Virus record (IMG/VR): IMGVR_UViG_3300032038_000005
Coordinates: 64,001 to 128,000 of that record
From: a virus
Lineage: Duplodnaviria > Caudoviricetes
Direction: 5' to 3' (one strand)
DNA length: 64,000 bases
Position 1 is the stretch's first letter. The number at the start of each line of letters is the position of its first letter. Positions 1 to 64,000 of this stretch are shown in pieces. The position numbers and the translations under genes were made by a program. The notes under the pieces are model-generated. The model had not been told where the DNA came from, searched no databases, and saw only the letters and a program-made list of their open reading frames with translations.

Positions 1-311
1 CATTGGCGGAATTTGGTCATTACGATGACGCCGCAATTGAGGTATTCATTGACGGCATTATCAAGTCTGGAAATTCCAGATTGATTAAAATGTTGGTCGG
101 TGGTGAGCATGATTTCTACATGCCTCGCATTACCAATTATCTCCTCGACAACCGGTTAGTCTCCATCGTGTGGAAGATGAAGGAGACAGTGTATCTCGAC
201 ATGGTTCAGTATTACAATGAACATGGTCAGTATGAAAAACAGCTCCAGTTAACGGACTACTGGAGTCAGAATCCCGACAAACCAGATCCGATGGACAAAT
301 TCAATCTCTGA
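1..311 (+). CDS. Hypothetical protein, 5'-truncated by the window edge
   Basis: Open frame to TGA at 309-311, followed by a terminator-like hairpin; C-terminus loosely resembles that of the next ORF. Confidence 0.7.
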   Translation, partial: LAEFGHYDDAAIEVFIDGIIKSGNSRLIKMLVGGEHDFYMPRITNYLLDNRLVSIVWKMKETVYLDMVQYYNEHGQYEKQLQLTDYWSQNPDKPDPMDKFNL

Positions 312-345
312 TCATATATCAGAGATATCAGATTGGGTCTAACAA

Positions 346-376
346 ACAAACTCCTTTCATTCGGGAGTTTGTTTTT
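346..376 (+). terminator. Intrinsic terminator
   Basis: AAACAAACTCC-loop-GGAGTTTGTTT followed by a T-rich tract. Confidence 0.7.
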
Positions 377-416
377 CTTGTGTTCTTTTTGTATGTTACC
401 GATTATTTTAAATCTT

Positions 417-444
417 CATATAAATATAATTAATATGATATGAA
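417..444 (+). promoter_or_regulatory. Putative phage early promoter motif, copy 1
   Basis: ATATAATTAATATGATATGAA, near-identical to 17891-17918 and 42968-42996, each upstream of an isolated + strand gene. Confidence 0.65.
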
Positions 445-453
445 TAAGTATCA

Positions 454-567
454 CTTATTACATCGACAAGATGTTCCATAACAGTATGGCATATCACATC
501 CACGTAGACTTCCATAAGGGTATCTAGTCAATATCCGTTTGCGGGATGCACACCAGGGGGTGTTATT
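454..567 (+). ncRNA. Conserved structured 5' leader RNA, copy 1
   Basis: Homologous to 17930-18049: shared GGCATATCACAT, AAGG, CT(A/T)GTCA loop and GGGATGCAC; compensatory changes in stems; RBS inside the hairpin ACACC-AGGG-GGTGT. Confidence 0.7.
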
Positions 568-1032
568 ATGGAAACAAAGACATTCACATATGGTAGCTAT
601 AAAGTTACCGTGGATCTCGAACCATTTAAGCGGTTCGATGGAGAAGAAGCCAGCGTCTTCTATGCCCATGTTAAATGGGTCGAAACAGCTGGATGGTGGT
701 CTTACAAGGGCACATTCGAGATGCATTTCTGGATCGATGGGAATACCGGAGATCTCTGGGGTTCCCGTGAATACACAGTGCAGCACCAGATCTCGAATTC
801 TCTGTCCATAAAATGGGGCTTTATCGAGCTCTGGATGCTCGACAGAGTTCCGGCACACATCATTGCTGGATTCATCCGGGGTGACGTTAAACAGTTCGAC
901 GAAGTTGTGACAACTCAGTCACAGCTCAATGAACTGATTGCGATCCTTGCCAATGCCGGGGAACATGATGCTGAGGTTATCCTCATGAATCATTTCGCAG
1001 GCAGGTTTGGACCGCCGGACCTCACACTCTGA
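568..1032 (+). CDS. Hypothetical (likely early) protein, 154 aa
   Basis: ATG with GGGGGTG RBS; flanked by conserved leader and trailer. Confidence 0.8.
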   Translation: METKTFTYGSYKVTVDLEPFKRFDGEEASVFYAHVKWVETAGWWSYKGTFEMHFWIDGNTGDLWGSREYTVQHQISNSLSIKWGFIELWMLDRVPAHIIAGFIRGDVKQFDEVVTTQSQLNELIAILANAGEHDAEVILMNHFAGRFGPPDLTL

Positions 1033-1039
1033 TGAAATG

Positions 1040-1112
1040 AATAACCGGGGGAGATCTCTGGGAGCTTGCTGTTTGTCGGCCCGACGCTCCATTCTCCCTC
1101 GGTTATTTTTTT
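1040..1112 (+). terminator. Conserved structured 3' element/terminator, copy 1
   Basis: AATAACCGGGGGAGA...TCTCCCTCGGTTATT plus T-tract, enclosing the core GGAGCTTGCTGTTTGTCGGCCCGACGCTCC; homologous to 18510-18585. Confidence 0.7.
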
Positions 1113-1118
1113 CTTTTT

Positions 1119-3272
1119 TTACATGTATTGATTGACACTTTGGAAGAATGCAATATCCGAATTGCTGAGTGTGTCCAATTGTGGTTCTTTTTCATATAGA
1201 TGTTTGTTATATTGATCAGCTCGATATCCATATGCATCTACACCACCTGGTTGATCAAATCCCATTCGTTGATCACGTTGATTTGAATTGATAATATCAT
1301 TCAACAACTGATTTTCATAAGCATTTGGATTCTCATAGTAGACAACATTATTGACAACTTCTTCTTGAATTGAATCCTCATACTGTTGGGTGATTTGATA
1401 TGCCTTCTCAAATGTTTGTTGTTCTTTGATAATACCGAATCGAGACAGGTCATAGCCATATGTTAATACATATAATACATGACAATATGCCATTACCACG
1501 TCATCATGTTCTCCACGGTCTGCTTGAATCTTACCGCCCATAATGGTTAAATTGGTAATATCTTTTACCAATAACTTTGAATAGATCATGTGACGATAAT
1601 CATGTACGAAGCGTTTCAATAGTGCCATCATGTCATTACGCACTTTTGCTGTGACATTTGTACCGATATATTTTTTGATCTGTCCACGATGCTTCATTTT
1701 CAATGCCGTATCCACAGTTCTTACCAAAGCATTCTTTGTGATATCCAACTGTGGATCGTGATAGAATCGATACTCTAATTGAGATTCTTGTACCCATTCT
1801 ACCAATGCCTTACCAACAGAATTGGTTTCTGGACAGAAAATAGCACGTGGTAACATCTTTGCTAATTGAGTAATGACACGTATCAAATCTAATGAACAAC
1901 CCAGATATGGAGAACAGATCTCTCCAACAATTTCCAATGTATAGGGATGAACGATAATCAATACTGTGTTGTCGCCACCCGTACCAGCAGCGATATCAAT
2001 GCCAATTAAGTATGGTACCGAGATGTCGAAATATGGATGTTCTGAATTTAAATCCTTTTCATGGATTTGATGATCATATACATACATCACATATTTTTTT
2101 AATAGCATGATTTCATGATCCGGATTTCGTACATGTGCAATCAAGTAATCAATGTCATCTTGTAAGAAGATACTGGTATCGGAACCACGATATCGTTCCA
2201 ATAGTACACCTCGACGATACTCTGAAATATTACCTGCAATTTCTGCAGCTCGATATTGTTCTGCAACCCATGCTTCTGTTTTGCGCAATTGCTTCCAATC
2301 GAATTCTATATGCAATTTTGTAACAGGTATCTTCATACCATCTTCTCCATCTTGTTCCATACCAGAAAACATCTTTTTGATATCTTCTTCTGGCAAGTCA
2401 TACATCTGTTCGGAGAACTTGGGAGTTGCTTCGATAATCTTCAATGCCTCTCTACCAATGGATGTTTCCAAGTCGCCAGGAGTTGATGCATACATCATAC
2501 AACAACGTTTTCCTAATTTACGTGCATTTTCACGAGCGGAGATCATAGCTGGTGCACCACCTGCGATAACAGAACCAACATATGGTAAGTATTCAAATTC
2601 GTCAATAAATCCACCAAACAAAGTATATCCTCTCAATTTGTCCTTTGCTTTGGATTCTGAATCTGCAACCGATACAATTGCAATGCTTGTACCATGTTCA
2701 TCATATTTCAAAGACTTTGTTCCCGGGGGATGTTTTCTCCCATACCAGGGATTCAAATAAGGTGGGAGTGATTCGATATAATCTCTCAGAATTCCTGCGT
2801 TATCTGTACAACGCGTCTCCGTCAAATGCAGATAGGGAATGTCACAATTTTGATATTCAAATAAAAACATATATGCAATGATTGCAGTCACCCATGTTGT
2901 TTTCATACATTGTCTTGGAGTACAGATAGAAAAATCAACAGAATGATCAAAACACCATAACATTGCAGCGGACATTCTCGATAGTTCGGTCTTCATTAAA
3001 CCCACACCACGTACAGGAATACGTAAGACTTCACGAAAAAAGAAATACGGATTTGCTTTACATTCTAACACAATCTTTGCAATCTCTTCTTGTGTGATAT
3101 CTTTTTTATAAGGATCGAGATCCTGTACTCCTAATTGTGGATACATGATACGAAGAGGAAAATACCAGTTCTTAATCCCAATGGTTTTCAATTCTTGGCA
3201 AGTTTGTAAAAAAGAAGTATTCGATGTGCCGAGATCATAATAGTTGTTGCCGATTTTACATACATTACTCAT
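1119..3272 (-). CDS. terL: Terminase large subunit
   Basis: Walker A-like PRQCMKTT, Walker B GFIDEFE, YASTPG, nuclease motifs GIDIAAG and HDDVVMA; start moved to ATG 3272 (AGGAG RBS, overlaps the upstream stop). Confidence 0.9.
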   Translation of the reverse strand: MSNVCKIGNNYYDLGTSNTSFLQTCQELKTIGIKNWYFPLRIMYPQLGVQDLDPYKKDITQEEIAKIVLECKANPYFFFREVLRIPVRGVGLMKTELSRMSAAMLWCFDHSVDFSICTPRQCMKTTWVTAIIAYMFLFEYQNCDIPYLHLTETRCTDNAGILRDYIESLPPYLNPWYGRKHPPGTKSLKYDEHGTSIAIVSVADSESKAKDKLRGYTLFGGFIDEFEYLPYVGSVIAGGAPAMISARENARKLGKRCCMMYASTPGDLETSIGREALKIIEATPKFSEQMYDLPEEDIKKMFSGMEQDGEDGMKIPVTKLHIEFDWKQLRKTEAWVAEQYRAAEIAGNISEYRRGVLLERYRGSDTSIFLQDDIDYLIAHVRNPDHEIMLLKKYVMYVYDHQIHEKDLNSEHPYFDISVPYLIGIDIAAGTGGDNTVLIIVHPYTLEIVGEICSPYLGCSLDLIRVITQLAKMLPRAIFCPETNSVGKALVEWVQESQLEYRFYHDPQLDITKNALVRTVDTALKMKHRGQIKKYIGTNVTAKVRNDMMALLKRFVHDYRHMIYSKLLVKDITNLTIMGGKIQADRGEHDDVVMAYCHVLYVLTYGYDLSRFGIIKEQQTFEKAYQITQQYEDSIQEEVVNNVVYYENPNAYENQLLNDIINSNQRDQRMGFDQPGGVDAYGYRADQYNKHLYEKEPQLDTLSNSDIAFFQSVNQYM

Positions 3273-5481
3273 TTGATACAGCTCCTGTTTCATTTTGAAC
3301 CGGCGCTGGTTTAGCAGCAAGATCATTAAATTGATTCAGCAATTCATCCATTTTAGCCGCAACCCCCTCAATACCTTGGAGATATAAATCAATTGATGCG
3401 AAGAGATCTATCGTTGATTTAATGAAATTTCCATCCCATTGTAGATACTGTTGAATATTCGTCAATTGATTGCGTGCAGCATTAGATAAAATTCCATCTT
3501 TTACATTAGCATCCGCGGTAGATACAGCATTAAGACAGGCAATTAATCCATTATTTTTATTTGGATCCCCAATTATGTTACTAATCATTGCTAATTTTCT
3601 TGATAGACTTTCACGAATACCGATATACTGAGCTAATGGTAAATTAAACTCAGCAATTGTTTCACCTTTATAGGCGTTCGTAAATTGATCATAGAAATTA
3701 ACGATATATTTTCTATATTCGAATGCGAATTGACTCATATCGAGATTTAACGAAAATGCTTCAATAGTTTTTTTCCCTTTCTCAGCAACCTTAGAAACTC
3801 CCTTCATTAGCTGATTACCCATTGAAGACATTGTGCCTTTAAGAGTTGAGAGCTCTCCTTGTTTGGTATCACCGGTGTACCGCTGTATTTGGCTTCCCCC
3901 ACTTTTTTGAGCTTCAAATTGTTTAAAATATTCATCGAGTTCTGATTGGCTCTTTGGAATGGGATGTCCATTTTTTACGCTGTTGATTATAAACACATTG
4001 AATTCCTTGGCAATATTCTTAATCTGTTCTTTAGACATATTCGGATTTGATTTCGCTATTTTATTTGCGGCAAATGTCATAAACTTCCTTTGCTGTTCTT
4101 CCGATATTGATATTTTTGTTGCGGTTAACTTTTGCTTATCATTTTCAGGATTTTGATTTTCCTGTTTCTGTTGTTGTGGCTTTGGAGCAGCTGCTGGTGG
4201 TTCTTGATTCTCTTTAGCTGGTGTTTCAGCTGGTGTTACAGGTGTCTCCTCTTCCTGATAAAATGAGTCCCAACTGATGATAGGGATATCATATTCCGAA
4301 AATTGACCAGATTGTTGCTGTTTTAATAACTGATTACATTTGATAATATAATATTTAATATAATTTTCCAATGCTAAACCACTATAGTCTCCAGATTTGA
4401 TTTTCTGTTCAACTTGTTCAAGCGACATTTCTTGTTTTGATAAAAAGGTTGAGGCATGTGAGTCGATCAATCTAAAATCGATGGGAACATGCAAAACACC
4501 TTGCTCATCATATCTTACAAGATCCACAATTTCGTCAATATTAATATTTGGAGGAATAACACCTGCCACGCCAGAATTTTGGATAATCAATGAAATGAAT
4601 TTTTTTGCATTTTGAGAAACCTGACTTGCAAGTTTGTTAATATTCTCTTTCATAGCAGACATTTCTTGTGTGAAATTTTCAGCAGCCTGATTTATTGCAT
4701 CAGAAGCATAAGTTTTTACGTCATTCATCATATCTTGTGCTTTAGCAGTTGCATTATTCATCATATCTTGTGCTTTAGCAGTTGCATTTCTAAGGGTATC
4801 TTGTGCTGCACTTTGAACGTAATCCTTTCCTTTCTGAACTAACTCATCAGCTTTACCTTTTGCATATTCTTTTGCTTTTTCGTCTAAACCTGCTTGGTGA
4901 GCTAAATATGCACCACCAGCTAATGCTGCAACTGTTCCGGCCTTTCGAGCAAAATCTCTTCGACTTTCTTCACGATCGCTTCTTTTTTCAAACTCAACAA
5001 ACATCTTGTAGCATTCTTCCCGGAAGTTTTGATCATTCTTCATGGCGTCGAGCATTTGTGAAGTTAACGGTACCATTTCTGGTTCTTTACTTTTCATTTG
5101 CTCCAAATTATCAACGGTTTTCTTTGCTTCATTGATTGCCTGGTCACTACTCATTTTTTGTGTTTGATCATTTACGACTCCGAATAATTTACGTAAAAAA
5201 TCCCACATTTTTTGCAGAATACCTTTTTTAGCAGTATCCTTATTATTCTGATCAGTTTGATCAACCCCGGTTTGGTTGGTAGCATCGTTACTTTGATTAG
5301 ATCCCCCTTGTTGTCCAGCTTCTTGAATGAGTATAGCCCTTAATAAATCATCATTATAACAGGTCTCTAACATCCATATTGCTTTTCCATATGAATTCAT
5401 TAATTCGTTTGCAACTAAGAAATCATAGTTTTGTTTAGAAGAACGGAACTCATCTAAATTAAAAAAGAATGAATTTTCCAT
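3265..5481 (-). CDS. Putative internal head/virion protein
   Basis: Helical low-complexity protein; LIQE-A followed by the amphipathic KKGILQKMWDFLRKLFG, as in the 55414 and 58353 ORFs; start moved to MENSFFF. Confidence 0.55.
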   Translation of the reverse strand: MENSFFFNLDEFRSSKQNYDFLVANELMNSYGKAIWMLETCYNDDLLRAILIQEAGQQGGSNQSNDATNQTGVDQTDQNNKDTAKKGILQKMWDFLRKLFGVVNDQTQKMSSDQAINEAKKTVDNLEQMKSKEPEMVPLTSQMLDAMKNDQNFREECYKMFVEFEKRSDREESRRDFARKAGTVAALAGGAYLAHQAGLDEKAKEYAKGKADELVQKGKDYVQSAAQDTLRNATAKAQDMMNNATAKAQDMMNDVKTYASDAINQAAENFTQEMSAMKENINKLASQVSQNAKKFISLIIQNSGVAGVIPPNINIDEIVDLVRYDEQGVLHVPIDFRLIDSHASTFLSKQEMSLEQVEQKIKSGDYSGLALENYIKYYIIKCNQLLKQQQSGQFSEYDIPIISWDSFYQEEETPVTPAETPAKENQEPPAAAPKPQQQKQENQNPENDKQKLTATKISISEEQQRKFMTFAANKIAKSNPNMSKEQIKNIAKEFNVFIINSVKNGHPIPKSQSELDEYFKQFEAQKSGGSQIQRYTGDTKQGELSTLKGTMSSMGNQLMKGVSKVAEKGKKTIEAFSLNLDMSQFAFEYRKYIVNFYDQFTNAYKGETIAEFNLPLAQYIGIRESLSRKLAMISNIIGDPNKNNGLIACLNAVSTADANVKDGILSNAARNQLTNIQQYLQWDGNFIKSTIDLFASIDLYLQGIEGVAAKMDELLNQFNDLAAKPAPVQNETGAVSNE

Positions 5482-5515
5482 AATTGATAACCCCTTTTCA
5501 TTATTATCTTTAATC

Positions 5516-5543
5516 GTATGTCGGGGCATGTGCCCCGACATAC
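5516..5543. repeat. GGGGC-core intergenic palindrome
   Basis: GTATGTCGGGGC-ATGT-GCCCCGACATAC. Confidence 0.75.
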
Positions 5544-5560
5544 AACACTATTTCTTTGGT

Positions 5561-7834
5561 TTACTGATATTCTTTTACCTGTTGTAATACCGGAATTAAT
5601 TCTACGAATTTGTGGTATACGTGCTCGACATATTCTCTGGGATAACCATCAAATGTGTTTGTCTCGTCAATTGTTTTGAAGAAGTTTGTTAAGTCGACAG
5701 CACCATGAGCCTGTTCCTGATACTGCATATAGAAGGAATTCAGAATCAGGATATTGCGTAAGTCAGGAATTGAGATTGTTACCTGCACATTACCAATCAT
5801 CACGTCATAAGTGACATCGAATCTACCAGCGTTGTGATAGCTAAACATTTCGGGAGCCATTTTAATACCCATGAACTTAAGCACGTTCTTAAGATTATCA
5901 ATCTGTGGGAACTGATTGTACTTGGTGGTGTCAATTGCCATGTCGTTCAGCTGGCTCATAAGAATGGAGTTCTCTTCGTACTGAGAACCGCGGAAGTATG
6001 TGGTGATTTTGGAGAATGCCTGAATACCAACACCTGCAAGGAAATTGTAAGTGTCGTATTCTCCAAACTTAATCGGATTGTCGGAGTAATGCCGCATAGA
6101 CTTCTTACCAAACAGATGGCTCTTTACCGGCTGGTCATACCATGTTGTCTTAGAGGTAGCAACTGCACTCATGGCTTTGGACGGCTCCTGTTTCAGTACC
6201 CAGGTGTACTGATATCCAATGGCGTATTCACCTGGAAGTTCAATCCAGCGATGACGGAGCTTTGTATACAGTTTGTGTTTCTTCATAATGTCAGGCCATT
6301 TGGTATAGCATGTCACAAGTGCATCACGAACACATACCTCATTCAACGGCATAATCTGGATATAGATGCCGTTCTTAATAATGTCCTGATAGACACGCCC
6401 CGGCTGTTCATAATACAAGCGAATCAACTCATCACCATTTGCAGGTTCAAAGGTGCCGACGAATTCCGCAACCAGCATCACAATGTCTGTATGATTAACA
6501 CCTTGCTCATGAAGTTTCAAGATGTGTTCCCACATTCTCTCCTGCATGAATGTCATCGTCGCTTCATATGTGGCGAATGCAATGATTCTGTTAGGAACTG
6601 CCAATCCATTTGCTAACATCTCTACATGATTACCATCTTCCGTACGAGGCATGCAGCGGTCAGGAACAATCTTAGTGATAACAGACTTATTACCAACACG
6701 GCCAACCACTTTCTGGCCGATGTGGATTGGTACATGTTTCAGCACTTTAAAACGAATGACGGTGTCAACGATATACTCCTTCGTGACCCATGTGGAATTC
6801 GCGAGATACTTTTCAGCACGTTCCCGCATATCAATCAACGAGATATCATCTTGGTATGGGTCGGTGACGATGGTCGCGATAAAGTCATAAATCTCCGAAT
6901 AGAACTCCTGGCACTGCTTGAGATAATAGTTCAACTGCTCATTCTCAGAATCTACATTGGCGAAGATGTCGATATCCACAACCTGTCCACGACTATAATA
7001 GTTCTTGTCATTGATATGGGGAATCAATGCTTCAGAAGCAGAGGACAGATAGGAGCTTTCACGGATGGAACAGATGATATCGTTCTGTACAAATTCTCCG
7101 ATATTCGGAAACGGCTTATACAGATTTCTGTCACCATACTGATTCAACAGATACGAGTCTTTCTTCAGGTTGACAGTAACGATATCGACCATGTCATATT
7201 CCAGTTTCTTTGCAGCAGATTCTGATACAATCAGTGCATCTTCTGTCAGTTCCGGCAACACCGTGTATGCGATTCTCAGATTTCTTCCGGAGCAATAATG
7301 GCCGTTTACATAGGAAGAACTCTGGCTAATGGGTGTACCAGCAGGAAGCGTATCACCGACGTCATACTTTCCGTTGATTCTGTCATAGGTACGGAACCCG
7401 TATTTCTCAATCAGATTTTCTGCCAGATTCACCTGTTCGCATTTGTACTTGCCGGTGGCTTTATCACGAAAGATATACACGACCGGAGAGATGGGTTCAT
7501 TCTTGAACTTGACGAACTTACGCACAAGCTCATAGTCGTGTTTTGCAGTCACATTCCAAGAAGAACGCATGCCGAACGGGTCTTCTGCACCGGTGTAGAC
7601 GCGGGGGAATTCGGGATGTGTCGGTACCACATACTGGGAAGTGTGACGGGCGGCCATATTGGAACGGACGGTTGATATTTTGTCGGGGAATGTCATGGCG
7701 GAGATACCGACTGTCGACAATTTGTTCAGACCCTCTGTACGGGCTTTGATATCGGACATGGTATTCATGACGATTCTCTTCTTCTTTTTCGGCTGTTCGT
7801 TTGCATTGGTAAGTTCGGGCTTTTTCTTACTCAT
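5561..7834 (-). CDS. Phage multisubunit RNA polymerase beta subunit, C-terminal half (probably non-virion)
   Basis: TEDALIVSE, GQKVVGRVGNKSVI (cf. GDKxxGRHGNKGV) and PIKFGEYD (cf. GQRFGEME). Confidence 0.9.
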   Translation of the reverse strand: MSKKKPELTNANEQPKKKKRIVMNTMSDIKARTEGLNKLSTVGISAMTFPDKISTVRSNMAARHTSQYVVPTHPEFPRVYTGAEDPFGMRSSWNVTAKHDYELVRKFVKFKNEPISPVVYIFRDKATGKYKCEQVNLAENLIEKYGFRTYDRINGKYDVGDTLPAGTPISQSSSYVNGHYCSGRNLRIAYTVLPELTEDALIVSESAAKKLEYDMVDIVTVNLKKDSYLLNQYGDRNLYKPFPNIGEFVQNDIICSIRESSYLSSASEALIPHINDKNYYSRGQVVDIDIFANVDSENEQLNYYLKQCQEFYSEIYDFIATIVTDPYQDDISLIDMRERAEKYLANSTWVTKEYIVDTVIRFKVLKHVPIHIGQKVVGRVGNKSVITKIVPDRCMPRTEDGNHVEMLANGLAVPNRIIAFATYEATMTFMQERMWEHILKLHEQGVNHTDIVMLVAEFVGTFEPANGDELIRLYYEQPGRVYQDIIKNGIYIQIMPLNEVCVRDALVTCYTKWPDIMKKHKLYTKLRHRWIELPGEYAIGYQYTWVLKQEPSKAMSAVATSKTTWYDQPVKSHLFGKKSMRHYSDNPIKFGEYDTYNFLAGVGIQAFSKITTYFRGSQYEENSILMSQLNDMAIDTTKYNQFPQIDNLKNVLKFMGIKMAPEMFSYHNAGRFDVTYDVMIGNVQVTISIPDLRNILILNSFYMQYQEQAHGAVDLTNFFKTIDETNTFDGYPREYVEHVYHKFVELIPVLQQVKEYQ

Positions 7835-7862
7835 AGCATTTTCCTCCTATAATGAAAAGATT

Positions 7863-8714
7863 TTAAAGTTGTGATAACACATCTCTGACGTATTTTGCAC
7901 AAGGTGAATGATCAAAGTTCCCTTCTTTAATATCAACCTTGGAAAACGTCAGGATGAGGTATACCGAAATAATGATATAGATGTCTGAATTGAAAATAAT
8001 GTTAGAACACATTCTTTCCAACAGATTCTGGACATCGATGGCAATCCCTTGGTTGTCGACACTTTCTGTCTGATAGAAAGCGATGGTATGTTCCATGTCA
8101 GGACCAAAGTAATTGTCAGCCATCCATTTTTCCACTTTCTTAGAATTGATTCTGCGTGTCGTAGACAGAAACTCTTTCCAGTCTTTTACAGAGATGGATT
8201 CAACAGTGTATTCGATAATGTCTTTCATCGTGGAAATATCCTTTAAGCGAATTGCTTCAATCATCTCCAAGAACTTATACACTGCCCAATACAATACGAT
8301 GTCATCGATCACAGTATCCAGCTTACCGGGATTGGCTTTCAGCTCTATATGAACGGGATGTGTTTCCGGAATCGTAGCATACAAATCTTCCAACGTAATT
8401 CGCTTCTTGATTCGTTCATATTCCGGTGATGTTCTGGAAACAACCACAATCTGTGGTGTATGTCCATCTTCGTTTTCTAACTCTTCATCCATATTGTCAT
8501 TCGGCACAAACAGTTCAATTGGATGTGACACTAATTCTACATCATTTGTGATGTTCTTATAATATTCCACGAATGCATCTCTGTCTAAGATCTTATGATG
8601 GTTATTGGCCAATCGAATGGTATTAAAATAGATATTCTCTGAATTCACCAAGTATTGATGATTTTTGTAAACGGGTTCCCATTTTCTGTCACGACCCATA
8701 GGAATTAAAATCAT
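7863..8714 (-). CDS. Hypothetical protein, 283 aa
   Basis: AAGGAGG RBS; co-oriented with the RNAP beta-C gene. Confidence 0.75.
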   Translation of the reverse strand: MILIPMGRDRKWEPVYKNHQYLVNSENIYFNTIRLANNHHKILDRDAFVEYYKNITNDVELVSHPIELFVPNDNMDEELENEDGHTPQIVVVSRTSPEYERIKKRITLEDLYATIPETHPVHIELKANPGKLDTVIDDIVLYWAVYKFLEMIEAIRLKDISTMKDIIEYTVESISVKDWKEFLSTTRRINSKKVEKWMADNYFGPDMEHTIAFYQTESVDNQGIAIDVQNLLERMCSNIIFNSDIYIIISVYLILTFSKVDIKEGNFDHSPCAKYVRDVLSQL

Positions 8715-8896
8715 GATAGTTCCTCCTTTAAATTACATTGTCAAGGATCGTTGGATTCCTTTTGTTCATAATAAGTTTCACGAATTTGAAAATAATTCTC
8801 TATTACGAAAGTGATTCCGTTTTGTTGTATATAATATACAACAACCTGATCCAACGTTTCCTGTGGAACAGTTTCCATCTGGAATTCACCACCTCA

Positions 8897-9130
8897 TTAA
8901 GTATTCTCTTCAATAAACTCTTCCATTGCAGACATATCAAAATTCTGAATTGGAGTTGTCGAATTGACGGAGTTTGGAACAGCGGCACTACGACCGCTGT
9001 TCATTCTCCTTGCCATTTCTTCTTTTTGCTTCACACGAATATCTCGAAGGACATGAACGAATCGAAGCGGGAAGCGTCCAAGTATCTCTAATGGAATGAC
9101 ATTCTTGAATAATTCACCATATTCAATCAA
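8897..9130 (-). CDS. Small baseplate/tail chaperone-like ORF (T4 gp51-like or frameshift extension)
   Basis: Lies in the -1 frame directly after the gp26-like gene; TTG start with no clear RBS. Confidence 0.45.
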   Translation of the reverse strand: MIEYGELFKNVIPLEILGRFPLRFVHVLRDIRVKQKEEMARRMNSGRSAAVPNSVNSTTPIQNFDMSAMEEFIEENT

Positions 9131-9132
9131 AC

Positions 9133-10899
9133 TTAATCCAATGGAATTAAGTTTATCTCCATATTTTCCAGCCTCCGAGATACGCGGAAAAGTAATGTCT
9201 GAGAAATATCGCTAATGGGAATGTGGCGATCTACATGACCACAATAGGGACATGTAATCTCATCCAAATAGAATTCCGCCGGTGCAGACATACTGTGTGC
9301 ATCCATTGCAAGTTTTACAATCAACATAGAATCTCTCATCAATTTGATATTGTTGATCTGCTTTTCGATCTCTTCCCATTTTGTGAAACGGTATTCTTTA
9401 TTCGGGTTATTCGGATCTGGAACGTTGATTGCAGAGATTCTAAGCAGGCATGCCATCTTGTATGCAAAATTCATCAATGTAGGATCACCAATCAATGTCT
9501 CTTCATCGAAGTTGTCCATGTTTGGATCTTCCGGTCTCTTCTCGGCATATTTCTCAATAATGAGTGGGAGCTTTTCATGGACATATTCATATGCAGACGG
9601 CTCATTGATTTCCACAATAATACCCGTTTCAGGAAGCTTGTAACGTGTACGCTTCTTATTAATCTCATTGAATAACTGTATCGCGCTTGGTCCTGGTGCG
9701 GCATTATGTACACTCCAATATTTCTTAGGAAGTCTGTCTTCCTTCAGATGGATAATGGTTCTTGGAACATATGTGATTTCATGACGTTTTGCACAGTTAG
9801 GATTTCCACAAACGATGGTAAGTTTTTCTGTTTCATCAGCAGTTGCTGTTAACACAGCCCATTCCAGAATCGGAATATCTGCATATTTTGTCTTTTTCAA
9901 GAAATCTTCAAAGTTTTCAAATGCACCGATGGAAACATTCTTGATGTGATCGTAGATAACACTCATCTTCTGTACTTGGAAATCTGTCTTAGAATTGGAA
10001 GATGGTGCAGCCAAATCAATGGATTCAAACCAGTTGACAGGACGAATCACACATTTGTATCCGGATAATGGTAATGTAACAGGAACATCATTCAGATTAG
10101 ATTCATATGGATGGATAATACCAGGTGTAACGGGATTCTCAATGACAGTAACCGCTTTCATTTCTTCTTCTGTTACTTCACGAACATGAACATTCACAAC
10201 ATTGGTTCTGGTTGTTGCGATTTCTGCAACTTCCTCCGGAATATTAACAACCACATCTCTTGTTCCAGCTTCTACATCAATATTGATTGTCATCGGCTCT
10301 GCACTTGGAGCTGCGGCATTTCCTGTCGACTGTACATTCGTTGTCGATGCATCTGCCACGGGATAAGCGTTTCCTGTTTGGGGATCTACATGTTCCCAAT
10401 TGTTCAGAATGACTTGTTCAAATTCTGGTGTAATTTCGTCTCCATTCTGATAATATAAAGACAATAAGTCACCTTGTACAAAACGTTGCTTCTCTTTTGG
10501 AATACCACCGGTAAGATGGTATTTTGCTTTGACCTTTTCAATCATACCGGTAACAACAGCAAGATGGTCTGCTTGTAAACCAACTGCTTCTGCCTGGAAC
10601 TCAGGATCCAGTGAACGTGGAGGCATCTCTTTTACCGGCTTCTCATTTGCTCTGCGCTCTGCAAAAATTGCCTCTTTCCGAGCACGTTCTTCCTCTTCAA
10701 GACGCTGTTCTTCTTCTGCAAGTTCTTTCTCAAAATCATTTACACCATAAATATCATCATCCATATACTCTTCAGGTGGAGTGATTTTATTCACAACCGG
10801 TGTCGGTGGTTCGTCATCTTCTGTTGGAATACCAAACGCCTCTTGCGTTTGCTTAATGATATTTTCCAGCGGATCGACAAATCCATTATTCTCTGCCAT
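9133..10899 (-). CDS. Baseplate hub assembly/tail chaperone protein (T4 gp26-like) with Zn-ribbon motifs
   Basis: VTLPLSGYKCVIRP, CGNPNC and CPYCGH; start moved to MAENNGF (AAGGAGA RBS). Confidence 0.6.
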   Translation of the reverse strand: MAENNGFVDPLENIIKQTQEAFGIPTEDDEPPTPVVNKITPPEEYMDDDIYGVNDFEKELAEEEQRLEEEERARKEAIFAERRANEKPVKEMPPRSLDPEFQAEAVGLQADHLAVVTGMIEKVKAKYHLTGGIPKEKQRFVQGDLLSLYYQNGDEITPEFEQVILNNWEHVDPQTGNAYPVADASTTNVQSTGNAAAPSAEPMTINIDVEAGTRDVVVNIPEEVAEIATTRTNVVNVHVREVTEEEMKAVTVIENPVTPGIIHPYESNLNDVPVTLPLSGYKCVIRPVNWFESIDLAAPSSNSKTDFQVQKMSVIYDHIKNVSIGAFENFEDFLKKTKYADIPILEWAVLTATADETEKLTIVCGNPNCAKRHEITYVPRTIIHLKEDRLPKKYWSVHNAAPGPSAIQLFNEINKKRTRYKLPETGIIVEINEPSAYEYVHEKLPLIIEKYAEKRPEDPNMDNFDEETLIGDPTLMNFAYKMACLLRISAINVPDPNNPNKEYRFTKWEEIEKQINNIKLMRDSMLIVKLAMDAHSMSAPAEFYLDEITCPYCGHVDRHIPISDISQTLLFRVSRRLENMEINLIPLD

Positions 10900-10974
10900 A
10901 ATGAAACATCTCCTTATAAGTATTTCTGGTATACATATCATTGATAAGAATACCAGATGAAAGGGGTCATGTAC

Positions 10975-11673
10975 ATGCATGAAAAATTATTATGGACCAA
11001 TGACAATATCCAATTTTTGTTTCACACAAACATCATGGAATATGACATGGTCGCAGCATCGTTATCCGTATCAAAGAGATTCCAGCTGTTGGATAACGAA
11101 ACAATTGCACAGCTGAATCTATTGCCTAAGAAAGAAAGAACAAGAAGAGTGGGACTCATCCAAAAGGATGATAAAATATATTCAGAGAAGCTATTGAATG
11201 GTATTATAAATATTAGAAAAACATTTCTGGAAAATAATGGTTTAGACGAAACCAATGTTTTATCATTGCATTCTGACGCAGTGCTGTTCCAGTCTAAGAA
11301 GAAGATTCAAACAATCGCTGATGGAGTGGAATTCAAGAAGAAAGGACAATGGACAAGTTATCTTCGTTACCATAACATTGAGATGTTTTATGGGGATGGA
11401 TATATCACATACAAGAACATCAACAAAGAGATGCTGAAGGAACATACAATGGGCATTAATATGTATCTGATCAAAGTCTTTCAGATGATTGAAGACTATG
11501 ACGAAGAAGTATTATCGTTCTTATCAAAGTTCCAGACACAATATCTACAAGACAAATTGCCGGAATATGATTACCTGTCATTCGGTAAAGTCGCACAGTA
11601 TAAAACGTATAATATGCAACTGTTTGCATTCATTGCAAATGTTGTATTACAAGAAATGAGAGGGTGGAGATAA
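10975..11673 (+). CDS. Small divergent family-B DNA polymerase-like (palm-only) protein
   Basis: MEYDMVAASLS (motif A-like) and LSLHSDAVLF (motif C-like) in ~232 aa; AGGGGT RBS. Confidence 0.55.
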   Translation: MHEKLLWTNDNIQFLFHTNIMEYDMVAASLSVSKRFQLLDNETIAQLNLLPKKERTRRVGLIQKDDKIYSEKLLNGIINIRKTFLENNGLDETNVLSLHSDAVLFQSKKKIQTIADGVEFKKKGQWTSYLRYHNIEMFYGDGYITYKNINKEMLKEHTMGINMYLIKVFQMIEDYDEEVLSFLSKFQTQYLQDKLPEYDYLSFGKVAQYKTYNMQLFAFIANVVLQEMRGWR

Positions 11674-12335
11674 TGTATCGTATTCGATTTAGACCGTATC
11701 GCATTAACTACAAAATTGGTGATGATAATACGTTAGCTTGTTATCGCGTTTATTCACAGGACATGACAATGATGCAGATGTTCATCAAACAACATAACTT
11801 TGACCCGCAACAAACGTATATTGAAAACATCCCAGATGAATTAGCAGGTGAAGATGATTTGGATGCACATGAATTGAAGTTCATCAGATTACAAAGTAAT
11901 GAAGACAATACTGTCCATCAGATTGTCACATCGACACATCTGTTCGACTTAGCAGTTGATTATGTGACGAACGAGTTATCCAATTTTCTGTTATTTGGAA
12001 CGACAATTCTCCGTCGTGATATTCAGGCCATCGACGTTGTTGTGAAATGCTTGGAGTCATTACCGTATACGCAGATTCTTGACCACTTGTTGATGGATGA
12101 CCAATCCACATATAATTATGCATTGGATGACACATCATGGATGAATGTAAAGAAAACAATCGACCAGATTACAAAAACCCCGGATTGGGATGCGTATGAT
12201 TTATCATTCCTTTACGAATTGATTGAACAAGGTTGTCATGGTGATGTCATGCCTATCACGTTAGAGGCATATGTAAAATCATTCGTAGAATTGATTAAGG
12301 GTGATACAATTCCCAATTGGGATGAACCATTTTAA
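11673..12335 (+). CDS. Hypothetical protein
   Basis: TAATG coupling to the upstream gene; GGAG RBS. Confidence 0.75.
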   Translation: MYRIRFRPYRINYKIGDDNTLACYRVYSQDMTMMQMFIKQHNFDPQQTYIENIPDELAGEDDLDAHELKFIRLQSNEDNTVHQIVTSTHLFDLAVDYVTNELSNFLLFGTTILRRDIQAIDVVVKCLESLPYTQILDHLLMDDQSTYNYALDDTSWMNVKKTIDQITKTPDWDAYDLSFLYELIEQGCHGDVMPITLEAYVKSFVELIKGDTIPNWDEPF

Positions 12336-12354
12336 ACAAATAGGAGGAATGTAT

Positions 12355-12750
12355 ATGGCAAAGAAAATAGTAACCCCAAGTGAACTTGTCATCAGTCACA
12401 AGCCGAAGAACTTCAAGTATCGGTATATTATCAAAGACGATGCGTTTCTCAAAGCACTGGAACAGGAGCAGTTCAACTTTGATGAACTGGATACGATTCA
12501 TAACGACATGCTTGTTCATGAAGCATTGCAGTGTGAAATGCAATTGTATGAAAGGACCATCATCGGAAAAGCCAAAGAACCGACTGTCATGGAAAATGGT
12601 GTGATTGTATCTAAGAGGATGGTCACAAAAGCTGATAAGAAATTACAGCAGTTTGGTATCGGATATTTCGATTATGATAATATGCATTATGTCGTCATGC
12701 GAATGTATTATGAGAAATTTGATATCATTGAAATCTTCGTGTTAACGTAA
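12355..12750 (+). CDS. Hypothetical protein
   Basis: AGGAGG RBS before MAKKIVTP. Confidence 0.7.
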   Translation: MAKKIVTPSELVISHKPKNFKYRYIIKDDAFLKALEQEQFNFDELDTIHNDMLVHEALQCEMQLYERTIIGKAKEPTVMENGVIVSKRMVTKADKKLQQFGIGYFDYDNMHYVVMRMYYEKFDIIEIFVLT

Positions 12751-12757
12751 ACAGAAA

Positions 12758-12779
12758 TGGTGGGGCATATGCCCCACCA
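12758..12779. terminator. Bidirectional terminator/GGGGCATATGCCCC palindrome
   Basis: TGGTGGGGC-ATAT-GCCCCACCA between convergent genes. Confidence 0.7.
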
Positions 12780-12800
12780 CCATCTGTATATTTTTTGTCG

Positions 12801-13946
12801 TCAAGATGTTGTAGTCTGACTTGAAGGATTTGCATATGATGCATAGCTTGTTGTATCATCAACATCAGTCCAGATCTGCTGTTGATCCTGATCCAGACCA
12901 AAATACTGGCTATGAGAAGCCGGCGTAATCGTATAATCAGTAAGACCTTGACGTTCATCAAATTTGCCTTCAGGTTTGAATGCGGGATAGTTGCCTGCAT
13001 CGGTCTGTACAGCATCTTTATTCGGGCGTTTACCACTGTTAAACATTTTCGTATCAATCCTTGTAGAGTTCTTAGATGTGAAGAATGCATCACCAGCACC
13101 AGGGTTGAAGTTCATGGAATTACCAAAGATTGCAAACTGGTTGACATATCTGGAAGCCAAGTCATTGATGTATGCAGACTGTACAAACTGACAGTTGTAT
13201 GTTAGATTCAATTTTTGAATTTCAGACTGTCCTGTGTTTGTGTGGTTGAAAATCTCAGAACCAACTTGTCCTTGTGGAATACAGCCTAATGCAGCAACTG
13301 CACCTTCAACACGAGCACCGCTTCTGTCAAGAGCGATGATTAAGAATTCAGCAACTTCCCATGCGGGAGAAGGTTCCAGAGCCTCCGTTGTTCCACTTCC
13401 ATCAGTACTAAAGATCTTGCGGTTAATACCATTGGAATCGACCCATCCAGCAACATTACCAAGATATGTTGCGAAGCCAGTAATACTGTCAGCAATACCA
13501 TTAACCCACATATTATGTACATTGGCCATAGGACGACCTACCAGTTCAGGAACTGTAATGGTGAGGGTCTGACCTTGCTGTGCATTCTGTGTAGTCGGGA
13601 TAGGAATGGTTCTTCCTGCGAAACCGCCTTGAAGCTGAGTCGTTCCAAGCTGTTGGTCTTGAATATTACATGTAATACCCATGTTGTAATATTCCAACAC
13701 TTTTTTGTATGTGAAGAATGGTGAAGCAGAATCATAACTGTTCGTTGCATTAAAATATTTCATCAAGAAATAAGGTCCACGATACATCACACAAATCACT
13801 CTGTTGGTGGTTTCAGGACTTAAGCTTCGTAGTGTGTGAATATCTGGAGTCAAGCCACCGAGCATACCTGTATATTGACCCAAGTCACCATTGTATTCAC
13901 GAATACCAGATTGAAGGGTAATTCTGTTTGTTGACATTTTTGCCAT
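12801..13946 (-). CDS. Putative tail tube protein
   Basis: Directly downstream of the sheath gene; beta-rich; LTITVPELVG...WVNGIAD pattern typical of jumbo-phage tube proteins. Confidence 0.65.
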   Translation of the reverse strand: MAKMSTNRITLQSGIREYNGDLGQYTGMLGGLTPDIHTLRSLSPETTNRVICVMYRGPYFLMKYFNATNSYDSASPFFTYKKVLEYYNMGITCNIQDQQLGTTQLQGGFAGRTIPIPTTQNAQQGQTLTITVPELVGRPMANVHNMWVNGIADSITGFATYLGNVAGWVDSNGINRKIFSTDGSGTTEALEPSPAWEVAEFLIIALDRSGARVEGAVAALGCIPQGQVGSEIFNHTNTGQSEIQKLNLTYNCQFVQSAYINDLASRYVNQFAIFGNSMNFNPGAGDAFFTSKNSTRIDTKMFNSGKRPNKDAVQTDAGNYPAFKPEGKFDERQGLTDYTITPASHSQYFGLDQDQQQIWTDVDDTTSYASYANPSSQTTTS

Positions 13947-13964
13947 ATCATTTCACTCCTTTCT

Positions 13965-16900
13965 TTAAGAAGTACGTCTATTCACATTCACGATGATCGG
14001 TACACGGAGTAACAGTCCACGGAATGTAACATCGACATAGCAAACAACAATGTCTCCACCATCAGTATTCAGGTCTCTTTCAAAACGGATGTTGAGAGAT
14101 TCCACACGAGTACCAACCCAGTTGGAGAAGATGTTGTTAATGGATTCCGTCATAGATGTGAGGATACCGTCATCCACATATTCCAGTAGCCAACTGTCAA
14201 GTTGGTTCTGAAGCAGATAGATCAACTGAGACAGTGTTCTCATGTTATTTTCCTGGAGAAGATCAGATGTACCAGTTTCTTCACGATACAGTGTTCTCTG
14301 GGATTTACGTTTGAGATTACCGTTGATATCAAGAACCCAGCTATTACCACCAGAAGAATACATCAGTTCTTCCAGATCCCAGCTTGTTGCATCAATGTTC
14401 GGGAAGAACTCTGTCCATTCGTCAGCTGGAACTTGTGCATAGTTATTAACAAACGGCTTGTTGATGGTGAATCGATTACAGTGTCTGAAGAGACCATCTA
14501 CAATTCTCTTGACATATGTGTATCTGATGCCGTTTAGTGCAGATACATAACCACCGATATCCCAAGAAGCATTTGGATTTGTAAATCTTGTCTGGAAAGA
14601 AGAATTCATCTTCTTCACAACTTCAATATCTGCAAAGCCAGAGTCAAGATATAACTGCAATCCAGAACCAGGCCCAACCGGACGTTTATCTTCCGGAATA
14701 CCCTGATAGCATCTCTGGATCATCAAATCATACATTGCTTGCTTTACGTCGATATCTGCATAAATGTGTTTTCCCTTTACGATGTCCTGATTCAATGCAT
14801 AATTTTCCTTTTCTTCATCAGTAAAGATTGTAGATGCATAAACCAAATCTTCGGTTGTGGGTTTGGAATATGGTAATGCTTTGATACCAAGAACCGTGTT
14901 ATATCCTGCGTCAAACAGGAACTTTGCTGGACATCTTGTGGTGGATAGAATACGGGGATCCACATCACCCTTGAATACCTTTACCAGCAATTCAGAGTAT
15001 TTCAGTTTCCGTTCGATATCGGAAATCTTTGGGTCATCAAAGAATCCAGAATAACCACCCGCAACATTCAAACCACCATTCTCAGACAGTGTGGAAATAC
15101 CATATTGACTGGAATAGTAATTCTTTTGTGGGTACACATTTGTATTCGCAATCTTAAACACGTTCAATGCTTGTCCAGTGATGCAATATCTGTACAGATA
15201 TTCTTCAATGGAAGAATGTTCTTTCACCCATGCTGCATCGGATGTTGCATTCAGATATGCGGTATCATCTGTGAAAGAAACATCATACATTGTACCGATA
15301 ATGTCATCATCCACATCAATCGAAGTGGGAGGTGTACCAACCCTGATATTGTTCTTTGTATAAATGGGAAGTGTTAGCAAATGAATTGTTTTTTCTCCAG
15401 TTTCATTTGTTGTGACATACGTATTCTCGATGATTTGTGCAATATTGTATACATTGTTCGCAATCTCTTCTGTTTGATAAGTTGCACTTGCTTTTGTATT
15501 ATCACTGAACATATCGACATCATTGATGACAAGTGAACCAATCTTTGTGAATGCACCAGCATTGGAGGTACATGTATCAAATGCTGCTGTTTCGGTATAA
15601 AGATGATCAACATCTGTAGTATAGTCGATACCAGTCTGAGAATAGAGACCCAAGATATCATAAATACCTTCGCCAGAATAATGAGAGGTGTAATCCAGAT
15701 AACGATAGATATTGGATCCATACTTGTAAACTGCGTTGATCCTGCTGTAGTTTGTGTTTTCAACATCTTCCACATCAGATACCAATAAGAGTTTAAATGT
15801 CTTAACATTATCCGCATTTGTATATCCAACGGCAATAACATCTTTCTCTTTCAGTTTGATGTCCTTCTTTGCCAAATCAGCATTTACTTTAGTAAGCAAT
15901 TGATCATCAGTGGGATTGGTGCTATCGACATATTCAAAGTATTTTGAAATCTGAACAGTATCAGTTTCATCTTCAACTTTATAGTCTTCAGATACTCGTT
16001 TTACCTTATTAATTGCCATGGAAGTGACAGCACCGGTATAGCTATTGATATTGGAAACAATATGAATGGTCGGGCATGTCTCTGCATTAACGAGGTAAAT
16101 CGTACCAGGTACAACAGAAGTTGTCTTAAAACCACTCGTTGCAATGTTTCCATTTGTATTAGCTTCCGTTTTATTTGCATCTGTTACGCCATACAATGTC
16201 TTGAAATAACTCTCCAATTTCTTCTGATAAATGATATTGACAATCTGATCAGCTTTAGGAGCTGTTGTAGATGTAATGTTTTCCAGTACATAATAAGTGT
16301 CATTAGATGACGGATCCCAAGTTGTATCTTCATCAACTGCAACAAACTTTCCATTGCTATCCTTTGTATAGAAATTTGTCGGCCAATTTTCTGGTTCAGG
16401 ACAACCGGTTTCATTCGGAACAAGTGCATTAGATGTATTTAATGGATCTGCTATGGCATATTTACTAACATCATCGACATCATCCGTTGCATAATATGTC
16501 GTATCAGGATCATATACTGAACCTAATGCAACATCTGTGAAATCACCAACAGCTGTAGGTGTTGTCTCAGTAGTGGTGAAATATCCACTTGTATTAAATT
16601 TCCATGAAAGAACAGATTGTGTCTTCTGATACTCTTTGATGGTCGGACCAACTACAACGATGTTATCATTATCCAATTTCGGAATATCGGGATCGATGGT
16701 ATTCACTCTCAGGAAGGGAATGTCAATAATCTGATCCTGATAAATAAATTTACCAAAGATCGGATCAAACAGATTCACATTCATAAGTTTACCAATGCTC
16801 TTGTAAGTTTTCAGTCTAACACTGGTAATGTTTTTTTCATCAATTAATTGTGCATCAAAGAATGTTCTCCATTCTTTATAGATGTTTTTGATCACGCTTT

Positions 16901-17747
16901 CATTGACATATGGAATCATGATGGAAGAACCTTCCAAACGTTTCTTCATCTGAACATTCACGGTGTCCATCTGTGTGGCAACACCATATGCAGAAAGCTT
17001 TGTTGCCTCATTGATCAGAGATGCAGTAAATCTTTCAATCTCGACATTTTCCGACATGCGAGTGTCAATTGTACCGAAGTTATATACTGCATTCTTGTAT
17101 TTCTTCTGCTGATCAAAAGATGGCTTGTTAATATAGATAGAAAAGTCATTATAGGCAGAGCCTCTACCGGCGGACACATAAGTCATTAAGACTTCACGTT
17201 TCCACGGATGTTCTGGATCAAGAGGATCGTCCAATGTATCTTTTGCCAATCTGGTAAATGTCATTTTTGCCAGTCTCTCCGTATTCGCAAAAGAGGAAAT
17301 GTCAATTGCTGCAGATGTGATATTTTCTACTGGAGCCTGATTCAGTCTAATCTCAACGACTTTGTCATCTTTGGTGTTGATGATCCTCCAATCGATGAAG
17401 ATGACAACAATGCCGTATGTTGCATCAGAAGGAGTCACACGAATCAACTTAACCGGTACACCCTGAGAAATCAGACTTGCTGGATATTCACAAGCCTGAC
17501 CATATTTCTCAATATCAGAAGTTGTCAATGTATCCGCACCGAATGCTTTATTCAGAACATCAGAACGTGTAATTGTCACAATTCTGTTGTCGACACCCAT
17601 GGGCATACCAGTTGCAACGATTGTCGCAAACAATGATGGATCATAAGTGATCGTCACCGGAGTGTCACCAGTATACATGGAATTGTCAACAATGTGAACC
17701 AAGGTATGGGGGAATGAATACTTTAGTCCAAATCTTGAATCAATCAT
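13965..17747 (-). CDS. Tail sheath protein with large insertions
   Basis: N-terminal PHTLVHIVDNS, AFG, RVTPSDAT; FLFDAGY; sheath-like C-terminus LLQENNMRTL...VDVTFRG. Confidence 0.8.
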   Translation of the reverse strand: MIDSRFGLKYSFPHTLVHIVDNSMYTGDTPVTITYDPSLFATIVATGMPMGVDNRIVTITRSDVLNKAFGADTLTTSDIEKYGQACEYPASLISQGVPVKLIRVTPSDATYGIVVIFIDWRIINTKDDKVVEIRLNQAPVENITSAAIDISSFANTERLAKMTFTRLAKDTLDDPLDPEHPWKREVLMTYVSAGRGSAYNDFSIYINKPSFDQQKKYKNAVYNFGTIDTRMSENVEIERFTASLINEATKLSAYGVATQMDTVNVQMKKRLEGSSIMIPYVNESVIKNIYKEWRTFFDAQLIDEKNITSVRLKTYKSIGKLMNVNLFDPIFGKFIYQDQIIDIPFLRVNTIDPDIPKLDNDNIVVVGPTIKEYQKTQSVLSWKFNTSGYFTTTETTPTAVGDFTDVALGSVYDPDTTYYATDDVDDVSKYAIADPLNTSNALVPNETGCPEPENWPTNFYTKDSNGKFVAVDEDTTWDPSSNDTYYVLENITSTTAPKADQIVNIIYQKKLESYFKTLYGVTDANKTEANTNGNIATSGFKTTSVVPGTIYLVNAETCPTIHIVSNINSYTGAVTSMAINKVKRVSEDYKVEDETDTVQISKYFEYVDSTNPTDDQLLTKVNADLAKKDIKLKEKDVIAVGYTNADNVKTFKLLLVSDVEDVENTNYSRINAVYKYGSNIYRYLDYTSHYSGEGIYDILGLYSQTGIDYTTDVDHLYTETAAFDTCTSNAGAFTKIGSLVINDVDMFSDNTKASATYQTEEIANNVYNIAQIIENTYVTTNETGEKTIHLLTLPIYTKNNIRVGTPPTSIDVDDDIIGTMYDVSFTDDTAYLNATSDAAWVKEHSSIEEYLYRYCITGQALNVFKIANTNVYPQKNYYSSQYGISTLSENGGLNVAGGYSGFFDDPKISDIERKLKYSELLVKVFKGDVDPRILSTTRCPAKFLFDAGYNTVLGIKALPYSKPTTEDLVYASTIFTDEEKENYALNQDIVKGKHIYADIDVKQAMYDLMIQRCYQGIPEDKRPVGPGSGLQLYLDSGFADIEVVKKMNSSFQTRFTNPNASWDIGGYVSALNGIRYTYVKRIVDGLFRHCNRFTINKPFVNNYAQVPADEWTEFFPNIDATSWDLEELMYSSGGNSWVLDINGNLKRKSQRTLYREETGTSDLLQENNMRTLSQLIYLLQNQLDSWLLEYVDDGILTSMTESINNIFSNWVGTRVESLNIRFERDLNTDGGDIVVCYVDVTFRGLLLRVPIIVNVNRRTS

Positions 17748-17852
17748 ATCCTTATTCTCCTTTACTATAAATTTGGTTTTGTATTAGAATCTATGGAATC
17801 GGATATAGAGCCTAAACAATTATAATTTTGTGTATTATAAGATACTATATTT

Positions 17853-17874
17853 GAACGCCCCATATGGGGCGTTC
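17853..17874. repeat. GCCCCATATGGGGC palindrome between divergent units
   Basis: GAACGCCCC-ATAT-GGGGCGTTC. Confidence 0.75.
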
Positions 17875-17890
17875 TATCATTTTGATTTTT

Positions 17891-17918
17891 CATATATATA
17901 TAATTAATATGATATGAA
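17891..17918 (+). promoter_or_regulatory. Putative phage early promoter motif, copy 2
   Basis: CATATATATATAATTAATATGATATGAA. Confidence 0.65.
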
Positions 17919-17929
17919 GAAGTGAAATG

Positions 17930-18049
17930 CTTCTTACATCTCGTCCCAGAGGTGGTTCCTATACTGTTAGGCATATCACATTCACTTGGGCATTGAACTA
18001 AGGCGACTTGTCATCGTCAGTCTAAGGGATGCACCGTGGAGGTGATTTT
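17930..18049 (+). ncRNA. Conserved structured 5' leader RNA, copy 2
   Basis: Homologous to 454-567 with covarying stems; RBS GGAGGTG inside the hairpin CACC-GTGGA-GGTG. Confidence 0.7.
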
Positions 18050-18499
18050 ATGTTCGATTATCTCAACCCCTATCTGTTCGGGGACAAAGAACAGGATGAT
18101 GTGCCGGAGGCTGTGCCTACTCCGACGCAGCAGAACCCCAGCATCAACTTCAACGTTAATGCTGAGGCGGTAACTGCCTTAGTTAGCGGGTTGGTGGCCA
18201 TTGCCGGCGCCTTTGCGAAAGCGAAGGCACAGGTACCCGCTGCACCGGCAGCACCCGCTGCACCGGCAGCACCCGCTGCTGATGACAACCTCCGTCAGGA
18301 GGTAGCCCAGCTGCAGTCTGGAATGAAATATCTCATTCAGCGGCAGGCAACCGCTGACAGAGATGCAGCCTACGATGCCGCAGAAAAAGCCTTCCAGGCA
18401 GCTGTGACAAAAGACCCCTCCAAAGCAATGGAGGCACTGGCTGGGTACAATGCAGCACGCAAGGCCGCTGACGAAGTCTACCACAAGTTGGTAGGCTAA
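18050..18499 (+). CDS. Ala/Pro-rich hypothetical (likely early) protein
   Basis: GGAGGTG RBS; hydrophobic segment, (PAA)n linker and helical C-terminus; visibly more GC-rich than its flanks. Confidence 0.8.
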   Translation: MFDYLNPYLFGDKEQDDVPEAVPTPTQQNPSINFNVNAEAVTALVSGLVAIAGAFAKAKAQVPAAPAAPAAPAAPAADDNLRQEVAQLQSGMKYLIQRQATADRDAAYDAAEKAFQAAVTKDPSKAMEALAGYNAARKAADEVYHKLVG

Positions 18500-18509
18500 G
18501 TCAAAACAT

Positions 18510-18585
18510 AATAACCGGGAGCGTTCCGTTCGGGAGCATGCTGATGTCGGCCTGACGCTCCCATTTGCTCCCGGTTATTTTTTTT
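18510..18585 (+). terminator. Conserved structured 3' element/terminator, copy 2
   Basis: AATAACCGGGAGCG...TGCTCCCGGTTATT plus T-tract, enclosing the core GGGAGCATGCTGATGTCGGCCTGACGCTCCC. Confidence 0.7.
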
Positions 18586-19520
18586 CATTTTTTCTTGAGT
18601 TCGTATGTCCGTAGCAAAGAGTCTTTTGCATAACCACCTTCACGGTTGATTTCCACAATCTCAGAAATGGGATTTGGATAATCTTCCAATAGGTCTCCAT
18701 TATCATTGAATGTCGCGAATTCTACATCATCGTCCGAATCTCCAATCATCACATAAGTTGTTGGACGTTCTGTTTCATACTTCGCATATTGATTCACATT
18801 TGGAGATGGAAGAATATCATCTAATAAACCAGCTGCTCGATTGACATCATTCTCAACAGTTTGTGGATCATATTGCGGTGATGGATGATACTCCACGGGA
18901 ACTGCAACGGCACTGTTGAACACATCATCCAACATAGAATGTCCCATCTCAATAGAACCAGGAGTGGTTGGTACGACACCAGGATCTGCATTTGTTAATT
19001 GTTTGGAAGATTGCTGTTGTTTTAAACGTAATTCGGAGATGTTCTTTTTGATGGTGATCATCTCTTTGTTGATACCCGTTACAGCAGAACGAGCTGCTGT
19101 TAATGCTTGCATGGCTAAGATGTCATTTTCATTCAATCCGAATTTGTCTTTATCCTTTAATCCTTCCATTAATTTTTTTTCGAATAATTTGGTAATACGA
19201 ACTTGATCAGCAGCAGAAGAACGAAGTGCAGCTAATTCGGATGTGTAAATCTTATTCGGATCGATACGGTTATCCACTAATGCTCCAGGTGAACGAGACG
19301 CTTCATCAAATGTTGCCATGATTCCCGTCACACCACCCCAGTTATCAGAACCAAGCGGTTCCAGATAATGTGTCATATTGGGATATAATGTGGGTTCCGA
19401 TTTATAATTATGAAACTCATTTGCGAATGTAGTTGGATCATAATATAACTGTTCTTGTTGTTTGGAATCCTGATCTGGAATCATCTGTGAAATCTCACGA
19501 AGTGAATCAAATAAACTCAT
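18585..19520 (-). CDS. Hypothetical protein with coiled-coil, 311 aa
   Basis: Long ORF with AAAGGGA RBS, in an operon with the RNAP beta' gene. Confidence 0.75.
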   Translation of the reverse strand: MSLFDSLREISQMIPDQDSKQQEQLYYDPTTFANEFHNYKSEPTLYPNMTHYLEPLGSDNWGGVTGIMATFDEASRSPGALVDNRIDPNKIYTSELAALRSSAADQVRITKLFEKKLMEGLKDKDKFGLNENDILAMQALTAARSAVTGINKEMITIKKNISELRLKQQQSSKQLTNADPGVVPTTPGSIEMGHSMLDDVFNSAVAVPVEYHPSPQYDPQTVENDVNRAAGLLDDILPSPNVNQYAKYETERPTTYVMIGDSDDDVEFATFNDNGDLLEDYPNPISEIVEINREGGYAKDSLLRTYELKKK

Positions 19521-19684
19521 GCTGAGTCATCCCTTTCTGTATTTAAAATTGTATCGAGAGGTTGTTCGGATTCGTTTGATTCATCATCTGTTTCATTCGG
19601 TGGACGTAACAATCCTTTCTTCCACTCCATGACAAGTTGATCATAACTCTTGACTTCCCCATTTTCAAGCCAAAACTTTGCCAT
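19517..19684 (-). CDS. Small hypothetical protein (MAKFWLENG)
   Basis: GGAGTG RBS; ATGA overlap with the next gene. Confidence 0.55.
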   Translation of the reverse strand: MAKFWLENGEVKSYDQLVMEWKKGLLRPPNETDDESNESEQPLDTILNTERDDSA

Positions 19685-19689
19685 GAGAA

Positions 19690-21213
19690 TCACTCCATCT
19701 TTGTTAAACCATATAATCCATTCAAACATTCAATTTCAATTGGAAACATGGTTCGTCCTTCCATACGAATATTGTATAATTTAGATCTCATTAGCTTTTC
19801 TGCTTGTTGGTTTGCTTCTTCTGACCAGATACCAACTGATTTAACAGTATCTCCATCATAGTCACCACCGATCGCTTTCAAACGAGAATTGGATGGTGTT
19901 AAGGTATCAGCAAATAATGTGGAGACTTTCATGTGGCCCAATGACGGATCTACAACTGGATAGTTCTTAAAGGTTTCACCTTGCCATTGCATTTCCGTTG
20001 TTTGAATGGTGGATAATAAGACGGGATAGGTGAAGAATGCTCCATAGTGATCACCCATGGGATACCGTACCGTATAGCACATCTTTCCTGCATCAATGAT
20101 TCCTCTTCGGCAACATATAAAAATTGCATCAGTTAGTGTCAACGGACGAATCTGACGCTGTTGGATTTTCACATCAAATCCATCAAAGATAATGGGTTTG
20201 GTTTGATCGGGATCTAAATACATAATATGAAAACGAGCACCGGGATTCATTTTATAGATTTTTACCAATCTTGCAATTTCCTCATCATCATAAATATTTG
20301 CCAAATCTTCCGAATTGACTTCCTCTGGGTTTGGATGAATTTGTTGAATATTGGAATAAGAGAAGAATTGTTTCATTTGAAATTTGATGAACGGGTCAAA
20401 CATTGTGACGAGTGTATGCATTGGATATCCCGTGTGATAGATACCAATCTCGGGATTGTCTGTATTATACTTTGGACCAGAGATTACGTTTCTTGCTGCA
20501 AATGATGTTGTCTTGGACATGAGATGCTGTTGAAAGAATCCCGTTTTCGCAGAAACAAGATTGTTGATATACTCATAAATTTGAATGGCAAAATTCTGGA
20601 ATTTACAATAAACTTGATACACATCATTTGTTGTCGTATGTGAGGTGATAGACTTTAATCCCAAGATTCCCATATACATCGTATTCAATTCACTTTTTAC
20701 TTGTCGGCCATTTCGTTCACCGATCTGTCTCATGTTGGGAGGGGACACCAGAATCTTATCATTGAACAATAACTTCTTTGGTGTTTTTGTCAAGATATCC
20801 ATATTGTCTTGAGAACGGGTATTCAATGCTTCTTTGAGATTAATCTTATCCCAAATATTATATAAGTCAACCAATCCACAATATTTCCCATTATCTGGAT
20901 TTGGTTTTAAAATACCATCTTCTGTCAAATCACATCTGGTTTCTGCATATGCCAATTTCTTAATAATACCACCAGATCTCATGATAATGGTTTTTGCCAC
21001 ATTGGGATTGAAAATATGAATTGGTAATTTAATATATCCACAACGATATTCTCGTTCATTATTGGTTTGACCAAAGACTTCTTCTGAGAATAAACCTTGT
21101 GGATGAAACTGATTCTCCGTTAGATAGATACGGGATGAAGTGACTTCTTTTAAATCATTGACCTTGATGGCTTGGTCAATATCATATAATCCTTGAATCT
21201 TCATTTGATTCAT
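19690..21213 (-). CDS. Phage RNA polymerase beta' subunit, N-terminal plus catalytic part (probably virion RNAP, phiKZ gp180-like)
   Basis: GLFSEEVFG, GYIKLP, VSPPNMR, RYPMGDH and catalytic GGDYDGD; start moved to the GAAAGGAG RBS (21213 or 21204). Confidence 0.9.
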   Translation of the reverse strand: MNQMKIQGLYDIDQAIKVNDLKEVTSSRIYLTENQFHPQGLFSEEVFGQTNNEREYRCGYIKLPIHIFNPNVAKTIIMRSGGIIKKLAYAETRCDLTEDGILKPNPDNGKYCGLVDLYNIWDKINLKEALNTRSQDNMDILTKTPKKLLFNDKILVSPPNMRQIGERNGRQVKSELNTMYMGILGLKSITSHTTTNDVYQVYCKFQNFAIQIYEYINNLVSAKTGFFQQHLMSKTTSFAARNVISGPKYNTDNPEIGIYHTGYPMHTLVTMFDPFIKFQMKQFFSYSNIQQIHPNPEEVNSEDLANIYDDEEIARLVKIYKMNPGARFHIMYLDPDQTKPIIFDGFDVKIQQRQIRPLTLTDAIFICCRRGIIDAGKMCYTVRYPMGDHYGAFFTYPVLLSTIQTTEMQWQGETFKNYPVVDPSLGHMKVSTLFADTLTPSNSRLKAIGGDYDGDTVKSVGIWSEEANQQAEKLMRSKLYNIRMEGRTMFPIEIECLNGLYGLTKME

Positions 21214-21268
21214 ACTCCTTTCTTCAAGTAAAGTATTTACGAAAACGTTTGAAACAATATAAAATGGG

Positions 21269-21293
21269 GGGTGGGGGGCATTGCCCCCCACCC
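21269..21293. terminator. GC-rich hairpin (palindrome family)
   Basis: GGGTGGGGGGCA-T-TGCCCCCCACCC with a T-tract on the minus strand. Confidence 0.6.
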
Positions 21294-21498
21294 AAATCAA
21301 AAAGAAAGGAAAAATTAGTATCCCATATTGCAAGTTCGGAAACAATATGGGATGAGGATTGGAAAGTAAAAATGTCAGTGCACTCAACGGCATTTGAGTG
21401 AAGTTCATCCATGAACCTATTATCATGTTACATGTGGATCATTTTAAATTCTGATGATCGACAAAATGCTAAAAAATTAATTTGAGGAGATTCTTATT

Positions 21499-22194
21499 AT
21501 GAACAGACCGATTACAACATTATTCTTATTGATGTCACTTGACGGAAAGATTTCCACAGGTGATACAGACAACTGGGATGTTGACAAAGATATTCCCAAT
21601 ATAGACGGCGATCCATCCGCAGGACTTCATCAGTATTATGAAGAAGAACAGGAGACGGATTTATGGTGTCTCAACTCTGGTAGAGTATTAGCAAAGGTTG
21701 GCATGAACGACACCAAAGGAATACCCAAAAAGACACCTGTTACTTTTGCAATCATTGACAATGATCATCTTGCAGAGGGAGCTGTTCGTCACTTCTCCAA
21801 GAAAGGTCAAATGGTTGTCATTGTCACATCCAATCCAGACCATCCGGGTTTCAAATTGGAAAAGGAATTGAAGAATGTTAAGATGCTCAAGTACGGTGGA
21901 AGATTGAATCTGAAACAGATGTTAGAGAACTTCAAGAAATTGGGATGCAAAGACCTTACGATTCAGACAGGTGGTACACTCAATGAACTGTTTCTTCATC
22001 AACATCTCATTGACAAAGTTAATATTGTCATATGGCCTGGTATTGTCGGTGGTAAAAATGTATCCACATTAGTTGATGGAAATGCACCCAAATCTCTTAA
22101 AGACATTGGTATATTAAAGCTGACACAATGCAGGACTCTCAAGAATTCCTATGTTCAACTCAAGTATGATGTCGTTAACTCCGACAAAAAGTAA
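21499..22194 (+). CDS. RibD C-terminal/dihydrofolate reductase-fold reductase
   Basis: MSLDGKIS, TIQTGGTLN and IDKVNIVIWPGIVGG. Confidence 0.8.
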   Translation: MNRPITTLFLLMSLDGKISTGDTDNWDVDKDIPNIDGDPSAGLHQYYEEEQETDLWCLNSGRVLAKVGMNDTKGIPKKTPVTFAIIDNDHLAEGAVRHFSKKGQMVVIVTSNPDHPGFKLEKELKNVKMLKYGGRLNLKQMLENFKKLGCKDLTIQTGGTLNELFLHQHLIDKVNIVIWPGIVGGKNVSTLVDGNAPKSLKDIGILKLTQCRTLKNSYVQLKYDVVNSDKK

Positions 22195-22208
22195 ATAAGA
22201 TGAGAAAC

Positions 22209-22226
22209 CCGCCCCATATGGGGCGG
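22209..22226. terminator. GCCCCATATGGGGC palindrome/terminator
   Basis: CCGCCCC-ATAT-GGGGCGG followed by a T-rich tract. Confidence 0.65.
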
Positions 22227-22612
22227 AACATTCTTTCTTTCTTTTCTAGACATAAGGTTTTTCAGCGGCGAAGAACTAAACCACTATATGGAACAATCTA
22301 TTGTGTATTTAACAAATCATTCTATATAGTATATGATTTTCTAATTATTTTTTCTCTATACTATCAATGTTTATATAGTATTATATAGAAGATAATCCTC
22401 CCGGATTATCTTCCCGTCAATAGTTAGTACTTTTTAACTTTTATTATTATTTTAGCATATAGAAATAAAAGTTATACAATCACATACTATTATATTTACA
22501 TTTTCATATAACGAGAATGATACAACAATTCTTCAGTTATACATGTATATGATTATTTTGACAATGGAGAAATGACATTGAATTACCATAATAAGAAAGG
22601 AAGATTAGTAGT

Positions 22613-24970
22613 ATGGGACAGAAACAGTTTAAAGATGACAAGTATAAGATTATCGAACGAGACTTAGATAAGATAAAGTCCAGGCCTACAATGTACGTGT
22701 CATCCTTAGGTGAAGCAGGTGTACTGCATCTCTGTAAAGAGATTATCGACAACAACCGTGATGAAGTCACAAAGAGAGAATCACCTGGTAATGAAATCTA
22801 TATCGAAATCACGGACAAGTATTTGATGACTCGTGATAATGGTAGAGGTATTCCCACACCGATTCTGAGAAAGGTAATTGAGACGATTCAGGCTGGATCT
22901 AACATGACGAGAACAGGCGGAGCGACAAGTGGGGAAAACGGTTGCGGCAGTGCATGTGTATTGGCACTCTCATCAGACTATGAAATCATCTCCATCAGAC
23001 CTCAGGAGAAAAAGAAGTTGACACTTCGTTACAAAGATGCAGAGTTAATTGATGAACAACTTGAGGATTACACCGGAGATGACCATGGTTTGATTCTCAG
23101 ATTTGCGCCATCTAAGAAGATTATGGGTACGGATAAGATCCCCGTGGAAGAACTCGTAAAGTGGATTCAAGACTTTGATTACACGTTACCCCACGCAATC
23201 AATCTGACGTATAAAGTTCGTGGCAAAGTTTTCCATACCAAACACAAATGGCTTCGGGAAGTGTTTGATGTAGATATTCCAAAAGACCTCAGAATCTCTG
23301 ATATATTAACTGGAATATTCATGGGTGAATTGGATGAGACATTCTCTGGTGAAGTCTTCCATCGTCATTTTGAGATTGAGGTAGCTATTATGTATGCTTC
23401 TCCTGATTACAAGGGGGATGACATTCGACAGTCATGGATGAACATGATTTACACCCCTCAGAATGGAGAACATGTAGATGCTGTCATCAAAGCATTCATC
23501 AAATTCATGTCAGAAGAGATTGGCCGTCGGAATAAGAAGCTTGCAAACGAAGACTTGCGTCGTGACATTTTATCACATCTTCAGATTGTTGTGAAAGGAA
23601 CTTGTGATTGTGCACACATGTTCTCTGCCCAGAGTAAACATCAAGTGATGACCAAGGATAGATGTCTCGGTAAAGCCATTGAACAAGCCGCATATGAATG
23701 GTTCAATGAATCGAACAGCCAGTATGCAAGTCTGATAGAAGCTGTTCTCGGGAACCATCGTGCACGTATTGCAGGTGAACAAGCACGTGATTTATCCAAA
23801 GCAACACGTGTGAAGAAGCAGTGGCAACAGACAGAGAAGTATATCCCGTGTTCTTCTATCAAGACTGATATGCCGAAGGAACTGTATCTGGTTGAGGGTA
23901 ACTCTGCAGGTGGTGGTGTGAACGGTGCTCGTTTCCCATATCAAGCCATCCTTATGTTCCGCGGTAAGAATCTGAATCCGTACGAAGGAGATGCACTCAA
24001 GACCATCAACTCTGATTCATGGAAACACTTGATTCCAATTCTTGGTTGTGGTGTTGGGCCAACCTTTGACATCAAGAAGCTGAAGTTCGATAAGATTATC
24101 ATTGCCACAGATGCTGACGTGGATGGATATCACATTCGTGTGGAACACATGACATTCTTCTTGCGATTCTTACCGGAAATCATCAAAGCAGGAAAGCTGT
24201 ATATTGCCGAACCACCCTTGTATCAGTTGACTCGTGGTAAGTCAATTTCGTATGTTGCTACACAGACTGAGTATATCCAGACCTGTATCGAATCCATCGG
24301 TGATTTGCAAGTGACATTTATCCAGAAACCTGATAACCACACATCCATCCGTGAGTTTGTCACTGAAGCATTCGACTATACAAATACCTTACAGGACATC
24401 TCCATCAAGAGAAGTGTGAATCGATATTTGTTGGAGCATATCGCATATGGACTCACACAGTATCAGACAGCTGAGAACTTCATTAACAATGTAGACAATT
24501 GGTTGAGAAGCATTGCTCCCATATATAAGGAGATCGGTTTCAACCATTCCACTAACCAGGTGACTGCAGTTATCGACTTCGTCGACCAGTATGTGCTGAT
24601 TGATGATGACTTGGTCGCTGATTTGTCCGAGATTATTCGTATCCAGGATAAATATGGTTTACTTGTAGGCTACCAGTCTCTCAAGAAAGGTATGAACCAG
24701 CAAACGGAGCTGTCATACTTCTTTGAGCAGATTGAAGATATGTATCCGAGAATCACAGGTCGGTACAAAGGCTTAGGTTCCTCAGACCCCGATGTATTGC
24801 GTCAGGTTATCATGGATCCAAGAACCCGTCGTCTTATGAGAGTGACAATTGATGATGTATTGACATATGAGAAGATGGGTGCACTCGTTGGAAAGTCCAA
24901 AAATGATGTACTCGCTCGCAAAGAGATTCTGATGAACTTCCATTGGACACCGGCCGATATCGATTCATAA
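22613..24970 (+). CDS. gyrB: Type IIA topoisomerase/DNA gyrase subunit B
   Basis: GHKL motifs EIIDN and DNGRGIP; TOPRIM motifs ELYLVEGNSAGG and IIATDADVDG; RYKGLG; long insertion in the TOPRIM region. Confidence 0.92.
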   Translation: MGQKQFKDDKYKIIERDLDKIKSRPTMYVSSLGEAGVLHLCKEIIDNNRDEVTKRESPGNEIYIEITDKYLMTRDNGRGIPTPILRKVIETIQAGSNMTRTGGATSGENGCGSACVLALSSDYEIISIRPQEKKKLTLRYKDAELIDEQLEDYTGDDHGLILRFAPSKKIMGTDKIPVEELVKWIQDFDYTLPHAINLTYKVRGKVFHTKHKWLREVFDVDIPKDLRISDILTGIFMGELDETFSGEVFHRHFEIEVAIMYASPDYKGDDIRQSWMNMIYTPQNGEHVDAVIKAFIKFMSEEIGRRNKKLANEDLRRDILSHLQIVVKGTCDCAHMFSAQSKHQVMTKDRCLGKAIEQAAYEWFNESNSQYASLIEAVLGNHRARIAGEQARDLSKATRVKKQWQQTEKYIPCSSIKTDMPKELYLVEGNSAGGGVNGARFPYQAILMFRGKNLNPYEGDALKTINSDSWKHLIPILGCGVGPTFDIKKLKFDKIIIATDADVDGYHIRVEHMTFFLRFLPEIIKAGKLYIAEPPLYQLTRGKSISYVATQTEYIQTCIESIGDLQVTFIQKPDNHTSIREFVTEAFDYTNTLQDISIKRSVNRYLLEHIAYGLTQYQTAENFINNVDNWLRSIAPIYKEIGFNHSTNQVTAVIDFVDQYVLIDDDLVADLSEIIRIQDKYGLLVGYQSLKKGMNQQTELSYFFEQIEDMYPRITGRYKGLGSSDPDVLRQVIMDPRTRRLMRVTIDDVLTYEKMGALVGKSKNDVLARKEILMNFHWTPADIDS

Positions 24971-24999
24971 TCAAAAGAAAGAAATAGGAGGATTTAACC

Positions 25000-27018
25000 A
25001 TGAACTTTAACACAGACACAGATGTGAATGAATCCCGTTTCGCCGACATTCGTCAGTATCAGGAGATTACCTCTCCCGATATTATCTACGAACTGTTGGG
25101 AGACATTATCATTCTGAACCGCTATCGTCAGAGAGAACATTATGACGAACTGTATGAACGCGTGGTAGATGTTGCTGTATGTTGCTGGAATGTCCATGTG
25201 AACCCTGATGACAAAGACAGCGATGTGCTCCAGCATACACCTATCAAGTTCAAAGTGGATATTGACGACATCCAGACGTATGCCATCCCGCTGAATCGCT
25301 TCATGATGTCCATGGCATTTATCCGTGCGATTCTTCCGTACCTCGACCGCGTGAATCTGAACGACTTCATTCTCCACAAATTCATGTCGGAGAAAGACCG
25401 TGTGGAAATCCAGAACAGAATCGTGGAAGTGCTTCGTGGTCAGGGTCTCACCATCAAAGAGATTCAGGTTATCATGGCACGTATGTCATTAGACCTGAAA
25501 GAACAGACACTGGTATTTGGCCAAGCTGACATGCAAATCTTCTCTGCGGAGAATTTGTTCCTCGACCATTATATGGCATCGGAGATTGTTCGCGACATCA
25601 ACAATACGGAATATCCACCGGATATGCAGACTGCCGATATTGTCGAGGAGAATGCAAAGAAATACAAGATTCTGGAAAAAGAAATGATGGAACGTGGTAA
25701 TCCGTTCTTCATCGACTCCAAGTATGCCAAGATTGTCAAGCCGAAGCAGATGGAAGAATTGTATATCAACTTCTCTCAGATTCCGGATGGTAAAGAGATT
25801 ATTCCCATCATCATGAACGGTAATGGCTTCAAGGCCGGTTATCATGACTTGGAAGTGTTCTATGGTGGTGCGATTGCTGCGAAAGTGCCAGACTTGATGA
25901 ATGATAAGTGGATGGGTGATGCGGGATACTTCTCAAGAAACTTGATGATTCTCACATACGGGACAATCAGTAAGACGGTATATGATTGCGGCTCTCGTAA
26001 TCTCATTCCGATTACAATTGATGAGACAGCTGCTCGTATGATGAACGGTCGTTATTATCAGAGAAGCAAGCATGATGGAATCTTGAGAGTCTTCCATAAG
26101 GATGACAAACGCCTGATGGGTAAGACATTATGGTTCCGCTCACCTTGTACCTGTAATCTGAATGAAGATTGTTGTCATGTCTGCTATGGCACAATCGCAT
26201 TGCAAGTTGGTCAACTGGAAGGTGGATTCATCTATACAACAGAATTGATGACATCAAGAGTTGGTCAGAATATCTTGTCTGCGAAACATCTGCTCAAAAC
26301 CGATGCGGAGAAAATCGACTTCTCTTCCAACTTCGAAAAATGGTTTGTGCTCAATTCATCAACCGTATATCCCAGAGATGAGAAGAAGTTTGATATCTAT
26401 ATTCGTGAAGACTATCATGAGACATCCTCTGAGAGTGTCACATTCTATTGCGGAAAAGACATGGAGGAAGTCACCATCGGACATTATTCTGACGTCGCCA
26501 TTCCGGATGATATTCTGTCCAAGGGTAAGAAAGTGGAGATTGATGACGTGGCCTATATCAAGATTTCCTCGTTCAAGATTCTGGAGAGTGGTGGAGAGCT
26601 TTGTAATATCACACCTATCAACATCTCCATCATTGCTCGTTATATGGATATCATGAAATTCTTCACATCTAATGCGGCTAAGATGGACAAAGTAGAAGAT
26701 GCTGTTGTGGCACTGATGAGATTGCTGGATGCCACATTCATTCCAATCCTGTCTACACATGGAGAAATTATCATCGGACATTTGCTGCGTTCGATTGACA
26801 GTAAGGTGAAGAGACCCAACTGGTTGAATGAAGATGAACCGTATCAGATTCTCCCGTTGAAGACAGCACTGGGTTCTTCTGAGAGTGCAACCACCTCGTT
26901 GGCATTTGAGAGAGCCGGCAATCAGTTGCTGTCAAGTATCTTCGACTTGAGAAATGACATTAATCGTGTTGGTGTACGTTCTTTCTCCGACTATATGTTC
27001 GGGGAATCTAATCTGTAA
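25000..27018 (+). CDS. Phage RNA polymerase beta' subunit, C-terminal part (probably non-virion)
   Basis: Bridge helix DAGYFSRNL, DCGS, Zn site RSPCTC...CHVCYG, trigger loop GQNILSAKH and LAFE; no DxDGD. Confidence 0.85.
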   Translation: MNFNTDTDVNESRFADIRQYQEITSPDIIYELLGDIIILNRYRQREHYDELYERVVDVAVCCWNVHVNPDDKDSDVLQHTPIKFKVDIDDIQTYAIPLNRFMMSMAFIRAILPYLDRVNLNDFILHKFMSEKDRVEIQNRIVEVLRGQGLTIKEIQVIMARMSLDLKEQTLVFGQADMQIFSAENLFLDHYMASEIVRDINNTEYPPDMQTADIVEENAKKYKILEKEMMERGNPFFIDSKYAKIVKPKQMEELYINFSQIPDGKEIIPIIMNGNGFKAGYHDLEVFYGGAIAAKVPDLMNDKWMGDAGYFSRNLMILTYGTISKTVYDCGSRNLIPITIDETAARMMNGRYYQRSKHDGILRVFHKDDKRLMGKTLWFRSPCTCNLNEDCCHVCYGTIALQVGQLEGGFIYTTELMTSRVGQNILSAKHLLKTDAEKIDFSSNFEKWFVLNSSTVYPRDEKKFDIYIREDYHETSSESVTFYCGKDMEEVTIGHYSDVAIPDDILSKGKKVEIDDVAYIKISSFKILESGGELCNITPINISIIARYMDIMKFFTSNAAKMDKVEDAVVALMRLLDATFIPILSTHGEIIIGHLLRSIDSKVKRPNWLNEDEPYQILPLKTALGSSESATTSLAFERAGNQLLSSIFDLRNDINRVGVRSFSDYMFGESNL

Positions 27019-27032
27019 GGAGGTGACACGAT

Positions 27033-28067
27033 ATGAGTTATTCTATTGCACCAATTTGCGGGGTATATGCAACACCCAAGTATCGTGTCATTTCAAGTGT
27101 GCTCGGGGAGGATTTCTCCCCTGAGCATGGCTTGGATGTGTATCTGGATTTGAACACGATTGTATCTGTGCTGTCATCTGCATCAAAGTTTATGAACTCA
27201 TTACCCTTTTCCGAAGATGCAGAAAAAGATATTGTGAAATGTATTCTGAATGCCGTCAGACATTGGAAAGGATTCGTCCGTAAGTATGAAAACTCCAGAA
27301 TCTTTCTGTTGTGGAATGAATTTGAATTACGGCCGTTACCTGAACAGGAGATTCTGAAATCGTATCTCATTCCGTATGTAAACAAATACAAACAGGACAG
27401 ATTCAAACAGTTTGTGTATTATTGGACAGAGGCCATGAAGAAAGTAGAAGTGGTATTGAAATATGTTCCTCAATCCTATCTCATCAAGACCAACTTTGTG
27501 GACTCGTATATCGTACCAGCTATCATCTCCAATGATGAAACGACAAAACTGATTGTATCGGGAAATTCCATGTTCACCTCATATAACTATATTCCCAATA
27601 CGAAAATCATCTACTCCCGTTTTCGTCGGAATGGGAATTGCCAACTGTCAGACCCGCTCATGATTTGTCAATCTATCTCTAAGATTGATGATGACATCAT
27701 GAGCACATTCTGTCAGAATAAAGTCTTCTATAATCTGTTGCAAGCGATTATCGGTGACTTCGATAGAGGTATCATGGGAATGACCCAATTTGGAATTACC
27801 AACTTTGCAACGGAATTGTTACGTGCGGTTGAACAGCACAAAGTTCCCAATGACCCAAAGTCCATTGAATCTGTCTTTCCCGTCATCAACAAGAACTATC
27901 ATGCGTATTTGAAACAGGCATATCCGTTGATTGATGTGGAGACACACAAACAGCTTATCACTCCCTCCACGGTAGAGAAAACCAAAGCACTGTTAATCGA
28001 TTTACTCGACATCGATGGCTTAAGTAAACTCAATGTAGATGGGATGAACTTATTAGAACTCTTATAA
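27033..28067 (+). CDS. 5'-3' exonuclease/PIN (T4 RNase H-like) fold protein, possibly inactive
   Basis: VYLDLN at the N-terminus, LIVSGNS, and H3TH-like IIGDFDRGIMG. Confidence 0.5.
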   Translation: MSYSIAPICGVYATPKYRVISSVLGEDFSPEHGLDVYLDLNTIVSVLSSASKFMNSLPFSEDAEKDIVKCILNAVRHWKGFVRKYENSRIFLLWNEFELRPLPEQEILKSYLIPYVNKYKQDRFKQFVYYWTEAMKKVEVVLKYVPQSYLIKTNFVDSYIVPAIISNDETTKLIVSGNSMFTSYNYIPNTKIIYSRFRRNGNCQLSDPLMICQSISKIDDDIMSTFCQNKVFYNLLQAIIGDFDRGIMGMTQFGITNFATELLRAVEQHKVPNDPKSIESVFPVINKNYHAYLKQAYPLIDVETHKQLITPSTVEKTKALLIDLLDIDGLSKLNVDGMNLLELL

Positions 28068-28864
28068 TGAATCAGGAGATGATTATTATGGAAATTATCG
28101 ATATCAAAATCGACAACAACATGCGCTCAGAACCGTATCCGACATTATTGAGTAAAGGCATTCGTTCAGAATGCCTTTACTTCAACACTGCGGTTATCGT
28201 GACAATCAAACCGAAGAAATGGATTGACTGCTTCTATCGTTTGTTCTGGGAAGATAACTATCTACATATCCCACGCACACGTCATTCCAAATTCGTACGA
28301 CATGAATCAAAAGACATATTCGACTTGTTTGAAATGCATCTCACTTTGGCAGAGGTGATGGATTTTCTGTATGATGCAACACCACCATTGCTTCGTAACC
28401 AGTTACCAAGTGGAACACAAACAATTGATGATATTGTCGAATTGATGAAGACATTCCTCATTGAAGAATCGAAACAACGTGACATGTACCAGAGTATCTT
28501 CCAGAAGATTACAAAGTATGGTGTATTTGAAAAACGGAATGTCATGGATTTACAGAAGATGCAGTTATTGCGTCAGAAGACACCAACAGGTTTACTGTGT
28601 CAGGTGATTTATTCTACTTCCGCATTGCAAACAATGTTCGATACAAATGTGACTGTTAATGGTATCTTCTTACTGCATGCAAACAATAATACAGACATGG
28701 AAGAATTCGTCAGAACCATGTTCAAGTACTACGGACAGCATTCCGTTACTGTATGTGATGTTCACAGAGACCCCAGTAGTGGGAATTACATCATGATTCA
28801 GTATATCGGTGATATGTTCAATGAACTTGTTACGAGAACTTACAAACCCTTTGTTTCTGTATAA
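28067..28864 (+). CDS. Hypothetical protein (start may be 28088)
   Basis: Operon-coupled ORF; AGGAG RBS before 28088. Confidence 0.75.
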   Translation: MNQEMIIMEIIDIKIDNNMRSEPYPTLLSKGIRSECLYFNTAVIVTIKPKKWIDCFYRLFWEDNYLHIPRTRHSKFVRHESKDIFDLFEMHLTLAEVMDFLYDATPPLLRNQLPSGTQTIDDIVELMKTFLIEESKQRDMYQSIFQKITKYGVFEKRNVMDLQKMQLLRQKTPTGLLCQVIYSTSALQTMFDTNVTVNGIFLLHANNNTDMEEFVRTMFKYYGQHSVTVCDVHRDPSSGNYIMIQYIGDMFNELVTRTYKPFVSV

Positions 28865-28958
28865 GAAAAAAGTTTCTTTTGGACATATGTATTGTTAAAT
28901 TGACCGGAGGTCAATTTAATATAGTAATAATAAACAATTAGAAAGGAAAGTTTGTATT

Positions 28959-30209
28959 ATGAAGAACAAACACAATCACATGAGAGAAGTTTTGCTGACT
29001 GGATTTGTCGGCGCTGTCGCTTCACAAGCTCTCAAGCCTATCGTTGACGAGGGATTAACCATTCTCAAGTCCAATCTGTTCTATAGTGTCAACTTCAGTG
29101 ACAATATGTACGACATCGGTATTGGACTGAACGAAATGCTGAACACGTATCCCGACCGTGTTGAATTCCATACAGGTGAATCCCATCTGCTCAGAGACGC
29201 CGTCAAGTTCACGGGTATGACATGGGGTTTCTCTTCCAACTTCTCTGACTTCTTCATGTATGAAGGAACTCCCATTCTGGTGAAGATTAACAAATTCGCA
29301 CGTGAAGAACATCACCAGTCATCACCCGATGGCGCTTACTTCATCACCTTCAACAACAAGTGGTGCAAACAGGGATTGAAGAAGTTTATTCGTGAATTGT
29401 ATCACACATCCAGACGTGCTTGGTTGGATGATTATAAAGAAAGAGTCAACAACGTCAAGGCCGTGTGTATCGAAGATGGACGAGTAGAAACCAATTGGGT
29501 GACACACAAGCTCAGAACGTTTGATGATGTGTTCTTGCCGAAGAAACAGAAAGACTTCTTAATCGAATCCCTCGATGCATATGTTAACAATCGTGAGTTC
29601 TATATCAAAAGCAACATTCCCAATCACTTTGGCGTGCTTCTGTATTCTAAGCCTGGACACGGCAAATCAAGCATTGCACAGGCAATTGCAGAACATCTAA
29701 ATGCAGAACTCATTGTTGTGAATGGTGATGCCATCAAACATATTCACGAAGTCATCGAACAATGTATGGGAGTGAATGCCATGGATGATTCCCTGTATCG
29801 TGTACTGCTGTTCGAGGATATCGATTCTGGATTGTTCAATCTGACAAGAGAATCCGATAAGAAGGAAGATGGAAAAGAAGATAATGTTGGTATGGCAACA
29901 ATTCTCAATGCATTAGATGGAATTGGTGCACCCACAAATGTTATCTACGTCTTTACCACGAATCATGTGGAAACGCTCGACCCCGCATTCATCCGTCCCG
30001 GTAGATGTGACATTCACCTGGAGATTGGTCAGGTAACCGGAGAAACACTGGAAGAATTTCTCAAGTTCCATTTCCCGGATGAAGACATTATCGTATATGA
30101 CAATTACGACATCAAGAAAGACTTAACATTTGCAGAGTTACAGACACTCGTCATGAAGGGTAAGACTGCAAAGGAAATCGTCAAGTACGCATACAACATG
30201 CAGAAATAA
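28959..30209 (+). CDS. BCS1-like AAA+ ATPase
   Basis: RTFDDVFL, LLYSKPGHGKSS, LLFEDID, ILNALDG and FTTNH...LDPAFIRPGRCD; N-terminal hydrophobic segment. Confidence 0.85.
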   Translation: MKNKHNHMREVLLTGFVGAVASQALKPIVDEGLTILKSNLFYSVNFSDNMYDIGIGLNEMLNTYPDRVEFHTGESHLLRDAVKFTGMTWGFSSNFSDFFMYEGTPILVKINKFAREEHHQSSPDGAYFITFNNKWCKQGLKKFIRELYHTSRRAWLDDYKERVNNVKAVCIEDGRVETNWVTHKLRTFDDVFLPKKQKDFLIESLDAYVNNREFYIKSNIPNHFGVLLYSKPGHGKSSIAQAIAEHLNAELIVVNGDAIKHIHEVIEQCMGVNAMDDSLYRVLLFEDIDSGLFNLTRESDKKEDGKEDNVGMATILNALDGIGAPTNVIYVFTTNHVETLDPAFIRPGRCDIHLEIGQVTGETLEEFLKFHFPDEDIIVYDNYDIKKDLTFAELQTLVMKGKTAKEIVKYAYNMQK

Positions 30210-30239
30210 AGAAACGCACAATTTTAGGAGGAAAGTGTT

Positions 30240-30872
30240 ATGCCAAGTATGAAGAAAACAAAACCCAATATGAACAAAGACCCCAGACAGTTACACATCG
30301 ACAACATGGGCTTCAAAGACTCTGTCAAGAAATCGTTAAAGAAAGCTGGTCTGAAGACGGCTTATGATGTTGCTGAGTATCACAACAGACGACTGCTGAG
30401 TGAGATTGATGGAATTAACAAACGTCACATTTGGCATATTGTCAAGGTTCTCCATCAGGAAACAAACATGATTCTTCCCGATATCAATCACATGGATGAT
30501 GTATGGGAATGGGCAGCCGTTAAGCGTATCGTAAAAATCTTCATTGCACAACCGATGTCCGGTAGAGCTGATGATGATGTGCTGTATGAAAGATGTGAAG
30601 CCATGAAAGAAATCATGGACTGGTTCACTAAGTACAAACCCAACTGTGTACCCGCCTTCCTTGACCAGTATTACGTAGATGATGCACCGAAAGATGCAAC
30701 CCCAGTATGGTATCTCGGCCACAGTATCATGATTCTGGCAAAGGCTGATTATATCTACTTCACTGGAAACTGGTGTGAAGCACGCGGTTGCAACATCGAA
30801 TATGAGATTGCCAAAACATATCAGATTCCGATTCTGAATGATAAGATGAAGATGATTTTGATGATGGGATGA
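30240..30872 (+). CDS. RNAP alpha-CTD-like HhH domain fused to a DUF4406/nucleoside-deoxyribosyltransferase-like domain
   Basis: IDNMGF...LKKAGLKTAYDV...LSEIDGIN; KIFIAQPMSG...ADYIYFTGNWCEARGCNIEYEIA. Confidence 0.6.
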   Translation: MPSMKKTKPNMNKDPRQLHIDNMGFKDSVKKSLKKAGLKTAYDVAEYHNRRLLSEIDGINKRHIWHIVKVLHQETNMILPDINHMDDVWEWAAVKRIVKIFIAQPMSGRADDDVLYERCEAMKEIMDWFTKYKPNCVPAFLDQYYVDDAPKDATPVWYLGHSIMILAKADYIYFTGNWCEARGCNIEYEIAKTYQIPILNDKMKMILMMG

Positions 30873-30891
30873 CAAACAATGATTTGCATGT

Positions 30892-30910
30892 GCCGCCCCA
30901 TTGGGGCGGC
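30892..30910. terminator. Palindrome-family hairpin
   Basis: GCCGCCCCA-T-TGGGGCGGC. Confidence 0.6.
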
Positions 30911-31058
30911 TTTGCAAGTTATGAAGGAAGTCATAATCCGAAAGAGTCGTGCCCGAGTGGAATAAGGGCACGACGAATGGTAAACTTTCGAATTACATTC
31001 ATGTTCTTTTTTATGGTTGAAACGCGATTGTAATCATTTTTAGAAAGGAGATGTCACA

Positions 31059-34000
31059 ATGTCAAACAAAGTAATTGGTTATGACAACCAACTGTGGAGA
31101 GTGGAACAAGAATTCTCTTATACGGGAACAGACCAACCATTCACCTTAGAACCCGGAACATATTTGTTTATATGTGAAGGAGCTCATGGTGGTATTGGTT
31201 CACGGGGTATCAAAGAATATGGTGGTGTAGCACTTGGTGAAATTACATTAGATGAAACAACCACATTTCATGCCGTCGTTGGTAGCAATGGTGGAGATGG
31301 TAATTTGGATTACACAAAATGTGTTGGGGGGTTTAATGGCGGTGCTCATGGTGGTATGGGATATACTGGCTTTGGTGCTGGACCAGGTGGTGGTGGAGCA
31401 ACAGATATTCGATTATTACCATATGATTCAAATGAATATCCGACATATGATGAAAATGGGAATTGTAATCCTCCAGTAAACACCATCACAGTATTAAAAG
31501 ATTCTGAATGGGTTGATGATGACTTAGCTCATGAATATGTCCCATTAGAATATATCTATGCTTGGGGTAGTAATAACTCAGGATACTTTAATACGGAATA
31601 TATCCCAAAAGCAGAAACAAAGATTGAGATGGAATGCGTTGTATATGAGAACACAATCCAACCATATGAAATCTTATTTGGTGCGAGAAATGGATCATAC
31701 GAAAATAACGCATATGTTTTCTTTTCCAGATTTAATAGCAATAATGTTCCCGTATATGGCAGAAGTGGTAATGAAGCAATTGGATCTGATTTCATATATA
31801 ATGAGCTGATTAAATTGATTTGTTATCAAGAGAAAGCCGAATGGTTCTTAGGTGGAGTCTCTAAAGGAAGTATCACCACGACTGGAACGATTGATCATTG
31901 CATTAACCCATTATTGATTAATACATCAAATCAATCTCGCGATAGTTCAGTTCAGACGGAAGGATCATGGGCAAAATTTAAGTTGTATTCTTTTAAAATA
32001 TCTGAATCACAAACGAAGTATCGATATACCGAATATCAACCGGTCGAGTACATTGAATCAGATGGAACACAATACATTGATACAGGCTATCTCCATCAAC
32101 CTGATGATTGGTACATTCCGGTTGTTATGCTTATTAGATCAGGAAACACAGTGACTGATGCACAAGTTATATTCGGATTTGGTGATATCAATACATCGGG
32201 TACCGATGCAAACCAAGTTGCGGTATACATGTATGAAAACTATTTTCACCAACTCTTTGCCGTATCAGCGGGTACAAATACACAGTATAGCTCCACGGAT
32301 GAATCTTCCATTTATGATATAAAATTATCAATTGATGTATTCAGAAACAATATCGTATTTTATCGAGTTTCTGACAGTGGCTTCTTAGGAAGAAACATAA
32401 ATTCATATTCAATGGCAAATGTCACCGGTGAAACATCATTGGCATTATTTGGTAAACATTTTACATGGCACAATCGAGAAGGATCTCCAGAAACATTCCA
32501 AGGTTTAGCAATGATGAGATTTTATGAAATGACAATTTGGTCAGATTATACGCAGTCTTTTTATGATCGAAGCAATCCTGTATACATCAAACATCACTAT
32601 TATCCCGTCAGAAGAATTTCCGATGGAGTCCTCGGTATTCTTGATACAGTCACAGGCGAGTTTATGACATCTCCCGTTGGTAATGCATTCAAATGTGGTA
32701 ATGACATTAATACAATAAATCTGGGGGAAGATTATTGCGAGGCATATATCGAAGAAGTACAGATGAGGGATTATGTTCCAGCACGTCGTCAATCTGACAA
32801 TGTAGTTGGATTATTTGATATTGCGAATCATACATTCATTACCCAAACAGGAAATGGATATTGGGAACCAGGTCCTCCGAAATGCAATACACCATCACTC
32901 CATTCTCGTATTATGGTAGCTGGTGGTGGCGGAGGTGAAGTAAATCAGAGTGAAGAAGGGAGTATCAATGATGGATTTGGTTGGGGTGGTGGGCCACATG
33001 GTTCTATTCCAGCAGCATTACCATCATTGAAAGATCCATGGGGAAATATCTATCCATCTCAGACAAACGGATATGCATTTGGTTATGGTGCATTTCCATC
33101 TTCCAGAGCAAATGCAAGCCAGGTATATGGTTGGTCTTCAGAGGGAGCAGGTGGTGCTGGAGGAGGATGGTATGGTGGATGTGCCTCCATTATCGGTGGT
33201 AATATCAATACTGAACATGCCTCCGTAAATGGTGGGGGTGGTTCTGGATATGTGTTAACAGAATCTTCATATAAACCATCTGGATACAATCCTTCTTCCA
33301 AATATTATTTCACAAAAACACTGTTGCATGGTGGAACAGCAATGGGTGATTTCTTCTCTGATAATCCCAATGATTGGAACAATGGACATGTTTATATTTG
33401 TAAACCAACCACCAAACTTCAACAGGGAGATGTAATTGTATATCCGTCAACTGGTAAAGCAACACATCATGAACTTCCATCAGGACAATATCAACTGAAG
33501 TGCTGGGGTGGAGATGGTGGTGCGCGTAGATTCACAAGTCATTGCTCACGTGGTGGATATTCCGAAGGCGTGGTTGAGACTGATGACACCCATGAGATTT
33601 ATGTGTATACCGGTGGTAGTGGATGGCCATTTTCCAATTTTGGCACATCGGATGAGCAATCAAATTTAATCACCACATCATCCTTATCAAGTCTTGGTTT
33701 TAATGGTGGACATCATATACAAAATCTATCCACTGTTGTATCAAAATCTGGTGGTGCATCAGACATTCGATTTGATGAAGACGACTTGTACCATCGTGTG
33801 ATTGTTGCTGGAGGTGGTGGCTCCGAAGGAATGCATGGGAATGTTGGAGGCTCCGGAGGGGGTATTTCTGGCGGTAATGCAAATGGTAGTTATGGAACTA
33901 ACAATGGACCAGGAACACAAACATCCGGATATGCGTTTGGTGATGGTGGATTGGGATATTATCAATCCAATGGCTACGGTGGTTGTGGTGGTAGCGGTTG

Positions 34001-36065
34001 GTATGGCGGTTATGGTACTACTCCAGACAGTGGTGACAATGACAAGAGTGGTGCTGGTGGATCTGGATTTGTATTGACAAAAGATTCGGTATCATATGTT
34101 CCATCTGAATACGGTTGTGGTGATTCTGAATACTATCTAACACAAGCACAAACTGTTCAGGGTGGAAACAATTTACCAATTGCACATACCAAAGTGCAGA
34201 TTGAGGTGTTGGAATTAAAACATAAATGTTTATGTCAAGATTCTGATGGTTATAAATATTTTGATAAAGAAACACAATCATGGACATTGTTACCAACACA
34301 ATCCATTACTGCGGAAACGTTTGAGACATACGGTAGTTCGATTAAATCAGATACAGAATTGCGTGACACGTATACAGTTTTAGTATATGATGAATCTCAT
34401 ACGGCATCTATCGCAAAATTAAATGTCACACCAAATACACAATCAGTTTCATCCATGCTCGATGTATATGTGTTGTCCGTCATCAATACAGAAGTTGAAG
34501 ATGAATATCCAGAAGGAATATACCAATCATGGGTACAGACCAAATCGGTGAATGTGAACAATGAATCAAAAACAAAAGTTACATTGTATATTGATAAATT
34601 ACAGAATGTGGATGCAAAGTATACGGCATATTATTCCCAAATCTTAGCGGCAAAAACAGCACATGGAAATGAATATTTGAAATTGGATGAAAAAGGAAAT
34701 CGCATTTTCAAACATTTCGTATATGATGAAGATGGTAATATGACCGTAGAAGAACGTACTATGGAATTGAAACCACAATCTGATTTTATTAATGAATTTG
34801 GTGAAGTTTCCACAGCACAATGGTTATTACCCGTGATGACAAAAAACAATATTCCCGTGGTATACAATAATCAAGTGATTGATGGGGATGTAACAACAAT
34901 TTATATCACAATGATCGGACAATATGCAAGAACGATTTATTTCGCTTATATCTGTAATGTCAGCGGTGTTTCTAATTCACAACTGATTATCAAAGCCATG
35001 AATTTCACAACAGGTGATGTTGTCAATGTGTGTCGATTGGATTGGTTAACAATTGATGGAAATGAGTCAAGCTATTACACGCATACATTGTTGATTGATG
35101 AGAATTACTTTTATTTGATTGAGGCTTATAATTCTGCAAATCGACAAAAAATCATTCGTATTCATAAAACAACATTTGTCGTTTCAACAACAGACAGTTG
35201 CGGAGAAGATATTTGTGCATATGGTAAGATGAAGTGGTATGATAATAATACCATTCTTTGTGTTGGTAAGCAACATGTGAATCTATTTGACACAACACAA
35301 TTGATATGGAAATCCTATCTATTGACAGAAAATAGTGATAAATACGATTGGTGTATTGGTAAAAAATATCTGCTGTGGACAAAGTCTCGAAACCAAGTAT
35401 ACATTTACGATATTGAAAATGATTTCGCATTTGTAAAAACCATGACATTTTCTATTGGTGGTTCTGCTGGTACTTCTCTTGTGATGTTTTATCATGATGG
35501 AACATTTTATGTTATGACATGTGGATCTAATTCCACAGGTGGTTACATTCACTTTTTAGATGAGGAAACATTGACCATCACTAAATCAAGAGTGACATCA
35601 GGATTGATTCGACCATATGAATGTCAATATTGTAATGGTGGTATTATGATTTCACAATACAACGATTACCGATTGTTGTGCTATGATATTGACGCAGACC
35701 AAGTAAAATCCGTGTATACACCATGGAGAACAACTTATTGGAAACAAAGTCAATCTGTCTATATTCCATTTGTGTTGGATGGCGTGTATTTTTGGTTGAT
35801 GAATACTTTATTGATTCTGAATTATAGTCCTTCAAGTAAATACAATTTTGGTCAAAAGTATAATCTGTATTACACGTATTATGGAGAATCTTATGAAGAT
35901 GGATTGGAATATGATGAACGTTTTATCACAATCACTCCATCAGGTTTGGAATTCCATAATGGTTTCTTAGAATACCCATTATCAGAATACAATCAAAATC
36001 ATATTGCAACGGTTGTTGTTAACAAATCAAGTTACAAATATTTGATAAATACAATAATAGAATAA
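31059..36065 (+). CDS. Glycine-rich tail/receptor-binding protein with lectin-like inserts and a possible C-terminal beta-propeller
   Basis: Two Gly-rich domains (GGGGGATDIR, RIMVAGGGGG, GGWYGG) and EYIESDGTQYIDTG modules. Confidence 0.75.
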   Translation: MSNKVIGYDNQLWRVEQEFSYTGTDQPFTLEPGTYLFICEGAHGGIGSRGIKEYGGVALGEITLDETTTFHAVVGSNGGDGNLDYTKCVGGFNGGAHGGMGYTGFGAGPGGGGATDIRLLPYDSNEYPTYDENGNCNPPVNTITVLKDSEWVDDDLAHEYVPLEYIYAWGSNNSGYFNTEYIPKAETKIEMECVVYENTIQPYEILFGARNGSYENNAYVFFSRFNSNNVPVYGRSGNEAIGSDFIYNELIKLICYQEKAEWFLGGVSKGSITTTGTIDHCINPLLINTSNQSRDSSVQTEGSWAKFKLYSFKISESQTKYRYTEYQPVEYIESDGTQYIDTGYLHQPDDWYIPVVMLIRSGNTVTDAQVIFGFGDINTSGTDANQVAVYMYENYFHQLFAVSAGTNTQYSSTDESSIYDIKLSIDVFRNNIVFYRVSDSGFLGRNINSYSMANVTGETSLALFGKHFTWHNREGSPETFQGLAMMRFYEMTIWSDYTQSFYDRSNPVYIKHHYYPVRRISDGVLGILDTVTGEFMTSPVGNAFKCGNDINTINLGEDYCEAYIEEVQMRDYVPARRQSDNVVGLFDIANHTFITQTGNGYWEPGPPKCNTPSLHSRIMVAGGGGGEVNQSEEGSINDGFGWGGGPHGSIPAALPSLKDPWGNIYPSQTNGYAFGYGAFPSSRANASQVYGWSSEGAGGAGGGWYGGCASIIGGNINTEHASVNGGGGSGYVLTESSYKPSGYNPSSKYYFTKTLLHGGTAMGDFFSDNPNDWNNGHVYICKPTTKLQQGDVIVYPSTGKATHHELPSGQYQLKCWGGDGGARRFTSHCSRGGYSEGVVETDDTHEIYVYTGGSGWPFSNFGTSDEQSNLITTSSLSSLGFNGGHHIQNLSTVVSKSGGASDIRFDEDDLYHRVIVAGGGGSEGMHGNVGGSGGGISGGNANGSYGTNNGPGTQTSGYAFGDGGLGYYQSNGYGGCGGSGWYGGYGTTPDSGDNDKSGAGGSGFVLTKDSVSYVPSEYGCGDSEYYLTQAQTVQGGNNLPIAHTKVQIEVLELKHKCLCQDSDGYKYFDKETQSWTLLPTQSITAETFETYGSSIKSDTELRDTYTVLVYDESHTASIAKLNVTPNTQSVSSMLDVYVLSVINTEVEDEYPEGIYQSWVQTKSVNVNNESKTKVTLYIDKLQNVDAKYTAYYSQILAAKTAHGNEYLKLDEKGNRIFKHFVYDEDGNMTVEERTMELKPQSDFINEFGEVSTAQWLLPVMTKNNIPVVYNNQVIDGDVTTIYITMIGQYARTIYFAYICNVSGVSNSQLIIKAMNFTTGDVVNVCRLDWLTIDGNESSYYTHTLLIDENYFYLIEAYNSANRQKIIRIHKTTFVVSTTDSCGEDICAYGKMKWYDNNTILCVGKQHVNLFDTTQLIWKSYLLTENSDKYDWCIGKKYLLWTKSRNQVYIYDIENDFAFVKTMTFSIGGSAGTSLVMFYHDGTFYVMTCGSNSTGGYIHFLDEETLTITKSRVTSGLIRPYECQYCNGGIMISQYNDYRLLCYDIDADQVKSVYTPWRTTYWKQSQSVYIPFVLDGVYFWLMNTLLILNYSPSSKYNFGQKYNLYYTYYGESYEDGLEYDERFITITPSGLEFHNGFLEYPLSEYNQNHIATVVVNKSSYKYLINTIIE

Positions 36066-36081
36066 GGAAAGGAGTGGTTAC

Positions 36082-38862
36082 ATGTTCCAGTCAGATAAGA
36101 TGGAAGATTATCGAAAGATCATGACATTTGCCAAAAACAAACGTCCACATTCTGGATTTGGTAATCTGTATTTGGCCAGAACGGTTGATCGAGATGGTAA
36201 TATTACATCGGAGACATATGGGATGAATGAATTTACTGATTATGGATTTTCACGATTCTTCAATGATAATGCTAATTGGCCACGGAATATGTATATTGGA
36301 CAAGAAGAGGGTGACTACACCAAATCCAATCGAACAACGAATACAATTCATTCAATATTTACATATGACTCTGATGTTTCACGAACCACGGTGATCGATT
36401 ACAAATATCCCATGTATTATTCTTCAGAATTGGGATTGGTGACATGTGTATGTAAATTTCAACAATCTATCTTCGATTATACATTGACTAATGTTGAATC
36501 GAGTGTAAATGTAACGGAATATGGTATTGGTTCTGCGATTGACCAATTATGGACACATTCATGGGTATATGATATCCAAGGTGCACATACGGTTGTCGTG
36601 AAAGATCCAGGTGTACAATTGATCATTGATGTGTACTTTTGTTTGACGTATCCCACATCCGTGATCACAAATGGATATGCAAATAATCGATATGCTGTGA
36701 TTACAACATTGGAGAATTTTATTAATAACAGAATGGGATTTTCCAGTGTTGGTACATTTAGGAGATTCAATTCTATTATACAACGAACAAAAGACAATAC
36801 CAAAATTACAAATCGAAACATTCAAACACAAGCAATCAACGTTGGGAATTTTGTCATACAAGATAATATTGGTGCAGAACACGGTTACATTGATGGATTC
36901 TATGTTTTTGCAGATGGATCGGTTATTGTAGATCCCCAGGTATTACCAACATCTTCTCCAGAATCCTTCTCATATGTCATGAGAAGCCCAATCGCAGATT
37001 GTTCCTCTACCAGTTTATCAACATTATTTGGCAAGGTGAAAACTTCTTCAGAAGATGTAAATCGATTATCCATTCCCATTACACAAATGGATTTGAGTCA
37101 TGTGTATCTGTATGATGTGACCAGTAGAGATTATACCAATGATTTGGCATTTACCAATAATCCAAATAAGTGGTATACCGAAACACCTTTACAGACGGCA
37201 TTACCTTGTCACATCTATTATACCAATACAGATAATAATATCTATGAATTATTCGTATATCAAAATTTACATCCAGAAGATCCCATTGTAGAATTCAAAG
37301 ATACGGCAGTTGGAACTGTATATGGTACAAATGCATATTGGGATCGTTCGGATTGGGAATGGATCTCCGATTATCACAATATTCCAACAACTTCTGAAAA
37401 GGGAAAGAATCTACGAACATGTCGATATTATATCACATCTTCTAATTCAGCTGCATTAAATCCCGTTCGTACATTACAACCATTAACATTACAAGCAAAT
37501 CCAGGTGAAGAAAAGACATATGCGTATCCCAGTTATGAGTCTACCAATGAAGAAGGATGGGTTGGAGCTTCGAATGGAACATGCGAGAATAGCACCAATG
37601 GTTATTATGTCAGAAACCGTTATGTCTTTTTCCCAACATTAAATTCCAGATATACAATTGGTGGAACTAATACGGCATCCGACATGTGGGGAAATTATCA
37701 ACATTTTTGTTACCAGAATTATGTATTGACAATTTATGCGGCACCTTCTCTCAATTATGTCTTTATTTCAAATCTATCAAATCAAAATGCACCATTCACA
37801 AGACAATTCATCATTGTTGATGCAAATGACAATACAAAAATGAGTGGTGGTGCTACTACTGCACTTTTTGCAACAGACACAAATCAAGGTGTAATTGTAT
37901 TACAGCGCACAGATGGAAATGAATGTCTGTGTATTGATTTAAAGAATTCTACTGGTGCAGCAGAAACAGAAATGTCACATAAAGTTTATCAATCACAATT
38001 GGCATGTGGAATTTATAATACAAAAACATCCACGAGACAAATTGCGTATGTGACAACAGATACAACACCAACATTGAAAGTGGTAAATTATGATACAGAT
38101 GCAATTGTTGACACATTCACATTACCTGGAGTACCAGTGTTGATGTGGGCATTAAATGGATATGTTTGGGCAACAGATGGTGCATCATGGTGTCGTGTAT
38201 ATAAGGTTGGTAACAGTACAGCAAATCCAGATGGTACCACATGTGTGAATTATCCAACAACATGGACAAGTCGTTCCAGTGTTAATCAAATTCGATTTAC
38301 GATGGTAGACGATGTCATTTTGTTATATGATTATTTAAGACGAAACAAAGCATTGGTTCATTATACAAGAATTGATAACAATGGATCCGATGTCACATCA
38401 ATTCGTAACTTGTCTGATTTTGGAACAATGAGTGATGATCCATATTGGGCAACGTGGTTTCAATTAAAATACATTCAAGGTGGAAAGACACTAGCATTGC
38501 TATACCACCACACGTATATTGGATATGGTAGTTATTACAGTATACGCGGTATCATTGACTTTGGACAATATCTATATCCCACCACAAGTGGTAATCCAAT
38601 TGTAAATCATTACTATGAGAATAGTTCAGGAACTGATACCATGGGTTGGTGTACATATGGTGAAAATGTGATCTTTAATAATCAACAAATTCCCATTGCA
38701 TATTTTATGCCGATGAAATTGGTGGGAACAACAAGAACAATTACTGCAATTAATACATATAAGAATATTTCCAATAAACAGTGGCAGATCCAATATACGA
38801 ATTCACCACCTGCAAATTGGCCAGATAATTATCCGGGATATCCACCTGGAACAAAAAATTGA
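36082..38862 (+). CDS. Putative tail fibre/baseplate-associated protein (paralog A)
   Basis: Beta-rich and T/N/Y-rich; termini match the 39451 ORF. Confidence 0.6.
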   Translation: MFQSDKMEDYRKIMTFAKNKRPHSGFGNLYLARTVDRDGNITSETYGMNEFTDYGFSRFFNDNANWPRNMYIGQEEGDYTKSNRTTNTIHSIFTYDSDVSRTTVIDYKYPMYYSSELGLVTCVCKFQQSIFDYTLTNVESSVNVTEYGIGSAIDQLWTHSWVYDIQGAHTVVVKDPGVQLIIDVYFCLTYPTSVITNGYANNRYAVITTLENFINNRMGFSSVGTFRRFNSIIQRTKDNTKITNRNIQTQAINVGNFVIQDNIGAEHGYIDGFYVFADGSVIVDPQVLPTSSPESFSYVMRSPIADCSSTSLSTLFGKVKTSSEDVNRLSIPITQMDLSHVYLYDVTSRDYTNDLAFTNNPNKWYTETPLQTALPCHIYYTNTDNNIYELFVYQNLHPEDPIVEFKDTAVGTVYGTNAYWDRSDWEWISDYHNIPTTSEKGKNLRTCRYYITSSNSAALNPVRTLQPLTLQANPGEEKTYAYPSYESTNEEGWVGASNGTCENSTNGYYVRNRYVFFPTLNSRYTIGGTNTASDMWGNYQHFCYQNYVLTIYAAPSLNYVFISNLSNQNAPFTRQFIIVDANDNTKMSGGATTALFATDTNQGVIVLQRTDGNECLCIDLKNSTGAAETEMSHKVYQSQLACGIYNTKTSTRQIAYVTTDTTPTLKVVNYDTDAIVDTFTLPGVPVLMWALNGYVWATDGASWCRVYKVGNSTANPDGTTCVNYPTTWTSRSSVNQIRFTMVDDVILLYDYLRRNKALVHYTRIDNNGSDVTSIRNLSDFGTMSDDPYWATWFQLKYIQGGKTLALLYHHTYIGYGSYYSIRGIIDFGQYLYPTTSGNPIVNHYYENSSGTDTMGWCTYGENVIFNNQQIPIAYFMPMKLVGTTRTITAINTYKNISNKQWQIQYTNSPPANWPDNYPGYPPGTKN

Positions 38863-38874
38863 TGAGGTGATAGT

Positions 38875-39429
38875 ATGTTAAACATGTTCACTTCAAAAGA
38901 AGTATTGAAGAATTTAAATAACAAAAATACACGTCGCCCCGAAGGGCAACATGTTGTACCTGTAACTGGGTTATATGTGACGGGGATCTTACGATCCCCT
39001 CACTATATTGATCGCACATTGTTTATTTCCGATATCCAATCAAATGAAGCGACGATTGAGAATTTCTCAGAAACATCTGTAAATGTCATACCTGGCTCTT
39101 ATACGGTTACATTGACAGACCTGGCAGAGAGTGCACCAATTTCTTTCGTTCGACTTTCAACCAATACGGAAAGACTAATTCCCGGTTCTTATACTGTCAC
39201 AATGACAAATTTACAAAATGACAATCCATTGACATTCACGCGTTATTGGACAACGAAAGAATCTGCGATACCTGGCTCTTATACTGTCACAATGACAAAT
39301 TTACAAAATACACAAGATTTGACATTTGTAAGATATGAAAAGAAAACCATGAACAAACAATACGGAGTACCAATGTTGACAATTCTGGATTTGTCATCAC
39401 AAGCAGCAACCATTGAAAATGGTTCTTAA
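38875..39429 (+). CDS. Hypothetical virion protein with three IPGSYTVT repeats
   Basis: About 30-aa repeat, three copies; GAGGTG RBS. Confidence 0.7.
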   Translation: MLNMFTSKEVLKNLNNKNTRRPEGQHVVPVTGLYVTGILRSPHYIDRTLFISDIQSNEATIENFSETSVNVIPGSYTVTLTDLAESAPISFVRLSTNTERLIPGSYTVTMTNLQNDNPLTFTRYWTTKESAIPGSYTVTMTNLQNTQDLTFVRYEKKTMNKQYGVPMLTILDLSSQAATIENGS

Positions 39430-39450
39430 TTAGAGAGGAGTGAATTTTGT

Positions 39451-42400
39451 ATGTTACCGAGTGTTGAAGAGATTAATCAGCGTGTATTAACATTTTTGGA
39501 AACACATGAACAAGATTCTGTATATCATCCAGGTCATAATTTTTATTATGCATTTACGGTGGATGAAAATGATCATATTTGTCAAGAACGATATGGAACA
39601 AATTTGATGACCCGTCGAGGATTTTATCAATCCTATTACGGAATTGCTGTACCATCACCGAATGGAGAAATTACAGATCTTGAGGGAAACGGTTTCGGAA
39701 ATGATTATTATTTGTGGATTGGTTCTGGAGATAATACAACGCCATTAACGTTTACCGATGAACATATGCGGGAGAAAATTGCAAATGTAAGATCTAATGA
39801 CCAAATTGCATATTTAAAAACTGGATATTATAATCCAACACCAGAAAATTTGAATGCGGGATATTTATATACAACATATATGAGCTATTATGGCGTATTT
39901 GATTATCAACTTACATTACCGGATAATGACACACCAACGATTACTGGGCATACGGGTGGTTCTCCATCTGGTAGGACGATTGATGGATCTACTGTCATTG
40001 ACACACGATGGTTGGTGGATGAGACAGATTCTTCTAAACACTATTTCAATATTACAGAAATTGGTTTGGGAGGTAATGTAGATTACAACAATGACCCATT
40101 GAGATACCATATGATTCTACGAGATGAAAATGGTAATCCATCTCCCATTCGGAAGTATTATAATCAGAAATTATTCATTTATATTTATTTCACACAGGTT
40201 GTTCCTGTAACGCCAATGGCAGATGCATGGGGTACAGGGAATTATATATTATATAATCCATTTGCTAATAATAACAATGTCGGTATTAAAATGGAGCCCT
40301 CAATCTGGCAAAATGTGAGAAATGACGGTTACGACAATTTGGTATTTTGGACTCCATCTGGAATGACGAATTGGAAGAGTGGATGTGTGAGTTCTGAAGA
40401 TCAGATGCAGTTATCAAGGACATATTCAGAAGATACAAATGGCAATCAATTTGTAACATGGTCAGATTTCGGAATACCAAATTTACTAATTGAAGATCCT
40501 AAAATATATGTGTCATATGTGTATTTCTATTCTCCGATGGCATTGAGTTGGTACACCACTACCGTGTATAAAGTTTTGATGACCTTCGATGAATTAGATA
40601 CACCAGAAGAAATTGTTGCAGTTGTTTATACAAATGACTTATCATCCAATCGATTCGATGATCAATTTGGTCAACCAAAAGACACACTGAATCGAAATGG
40701 AATGCTACCGATGTTGGGTCTGCACACGATAGAATCTTTAAGAATGTTTAATATCGAAACAAATGAATTCGATATTGATGTCCCCTTTTATTTTAAATTA
40801 CATGATAATACGGGAACATTCTTTAATATGACATGGATGAGACTTCGTACAGAATGGACATTGTTTGCATGTCCCGATGGTGTAAAGCGGAATGTCTACG
40901 TGTATTTTAATTACATGGCAGGAAATGGTGGTTACAAACCATATCAGTCCATTGATCATTTTACAAATGTAGGATTAACATTGTTTGCTTCAGACACTCC
41001 ATGGAATACTGACACATGGACACAGTTTTACAATATCAATGCATGTGGATCAGAAACGGATGCAAATGATAATTTACTTGTTAAGAAAAGATATTTCATA
41101 TGCTACTCCGATGTGGATTTGTGGTTTACATTCAAGGATGATGATTATCCAAAAATTGCAACAACAACAACAAATATTACTAACATTGATTTTGATTATC
41201 ACGGTATGATGATAGGTGACGATACCACTGATAAAAAATATATCGTTATTGGTTCAACATTGATGAAATTGAATAATGATTTATCTGTCAAGAAATTTAT
41301 TTATCAACAAACTGCTGATGACATGTCTCCATACATGTGCGGAACTTGTGGGTCCAAATATTGGTATGTCAATGAAAACGATCACTGTGCAATTACCATT
41401 GTTGATACAAATCCCACAGACAATACAAAAGACATTAAGTATATTATCATCAATGCATTAAAAGATGACGGTGGTTTAGTAAATAACGGTGGAGTCACAC
41501 ATACAAACAATGATCGTTTCATTATTACAGAATATAAGAATAATACCACAAATCAAATATTATTAATCGATCTTGCGAGTGAGGAACTTCAAACATTATT
41601 AGATGATGAAACAATTACTGTTTATGATCATAATGATTGGGAAGATTTCACATTAGGTTATAATACTTATTATAGACTGACAGATGTTACAAATAATCCA
41701 ATTCCATTTGAAAAAGATGGGAAACTGATAAGTGTTATCGTATATGACAAAAGTACCCGTAAGAAGCTTGATGTTATGCTGACATTAAAATTGCTGAAGG
41801 AGAACAAACAAGAAGTTGCAGAAACTATTTATCAACAAAACACAAATTTTGGTACTGGTTTCTTTACAACAACAAATGAGAATGTGAAGTATCTCGATCT
41901 GTATACAGATCGAGATTCAGTAACTGATGAAAATACTGAAACACGGATCATCACTTATGATAATCCAAACAAAGTACTTCCTATTATTAAAAATGCAAGA
42001 AAAGGATTTTGTATCCAAGGTACAAATTTGATGGTTTATAATGATACAACAGACGAAGTAGATATGCATACATGGAATGTGATTGATATGAGAGATCCAT
42101 TGGATGAAAATGGTGATCCAAAAGTGATTGATTATTTCACCATCAATCCAGATTTAATTGGAAATCAATTCTATGATGGAATGGGATTTGGTTCTCATGT
42201 TTATGTTGTTATTACAAATAAGATGACAAATACATTATGTACATTTTATTATGATATGACAACCCATTCCAATAGTGCAGTTATTGCTGAAGATATCAAC
42301 TTAAATATCCTCAATTCACCAGGCGACTATTCAAGTTCAGTCACCTATACTCCACAATATGTGGGAAATGAGAAATGTTTAGTCATTAAAACAGCTGATG

Positions 42401-42918
42401 GTGATCAATGGTTGCGTTATATTAAATATGATGACCCATTCCATGTCAATGGAATCTACCTGAATATTCCACGAAATAAAATTAAATTACAATTAAAAGA
42501 GATTGATTATGGGAATAATAAGAAACAGTTATTGTTGGCATATCACTATCCATATGTCAACAATTCTTTAGGCAGACAAGTATATGACATGGGATGCTTT
42601 TTAGCAGGTGTTGGATATGAAGATAGTGAAGGAAGTGGATACTTCAATAGTTCCGACGATAAAGGATACAATTATTGTATGTTATTTGATAATGGAATCG
42701 TTACATTGGATGGGATAAATAATTCCAATAACGAAAGTAGATTGATTTTATCACCAATTGCACGATGGGTTCCACTTCAATTAACTGGTACGACAAAATG
42801 TATCCAGGCATATAACAATCCCATTTTGTTATCTGGAAAATCTTATACTTGGCAATATACAAACCATATGAGTTATATTGGATTATCCGACGACGGTGCT
42901 TCCGTTTATGAAGAATGA
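39451..42918 (+). CDS. Putative tail fibre/baseplate-associated protein (paralog B)
   Basis: Shares TVD...YGxNxxTxxGF, (V/I)TExGxG and PxxLxGTTxxIxAxN with the 36082 ORF. Confidence 0.6.
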   Translation: MLPSVEEINQRVLTFLETHEQDSVYHPGHNFYYAFTVDENDHICQERYGTNLMTRRGFYQSYYGIAVPSPNGEITDLEGNGFGNDYYLWIGSGDNTTPLTFTDEHMREKIANVRSNDQIAYLKTGYYNPTPENLNAGYLYTTYMSYYGVFDYQLTLPDNDTPTITGHTGGSPSGRTIDGSTVIDTRWLVDETDSSKHYFNITEIGLGGNVDYNNDPLRYHMILRDENGNPSPIRKYYNQKLFIYIYFTQVVPVTPMADAWGTGNYILYNPFANNNNVGIKMEPSIWQNVRNDGYDNLVFWTPSGMTNWKSGCVSSEDQMQLSRTYSEDTNGNQFVTWSDFGIPNLLIEDPKIYVSYVYFYSPMALSWYTTTVYKVLMTFDELDTPEEIVAVVYTNDLSSNRFDDQFGQPKDTLNRNGMLPMLGLHTIESLRMFNIETNEFDIDVPFYFKLHDNTGTFFNMTWMRLRTEWTLFACPDGVKRNVYVYFNYMAGNGGYKPYQSIDHFTNVGLTLFASDTPWNTDTWTQFYNINACGSETDANDNLLVKKRYFICYSDVDLWFTFKDDDYPKIATTTTNITNIDFDYHGMMIGDDTTDKKYIVIGSTLMKLNNDLSVKKFIYQQTADDMSPYMCGTCGSKYWYVNENDHCAITIVDTNPTDNTKDIKYIIINALKDDGGLVNNGGVTHTNNDRFIITEYKNNTTNQILLIDLASEELQTLLDDETITVYDHNDWEDFTLGYNTYYRLTDVTNNPIPFEKDGKLISVIVYDKSTRKKLDVMLTLKLLKENKQEVAETIYQQNTNFGTGFFTTTNENVKYLDLYTDRDSVTDENTETRIITYDNPNKVLPIIKNARKGFCIQGTNLMVYNDTTDEVDMHTWNVIDMRDPLDENGDPKVIDYFTINPDLIGNQFYDGMGFGSHVYVVITNKMTNTLCTFYYDMTTHSNSAVIAEDINLNILNSPGDYSSSVTYTPQYVGNEKCLVIKTADGDQWLRYIKYDDPFHVNGIYLNIPRNKIKLQLKEIDYGNNKKQLLLAYHYPYVNNSLGRQVYDMGCFLAGVGYEDSEGSGYFNSSDDKGYNYCMLFDNGIVTLDGINNSNNESRLILSPIARWVPLQLTGTTKCIQAYNNPILLSGKSYTWQYTNHMSYIGLSDDGASVYEE

Positions 42919-42926
42919 ATATCGTA

Positions 42927-42950
42927 ATACGGGGGCATATGCCCCCGTAT
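42927..42950. repeat. GGGGCATATGCCCC palindrome
   Basis: ATACGGGGGC-ATAT-GCCCCCGTAT. Confidence 0.75.
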
Positions 42951-42967
42951 CTATTTATCTTAATTTT

Positions 42968-42996
42968 CGTATATATAATATTAATATGATATGAAA
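42968..42996 (+). promoter_or_regulatory. Putative phage early promoter motif, copy 3
   Basis: CGTATATATAATATTAATATGATATGAAA. Confidence 0.6.
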
Positions 42997-43041
42997 ATAT
43001 CAAAATGATTTATCTGTAATGATGAAAGGAGAGAAATCCAT

Positions 43042-43728
43042 ATGACAGAAAATCAAAGAATTACCAAAATACTGGATGACACAGTTCAGCATGGTGGTAA
43101 AATTGTCATTGGTACAGATTGGCACCTGTATCAATATGATAAGAAAACTGGGGTTATCGCAGTCAACCCCACTGCCAAAGCCAACATTCAGTTGGCAAAG
43201 AGCCTCTTGTCCGAGAGAGACCTGTTTCTGTTCCTCGGCGATATTGCTGACGCCGAATATAATGGAGTAGAAGCAGAAGCCAATATCAGAGATATCTTTG
43301 CACAGTTTAACTGTAAGAAGATTCTGGTATTAGGAAATAACGACAGAATCGGAAATGATGATTTACCGGAAGAACGCAGAACTGGTTTCTACGAAACAGT
43401 TTTCGATTATGTTGTTACATGCTTCGTTTGGAGGAGCATGTTATTCAGTCATTGCTCCATGGCCGGTAATGATGAAACATTAAACATACATGGCCATATG
43501 CACCGGATGGGAACGGCAACCCGGAATATCACCTACTATGGTAGGTTTGATAATCAAGTGAATGTTTGTGCACTCGGACGTACAACAACACTTGATGAAG
43601 TATTAAAATTATCCACGTACTGGAGACACATGGCGGGAGTATCCGAAGGGCAGGAGAAGCCCGGATTCACGTCATGGTTAATCTACCAGGCGTGGAAAGA
43701 ATATCGAAAAATCAAGAATGCCGGGTAA
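43042..43728 (+). CDS. Calcineurin-like metallophosphoesterase
   Basis: TDWH, LGD, GNND, FSH and IHGHMH motifs. Confidence 0.85.
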   Translation: MTENQRITKILDDTVQHGGKIVIGTDWHLYQYDKKTGVIAVNPTAKANIQLAKSLLSERDLFLFLGDIADAEYNGVEAEANIRDIFAQFNCKKILVLGNNDRIGNDDLPEERRTGFYETVFDYVVTCFVWRSMLFSHCSMAGNDETLNIHGHMHRMGTATRNITYYGRFDNQVNVCALGRTTTLDEVLKLSTYWRHMAGVSEGQEKPGFTSWLIYQAWKEYRKIKNAG

Positions 43729-43749
43729 TCCCGGCATTCTCTTTTTTTT
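43715..43749 (+). terminator. Intrinsic terminator
   Basis: AGAATGCCGGG-TAAT-CCCGGCATTCT plus T-tract. Confidence 0.8.
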
Positions 43750-43753
43750 ATTT

Positions 43754-46700
43754 TTAGCCTTTGGCTAATCTTTGGATTGATGTTGGAATATCATTATTTG
43801 GAAACAATGACCCATTGTGATTTGAACCTGTCGGAACAGTTGTTGTCTTTTTAGAATCTGTGATACGATCCATCTTGTCAATAATTTGTGTCAACAACTC
43901 TTCGACTTGTACTGCACGAACATTGTACGTATGATTCAACACTCGTTCCATTATGATGTCTTGGTTCTCATCCGATTTCTGAATGATGATATGATTATTT
44001 GTAATCACGGGTGCAGTTTCATCCGGCGTTTTCCATGTTCCCGTTTCATTATCATAATATCCCCATGCCATCGTATCAGTAGAACCATTTGTGGGTACAA
44101 TATCAGACGGATATGTCTTATTGGAAACATATTGTGAAACTTTCGATTCATCGATTTCTGGAATATCAATGCTTGACACGTCACCGCTACCAGCAATCGC
44201 CGAATTAACGACATTCAAAATATCATTTGTTCTATCGAAGATGTAATTGCCAGGACAAGACTTTTCACCTTTCTTCTTGAACATCCTATGATATGTCCAT
44301 GTACCATCTGTACCGTCGCCATTATAACCATCACCAGTTGCAGTATAGCTGAATCCAGGAATATTATTTCTTTTTGCGACATCGACCGTTAAGTTGATTG
44401 CAGACTGTAACGCAGCATCGGAAATTGCCCATGTCTCGTCACCATTCTGTTTCCATCTCTGATATTCACCGGGTGCATTTGAAATCTCCAAAGTTACGGC
44501 TTGTTCATCATTCGTTTTGGAAGATGATGTAAAGGAACCCAATCCTTCATCAATCCATCGACCAATCTTACCATCATTGGTAATTCCATAGTTAACAGAA
44601 ACTTTCGCATCTGTTCTGCCTTTGAAGGTGTTCTCCAATGAACTTAAATCATCAGAAGAACCTGCCCATGTATGCCATGTGACTTTCTTGATTCCATTTG
44701 GTCTTGTATAATGATAATTTGCAACAGAAGTATGCATATCTTGCGCCAATCCAGAGTTTGTATATCCAGGAACAGAAGAAGCGGCAGGAGCTGCAGTTCG
44801 TGTGATACCTCTCACATTAATTCCCGGACCACCTGGAAGTGTTCCTGTTGACATTAATGAGGATGCAACAGGACGAATCACATATGCATACGCAGAATCT
44901 GAGCCATTGTATTCCAATGTTGGTAAACTCTTTGCGGCAGTTGCCATGTCTGTACCACTCAACATACTCTTTGCAGCACCTTGTGTTGCCACAATCGCAT
45001 CATCATGTCCAAAGTTCCAACCCTTGAATGAACCATCTACCATTCCATATGCGATTTCACCATGTCCATTACGAACGACGATATCACCAGGTTGTACGGT
45101 TGATGCGTTTACTTCAGAACCCCATTTCAATGCTTCGAAGTCAGGAGAATTGGTTCCATCTTTCTTAATAGGATTCTTTGAATTACTTGCCGCAGACACC
45201 AAGGCATTGCTTTGTACATTGCCAATGTCATATCCTAAATAATCCAATGGGAATTGAATTAGACCGGTGCAGTCGGGTCGACCATGAATGGTTTTACCAC
45301 CCAATTCAATTGTTGTATTACCCCCCATATGATAAGTATGCAGTCCAGCTTCATCTGTGGCTTTGACTGTCTTGTTGAGTGTGTTAATCCATGTTCCAGG
45401 ATTCAATCCACCACCAGTTCCGGATGTAGATGTTGCCAAACCACTAGATGGCACGTAGTTGTACATACCACCAATAGAACCAGCAGCGAAATTACTGAAT
45501 GAGAATCCATTCCCCATTGAGTTTCTGGAGATTCCCGTAAATCCCAAATCTGACATGTTCCAGTTCAATGCTGTTGGTGTTTTACCAATGTTCATACCAG
45601 GATTCATCGTACCGTTAGATGCTGGTAAATATGAAGATGTCACAGATGTTCCATTTGGAATTGTTACTCCAGACCCATCCCAATTCTTGAATTCATCATA
45701 TACTTCTTGTGCATATCGTTTTCGTTGAGAGCTGGCTTGGCCATTACATCTCTCAAATTTATTCATCCAATCAGTTGCTGCACCAACAACATTTGTTGCA
45801 TCCTTTACAATCATCGCATTTTTTTCTGAGGATTCCAATTCGGATCTCATGAAATCCAGTTGCATCGGTAGATCAGCAATGGATGTACCTTTCTCTTTTG
45901 AGAACTTCATTAAGTTGACGGAACGGTCACCGAGCCATTGTGCAATACCATAGGGATCATTTTTACCAATTGGCCATGATGTCGCATTATCAATCGTTTG
46001 CGTCACTTCAAGGTTTGTGCTATCTGGAGCAGAGTGATCTTTTCCACCACGGCTGGCAAGATATACCGCCATCGGATAGAATCCGGATTCTGCTTTCAGG
46101 TTACCCATGACACCGGCAGTACCTTCTTTTGTGAATCCCATGGTCTCTGTCAAGTATTTCCAAATCACTTTCTTATTATAAGCTTGATCGGAATATTGTT
46201 CATAAGCAGTTGTTCCACCTGACCCTTCACCAATCCGAGATTCATCAATTTTCTCTTCTGACTGGTACTCATAACTGGATTCATTTTGTGGTGATGCAGA
46301 ATATAATTTGAAATAGGTTAATGGATTGATGTGTTCATCTTCTGGTGATTTGATTTCGTAATGTACATGTTCACCGTGAGAATCACCGGTATTACCAATG
46401 ACACCGAGTGACACGCCACCATCAATGGCATCGCCAATTTTAACCGTAGGATTATTGCGCATATGTGCATATCGATGACGATATCCGGCGGTATCCATAA
46501 ATTCAACGGAATTTCCCCAACCACCATCATCGACAGTGTTGTATGGGGATTCCGGATTACCTTTGCCAGCATATCGAACGTCTGTGATCGTACCACCTGT
46601 AATCGCACGCAAATCGGCTTTACCACTTGTCATGATGGACTTTGGATATGCCAAAATGTCAACACCAGTATGCTTATCACCAGTAGATCCTTCACCAGTT

Positions 46701-49700
46701 GTGTCTGGTGTATCTCGTTTGGTATACCAGTTTCCATTCTTGGAGAAGACATATTCCGTTTCCGCATTTGATGTCTTCCGGAAGAATTCATGAACGGGAG
46801 ATTTCGATTGTGATTTTCCGCCATCTTCTGTAATATTTGTTTCAGTAATTTCTGGTGTGTAATCCATAAACATAATTGCACCACCATCGGACACAAACTT
46901 TCCTTCGTAAGTCTTATCATAAGACGAGATGTTGTTTGTTGAAGTTGTCGTGCCGTTAAGAATACCACCTTGCCATGTGCCAGTTTCATTATTATAGCCA
47001 CCATATGTGGTAGAGCCAGCACCTTCTTGTGCATCGACCATCGTGTTGTATTTCATGGCTTCGATCATGGTCACATTCTCAGAAGCAGCTTTGTTCATCC
47101 ACTTTCTGCGAATATGTTCTGTCCAGCCATTCTTCATTCTGGTCTGATAAGCATCATCACTTTCTCCCTGGTTCTTCGGATTTTCATTCATGTATAATTG
47201 GAATGCAATATCTTCATACGCATCATATTGCTCATTACCGATTTGATTACGCAACTTGTTTTCTTTTTCCTTTTCTTCTTCGATTTCCAATTGAGAAACT
47301 TTTTCTTCTTCATTTGTCAATGAGAAGAAATTAAGGATCTTGCCAAATGTACCAGCTAATGCGGACATGACTTGTTTAAATCCTGATAATGCAGAAGAAC
47401 CTTTTCCAGTGGCACTTGGAGTGGAGACACCGGCAGATTCTGGCATGTACTTCTTATCAGTTGATATATAACCAGTTGCACCACCGGGGTTGGAAGTATA
47501 TGTGAATGAACCTGATGTTGCATCATAGTAGCCATAATTTCCAGTTGTGGTGTCAAATGAGGAACCATCGTCCATCTTATTAACGAGGTCATTATCAATA
47601 TCTGCCGCTGTTTGTTTTTTACCATGTTTATTCAGTTCAGCACCGACAATCTGTTTGAGCACATCTGATGGAATATCACTCTTACTTGATGCTGTGCGTG
47701 TTTTTGGTAATTTCGCACGCAACCATTCTGCCAATCCAGCAGTTGGAGAAGCTGTTCCATCTTGGCATGCATAGGAATATGCTTCCATTAATTCTTGATA
47801 GAAATCTGGGTATCTTGTTTTAATGGTACTGATCCAATCTTGTACGACACCTTTTGTGATCTCAAATGTTTCCCATTGCGTAGTAGCCCTTGCTGATGTG
47901 GCTGATGTTGAAGTTGTTGACGAAGATTTGTTGTATTTATTACATAGATCAGTCCACCAACTTCTGAATCCTGATGAAGAATGCGGATATTTCTTATTAA
48001 TAGGATTGACTCCGTTTAATTGCTGAGAAGCAGAAGTATATACATTAGATTCTGTATTGAGATAATTCGAATAAGATCCAGTATAAAGATTTGGTTGGGC
48101 CTGCTTTAGTCTACCAGCCATTGTTTGCCATGTAATGTTTTCTTTCTTCATTTCCGCTTTAACAGTATCCTGATCCCATTGTCCAGTATAATGATTATCT
48201 TCATTACTGTGTGTTATATCATATAATTTTTCACCATTTGCGACATCTTGATTCCATGCAGCTTTTAGATTGTTCCATGCATTTGCTGCTTGTGATCTTA
48301 AGCTATTCCTTCCATAGTTCTTTTCATACCAATCTGGTCCGGATATATCGAACCATTTAACAATCTGGGTTCCAGATAACCCGAGACCACCCAATGCAAC
48401 TGATTTAGTTGCATACTTATACCAAGCATCCCTCTGTTCTTGTGTCAAATCGTTATAACTGATATCTCCAGATCCATAAATATCAAATAATCCAGTGGAA
48501 ATAGCAGGGACATCTCCAGAACCATATAAGCCAACAACAGATCCGGAAATCAAATCTCCTGTGGATCTTCTTTCAACACGTCCAGTCAATGGATTAGATA
48601 CCAAAGAAGTACCACCAGAAGAACCAACCACATTGACATAGTGTGTGTTTCCTTTGTTAGTGCCAAATCCAGTTCCAGATCCCACAAGTGTAATTGGGTT
48701 ATTCGGTGTTGCTCGTTTCAAGGAGGCATTTGTTACACCACCAACTTGATATCCCATTCCCATAGAAGAAGCGGTGTTCAAGAAACCACCAACACTTGTT
48801 CCACGAGAAGTAGAATAGTTTCCAGATGAGGCCATATGTCCTGCTAATGCGCGAGCACTCACATGACCACCGCGTCTGTTGGCAGCGTCCGCCAGTGCAA
48901 TTGGACCACATCCACGTTGACTCATGTTTAGATAAGAACCATAAGAACCTTGTGAATTTCCAGAGCCATATAATCCATTTGCAGCATATTCACGATATCC
49001 AGATGAATTCGTATTTACAGCTGGAACATTGGAAGCAGAAGATGTTGGTGTATCATTTATCACTTGTGAACTTGTATCGGTTGTTGATTTATCATTTGCT
49101 GATCTATCATTGCTTTCTTCCGTTGTTGTCTGATCGGATATCTGTGAAGTAGCATTTCCTGTATCAGTTGCTGCTTCAGGATATAGAGATGACATATAGA
49201 AATACTTTCCAGTCAATCGTTTTGAAATGGAATTTGCTTGTGATTGTGAGCCTTCTGAAGTGATGACCATGCCATTTGCAGCGATACCAGCGGAAGTTTG
49301 GAATAATGCATTACCAGCGTCCGCTTGTCCAGATGCAATCAATTCCAAGCCAATACCAGCAAGAATTTCACCAACACCAAATTGCAAAGCACCAAGTGTC
49401 ATCTTATTGATGTTGAGATTTTCTTCCAGATTCGGTGCGATGGAACTTCTCACTTTTGATGTCAATGGGATTAAGACATCATTCTTTGTTTCTTTTGTCT
49501 CTTTGACATTTTCTACCAGAGCTTCCATCATCGGTTCGTATACTTTCTTATCGATCTCTTCAATGAATGGTCCAAATTTTCCAACAACAACTTTCGCAAT
49601 ACTTTTCATAAACTTTGCAGTTGTTGCAGATTGCTTTATCATTTCTCGATAAACAGAATCACCCATATCCTCTGATTGTACGGGCGGTGTATCACCAGAA

Positions 49701-52700
49701 CCAACTGTTTCCATGGATGCACCATTGGATTCTGGTACGGATGGAATTGATGGTGTTACCGTAATCGGAGATTCATCAGTGTCCTCGCTCTCATTGTCAG
49801 ATGACTCATTGGAGGTACCATTGATGAGTGATTCCACCTTTTCTGCACCAGTCGATGCAAGATCACTACCGCGGTCAATTAAAGCTTGTCCTTTTTGTTG
49901 GAGTTCATCACCTTTCTTAATCTTGAAGAATGATAAGAGCTCGCCAATTGCCACTTCTATATTACCAAAAAACTCTGTCGCACGTCCAGCAAGATACTCA
50001 ACTGTGCCGCCAAGTCCCTCGATGATTGGGACGATCGCCTTGTCTAATACCCATGAAATTGCTTTTAGCGCAGGAATTGCAACCATATTAATCAAAGACA
50101 TGGTCGCAGGTAAGATTCCCACAATCGCACCCACAATCGATCCAATGGCCGTCCCAAGTGGTTCGAGTAATGCGAAGAATTGAGTAGCAAATTCACCAAA
50201 CACATCGGCTAACGCATTTACTGAACTACTAATAGAGGAGATGAAGTTGCCAATTGATTTTAAAGATTTAACAACAACATTTCCAAGTTGTTTTATAAGA
50301 GGCATTCCAGTTTTTACAAGTAATTCTGTCGGCTTCTTTAATGCATTCAATCCTACTTTAAATACATTTTTTACATAGTTGATCATCGCCTTACCAGCAG
50401 CAGATGCTACTAACAATGTGCCAACAATCTTAGTGACACCTAATGCAATTGTCGCAATGGCTTTACCGGGAGACATGGCACCCGAAATCAATCCTGTTAC
50501 ACCACTTCCAACATCTTTTGCTCCTGATTTCAAACCTTTCGTAATCAGAGGAACAACAACTTTTGTCAATAATAGTTTTAATGGACCCATGAACGCTGAG
50601 ACAAATACTTTGGCAGCTGTTTTTAGAACACCCTTAAGTACTGCACCAGCTGCTGCTGCTTTACCGAAAATCAATTTTGCAATAGGGTTATTATGCTTCT
50701 TTTCTGCTTCTGTTTCTGCAATTCTGGCATTGTCTTTTATACTAGCAATTGTATTTTTTGCGGCATTTTTTGTAAATTGCCAAGCGCCTGTCAATGCTTT
50801 TCCAACCTTTGAATTTTTTATTAACATACCAAGTCTTCGAATTTGTGTCATTTCTGCATCCGAGATTTGACTGTCGTTATTGATTGCAGATTGACCAATC
50901 GCATTCATTGTTCCAACGAGTGCTTCTGTCTCCTCTGGTGAGGCACCCTCTTCACTCTCAGTATTCGACCGTTTGTTTTGATATTGCTCTTTGGCCTCCT
51001 CATAGGTCTGAGGTTTACTCTGTTCTGCTTCTTCTTTTTGGCGTTTCTTCTCCTCTTTTTCCTCTTGCTTTTGTTTTCTCCATTCTTCCCAAGTTTTTGC
51101 TTGTTCTGCTTCTTCTTCTTTACGTCTCTTTTCCTCTTCCTCATAATGTTTATTTCGTGCCTCTCGACGCCTCTGAATTGCTTTGATTTTACTGTCATAA
51201 GCCTCATCTTCTGCTTCTTTTTTCTTCAGAATATTAAGCTCTTTCAGGAGACGTTTTTTTTGCAATGACATGATTTCACTTTCCAATTCTTCCATTGTTT
51301 CAAAGAAAGTGTCATCTGTCATTTTCCCTAACATTGTTGCATGTCGCTTTGCGATCATTGCGAGATCTTGCACACCACCAAACAATTGTTTGCCGCCAAG
51401 CTTTTGTAACCGTTCTGGTGTAAGTTCTTCAGAGTCAAAGGACTCAAATACTCCAGAAGTAGAATCCATTTCTCCAATTGGCAGTTTGGCCTTTGAGAGA
51501 ACCTCTGTTAAAAACTTTTCACGTTGTTTGGAACTGAGGGTACTTGTACCATCTCCACCGAAGACATTGAAAATGGAACGAGGCATTGGAAGAATATTCC
51601 CGGATCCCGTCTCCTCCATAATCTCAGGTGGTGGTACTTCAGGTGGTTCTGCAGGCTCGGGTGGTTGTTGTGACTGTGGGGGTGTTCCTCCTAACAAAGT
51701 AATGATTTGATCCATTCTACTGAATAATTGTGAATGGAATAATGCAGCAGTATCTTGTGTGGCAATCGATCCATCCCTGTTTTTCTTTTCTGGCATGATA
51801 CCTGTGATATGACTAAATAAAGAAGACTTTCCTTCCACACGATTTTCTTGCTGTATGTCCGTTTCGCTATAACGTTTGTCATGTGCACGTTGACGTTGAT
51901 TCAGGCTTAATCCACCATTTTCGCCAGGCTCATCCAAAGCTTTCTCGAAAAGCTCATTTACATGTGCTTCAAATTGTTCTCCTTTTCCTTTCCATCCTTT
52001 TGCTTTTTCTTGTTCAGAGATCTTTTCTCTGAGATCATGTCTTTCTTTATCTAATGCTCTTTGTTGATCATATTCCTCTTTATGTTCTGATTTAATTCCC
52101 ATGATCATATCCAAAGTTGTTACTTGGTGTTGCCTACCCATTCCTCTGCTTTCTAATTGATTTTTCACATCCTCATTATCTTGCCAACCCTCTTTTGTTC
52201 GACGATTGATTTCATCTCGCATTTTACTTAATGCATTATTTTGACCGGTGATACCACGATGTTTTTTATCATCGTCCAACATTTCCATTTTAGCGATCTT
52301 GAGATAATAATCCGATATATTTTCATCCCAATCTAATTGTCTTTTTTCTCTTGCATTAGGAGAAGTCCAATTTTTGAATTCTTTTGTGATATATGACCAG
52401 AATTCATCCGACTTCAAATCTTTATCAATGACAACTTTTGGATTGATATCCTGAAAGTACCATGCTGCAAGTGTCGTAAACAAATCATCAGCATCTGCTT
52501 GATCTTTGTTAATCTTCTCTTTCATTTTTTTTAGAGAAGCATTATCATCATCTTTCGATTGAAACGCCTTATTCATTCTATTGCTGATATCACGACCGAA
52601 TGCACTTCCTTGATATGCTGAAATATTATGCATATTACGAATTTCGTTTTCTCGTTCTCCGTCTTTGTATTCCTTCACATGCCCTTTCATGGAAATGCCA

Positions 52701-53893
52701 TAGGTCTTTCCAGTCAATGCACCAGCAATGATTTTTAAATAATCAGGAATAATTTCAACGATAGAAGTACGTACAATTCCATCGAATTTTGCGGCATCTT
52801 TTGTATATTGTGATTCGGATTCCCATCCCTCGGATAATGATCTTCGTTTGATACCGGATGAACTTTTTAGCATATCTGAAATGAGACTGCCAAATATGCC
52901 ACCTTTGCTCAACAGTTCTTCCAATTTCTTTGGCATTGCAATATCCCCAAAGAAATTATGTTGGATATTTCCGACTGATGCATTAATGTCATTACCAATT
53001 GAATCAATGGATTGCCCCTTTAATCGAGCTGCTAATTTATTAATGAATTTATCTTCATCATTTTCATTTACACCGAATACACTTCCGATTCCCGCAACAC
53101 CTTTGCTCAAAGCATCACCGAATTTTCCAGACTCTTTCAATGATGTCATGCCCAATACTGTTGATACCAGCTCTACCGGAGAGCTTGCAAACAGTTGTAA
53201 CATTTGTGAAGCATTTGAAATCCCGGAACTTGCTTGGTTCTTCATATGCTCAAACCATGAACCTAATGTGATTCTACCATTTGAACCGACGATGCCATTG
53301 GCTTGTTCCGCACGATATTCTTCTTCTTGTTCCACTTTGGATACAACCGCTTTTGTGACCAGATCCATTTTTTCTGAAATGGCATTCAATGATGTATTGA
53401 CAGCATTTATCGCTGTTACCATCTTTGAAACACCATCATTCAGATTGGATGAGATTTCAGCAGCACTAATCATGGAGACTTCTGCTTGTTTTGCACCAAT
53501 CTGATACATGGCATTCACTTGACCACGCGCGATGTCTTTCATGCCATCTTGATCTAAGACTTTCGATGTTGTTTCTTCCTCAGATGAAGTGGAATTATCA
53601 TCTCCAATTTGATAGCCGGCATCAAAATCAGAGTCATTATTGTCCGTCAAATCCCACTCATCGGTTGCACCAGATCGATCATAAAACCAATCCGATATCC
53701 TTTTACCGCCGTTTGCCTTAATATCATTCACAACATCAGATACTTTTTCTTTCCCCTGATGTAACGTTGAATGAATTTTTTTGACATCATCCACAAGCTG
53801 TGTAATATTGGAAGAGTAATCATCCAGTAAATATTTTTTACCAGCTTCTTTTCCAATCCAAGCAATTTGTTTCACAATTTTACTTGTAGCCAT
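43754..53893 (-). CDS. Tape measure/tail-associated multi-domain lysin (C39-like, M23, phage tail lysozyme, NlpC/P60-like, amidase_2)
   Basis: Helical and hydrophobic N-half; GCGPIALAD/HYVNV; HTGVD/HVHYE; GNLKAESG/GIAQW; DCTGLI/PGDIVVRNGH; WHTWAG/LEISN/YH...SCPG. Confidence 0.85.
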   Translation of the reverse strand: MATSKIVKQIAWIGKEAGKKYLLDDYSSNITQLVDDVKKIHSTLHQGKEKVSDVVNDIKANGGKRISDWFYDRSGATDEWDLTDNNDSDFDAGYQIGDDNSTSSEEETTSKVLDQDGMKDIARGQVNAMYQIGAKQAEVSMISAAEISSNLNDGVSKMVTAINAVNTSLNAISEKMDLVTKAVVSKVEQEEEYRAEQANGIVGSNGRITLGSWFEHMKNQASSGISNASQMLQLFASSPVELVSTVLGMTSLKESGKFGDALSKGVAGIGSVFGVNENDEDKFINKLAARLKGQSIDSIGNDINASVGNIQHNFFGDIAMPKKLEELLSKGGIFGSLISDMLKSSSGIKRRSLSEGWESESQYTKDAAKFDGIVRTSIVEIIPDYLKIIAGALTGKTYGISMKGHVKEYKDGERENEIRNMHNISAYQGSAFGRDISNRMNKAFQSKDDDNASLKKMKEKINKDQADADDLFTTLAAWYFQDINPKVVIDKDLKSDEFWSYITKEFKNWTSPNAREKRQLDWDENISDYYLKIAKMEMLDDDKKHRGITGQNNALSKMRDEINRRTKEGWQDNEDVKNQLESRGMGRQHQVTTLDMIMGIKSEHKEEYDQQRALDKERHDLREKISEQEKAKGWKGKGEQFEAHVNELFEKALDEPGENGGLSLNQRQRAHDKRYSETDIQQENRVEGKSSLFSHITGIMPEKKNRDGSIATQDTAALFHSQLFSRMDQIITLLGGTPPQSQQPPEPAEPPEVPPPEIMEETGSGNILPMPRSIFNVFGGDGTSTLSSKQREKFLTEVLSKAKLPIGEMDSTSGVFESFDSEELTPERLQKLGGKQLFGGVQDLAMIAKRHATMLGKMTDDTFFETMEELESEIMSLQKKRLLKELNILKKKEAEDEAYDSKIKAIQRRREARNKHYEEEEKRRKEEEAEQAKTWEEWRKQKQEEKEEKKRQKEEAEQSKPQTYEEAKEQYQNKRSNTESEEGASPEETEALVGTMNAIGQSAINNDSQISDAEMTQIRRLGMLIKNSKVGKALTGAWQFTKNAAKNTIASIKDNARIAETEAEKKHNNPIAKLIFGKAAAAGAVLKGVLKTAAKVFVSAFMGPLKLLLTKVVVPLITKGLKSGAKDVGSGVTGLISGAMSPGKAIATIALGVTKIVGTLLVASAAGKAMINYVKNVFKVGLNALKKPTELLVKTGMPLIKQLGNVVVKSLKSIGNFISSISSSVNALADVFGEFATQFFALLEPLGTAIGSIVGAIVGILPATMSLINMVAIPALKAISWVLDKAIVPIIEGLGGTVEYLAGRATEFFGNIEVAIGELLSFFKIKKGDELQQKGQALIDRGSDLASTGAEKVESLINGTSNESSDNESEDTDESPITVTPSIPSVPESNGASMETVGSGDTPPVQSEDMGDSVYREMIKQSATTAKFMKSIAKVVVGKFGPFIEEIDKKVYEPMMEALVENVKETKETKNDVLIPLTSKVRSSIAPNLEENLNINKMTLGALQFGVGEILAGIGLELIASGQADAGNALFQTSAGIAANGMVITSEGSQSQANSISKRLTGKYFYMSSLYPEAATDTGNATSQISDQTTTEESNDRSANDKSTTDTSSQVINDTPTSSASNVPAVNTNSSGYREYAANGLYGSGNSQGSYGSYLNMSQRGCGPIALADAANRRGGHVSARALAGHMASSGNYSTSRGTSVGGFLNTASSMGMGYQVGGVTNASLKRATPNNPITLVGSGTGFGTNKGNTHYVNVVGSSGGTSLVSNPLTGRVERRSTGDLISGSVVGLYGSGDVPAISTGLFDIYGSGDISYNDLTQEQRDAWYKYATKSVALGGLGLSGTQIVKWFDISGPDWYEKNYGRNSLRSQAANAWNNLKAAWNQDVANGEKLYDITHSNEDNHYTGQWDQDTVKAEMKKENITWQTMAGRLKQAQPNLYTGSYSNYLNTESNVYTSASQQLNGVNPINKKYPHSSSGFRSWWTDLCNKYNKSSSTTSTSATSARATTQWETFEITKGVVQDWISTIKTRYPDFYQELMEAYSYACQDGTASPTAGLAEWLRAKLPKTRTASSKSDIPSDVLKQIVGAELNKHGKKQTAADIDNDLVNKMDDGSSFDTTTGNYGYYDATSGSFTYTSNPGGATGYISTDKKYMPESAGVSTPSATGKGSSALSGFKQVMSALAGTFGKILNFFSLTNEEEKVSQLEIEEEKEKENKLRNQIGNEQYDAYEDIAFQLYMNENPKNQGESDDAYQTRMKNGWTEHIRRKWMNKAASENVTMIEAMKYNTMVDAQEGAGSTTYGGYNNETGTWQGGILNGTTTSTNNISSYDKTYEGKFVSDGGAIMFMDYTPEITETNITEDGGKSQSKSPVHEFFRKTSNAETEYVFSKNGNWYTKRDTPDTTGEGSTGDKHTGVDILAYPKSIMTSGKADLRAITGGTITDVRYAGKGNPESPYNTVDDGGWGNSVEFMDTAGYRHRYAHMRNNPTVKIGDAIDGGVSLGVIGNTGDSHGEHVHYEIKSPEDEHINPLTYFKLYSASPQNESSYEYQSEEKIDESRIGEGSGGTTAYEQYSDQAYNKKVIWKYLTETMGFTKEGTAGVMGNLKAESGFYPMAVYLASRGGKDHSAPDSTNLEVTQTIDNATSWPIGKNDPYGIAQWLGDRSVNLMKFSKEKGTSIADLPMQLDFMRSELESSEKNAMIVKDATNVVGAATDWMNKFERCNGQASSQRKRYAQEVYDEFKNWDGSGVTIPNGTSVTSSYLPASNGTMNPGMNIGKTPTALNWNMSDLGFTGISRNSMGNGFSFSNFAAGSIGGMYNYVPSSGLATSTSGTGGGLNPGTWINTLNKTVKATDEAGLHTYHMGGNTTIELGGKTIHGRPDCTGLIQFPLDYLGYDIGNVQSNALVSAASNSKNPIKKDGTNSPDFEALKWGSEVNASTVQPGDIVVRNGHGEIAYGMVDGSFKGWNFGHDDAIVATQGAAKSMLSGTDMATAAKSLPTLEYNGSDSAYAYVIRPVASSLMSTGTLPGGPGINVRGITRTAAPAASSVPGYTNSGLAQDMHTSVANYHYTRPNGIKKVTWHTWAGSSDDLSSLENTFKGRTDAKVSVNYGITNDGKIGRWIDEGLGSFTSSSKTNDEQAVTLEISNAPGEYQRWKQNGDETWAISDAALQSAINLTVDVAKRNNIPGFSYTATGDGYNGDGTDGTWTYHRMFKKKGEKSCPGNYIFDRTNDILNVVNSAIAGSGDVSSIDIPEIDESKVSQYVSNKTYPSDIVPTNGSTDTMAWGYYDNETGTWKTPDETAPVITNNHIIIQKSDENQDIIMERVLNHTYNVRAVQVEELLTQIIDKMDRITDSKKTTTVPTGSNHNGSLFPNNDIPTSIQRLAKG

Positions 53894-53934
53894 GTTATAT
53901 CGAACCTCCTTTAAAATGATTTATAATATAGAAG

Positions 53935-53966
53935 ATATTTTTGCGGGCATATGCCCGCAAAAATAT
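53935..53966. terminator. GGGCATATGCCC palindrome
   Basis: ATATTTTTGCGGGC-ATAT-GCCCGCAAAAATAT. Confidence 0.7.
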
Positions 53967-54066
53967 TAACATTAACGTCATTAAACAGTTAAAGCATTCA
54001 GTGTTCTTCATCTTTCCAATTTGTCTAGACAAAATGTATTGCTCATTTTTATTCATTCCCCCGGTA

Positions 54067-54828
54067 TTAAAAGAATTGAATTAGATCGAGATCATCATAG
54101 TGGAAAGATTGTGTCCATTTGTCTACTAATTCTTTTCGTGCGGATTCCGCACCACTCCAATCATCAATTTTTACATTGATTTCCTTGAATGCAGAACCGA
54201 CGCTATTCATATTTTTCAATTGATTATACAATGTACGTTGTACATCTAATACTGCAAGTTCCATAAAAGATTCTACACATGATTCGGGGATCGTCTCCCC
54301 GGATAAATCATGTTCACATTTCGCAACGAATCTCACAAAGATATTTTCAGGAAAATTAAACAATTGAATCTTGTTGTAACCAAGCCATTTGGATGTTGGT
54401 GTGGTTGCTGTGATACCAGCATACTTATTAATGGCGGCGCCAGTTTGTGTGGCATTCAGAATATCTTGTGGATAATAAGAACCAAATCCAACAAATGGAG
54501 ATCCAACAGTAAATGAATTCGTTGTGACTTCACCATCCTGGTTCGTTGCAGATGCCACATAGGCATCTGCATATTGAACCGGTGTTGTTGTTAATGAAGC
54601 TGGTAAATAATAAATGCCATTCTTTCGAGCATTTTCATCCGGAGAACGAAGTAGTTTTCGTTCTTCATATCCCTCTTTGACAAGTGGCTTAAAACGAGAA
54701 AACGTACGAATGGATACTTTTAAGATTTCACCAATGACATTTTCTGTAGAATCTTTGTATGGAAGTGCAATGGTATTTAAACCCAATGTGAGTTTAATGT
54801 CGTTTACGACTTCAGAAATATTCATCAT
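54067..54828 (-). CDS. Putative neck/head-completion protein
   Basis: IKLTLG...FSRFKP N-terminus, size and position after the head genes. Confidence 0.45.
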   Translation of the reverse strand: MMNISEVVNDIKLTLGLNTIALPYKDSTENVIGEILKVSIRTFSRFKPLVKEGYEERKLLRSPDENARKNGIYYLPASLTTTPVQYADAYVASATNQDGEVTTNSFTVGSPFVGFGSYYPQDILNATQTGAAINKYAGITATTPTSKWLGYNKIQLFNFPENIFVRFVAKCEHDLSGETIPESCVESFMELAVLDVQRTLYNQLKNMNSVGSAFKEINVKIDDWSGAESARKELVDKWTQSFHYDDLDLIQFF

Positions 54829-54836
54829 AGCACCTC

Positions 54837-55403
54837 TTATGATTTTTTTTCGATCTTATGCATAACGGGTGTTGATTTGTCACCATAAAATGCACGAAGA
54901 TTAGATGGACAGTTCACATCATTTGTGAGCCACATATACAGCAACATATCATCATGATTCACCTTTGCCAATTTTTTATATTGGCTTTCTGTGATTTTCG
55001 CCATGTTTAATGTTTGATTATCCACACTTGTTTTCATTTGCATGATCAGTTTATTCAGATCCTTTGTTTTCTCAATGAACTTGTAGTTCATATTCGGAAA
55101 TTCTGAAATTGTAATGGTCTTGCGATACTTGTTGTTTCTTGTATCAAACATAGAATTGTAGAAAGAATATGTGGATTGTAGAACCTTTCGTTTATATTGG
55201 TTATCACCAGAACTTTTGTATTCATTAAATCCTTTCACATATTTAATCATGTCATCTAAGATCTTTGGATAATTCAATATGGAATGTTCTCCAACTCTTG
55301 GTGTGCCAGAAGCATGGTTAAATCCATTCTGTACATCTTCGAATAAATCTCTGTTTTTTATGACATAATTTTTGAGTTCTGATACTGGATCAGCATAAGC
55401 CAT
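54837..55403 (-). CDS. Hypothetical virion protein
   Basis: 188 aa; AGGTG RBS; in the head operon. Confidence 0.7.
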   Translation of the reverse strand: MAYADPVSELKNYVIKNRDLFEDVQNGFNHASGTPRVGEHSILNYPKILDDMIKYVKGFNEYKSSGDNQYKRKVLQSTYSFYNSMFDTRNNKYRKTITISEFPNMNYKFIEKTKDLNKLIMQMKTSVDNQTLNMAKITESQYKKLAKVNHDDMLLYMWLTNDVNCPSNLRAFYGDKSTPVMHKIEKKS

Positions 55404-55413
55404 ATACTGTCAC

Positions 55414-56829
55414 CTACCTTCTATTGAAGAATCGTCCAAGTCCTTGTCTTTGTGGTTGTTGTGGTTGTTGTATAGGATCCGCATTCAATTTCTTTTCTGC
55501 AAGTTGTGCAGCGACAGTGTCTGATTTCCTTGCGCGTTTTACACCCGGTTGTACCTTAACATCCAATTCCACATCTGCAAGATTACTGTTCGGATCTGCT
55601 TGTACCAATTCTGTATCACCACGAAGATTTGTCCGTCTACGATTAAATTTTGCAGTAAACTGAGGATTTTTATTGAGATAATCATCTTCACCAGTCACTT
55701 CATAATTTAGATTCTCATACTGCCGCATTACTTTAATGATGTCTTTTGTTTGTTCATCAAACCGATTGACTTCTCTCAAAATCAATACAACGACTTGTTG
55801 CATATCATTTAATGAATCAAATAATGTACGCATGGTTTTCTCCAGTAATATGTTCTCTGTTTGTAATAATGCAACAATGTTAGCGGATAAATTATTAATT
55901 CCTCTGGTAAAAGCATTGCTTCCCTGTGTCGGTGCGTGCCAATTCGCCATTCGTTGGTTTGAGTAACGGATATCGCTGCCCATGCTATCAAAAGAAGTGT
56001 TTGCATTCTCATCTCCGAATTTTCGTGCGCGTCGTGTGTCAGGCACTGCATGTGTATAAATGTCATAGGATTGTCCAAATATATCGATCGTGTCATCTAC
56101 TGTTTTTGCGAATTGATTAATCGCATCCTTGCGTTTCTCATATTCATCAGCAGTTAATGATTCCAATACCGTATTTGACATTTCAGTTCGAAGCATCGCG
56201 GTGCATCTACGTAAACGATTCGCATTTCCGTTGCCCGTAGGAATTGTGCTTATTTTCTGGAGCGTGGTTTTTACTCTTGCAAGATTATTTGCGTTTACAG
56301 CATCTGCATAATCATTAAATATTTTTTTAACATTATTAATTTCATCTGAACATTCCGCCAGTATTCGTTGTACTCGTGAGGATAATACGGTTACATTGAA
56401 TCGATGTGTTACCATTAACTCATAGCAATTGGTATAGAGTTCATCTGATTTTGTAGGATCTGATTGTATTCTTGCTGCAATCGCACGTAATCTCTCTCGT
56501 TCATCTTCTCTAAGTTGTCCAGTTTGTCCTGCATTGACAATTGCCAACAGTTCTAATGTGGACTTTTCACTTTGTTTATTACTGGAAAAAATGGAAGCTA
56601 CCGCTCTTCCAATGTATCTTATCAAACGCGGTATTGCTTTGATCACCCACTTGATACCGCGTACAAATGCGGAATCATTCTCATCTTTATCATCCAACCA
56701 TTCATTGACACCCTCTTGGATAAGATGATGTCGTTGCATTTGATATTCCTTGTAATAATTCTTGTATAAATCATTCAGAATTTCTGCTTCTGTTATTAAT
56801 TCAACATATTCAATATGAGATAGATCCAT
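55414..56829 (-). CDS. Putative internal head protein
   Basis: LIQE-G followed by the amphipathic FVRGIKWVIKAIPRLIRYIG; start at MDLSHIE. Confidence 0.55.
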   Translation of the reverse strand: MDLSHIEYVELITEAEILNDLYKNYYKEYQMQRHHLIQEGVNEWLDDKDENDSAFVRGIKWVIKAIPRLIRYIGRAVASIFSSNKQSEKSTLELLAIVNAGQTGQLREDERERLRAIAARIQSDPTKSDELYTNCYELMVTHRFNVTVLSSRVQRILAECSDEINNVKKIFNDYADAVNANNLARVKTTLQKISTIPTGNGNANRLRRCTAMLRTEMSNTVLESLTADEYEKRKDAINQFAKTVDDTIDIFGQSYDIYTHAVPDTRRARKFGDENANTSFDSMGSDIRYSNQRMANWHAPTQGSNAFTRGINNLSANIVALLQTENILLEKTMRTLFDSLNDMQQVVVLILREVNRFDEQTKDIIKVMRQYENLNYEVTGEDDYLNKNPQFTAKFNRRRTNLRGDTELVQADPNSNLADVELDVKVQPGVKRARKSDTVAAQLAEKKLNADPIQQPQQPQRQGLGRFFNRR

Positions 56830-56856
56830 GCATCTCACCGCCTTTCTCATATTTTG

Positions 56857-58332
56857 TTATCCACCATATCCATTGGGATACACCACATTCACTTTCCATG
56901 CACGATCCATTCGATTGATTGGTCTTACACGAAGAATTTCCTGAAGACAACGATTCAAATCATTTTGCATTTGAACCAGGTATTGTCTATTGTGAGGAAC
57001 GATGTATCGATAATCCTTTGTGTCGATGCAGTTCAAGTAGAAGTCGACCAATTCTAACTTGGCACAACAATAACTTGCCACCATGGCTTGATCATTGGAA
57101 TCTTCAATACTATTCTTCTGCGTCATGATATAAGCAACAACGTCACGACCGATTGGTTTTAACTTTTTGGGTTTAACCAAAATCGCATTCGTTTCTTGAT
57201 ATAATTCATATTCATCATATTCTCGAATTCGATGATATTCCGTTTTAATATCTGCTTTTTCATAGGAAACAGAATTGTTTGTCATTTCGTAAGAAGATGG
57301 TTCTTGTGGCTTTGATGATGTAACGGATGATAATTTTTCAGAAACTTTCTGCATGGGAGATTTTTGATAAGATGATGCGGTTTCCTTTTGGAAAGAGACT
57401 TGTTCGGGATCGCCTTTCTTCGGATATCCACGAAAAACACTTTCGTTTTTAAAATCAATATCTTTCTTCCGTTTCTTTAAGAATGATTCAATCGCTTCTT
57501 CTTTCTCGACATCAATGTCCTCATCATCCTCTTCATCATCGTCATCGTTGTCGGATGATTCTTCCTCATCATCTTCATCTTTTTTTCTTGAAGAAGATTT
57601 CTTTTGTTGTTTGTCGTCTTCTTCACAATCTTCATCGTCATCACATTTATCACATGTGTCTTCTTCATCGTCTTCATCTTCGTGGTCTAAACCAATTTCT
57701 TCATAATCATCTTCATCAACAGTATCTTCGGGTTTTACTTTTTTAATATCTTCGATTTCGTCTGGCACCTTCACTAATGCTCTACGTAATTCAATTGGAC
57801 ATCCTTTTCCTTCTTTGTCTTTGATATCCAAATAATCAGATGTCAAATCGAGTACAGACGTATCTTTTTCGTTACCATGTTCTGTCAAATCCATTGTATA
57901 ATTCTTCCCATTTTTGATATCGGAATCGGAAGAACCAAAATGACCATCTTGATTCATCGCACCGACCACTGATCCAATTGCATGGATCAGTGATTTCGGT
58001 TCATCGATATGTCGATGCATCATTCCAAGTTTTGGTAGGTGTGTCATTGTGATATAATCTACCTTGTTCTCGATCTCTTTTTTATCATCGAACAACGCAC
58101 CAGATTCAATGGCATCAACAACTGCATTCTCTGTGATAATATCCATATTTGACGGAATCAGAAGTTCAATAGAACGTTTATCACCAAATAAACGTGGAAC
58201 ATCACCATCATATTCCATGATCACATATTTTTTATAGTTAACATCAGGGAATTGAATAGATGAGACCTCTTTCAAAATATTACCATCGCGAGTATCAATA
58301 GCCTTTTTAATTAAATCTCTTATTAAATCCAT
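56857..58332 (-). CDS. Head-operon protein with a long acidic tract
   Basis: D/E-rich centre; VIME and LYQE motifs. Confidence 0.7.
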   Translation of the reverse strand: MDLIRDLIKKAIDTRDGNILKEVSSIQFPDVNYKKYVIMEYDGDVPRLFGDKRSIELLIPSNMDIITENAVVDAIESGALFDDKKEIENKVDYITMTHLPKLGMMHRHIDEPKSLIHAIGSVVGAMNQDGHFGSSDSDIKNGKNYTMDLTEHGNEKDTSVLDLTSDYLDIKDKEGKGCPIELRRALVKVPDEIEDIKKVKPEDTVDEDDYEEIGLDHEDEDDEEDTCDKCDDDEDCEEDDKQQKKSSSRKKDEDDEEESSDNDDDDEEDDEDIDVEKEEAIESFLKKRKKDIDFKNESVFRGYPKKGDPEQVSFQKETASSYQKSPMQKVSEKLSSVTSSKPQEPSSYEMTNNSVSYEKADIKTEYHRIREYDEYELYQETNAILVKPKKLKPIGRDVVAYIMTQKNSIEDSNDQAMVASYCCAKLELVDFYLNCIDTKDYRYIVPHNRQYLVQMQNDLNRCLQEILRVRPINRMDRAWKVNVVYPNGYGG

Positions 58333-58352
58333 AATACATCTCCCAATCTTAA

Positions 58353-60296
58353 TTAATTTGGATTATCATAGGATCCAAGTATATCTGCTCCCGAAGATAA
58401 CAGACTAGGTGCATTTTTAAAAAGATTACGTCCATTTTTTAAAACAGATTTGGCAATTTTTCCACCGAGTCCATTACCTGCTACACGTTGTTTTGCAGCT
58501 GCCATTGTTCTAGAATCTCTCATTGATGATCTGATAAAATCTGGATCCGAAACATCTTCTCCACGTGCAATACCAGCTCTGATTTTTTCTCCCATCAGTG
58601 CGTCCATGTCATCTTCTTTTGCTTTCTTACTTTTTAAGGCATCTTTCACCAATCGAAATCCTCCTTGTACCACATCACCAAAACGTCGTTTCCGATCTGC
58701 AGGAGTATGCTCGTCAGGTTCACCAGCAATTGCATTACTTACAGAACTTGCAATATTTCCTAATGGGGGAATAGCTGCTGTTTGTGATGAATGACTACCG
58801 TCATCAGGATCAGGCTGATCAGAACCAGGAGTTGGAGCGGGTGCAGGAGGTTGAGGAGGCGGCCCATTAGCTGTTTGTGATGAATGACTACCGTCATCAG
58901 GATCAGGCTGATCAGGAGCGGGTGTTGGATCGGGTGCAGGAGGTTGATTTGCAACCCATTTGTCATATGCGGCAGTTGATGGTGGTATATTCTTTGGTCG
59001 ATTTTGTATATACCATTTTCTACTTGTATTCAATTGATTGACTACATTCTTTTCTTCATCTGACAATTGATTATATTTACGCCCATTCATAACTTTTTGA
59101 ACATTAGCTTCTAATTCTTCGATCTTTGCATCATAATCGATTTCCTCTTCTTTTTTTTCTTTTGAGGATAGACCAGAGATCTTATCTAATATCAACTTGA
59201 ATGGACCAGATGCTTCATCACGAATGATGCTTCCCATTTTCTGGATCGCTACGATAGTACCACCAACAGCAAAGACTAATTTAAAGACATTTATGATTGT
59301 TGATGCAATATTTTTGTCATTTTGATCGGTGACGTTTATACCACTAATATCTATATTTTGTAATTCAGAAAGACTATCCCACTCTTTACTGGCTTCATTC
59401 ATGGTTGTCATAACAGAATCGATGGCGTTTTGAAAATCTTGTGGTGACAGTGCTCTTCCAGTATTACCACTTTCTGTTATAATTGCATATTCTGTTGTCG
59501 TTGGTTGGGGAGCTCCTTCTCCTGCTTTTTCTCCTGACAGTAAAGACATGAATGAATTCTTATGTTTATCAATATCGGATTTAAAATTTTGAAAAATTGT
59601 TTGAAGATTATTTAATCCTTTACTGAGAATATCTGCCTTTGCTTGACCCAATTGTGAAAGGATAGACGGTTTACTCTGTGCTTGTTGCTGTTGTGGATCT
59701 TCTGGCGAACTCGATCCTTTTGCCTTATTTAAAAACTCCGTTAAAATTTGCAAAACATTCTTCTTTTCTTGATTTACTTGAGAGACGTGTGTTTTGACGG
59801 AATTGTATATCTGTTTAGCAATCTCGACAGCACTCATAATTGAGATAAAGGGGGGAATAGATCCAGCTGCATTAACAATGTCACCTGCCCAACTTTTTAC
59901 AGTACTCAAAAATCGATTCAAAATGTTTTGATCAGCAGATTGTAGAGCTGGCGTGATGAGACCTTGAGTCTGAGCTGGGTCAGCTGATTGAATCTCTTGT
60001 CCCAATTGGTTTTTGTCAACTTCCGGGGACGATAAGGCTTGTTCAGCTTGATCTACAGCGTTTTTAGCGTCTTCTGTATTTTTCTTTGAATCGGATCCCA
60101 TGAAAAAGTCACGGATTTTTGCAAAGAGTGACCTGATACCGTTCCAAAGTTTTTTAAAAAAACCATCATTTGCCGACGTATCATCCTCCATATAGAAAGA
60201 CATTTGTGCTTCCTTTGCGATGTATTTTGACAATTCAATGAATACATTCATTTCCGACTCTGTCTGGTATCTATCAATAATTGTCATATATCTCAT
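58353..60296 (-). CDS. Putative internal head protein with a Pro-rich duplication
   Basis: FYME-D followed by GFFKKLWNGIRSLFAKIRDFF; DQPDPDDGSHSSQTA occurs twice. Confidence 0.6.
   Translation of the reverse strand: MRYMTIIDRYQTESEMNVFIELSKYIAKEAQMSFYMEDDTSANDGFFKKLWNGIRSLFAKIRDFFMGSDSKKNTEDAKNAVDQAEQALSSPEVDKNQLGQEIQSADPAQTQGLITPALQSADQNILNRFLSTVKSWAGDIVNAAGSIPPFISIMSAVEIAKQIYNSVKTHVSQVNQEKKNVLQILTEFLNKAKGSSSPEDPQQQQAQSKPSILSQLGQAKADILSKGLNNLQTIFQNFKSDIDKHKNSFMSLLSGEKAGEGAPQPTTTEYAIITESGNTGRALSPQDFQNAIDSVMTTMNEASKEWDSLSELQNIDISGINVTDQNDKNIASTIINVFKLVFAVGGTIVAIQKMGSIIRDEASGPFKLILDKISGLSSKEKKEEEIDYDAKIEELEANVQKVMNGRKYNQLSDEEKNVVNQLNTSRKWYIQNRPKNIPPSTAAYDKWVANQPPAPDPTPAPDQPDPDDGSHSSQTANGPPPQPPAPAPTPGSDQPDPDDGSHSSQTAAIPPLGNIASSVSNAIAGEPDEHTPADRKRRFGDVVQGGFRLVKDALKSKKAKEDDMDALMGEKIRAGIARGEDVSDPDFIRSSMRDSRTMAAAKQRVAGNGLGGKIAKSVLKNGRNLFKNAPSLLSSGADILGSYDNPN
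58777..58915. repeat. Intragenic direct repeat (46 bp identical, 93-bp period)
   Basis: GCTGTTTGTGATGAATGACTACCGTCATCAGGATCAGGCTGATCAG at 58777 and 58870. Confidence 0.85.
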
Positions 60297-60375
60297 CTCC
60301 TCATATTATTTATATTGATCTGATATAGATTCATACACCCTTTTAAATTTATTTTAATATTGGAGGGCTTTTGAT

Positions 60376-60849
60376 ATGATCACATTTTCAAAATCAATTA
60401 CAATTTTATTTTGTGTTTTATTTTTAATCTTCATGATATTTGATATCGTTATCATATATAAAATAAAACAATTTGCATATTTCATGAATCGAACACTCTT
60501 TCTTTTGTATCGATATGAAAAAACCAATGCTCAATTTCATGATATTCTATCTGATGTTCATGAACAAACAAGACAGTTACACGAAAGTTTTTCAACACTC
60601 GAGGTGGCATACAAAAAAATCCACGAAAAGCGAATGCCAACTCCGCAAGAGGCAGAACAAATTGAACAAACCATTCGTGATCTATTATCAATCGAAATTA
60701 TCATGTCACAAGATATGACAATCGCTCGACGAGATTCCGTCAATCGAATTGTGTCAGCAACCATAAAATCTTATCCAGAGATTGATACCGAATATCTTAT
60801 TAAAAAAGCAATTAGTGTGATTACCACTTTTACAAGAAATAATCAATAA
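60376..60849 (+). CDS. Single-TM membrane protein (possibly lysis-related)
   Basis: N-terminal hydrophobic helix ITILFCVLFLIFMIFDIVII; GGAGG RBS. Confidence 0.6.
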   Translation: MITFSKSITILFCVLFLIFMIFDIVIIYKIKQFAYFMNRTLFLLYRYEKTNAQFHDILSDVHEQTRQLHESFSTLEVAYKKIHEKRMPTPQEAEQIEQTIRDLLSIEIIMSQDMTIARRDSVNRIVSATIKSYPEIDTEYLIKKAISVITTFTRNNQ

Positions 60850-60854
60850 ATAGT

Positions 60855-60882
60855 ATCATTGGGGGCGAAAGCCCCCAATGAT
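60855..60882. terminator. Bidirectional terminator
   Basis: ATCATTGGGGGC-GAAA-GCCCCCAATGAT between convergent genes. Confidence 0.75.
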
Positions 60883-60910
60883 CAACTAATGTGAATTTTT
60901 GGGGATTTTG

Positions 60911-63091
60911 TTACGGAGTGCCGCCTGTACCACCAGTGCCAGTACCACCTGTGCCAGTGGATGCATTTGTTGTCGTAATCAAGCCTGCCTTGATATCCGG
61001 AACAAGTTCGGTATTCTTGCAGATGACCATGCCCTGGATACCCTGGATGGCGATTGTCTTGTACTGAGAAGAGGTCGTTACCAGCACTGCCTGACCACCA
61101 GGATTGTTGATATCAGCATAACCAGCATTCTCCGGAGAGTTTGTCAAGTGACGTGCAAATCTCAGGTGCTTGTAAGAAATGTGGAATTTATCCATCGGAT
61201 AAGCCACAATTCGGAAGAAGTATTCACGAGATTTGTCGGTAATTGCACTACCCGGTTGATATGCATCAATTGTAGTATAAGCTTCTACTCTGTTAGATGC
61301 AACCACACGAATCGGGATTTCACAATCTGTCATCACACCGAATGCATGGTTCATCATGACACCGCCGATTTCAGTGCTCTTGGTTACAGTCCAAGATACA
61401 AACTTCTTCAGCAATCTAGTAGCCTTCGGATTTGCATAGATCACGAAACCGAGATTCTCCAGTTTACCCTTATCACAAAGCTCATAGATCAGAGAGTTGA
61501 TGGCATTGTAAATAGCGTTGCTTCTATATTCCCAAGGATCACCAGCAAAGCTGTTAGAGATGGAACAAGGATCAAGATCCACATATTCTGTATGTGTATA
61601 AGAATCAAGCGCAAATACATCTGTTTCAGCACCATCATACTTCAGGAATTCTTCGTCAAGGAAGTCAAGGATATACTGGTCTTCAAACATTTCCTGAGCT
61701 GTTACAAGTTCCTGAACAAGTCTGTTATACAGATTGAAGTTCAGAGAAGCATTGGCTTCGGCGAAGTCTTCTACAGTAAACGGAAGCTGGAATCTCATAC
61801 CATCGGAAATGAGGAACTTACGAATTTCCGGATATTCACGGAAACCAACAGTTCTGAGGTTGGTTTCATTGGACATTCTACCATTGATGTAGAAACCGGT
61901 AATCACACCACAAGAAGAAGCGGTGATATAACCCTTGACGAAATCAACGATACCGGCGAGATAGTCAGAAATACCAGTTACAAACTGATTGGTGGGAAGA
62001 TTGTCTTCATCCACAATCGGAAGTTTCATGTCTTCTGTGATACGACCGTTCAGGAATGTACCACCGTTCTGGACATCAATCGCGATACCAGCACCGGGGA
62101 GTTTTACCTTTGTACCACCAGTAATTGTGCCAGTCTTCTTATAGTATTTACCAGCTTCCCAGTTGGGTGTGCCAGTAACAGCAGCATATGTAGTACCAGT
62201 GGATGTGTAGTAATCTGTTGCATTTGTATCCCAGTCAGATGGTTCTGATGTGGTGATCGCATAAGTATCGATATCAGTACCTCTCACACCGATCTGTACA
62301 TAGTTGATATTGAAATCATAGGAGAGTCTTGCTCTCAGATTCTGTTTTCTGTCGATGGAGAAATCATTACCATCATCATCCAGAAGCCATGTGTACATAT
62401 CGAACTTCTTGTTCGGAGCAGCCTGGATCTGGGAAATCATCAGAGGTGCATTGTCCTTGATTCTGTAACCCTTACCAGCATTCCATAGTTTCTTCCACAG
62501 TGGCTTACCATCTTCATCCTTTACGAACCAGATCTTTGGAGTTTCATATTCTTCTCCAGTCTGATTGTTTACGAGATACTTCACGAAGATACGCTGTTCG
62601 ATGTTAGTAGAAGAAGCAGTCTGGACGGGAATCAATTCCTTACCAAGGAATCTGACATACTGCTTTACGAGAGCAGGGAAGTCCAGTGTAGCAAGCGGTA
62701 GATAATTGGAAACGTTATAACTTTCCTGAACGAGGAAGGATTGCTGAGAAGAATCCCAAGCTTTATTAAGCTGATCGATGACGGATTCCAAATGTACCTT
62801 TTCCGCATTGTCTTCTGTGTTTTCTATCAAATTGCTTAATCCTTGAATGACGGGCTGCAGCATCATTTCCTTGTATTCTTCCATGACTGCTGGATTCTCC
62901 ATCATTCTCTTAGCATCCTTCATGACATTGATACCATTGTATGTTCTCTTCAATGTACCAACAGTTGTTTCAAAATGTTTATCAAAACCATCCGTCAGAT
63001 TTTCAAGTTCTGTTGGAGAGGCATTGTTGATCATTGTCTGCTGTTCTTGGAACCATGTGCCATGTGAACCAGCTGTACGTGAATATGCCAT
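60911..63091 (-). CDS. Major capsid protein (precursor)
   Basis: About 726 aa with strong codon bias; helical propeptide ending LVQE-S; ELIPVQTASS, VIYANP and HLRFARH; AAGGAG RBS before MAYSR. Confidence 0.75.
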   Translation of the reverse strand: MAYSRTAGSHGTWFQEQQTMINNASPTELENLTDGFDKHFETTVGTLKRTYNGINVMKDAKRMMENPAVMEEYKEMMLQPVIQGLSNLIENTEDNAEKVHLESVIDQLNKAWDSSQQSFLVQESYNVSNYLPLATLDFPALVKQYVRFLGKELIPVQTASSTNIEQRIFVKYLVNNQTGEEYETPKIWFVKDEDGKPLWKKLWNAGKGYRIKDNAPLMISQIQAAPNKKFDMYTWLLDDDGNDFSIDRKQNLRARLSYDFNINYVQIGVRGTDIDTYAITTSEPSDWDTNATDYYTSTGTTYAAVTGTPNWEAGKYYKKTGTITGGTKVKLPGAGIAIDVQNGGTFLNGRITEDMKLPIVDEDNLPTNQFVTGISDYLAGIVDFVKGYITASSCGVITGFYINGRMSNETNLRTVGFREYPEIRKFLISDGMRFQLPFTVEDFAEANASLNFNLYNRLVQELVTAQEMFEDQYILDFLDEEFLKYDGAETDVFALDSYTHTEYVDLDPCSISNSFAGDPWEYRSNAIYNAINSLIYELCDKGKLENLGFVIYANPKATRLLKKFVSWTVTKSTEIGGVMMNHAFGVMTDCEIPIRVVASNRVEAYTTIDAYQPGSAITDKSREYFFRIVAYPMDKFHISYKHLRFARHLTNSPENAGYADINNPGGQAVLVTTSSQYKTIAIQGIQGMVICKNTELVPDIKAGLITTTNASTGTGGTGTGGTGGTP

Positions 63092-63123
63092 AAGCTTACA
63101 ACTCCTTTGATATAATATTGAAT

Positions 63124-63744
63124 TCAATCATTTGAATCCTTTAACTTTTTCAAGTTCGTATTTAATTGCTCGATGAGTAAGGTGTATAGGGCATCAAGCT
63201 TTTGGAAAAAGATCAGATTCTCACCATATTTTGCATTCACAAAATTCTCAAGTAAATAAGATTTACCCTTATCAAGTGCTGCTTTTAATCTGGTCATATT
63301 TTCGTCATTTTCTCGAATCGTTTGATATGGTAATAGAGGAGTTAATCGAGTGATACTCTCGATCGTATCTTCAATTTCTTGGTTACGATCCATCATCTGT
63401 TGATATAGCTTTTGATTCAGAATTGAATTCGCTTTCTCAGATAATTTCTCGCCACCATTCTTGGTCGATTCCTCTTGTTGTCCATCATCTCCTGTGGACA
63501 TATCTGCACCAATACCCATTTCATCTCCACCTGAATTGCTCATGTCGAAACCCAAGTTATCCATACCACCAGTGTCGGTTGGTAATGGTGGTGGGTCTCC
63601 ACCCATATCACCAGAGGCATCAGGTGGAGAATCTGCTGGTGGTGTTGAGGTATCCATTCCCATATCTCCTCCACCAGCATCAAATGGTTCTACGAGAGAG
63701 CCACCTGCTTCCATTACCAATAAAAACAAGTTTTTCTCTTCCAT
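63124..63744 (-). CDS. Head-operon protein (scaffold-like) with acidic/Gly-Pro N-region
   Basis: GGAGGTG RBS; LVME-A motif; directly upstream of the MCP gene. Confidence 0.6.
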   Translation of the reverse strand: MEEKNLFLLVMEAGGSLVEPFDAGGGDMGMDTSTPPADSPPDASGDMGGDPPPLPTDTGGMDNLGFDMSNSGGDEMGIGADMSTGDDGQQEESTKNGGEKLSEKANSILNQKLYQQMMDRNQEIEDTIESITRLTPLLPYQTIRENDENMTRLKAALDKGKSYLLENFVNAKYGENLIFFQKLDALYTLLIEQLNTNLKKLKDSND

Positions 63745-63762
63745 TTGAACACCTCCAGTTGT

Positions 63763-64000
63763 TTAGTCAAAATCATAATCAATATGACTGTGATTGCGTA
63801 AAGGTTTGATCTTCGCAATAGGATCACGTGTTACCTTTGTCGCCTTGTCAAGTAATTGACGTCGGATACGTATTAATTGATATTTCGCATCATAATCTTT
63901 ATTGGCATTTGCTTTGCGGATTTTATCATCGATGATGCTAATTTCTGTCATCAATTCATTCTGTACTTCTCGTTTGTAGTCATACTGATTACCTTTCATT
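63763..64000 (-). CDS. C-terminal part of a head-operon protein (truncated)
   Basis: Frame open to the window edge; coiled-coil. Confidence 0.6.
   Translation of the reverse strand, partial: MKGNQYDYKREVQNELMTEISIIDDKIRKANANKDYDAKYQLIRIRRQLLDKATKVTRDPIAKIKPLRNHSHIDYDFD

What the first reader, a model, noticed from the sequence alone, without database searches (positions are those of the whole stretch)
417..1112. Shared RNA-structured expression cassette around two unrelated genes (second copy at 17891-18585)
Seen: ORFs 568-1032 and 18050-18499 share no evident protein similarity, yet both have the same layout: AT-rich motif ATATAATTAATATGATATGAA, a ~115-nt homologous leader, a ~450-bp ORF, then a ~75-nt homologous hairpin with T-tract. 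Each is a + strand unit ending head-to-head with a minus-strand core operon. The third copy of the promoter motif (42968) has neither leader nor trailer, so the two RNA elements occur together. Inference: a dedicated mRNA chassis with swappable cargo. Options include 5'/3' end-coupled translational control (as in hok-type mRNAs), a handle for a phage RNA-binding protein or RNA packaging/export, or flanks for cassette exchange by recombination. I do not recognise it as a named RNA family.
Basis: partly seen in the sequence, partly recalled or inferred. Interest (0 to 1): 0.9.

Follow-up and report, generated by a model that had tools for sequence, protein, structure and literature searches.

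The report
Shared leader and terminator on phage early-gene cassettes
Two unrelated orphan genes of an uncultured cattle-gut jumbo phage share a promoter, a folded 5' leader and a long terminator, most likely because early-gene regulatory modules are reused and recombined, as in the promoter/terminator cassettes of T4-type phages.

Summary
Units 417-1112 and 17891-18585 share a promoter, a leader (about 70% identical, self-BLAST E 1.7e-9) and a hairpin/T-tract trailer (about 79%). Their ORFs are unrelated orphans.

Corrections:
- The AT-rich motif is the clade's general early promoter. It matches the phage AR9 virion-RNA-polymerase consensus at 10-11 of 13 positions with the same 6-nt spacing to a conserved G. 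There are at least 7 copies here and at least 25 in a complete relative.
- A third trailer (93% identical) lies outside the window. It follows an unrelated leader and cargo, so leader and trailer do not strictly co-occur.
- The units are convergent, not head-to-head, with late genes. The trailer abuts their stop codons, so it is probably a bidirectional terminator.

The leader is a genuinely conserved fold: 7 compensatory pairs and a column-shuffle z of -8.8. It elaborates a hairpin at +1 that follows nearly all early promoters in the clade. Rfam gives no match.

Strain and relative comparisons place replacement breakpoints at the promoter, the start codon and the terminator end.

Best reading: a jumbo-phage counterpart of the promoter/stem-loop (PeSL) modular shuffling of T4-type phages, that is, self-contained early "moron" cassettes. 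A dedicated RNA-recognition role for the leader is not excluded. This scan flagged the same stretch before from an overlapping window.

The parts
344..374 (+). Terminator hairpin of the preceding early cassette. The exchange unit shared with strain contigs L025/L026 begins in its T-run, at about 372.
   Evidence: Terminator scan. Homology to L025/L026 starts at G000 64372, which is window 372.
418..436 (+). Early promoter core of cassette 1: a 13-nt AT-rich element (418-430) plus a 6-nt spacer (431-436). The predicted start is G437.
   Evidence: It matches the AR9 early consensus (13-mer, 6N, G+1) from PMC5312081 at 10 of 13 positions. The motif is repeated in the genome and in relatives.
437..567 (+). 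Leader 1: a 131-nt structured 5' UTR. A 5'-terminal helix (437-442 with 490-495) encloses two hairpins. A long bulged hairpin follows, then a small hairpin presenting the Shine-Dalgarno sequence.
   Evidence: Model R2 scores it at 158 bits.
568..1032 (+). Cargo 1: a 154-aa orphan protein with GC3 0.54.
   Evidence: The only relative is a 99% strain variant. No Pfam or PHROG hit. The structure model is poor, pLDDT 47. GC3.
1040..1112 (+). Trailer 1: a long composite hairpin plus T-run, 6 nt from the stop codon of the convergent terminase gene. Probable bidirectional intrinsic terminator.
   Evidence: ORF map.
1119..3326 (-). Convergent late gene: terminase large subunit.
   Evidence: PHROG phrog_2, E 1.6e-30.
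17853..17874 (+). GGGGC/GCCCC-type stem-loop with a T-rich tail immediately upstream of promoter 2, giving the stem-loop-then-promoter layout.
   Evidence: The same type of hairpin precedes the promoters at G000 6364 and 106975.
17892..17910 (+). Early promoter core of cassette 2. The predicted start is G17911.
   Evidence: 11 of 13 positions match the AR9 consensus.
17911..18049 (+). Leader 2: a 139-nt structured 5' UTR homologous to leader 1.
   Evidence: Model R2 scores it at 119 bits.
18050..18499 (+). Cargo 2: a 149-aa Ala/Pro-rich orphan with one hydrophobic segment and a helical C-terminal part.
   Evidence: No homologue at E 0.001. No family hit. Only weak helical look-alikes in the Atlas.
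18510..18585 (+). Trailer 2: the same composite hairpin plus T-run. Its last base is the first base of the convergent 311-aa gene's stop codon.
42962..42988 (+). Third promoter copy in the window, with a short 54-nt leader that starts with a simple +1 hairpin. It has no shared leader or trailer.

Best explanation
These are self-contained early-gene cassettes of an uncultured jumbo phage from bovine gut. The phage carries split multisubunit RNA polymerases distantly related to those of Bacillus phage AR9.

Each cassette has four parts:
- An AR9-type early promoter, read by the virion RNA polymerase (inferred by analogy).
- A 5' UTR that begins with a helix at +1.
- A strong Shine-Dalgarno sequence and one orphan gene.
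- A long composite hairpin with a T-run. It sits directly against the stop codon of a convergent late gene, so it probably terminates both directions.

The same leader and trailer flank unrelated genes because regulatory modules here are units of homologous recombination. Cargo, leader-plus-cargo, or cargo-plus-terminator are exchanged between conserved promoter, leader and terminator flanks. This happens in fixed variable slots between conserved late operons. The closest precedent is the promoter/stem-loop (PeSL) modular shuffling of T4-type phages.

The leader is a selected RNA structure. I infer, but have not shown, that together with the terminator hairpin it stabilises the mRNA and sets translation of highly expressed early genes.
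For: Phage type:
- RNA polymerase beta fragment, terminase and tail-tube hits.
- The nearest named relatives of the beta subunit are AR9/PBS1, at 29% identity.

Promoter:
- The conserved 13-mer, 6-nt spacer and invariant G match the AR9 early consensus at 10-11 of 13 positions (PMC5312081).
- At least 25 copies occur in relative G002.

Clade-wide +1 hairpin:
- Nearly every promoter is followed by an inverted repeat whose 5' arm starts at that G. Loops vary and stem extensions covary.
- In leaders 1 and 2 the 3' arm lies about 50 nt downstream and encloses two hairpins.

Leader fold:
- 39-40 pairs, 7 with compensatory changes and 6 with one-sided compatible changes.
- No shuffle reached the observed pairing or covariation score, and slid controls collapse.
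- Column-shuffle test: z -8.8, 0 of 500.

Trailer:
- 25-pair hairpin with compensatory changes plus a U-run.
- It lies 0-6 nt from the convergent stop codon at all three sites.
- Intrinsic, motif-sharing and bidirectional terminators have been mapped experimentally in jumbo phage 201phi2-1 (PMC11512511).

Modularity:
- Copy 3 shares the promoter region (85%) and trailer (90-93%) with copy 1 but not the leader or cargo.
- Strain contigs L025 and L026 are 100% identical over 792 nt, then diverge exactly at the end of the trailer T-run. L026 runs into terminase. L025 runs into the gene that follows copy 3.
- The gene upstream of the cassette is also replaced in L025, and homology resumes in the T-run before the promoter.
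- At site 2, relatives G001 and G002 are 94% identical through promoter and leader up to the ATG. They lose nucleotide homology across ORF and terminator (proteins 28% identical) and regain 98% afterwards.
- All three sites are variable slots between conserved genes. The slot after terminase holds different early cassettes in four relatives.

Cargo: all three are orphans.
Against: - No transcript data. The start site, the termination and the polymerase assignment all rest on analogy.
- Only two independent leader sequences exist, so the covariation evidence is thin. The fold was also derived from the same two sequences.
- The L025 junction could be a metagenome assembly chimera formed at the repeated terminator.
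- The apical part of the trailer is more conserved than a plain terminator needs: about 16% divergence against about 31% in the lower stem. That hints at a sequence-specific role which recombination alone does not explain.
- No further leader or trailer copies with new cargo were recovered.
Confidence: 0.62

Rival explanations
1. Dedicated regulatory RNA. The leader, and perhaps the conserved apical module of the trailer, is the binding site of a phage or host factor. That factor would co-regulate these particular early mRNAs as a translational operator, a protection tag, or a localisation or export tag. Recombination would be secondary.
For: The fold is conserved by compensatory changes while primary sequence has drifted to 70%. 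Several unpaired stretches are identical in both copies. The trailer apex is more conserved than its lower stem. The clade-wide +1 hairpin suggests that early transcripts carry a common 5' mark.
Against: There are only two leader copies. The conserved leader motifs occur nowhere else in this genome or in the complete relative. The leader is absent from four related records. The trailer also occurs with a different leader. No candidate binding protein was identified.
Confidence: 0.2
2. The two ORFs are extremely diverged paralogues from one duplicated gene. The flanks would be what remains recognisable.
For: Site-2 cargo in relatives G001 and G002 is only 28% identical between conserved flanks. 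Very fast cargo divergence therefore does occur in these slots.
Against: No BLASTP similarity even at E 10. Composition and predicted architecture differ completely: beta-then-helix against an Ala/Pro-rich membrane-like helical protein. Non-coding flanks at 70-79% identity next to coding sequence with no detectable similarity is the reverse of normal divergence. Copy 3 carries a third unrelated cargo with a 93% identical trailer.
Confidence: 0.05
3. Site-specific cassette system of integron type, with the 3' imperfect hairpin acting as a recombination site.
For: A 70-80-nt imperfect hairpin lies at the 3' end of each cargo. One strain junction falls exactly at its end.
Against: No tyrosine recombinase was found in this record or in the complete relative, while the controls were positive. 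Each cassette has its own promoter. The hairpin carries a U-run and abuts a convergent stop codon, as a terminator does. The integron core-site consensus is not present in the stem, by inspection.
Confidence: 0.03
4. hok-type control, in which the 5' and 3' ends of the mRNA pair to gate translation.
For: Both ends are structured and conserved together in two units.
Against: The best leader-trailer duplex is weaker than most duplexes with shuffled trailers: 289 of 300 and 229 of 300 shuffles did at least as well. Each end folds stably on its own. The trailer also occurs with another leader.
Confidence: 0.02

Closest known systems
PeSL (promoter-early stem-loop) mobile regulatory cassettes of T4-type phages (Arbiol et al. 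2010, PMC2839356; Comeau et al. 2014, PMC4122927)
   Same: Repeated composite early-promoter and stem-loop-terminator modules flank orphan genes in variable regions between conserved core blocks. Replacement and indel breakpoints between close relatives fall inside these modules. The stem-loops upstream of the promoters are of the GGGG...CCCC kind. Terminators keep early transcription out of late genes.
   Different: The promoter is an AR9-type virion-polymerase promoter, not sigma-70-like. The repeated modules extend to a 131-139-nt structured 5' UTR and an 80-nt composite terminator. The host phage is a jumbo phage with its own polymerases. Mini-circles were not tested.
Morons (Hendrix-type autonomous promoter-gene-terminator units in phage genomes)
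   Same: A single gene with its own promoter and terminator lies between conserved genes. Its base composition is atypical (GC3 in the top 4-8% of the genome).
   Different: Here the regulatory flanks are themselves homologous between units and appear to mediate exchange. The high-GC3 class is shared with other genes of this phage, so it need not mean foreign origin.
AR9 / phiKZ-type early promoters of virion RNA polymerase (Lavysh et al. 2017, PMC5312081)
   Same: An extended AT-rich 13-mer, a 6-nt spacer and a conserved G at the start, present in tens of copies before early genes of unknown function.
   Different: 2-3 positions of the 13-mer differ. A hairpin starting at +1 is near-universal here. 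I did not find this described for AR9 in the passages I read.
Motif-sharing and bidirectional terminators of jumbo phage 201phi2-1 (PMC11512511)
   Same: Terminator hairpins carry recurring sequence motifs across the genome. Some are elongated composites and some are bidirectional.
   Different: The phage clade and the motifs differ. Here there are only three copies, each at a convergent early/late junction.
5'-terminal stem-loop mRNA stabilisers (T7 phi10 leader, B. subtilis aprE leader, phage SP82 stabiliser), recalled from memory and not tested
   Same: A helix at the very 5' end plus a strong ribosome-binding site on highly expressed mRNAs.
   Different: No sequence relation. A stabilising effect has not been shown here.

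Membership tests
PeSL-type regulatory cassette | Intergenic composite of an early promoter with an adjacent stem-loop terminator, repeated in the genome | tested here: met
   A stem-loop plus T-run lies directly upstream of the promoters at window 344-374 and 17853-17874 and at G000 6300 and 106940. The promoter is repeated at least 7 and at least 25 times.
PeSL-type regulatory cassette | Promoter is sigma-70-like | tested here: not met
   The motif fits the AR9 virion-polymerase consensus. Sigma-70-like sites are not enriched: 65 found against 68.8 expected.
PeSL-type regulatory cassette | Flanks orphan genes in variable regions between conserved blocks | tested here: met
   The cargo proteins are orphans. 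The slots lie between conserved genes and their content differs in relatives.
PeSL-type regulatory cassette | Replacement or indel breakpoints between related genomes lie in the elements | tested here: met
   L025/L026/G000 breakpoints fall at the T-run before the promoter and at the end of the trailer. The G001/G002 breakpoints fall at the ATG and after the terminator. An assembly chimera is not excluded for L025.
PeSL-type regulatory cassette | Recombination between elements yields mini-circles | not testable with these tools
   Needs inverse PCR or long reads from infected cells.
Intrinsic (factor-independent) bidirectional terminator | Stable GC-rich hairpin followed by a U-run, with an A-rich 5' flank giving a U-rich tail on the other strand | tested here: met
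   Fold energies of -33 to -37 kcal/mol with z down to -5.6, then 7-8 U. The 5' flanks are A-rich. The reverse strand of copy 1 scores 29 bits with model R1.
Intrinsic (factor-independent) bidirectional terminator | Transcripts end there | not testable with these tools
   No RNA run holds the stretch.
AR9-type early (virion RNA polymerase) promoter | 13-nt AT-rich consensus, 6-nt spacer, G at +1 | tested here: met
   10 of 13 positions (copy 1) and 11 of 13 (copy 2 and the clade consensus), with identical spacing to an invariant G.
AR9-type early (virion RNA polymerase) promoter | Early transcription independent of protein synthesis, starting at that G | not testable with these tools
   The phage is uncultured and no RNA data exist.
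Any Rfam family | Covariance-model match at or near the gathering score | tested here: not met
   No hits in the whole window at gathering thresholds. No hits at E up to 1 in the three cassette loci.
Integron gene cassette / attC | Integron-type tyrosine recombinase in the genome | tested here: not met
   PF00589 is absent from G000 and from the complete relative G002. The controls were positive in 14 of 14 genomes.
hok/sok-type mRNA | Long-range 5'-3' pairing of the mRNA ends | tested here: not met
   The leader-trailer duplex is no better than with shuffled trailers.

The most novel reading that the evidence does not exclude
The leader would be a new class of cis-regulatory RNA, built by expanding a +1 hairpin that marks all virion-polymerase early transcripts of this jumbo-phage clade. 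That 5' mark, together with the conserved apex of the trailer, would be read by a dedicated phage factor that protects, localises or translationally gates early mRNAs. On this reading the 'chassis' is functional, not only a recombination scar.
Probability: 0.15. Interest if true: 0.75.

Novelty: new variant of a known kind. Interest (0 to 1): 0.45.

Why it matters
If correct, this extends promoter/terminator-mediated modular shuffling from T4-type phages to jumbo phages that transcribe with their own multisubunit polymerases. Until now it has been documented only with host sigma-70 promoters.

It also shows that whole structured 5' UTRs can serve as the exchanged or conserved module.

The work defines a probable early-promoter consensus and a near-universal +1 hairpin for an uncultured rumen and gut jumbo-phage clade. 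Both help annotate early, probably host-takeover or anti-defence, orphan genes. The leader and terminator could be tried as portable expression parts.

The scope is narrow: two leaders and three trailers in one lineage. No specific RNA function has been demonstrated.

Tried and rejected
- **Rfam:** nothing at gathering thresholds over the whole window or at E up to 1 over the cassette loci.
- **BLAST against GenBank phages:** no match with the cassette DNA or with the ORF1 protein.
- **IMG/VR pattern scans:** three completed scans, one for the trailer core and two for the leader, found nothing.
- **Metagenome scan:** It says nothing about further copies.
- **Covariance models:** R1 (trailer) and R2 (leader) found no copies in relatives G001-G004 or in three small related contigs.
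- **Relatives search:** not available for a virus record.
- **Longer contig:** a 259,834-bp ENA contig of the same phage could not be searched. About 57 kb of this genome therefore remains unexamined.
- **Sequencing runs:** no RNA holder is listed. Five DNA runs from bovine or other gut hold the stretch, none on record as RNA.
- **Laid contigs:** these are short unitigs. Several carry the promoter, leader variants (about 86-95% identical) or the trailer joined to sequence unlike the window. I could not read those sequences, so new cargo cannot be told from merely diverged cargo. I do not count this as evidence.
- **Cargo function:** no Pfam or PHROG family for ORF1 or ORF2. ORF3 has only a sub-threshold M48 peptidase hit around an HEVGH motif. 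Atlas look-ups and a single-sequence structure model were uninformative.
- **Leader peptide:** the short ORFs at the 5' end of the two leaders are not conserved (13 codons against 3), by inspection.
- **Leader motifs elsewhere:** none in G000 or G002.
- **Simple terminator scan:** it misses the trailers because their loops exceed its limit.

Full report
**What is there**

The window is bases 64001-128000 of a 202-kb IMG/VR virus record that is about 75% complete. Genes around the finding encode a terminase large subunit, a fragment of a multisubunit RNA polymerase beta subunit and tail-tube-like proteins. The nearest named relatives of the beta subunit are Bacillus phages AR9 and PBS1 and Staphylococcus jumbo phages, at 26-29% identity. 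DNA runs that hold the stretch are bovine and other gut metagenomes. This is therefore an uncultured jumbo phage with its own polymerases.

**Check of the observation**

Both units are as described.
- The two upstream regions align from the AT-rich motif to the ATG, and similarity stops at the start codon. A genome self-comparison gives 69% identity over 179 nt, E 1.7e-9.
- The downstream elements align at 79%. They fold into long hairpins followed by 7-8 U, far more stable than shuffles (z -5.6 and -4.9).
- The two proteins have no detectable similarity.
- The units are convergent with the minus-strand genes. Trailer 1 ends 6 nt before the terminase stop codon. Trailer 2 ends on the first base of the next gene's stop codon.

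**A third copy outside the window**

Searching the whole record found a third trailer at C1:7236-7312, 90-93% identical to trailer 1. It closes a cassette whose promoter region is 85% identical to that of cassette 1. Its 109-nt leader and its 245-aa cargo, which carries an HEVGH motif, are unrelated. That trailer also lies 3 nt from the stop of a convergent 2427-aa gene. Trailer and leader therefore assort independently.

**The promoter is general and of the AR9 early type**

The AT-rich motif has 7 good copies in this record. A complete 294-kb relative, G002, has at least 25.
- The conserved block is a 13-nt AT-rich element, a 6-nt spacer and an invariant G.
- The experimentally defined AR9 early promoter is AAATATATATTAT-(6N)-G+1 and is read by the virion polymerase (PMC5312081).
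- The element here matches at 10 of 13 positions (copy 1) or 11 of 13 (copy 2 and the clade consensus), with the same spacing.
- I therefore place the start at G437 and G17911. This is an inference by analogy.
- Sigma-70-like sites are not enriched in the region.

**A hairpin at +1 is the rule**

In nearly all promoter copies of both genomes an inverted repeat starts at that G.
- The commonest form is a 6-7-bp stem with a GAAA loop.
- Other copies have different loops and covarying stem extensions. That pattern argues for a folded single strand, not a dimeric protein operator.
- In leaders 1 and 2 the 3' arm lies about 50 nt downstream, so the helix encloses two extra hairpins.
- The shared leader is thus an elaboration of a clade-wide 5' feature.

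**The leader is a conserved fold**

RNAalifold gives 39-40 pairs. Seven have changes on both sides that keep the pair, and six have one-sided compatible changes.
- Pair counting: no shuffle reached the observed pairing or covariation score, and the signal collapses when partners are slid by 1-3 columns.
- Column-shuffle test of my own, preserving the conservation pattern: consensus energy z -8.8. No shuffle of 500 reached 7 compensatory pairs.
- Caveat: there are only two independent sequences, and the fold was derived from them.
- The last hairpin presents the Shine-Dalgarno sequence.
- No conserved upstream peptide exists (inspection).
- The conserved leader motifs occur nowhere else in this genome or in G002.

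**The trailer**

Four distinct versions share a 25-pair hairpin with compensatory and one-sided changes in the lower stem and a nearly invariant apex.
- The 5' flanks are A-rich, so the other strand also reads hairpin plus U-rich tail.
- The element is the only intergenic structure between convergent genes at all three sites.
- A bidirectional terminator that insulates an early cassette from a late operon is the simplest reading.
- Motif-sharing, composite and bidirectional terminators have been mapped experimentally in jumbo phage 201phi2-1 (PMC11512511).
- The higher conservation of the apex is unexplained.

**Evidence that the modules are recombination units**

1. Cassettes 1 and 3 share the promoter region and the trailer but not the leader or cargo. 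Cassettes 1 and 2 share promoter, leader and trailer but not the cargo.
2. ORF1 occurs on two other contigs from other samples.
   - L025 and L026 are 100% identical over 792 nt, from the preceding terminator to the end of the trailer T-run. They diverge at that point.
   - L026 continues into terminase, as in the window. L025 continues into the gene that follows copy 3 here.
   - L025's flanks are 84-86% identical to this genome, while the cassette is 97.6% identical.
   - In L025 the upstream cassette carries a different gene, and homology resumes in the T-run just before the promoter.
   - An assembly chimera at the repeated terminator cannot be excluded.
3. At site 2, relatives G001 and G002 are 94% identical through the promoter and a 240-nt leader up to the ATG. 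They have no nucleotide similarity across ORF and terminator (proteins 28% identical), then are 98% identical again.
4. All three sites are variable slots between conserved genes. The slot after terminase holds different early cassettes, with leaders of 49-295 nt and different composite terminators, in four relatives.
5. All three cargo proteins are orphans. ORF3 has only a 37% relative at the same site in G002.

**Comparison with what is known**

This is the pattern described for PeSL elements in T4-type phages. Those are repeated early-promoter/stem-loop modules, preferentially next to orphan genes in hyperplastic regions. Recombination between them explains insertions, deletions and replacements between close relatives, and their terminators keep early transcription out of late genes (PMC2839356, PMC4122927). 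Even the GGGG...CCCC type of stem-loop upstream of the promoter recurs here.

The differences are:
- the promoter class (virion polymerase, not sigma-70);
- the inclusion of a long structured 5' UTR and an 80-nt composite terminator among the shared modules;
- the phage lineage.

**Rivals**

- hok-type end pairing is not supported.
- An integron-like system is unlikely, because no tyrosine recombinase is found in this record or in the complete relative.
- Diverged paralogy is unlikely.
- A dedicated protein-binding role for the leader or the trailer apex is not excluded. I give it about 0.2.

**Limits**

- There are no RNA data.
- My one metagenome scan was wasted on a pattern that matched high-GC genomes by chance.
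- About 57 kb of the same phage on a longer ENA contig could not be searched.
- Covariance models found no copies in four related records. The family is, as far as seen, confined to this lineage: two leaders and three trailers, plus strain variants.

**Verdict**

The most likely explanation is reuse and recombination of early-gene regulatory modules, a new variant of a known kind. It is not a categorically new RNA system.

Noticed in passing
window 22238-22420 (minus strand) and G000:C1:4385-4568: A 185-nt ORF-less module is present twice at 84% identity, each copy followed by a terminator hairpin. It folds with z -3.5 and has only chance-level Rfam hits (E 0.019 or weaker, far below the gathering scores). 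It may be a duplicated small RNA gene or a long shared leader.
   Followed up: partly
G000:C1:4619-4707, 30523-30597, 92850-92934 (window 28850-28934), 188241-188310: Another 60-90-nt non-coding module occurs in four copies at 84-92% identity, in both orientations.
   Followed up: no
all early promoters of G000 and G002, e.g. window 437-455 and 42988-43003: Nearly every early promoter is followed by an inverted repeat that starts at the predicted +1 G, with variable loops and covarying stem extensions. This suggests a 5'-terminal RNA hairpin on all early transcripts, or a DNA hairpin needed by the virion polymerase.
   Followed up: partly
whole record G000, e.g. C1:30000-54000 and the cassette ORFs: A class of genes with GC3 of 0.53-0.62, against a genome mean of 0.40, includes all the early-cassette cargo examined (four ORFs). 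This may be a distinct codon-usage class of early or highly expressed genes, not a sign of foreign origin.
   Followed up: partly
G000:C1:188368-188692: One early promoter is followed by a 325-nt leader before the first ORF with a ribosome-binding site. Site 2 in relatives G001 and G002 has a 240-nt leader. Unusually long early 5' UTRs are common in this clade.
   Followed up: no
L176:790-900 and G002:C1:265440-265550: The site-2 terminators of relatives G001 and G002 are double hairpins whose loops share a GCCGCCG-like motif, although the stems differ.
   Followed up: no

Follow-up and report, generated by a model that had tools for sequence, protein, structure and literature searches.

The closest described relatives of the locus reported here come from several fields. 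In the moron concept (Hendrix/Juhala), an extra single gene with its own promoter and terminator lies between the backbone genes of a tailed phage. Leaders that sequester the Shine-Dalgarno (SD) sequence include translational riboswitches, RNA thermometers and protein operators such as the E. coli thrS leader, and 5'-terminal stabilizer hairpins are known from the ompA leader and, in Bacillus, from SP82 and ermC; a hairpin at +1 is a classical form of mRNA 5'-end protection. In T4-type phages, PeSL (promoter-early stem-loop) units consist of an early promoter and stem-loops that flank orphan genes and undergo modular shuffling (PMC2839356; PMC4122927). In jumbo phages that encode their own polymerases, the early motifs are AT-rich and centered near -10 (PMC7598289), and the AR9 early consensus is AAATATATATTAT-(6N)-G, with the start 6 nt downstream of the element (PMC5312081). 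Typical 5' UTRs of phiKZ measure 31-40 nt (PMC8244752), while those of AR9 reach 491 nt and carry predicted, unexplained motifs (PMC5312081; PMC7598289).

We analyzed a 64,000-nt stretch of DNA (the window), bases 64001-128000 of a 202-kb IMG/VR virus record with an estimated completeness of 75%. The one public run found to contain this stretch is a DNA run labelled bovine gut metagenome; no RNA run was listed for it. A near-identical copy of the first cassette described below lies on a contig (L109) from JGI dataset 3300031867, and, judging by IMG sample numbers, that dataset and the related IMG/VR records are probably of cattle rumen origin. Because the phage encodes a large terminase together with two beta-like proteins and one beta'-like RNA polymerase protein, we regard it as a jumbo phage that transcribes with its own multisubunit polymerases. 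The two beta-like genes, which are separate, are consistent with two such enzymes, one virion and one non-virion. The window also encodes a 3379-aa protein (43754-53893, minus strand) that has peptidase and endolysin-like domains near its C-terminus; it is probably a very large virion protein, or one of the tape-measure type, carrying lytic domains.

Two cassettes in the window have the same order of parts, namely an upstream terminator, an AT-rich promoter motif, a leader, a G+C-rich orphan open reading frame and a compound terminator (Table 1). They have the promoter, the leader and the 3' terminator in common, but not the ORF. Genome-wide, the promoter motif occurs about six times and the compound terminator three times; the latter, a unit of about 75 nt, shows 2 two-sided compensations among its genome copies (n = 3). 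The hairpin upstream of cassette 2 is predicted from its sequence to insulate that cassette against upstream transcription. A third cassette outside the window (genome 6340-7312; L188:91-1063) has this promoter and compound terminator too, but its leader is another one, about 100 nt long and rich in hairpins, and its ORF encodes 243 aa with an HEVGH (HExxH) motif.

Table 1. Positions, in the 64,000-nt window, of the parts of both cassettes and of other loci referred to in the text.
Feature	Cassette 2 or single locus (strand)	Cassette 1 (strand)	Description
Upstream terminator-like hairpin	17853-17874 (+)	344-374 (+)	Cassette 2: 9-bp GC-rich stem, then T-rich tail
Promoter motif	17876-17916 (+)	402-442 (+)	Conserved AT-rich, repeat family D2; core ATTAATATGATAT (cassette 2); cassette 1 has a roughly 40-nt AT-rich block, nearly identical to that of cassette 2
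P0 hairpin	17917-17935 (+)	443-459	8 bp, triloop, at predicted mRNA 5' end; hand-built consensus
P1 hairpin	17937-17942 with 17949-17954 (+)	461-473	6 bp in copy 2, 4 bp in copy 1
P2 hairpin	17958-17961 with 17968-17971 (+)	476-489	2 two-sided compensations
Invariant linker GGCATATCACAT	17970-17981 (+)	488-499	12 nt, mostly single-stranded in consensus fold
P3-P4-P5 rod	17979-18031 (+)	497-548	5+7+5 bp, 10-nt asymmetric internal loop ending AAG
P3	17979-17983 with 18027-18031 (+)		5 bp
P4	17985-17991 with 18020-18026 (+)		7 bp
P5	18002-18006 with 18014-18018 (+)		5 bp, 7-nt loop CTTGTCA (CUUGUCA, YUNR type)
P6 hairpin CACC/GGUG	18032-18035 with 18041-18044 (+)	550-563	Covers 3' half of SD
Shine-Dalgarno GGAGGTGA	18038-18045 (+)		Followed by spacer to ATG at 18050
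Cargo gene	18050-18499 (+)	568-1032 (+)	Cassette 2: 149-aa Ala/Pro-rich orphan, one hydrophobic segment, G+C 52-57%; cassette 1: 154-aa orphan, G+C 49%
Compound terminator	18510-18585 (+)	1040-1112 (+)	Cassette 2: long outer stem, inner branch, T-run
Promoter motif with short unrelated leader	42953-43041 (+)		Promoter copy 42953-43000; ahead of phosphoesterase gene 43042-43728
RNA polymerase beta-like genes (two, separate)	19690-21426 (-) and 25000-27018 (+)

The cargo genes stand out from the genome in base composition (49-57% G+C compared with 39%). The two ORFs, of 154 and 149 aa, have no detectable similarity to each other, and except for a 99% twin of ORF1 the cargo proteins gave no match in Pfam, PHROGs, homology searches or Atlas. 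A single-sequence AlphaFold model of ORF1 was unusable (pLDDT 47). Within cargo ORF 2, a direct nucleotide repeat at window 18206-18280 encodes (AAP)n beside the hydrophobic segment; the public DNA run has small insertions at 18252 and 18255, and the length of the repeat may vary.

The AT-rich motif is probably an early promoter for the virion RNA polymerase of the phage. We infer both this promoter class and a transcription start at about 17917 (443 in copy 1) from the analogy with AR9, and with the start placed in this way, hairpin P0 would begin at +1 and the whole element would be transcribed. A search for sigma-70 promoters found no consensus at copy 1 and only weak 9/12 matches at copy 2, none of them on the conserved motif. 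In low-depth contigs of the public DNA run, loose ends occur at the promoter core (17876 and 17910). In nearly every copy of the promoter, the 3' end of the core (GATATR) doubles as the 5' arm of an inverted repeat, and the 3' arm covaries with it. The repeat is found at window 437-459 and 17911-17935 and, just after the promoter core, in L174-L184, with GATATA-GAAA-TATATC and GATATG-N7-CATATC as examples; depending on the true start, it could be a 5'-terminal RNA hairpin, an operator palindrome or a promoter hairpin.

The two leaders lie 17.5 kb apart (copy 2 at 17917-18049, about 133 nt; copy 1 at 443-567, about 125 nt) and have diverged, with 37 of the 115 ungapped columns differing (68% identity). 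In both, the structured element sits between the promoter motif and the ATG, the start being placed as above. The initial annotation had described a leader RNA in copy 2 from 17930 onward, with five stems (P1-P5), an AAG ahead of P5, an invariant linker and a final hairpin over the SD, and we found every one of these parts in both copies where it had put them. The element was nevertheless longer than described, beginning about 13 nt farther upstream with an extra hairpin, P0. The accompanying statement that loops and linkers are conserved was correct in part: the linker, the AAG and the P5 loop (C-U-N-G-U-C-A) are invariant between the copies even though the stems vary, but the loops of P1 and P2 vary. 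The P5 loop could pair with the 3' module through a UGAC complement, but this is present in just 2 of 3 modules, so such pairing is not conserved. We rejected a leader peptide, as the conserved 12-mer lies in different frames and the copies have no common start codon or reading frame; a minus-strand ORF at 17765-17974 is reduced to 13 codons in copy 1. A tRNA- or tmRNA-like element was likewise rejected, ARAGORN having found no tRNA or tmRNA, and no cloverleaf, in the window.

We compared the two copies pair by pair. RNAalifold run on both leaders returned P2, P3-P5 and the SD hairpin, a total of 27 pairs with 6 two-sided changes, 5 one-sided changes and no broken pair. Over the full consensus, which combines the RNAalifold result with our reading of P0 and P1, there were 39 pairs, of which 7 had two-sided and 7 one-sided changes and again none was broken. 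P0 contributes one two-sided compensation (U-A to G-C), and the P3-P4-P5 rod 4 two-sided and 5 one-sided changes with all of its pairs intact. When the 3' partners were slid by 1-3 columns, 31-48% of the pairs could form instead of 100%, and 0-1 two-sided changes were left.

Because the RNAalifold structure is derived from both sequences, we added a test in which the minimum free energy (MFE) fold of copy 1 by itself was mapped on copy 2 and compared with a null in which the substitutions were redistributed. On this fold copy 2 showed 6 two-sided compensations where the null gave 1.2 on average (P = 3e-4), and 7 pairs were broken where 13.5 were expected (P = 0.004), the covariation statistics being thin since they come from two independent sequences. 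The 7 broken pairs fall at helix fringes that only copy 1 has. Substitutions are at least as frequent in the stems (24 of 66 paired columns) as in the loops (13 of 49 unpaired), but those in the stems are compensated, which bears out the earlier observation that the stems vary while pairing is kept.

Structure that is kept while stem sequence varies would also suit a processing site, in which the 17-18-bp P3-P5 rod is a substrate for an RNase III-type or other endonuclease and the cut sets mRNA stability or frees the SD; in size and in the shape of its interrupted helix the rod resembles the processing hairpins of T7 and SP82 early mRNAs. However, its longest uninterrupted helix is 7 bp (P3 and P4 together make 12 bp across a 1-nt bulge), and a processing site would leave the invariant linker and loop unexplained. 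We consider this explanation very improbable.

The fold is also specific to one strand. It contains 3 G-U pairs in copy 1 and 7 in copy 2, and mirroring it on the antisense strand costs 3 and 10 kcal/mol, respectively; the consensus energy of copy 2 is -35.4 kcal/mol in the sense orientation and -25.6 kcal/mol for the antisense mirror. The G-U pairs and the loss of energy indicate that the fold belongs to the sense-strand RNA. Together with the compensatory changes, this upholds the claim of a functional sense-strand leader RNA, and we are fairly confident that the leader is a transcribed RNA whose structure is under selection.

We searched widely for further members of the family. In Rfam 15 no family reached its gathering score in the window, and relaxing the threshold to E<=10 for the two cassettes brought up no relevant match. 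A blastn search against 50,697 phage records detected no leader homolog beyond chance or coding matches, and pattern scans of IMG/VR with the linker, with the linker plus GGGATGCAC and with the 3' module yielded chance or coding matches only. Two pattern scans of JGI/ENA metagenomes found no homolog, the 82-nt matches among them representing a conserved coding region, and nhmmer found no leader in 35 related loci. A covariance model (R1) built from the two copies recovered copies 1 and 2 alone from the whole genome and no leader from the 35 related loci or from 14 whole related phage records, apart from one weak match (E = 1.8) in unrelated sequence. Given these negative searches, the family so far consists of the two paralogs and the near-identical copy-1 cassettes on contigs L108 and L109.

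Relatives with terminases 70-79% identical to that of this phage have the promoter at the same two genomic positions, before other small ORFs. Their leaders behind the shared promoter are different ones, hairpin-rich and 45 to about 240 nt long, and in other cassettes with this promoter, too, the core is immediately followed by a hairpin. Early-cassette leaders of the phage, and those of three or more relatives, share a second motif, namely a hairpin with the conserved loop UGAAUGCAUA(UAUA) and a covarying stem (CUACC/GGUAG, CUCAGG/CCUGAG, CAAGG/CCUUG) (L188:175-184, genome 6424; and, on the minus strand, L079 ~5660, L060 ~1329, L176 ~2863 and L183 ~310). This hairpin could be a protein-binding site.

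Signs of exchange are found at the cassettes themselves. In L108 and L109 the cassette is 97-98% identical over window 372-1112, while the upstream backbone is about 84% identical, and cargo gene 1 differs by 7 nt and 1 aa. The copy-1 cassette is mosaic, with 2 differences in the 5' 570 nt (0.35%) and 16 in the 3' 170 nt (about 9%). At L108:2791-2983, which corresponds to genome 7249-7440, an ENA contig joins the copy-1 terminator module to the downstream flank of the third cassette, and the joined sequence suggests a rearrangement at the terminator module. Mosaicism and this junction, the latter a single case, would fit recombination at or within cassettes.

This possible exchange raises the question of whether the flanks serve recombination rather than expression, either as homology arms of the PeSL kind or as folded single-stranded DNA sites for a recombinase, with the RNA fold incidental. 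The same flanks do surround unrelated ORFs, relatives carry other ORFs at the same two sites, and in L108 the junction falls at the 3' terminator of the copy-1 cassette. The leaders, however, are no more than 68% identical and their differences are compensatory, which argues for selection on structure and not on the sequence identity required for homologous recombination. Owing to its G-U pairs the fold is specific to one strand, the one that runs with the gene; the flanks are recognizable expression signals; and a search of the 75%-complete record yielded no Y1 (HUH) transposase. A recombination scaffold is therefore highly unlikely in our judgment. Integron attC sites and IS200-type ends were rejected, as their core motifs misfit and no Y1 transposase was found.

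The initial annotation had the SD buried in both copies, and the predictions agree: the SD of copy 2 has an unpaired probability of 0.10 (2nd percentile among 145 genes of the phage) and that of copy 1 one of 0.24 (14th percentile). The corresponding value for the phosphoesterase gene, which has a short leader behind the same promoter, is 0.66. The P6 hairpin itself is weak (-5.1 kcal/mol in copy 1 and -4.2 kcal/mol in copy 2) compared with the pairing of the SD to a 3'-end sequence of 16S rRNA, predicted at -13 to -18 kcal/mol, and for this reason we read P6 as a throttle and not as a lock. With P6 so weak beside the modeled SD-16S pairing, occlusion of the SD may matter little. We rejected an RNA thermometer, as the predicted accessibility of the SD rises only slightly between 25 and 50 C, from 0.28 to 0.40 in copy 1 and from 0.09 to 0.14 in copy 2.

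A second candidate pairing partner for the SD lies within the leader. The linker contains AUCAC, which is able to pair with GGUGAU of the SD and which we take to resemble the 3' end of 16S rRNA. Pairing between the linker region and the SD region is possible in both copies (-8.8 and -11.0 kcal/mol), but the copies differ in which state they prefer. In copy 1 no more than 2.4 kcal/mol separates the consensus fold from the MFE, and the linker-SD state is disfavored by 8.4 kcal/mol. In copy 2 the linker-SD state is favored by 3.7 kcal/mol and is the predicted MFE structure, which thus differs from the consensus (-41.0 kcal/mol versus -35.4 kcal/mol for the hand-built fold and -37.3 kcal/mol when only P3 is enforced). 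Since the preference is opposite in the two copies, a conserved two-state switch would be no more than a conjecture.

This result bears directly on the idea of a translational operator or switch, in which a trans factor bound at the linker and/or the P5 loop co-regulates both cassettes by shifting the leader between the P3-P5 fold, with the SD weakly covered, and linker-SD pairing, with the SD closed. An operator would account for a 12-nt linker and a P5 loop (CUNGUCA) that stay invariant while the stems vary, for the capacity of the linker region to reach the SD in both copies, including its place in the MFE of copy 2, and for the regulon-like occurrence of a common element before two unrelated genes. 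The opposite preferences of the two copies speak against it, as does the fact that there are only two targets and that the 14 related phage records gave no further copy, and we regard it as improbable.

The same energies, together with the database searches, led us to set aside a small-molecule riboswitch, one part of the reading in the initial annotation, in which the stems would make up an aptamer and a bound ligand would open or close the hairpin over the SD. In favor of this reading are the several stems of the leader, its conserved unpaired nucleotides and the predicted occlusion of its SD. But riboswitch aptamers are normally widespread, and here no Rfam class was matched even at E<=10 and the searches found no homolog outside one phage lineage. 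Moreover, the hairpins stand in series with one rod and share no conserved junction of several helices, the two orphan cargo genes are unrelated and suggest no metabolic theme, and the copies differ in their preference for the alternative linker-SD pairing. A small-molecule riboswitch is accordingly a very unlikely explanation.

On balance we favor, by a modest margin, the reading that the leader is the cis-acting 5' UTR of a one-gene early cassette that shields the 5' end and throttles translation. In this model the leader would act on its own mRNA: P0, at the predicted +1, would together with P1 shield the 5' end from 5'-end-dependent decay, while the P3-P4-P5 rod, with P6 directly abutting it, would keep the SD partly closed, so that the translation of strongly transcribed early genes would be throttled. 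That the leader acts in cis on translation and/or stability at all is, to us, only somewhat better than an even proposition; mRNA stabilization, translational throttling and any trans factor are roles that we infer from the predicted fold and its conservation. Points against the cis-acting leader include that the consensus is not the predicted MFE of copy 2 and that a purely constitutive role would not account for an unpaired 12-nt linker without a single change between copies whose stems have diverged by about a third.

It is possible, though rather doubtful, that a trans factor reads the leader. If there is one, the unpaired invariant linker and the YUNR-type P5 loop would be its likeliest contacts, whether it is a phage or host protein or an RNA. 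A more specific and still less probable version has the leader as a phage-specific RNA domain that is read by a dedicated early protein or small RNA and coordinates a small regulon of early mobile orphan genes, the cargo genes then possibly serving host takeover or anti-defense. Were this version true, leader and terminator would form a portable RNA frame, and any ORF slotted into it would at once come under its control.

The leader and its cassette matter for several reasons. Early-gene control in jumbo phages with their own RNA polymerases is largely unmapped, and here is a clean case of an early leader in which selection acts on how the RNA folds and not on its sequence. The same leader and terminator frame surrounds unrelated orphans, and relatives have different genes at these sites. 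Should the leader set the life span or translation of its mRNA, or be read by a factor, it would show how newly acquired phage genes become controlled and would offer a compact, portable expression module. The leader is an undescribed phage RNA element outside Rfam families; it adds one more undescribed RNA motif and is not evidence for a phage riboswitch.

Compared with known systems, the cassette is closest to a moron, with its single gene, its own promoter and terminator, its deviant G+C content and the different content of the site among close relatives. It departs from a moron in having a phage-specific AT-rich promoter, probably for the virion RNA polymerase, and in adding a long covarying leader and a conserved compound terminator that are reused around unrelated ORFs. 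Its likeness to PeSL lies in the repeated promoter and stem-loop unit that flanks orphan genes, and one possible exchange at the 3' module was observed. PeSL units, however, are short, have a sigma-70-type promoter, and use the stem-loop as a terminator or attenuator (PMC2839356; PMC4122927), whereas the structured part of the cassette is a multi-hairpin mRNA leader of 125-133 nt. With AR9-type phages the locus has in common an AT-rich early motif, a phage multisubunit RNA polymerase and a long 5' UTR with motifs, although the sequence of the promoter motif differs, the phage is known from uncultured sequence and its start is placed by analogy. As in SD-sequestering leaders, the SD is partly buried in a hairpin beside a larger structured domain. 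P5 superficially resembles an anticodon arm, having a 5-bp stem, a 7-nt loop, U at position 2 and NGU in the middle, but its loop has C where tRNAs carry a purine at position 37. Like the 5'-terminal stabilizers, both leader copies start with a hairpin at the predicted +1; one hairpin suffices for the stabilizers, whereas the leader is a multi-domain structure of 130 nt. The whole unit is thus a moron with PeSL-like reuse of its regulatory flanks, to which a promoter of the phage-polymerase type and a long covarying leader are added.
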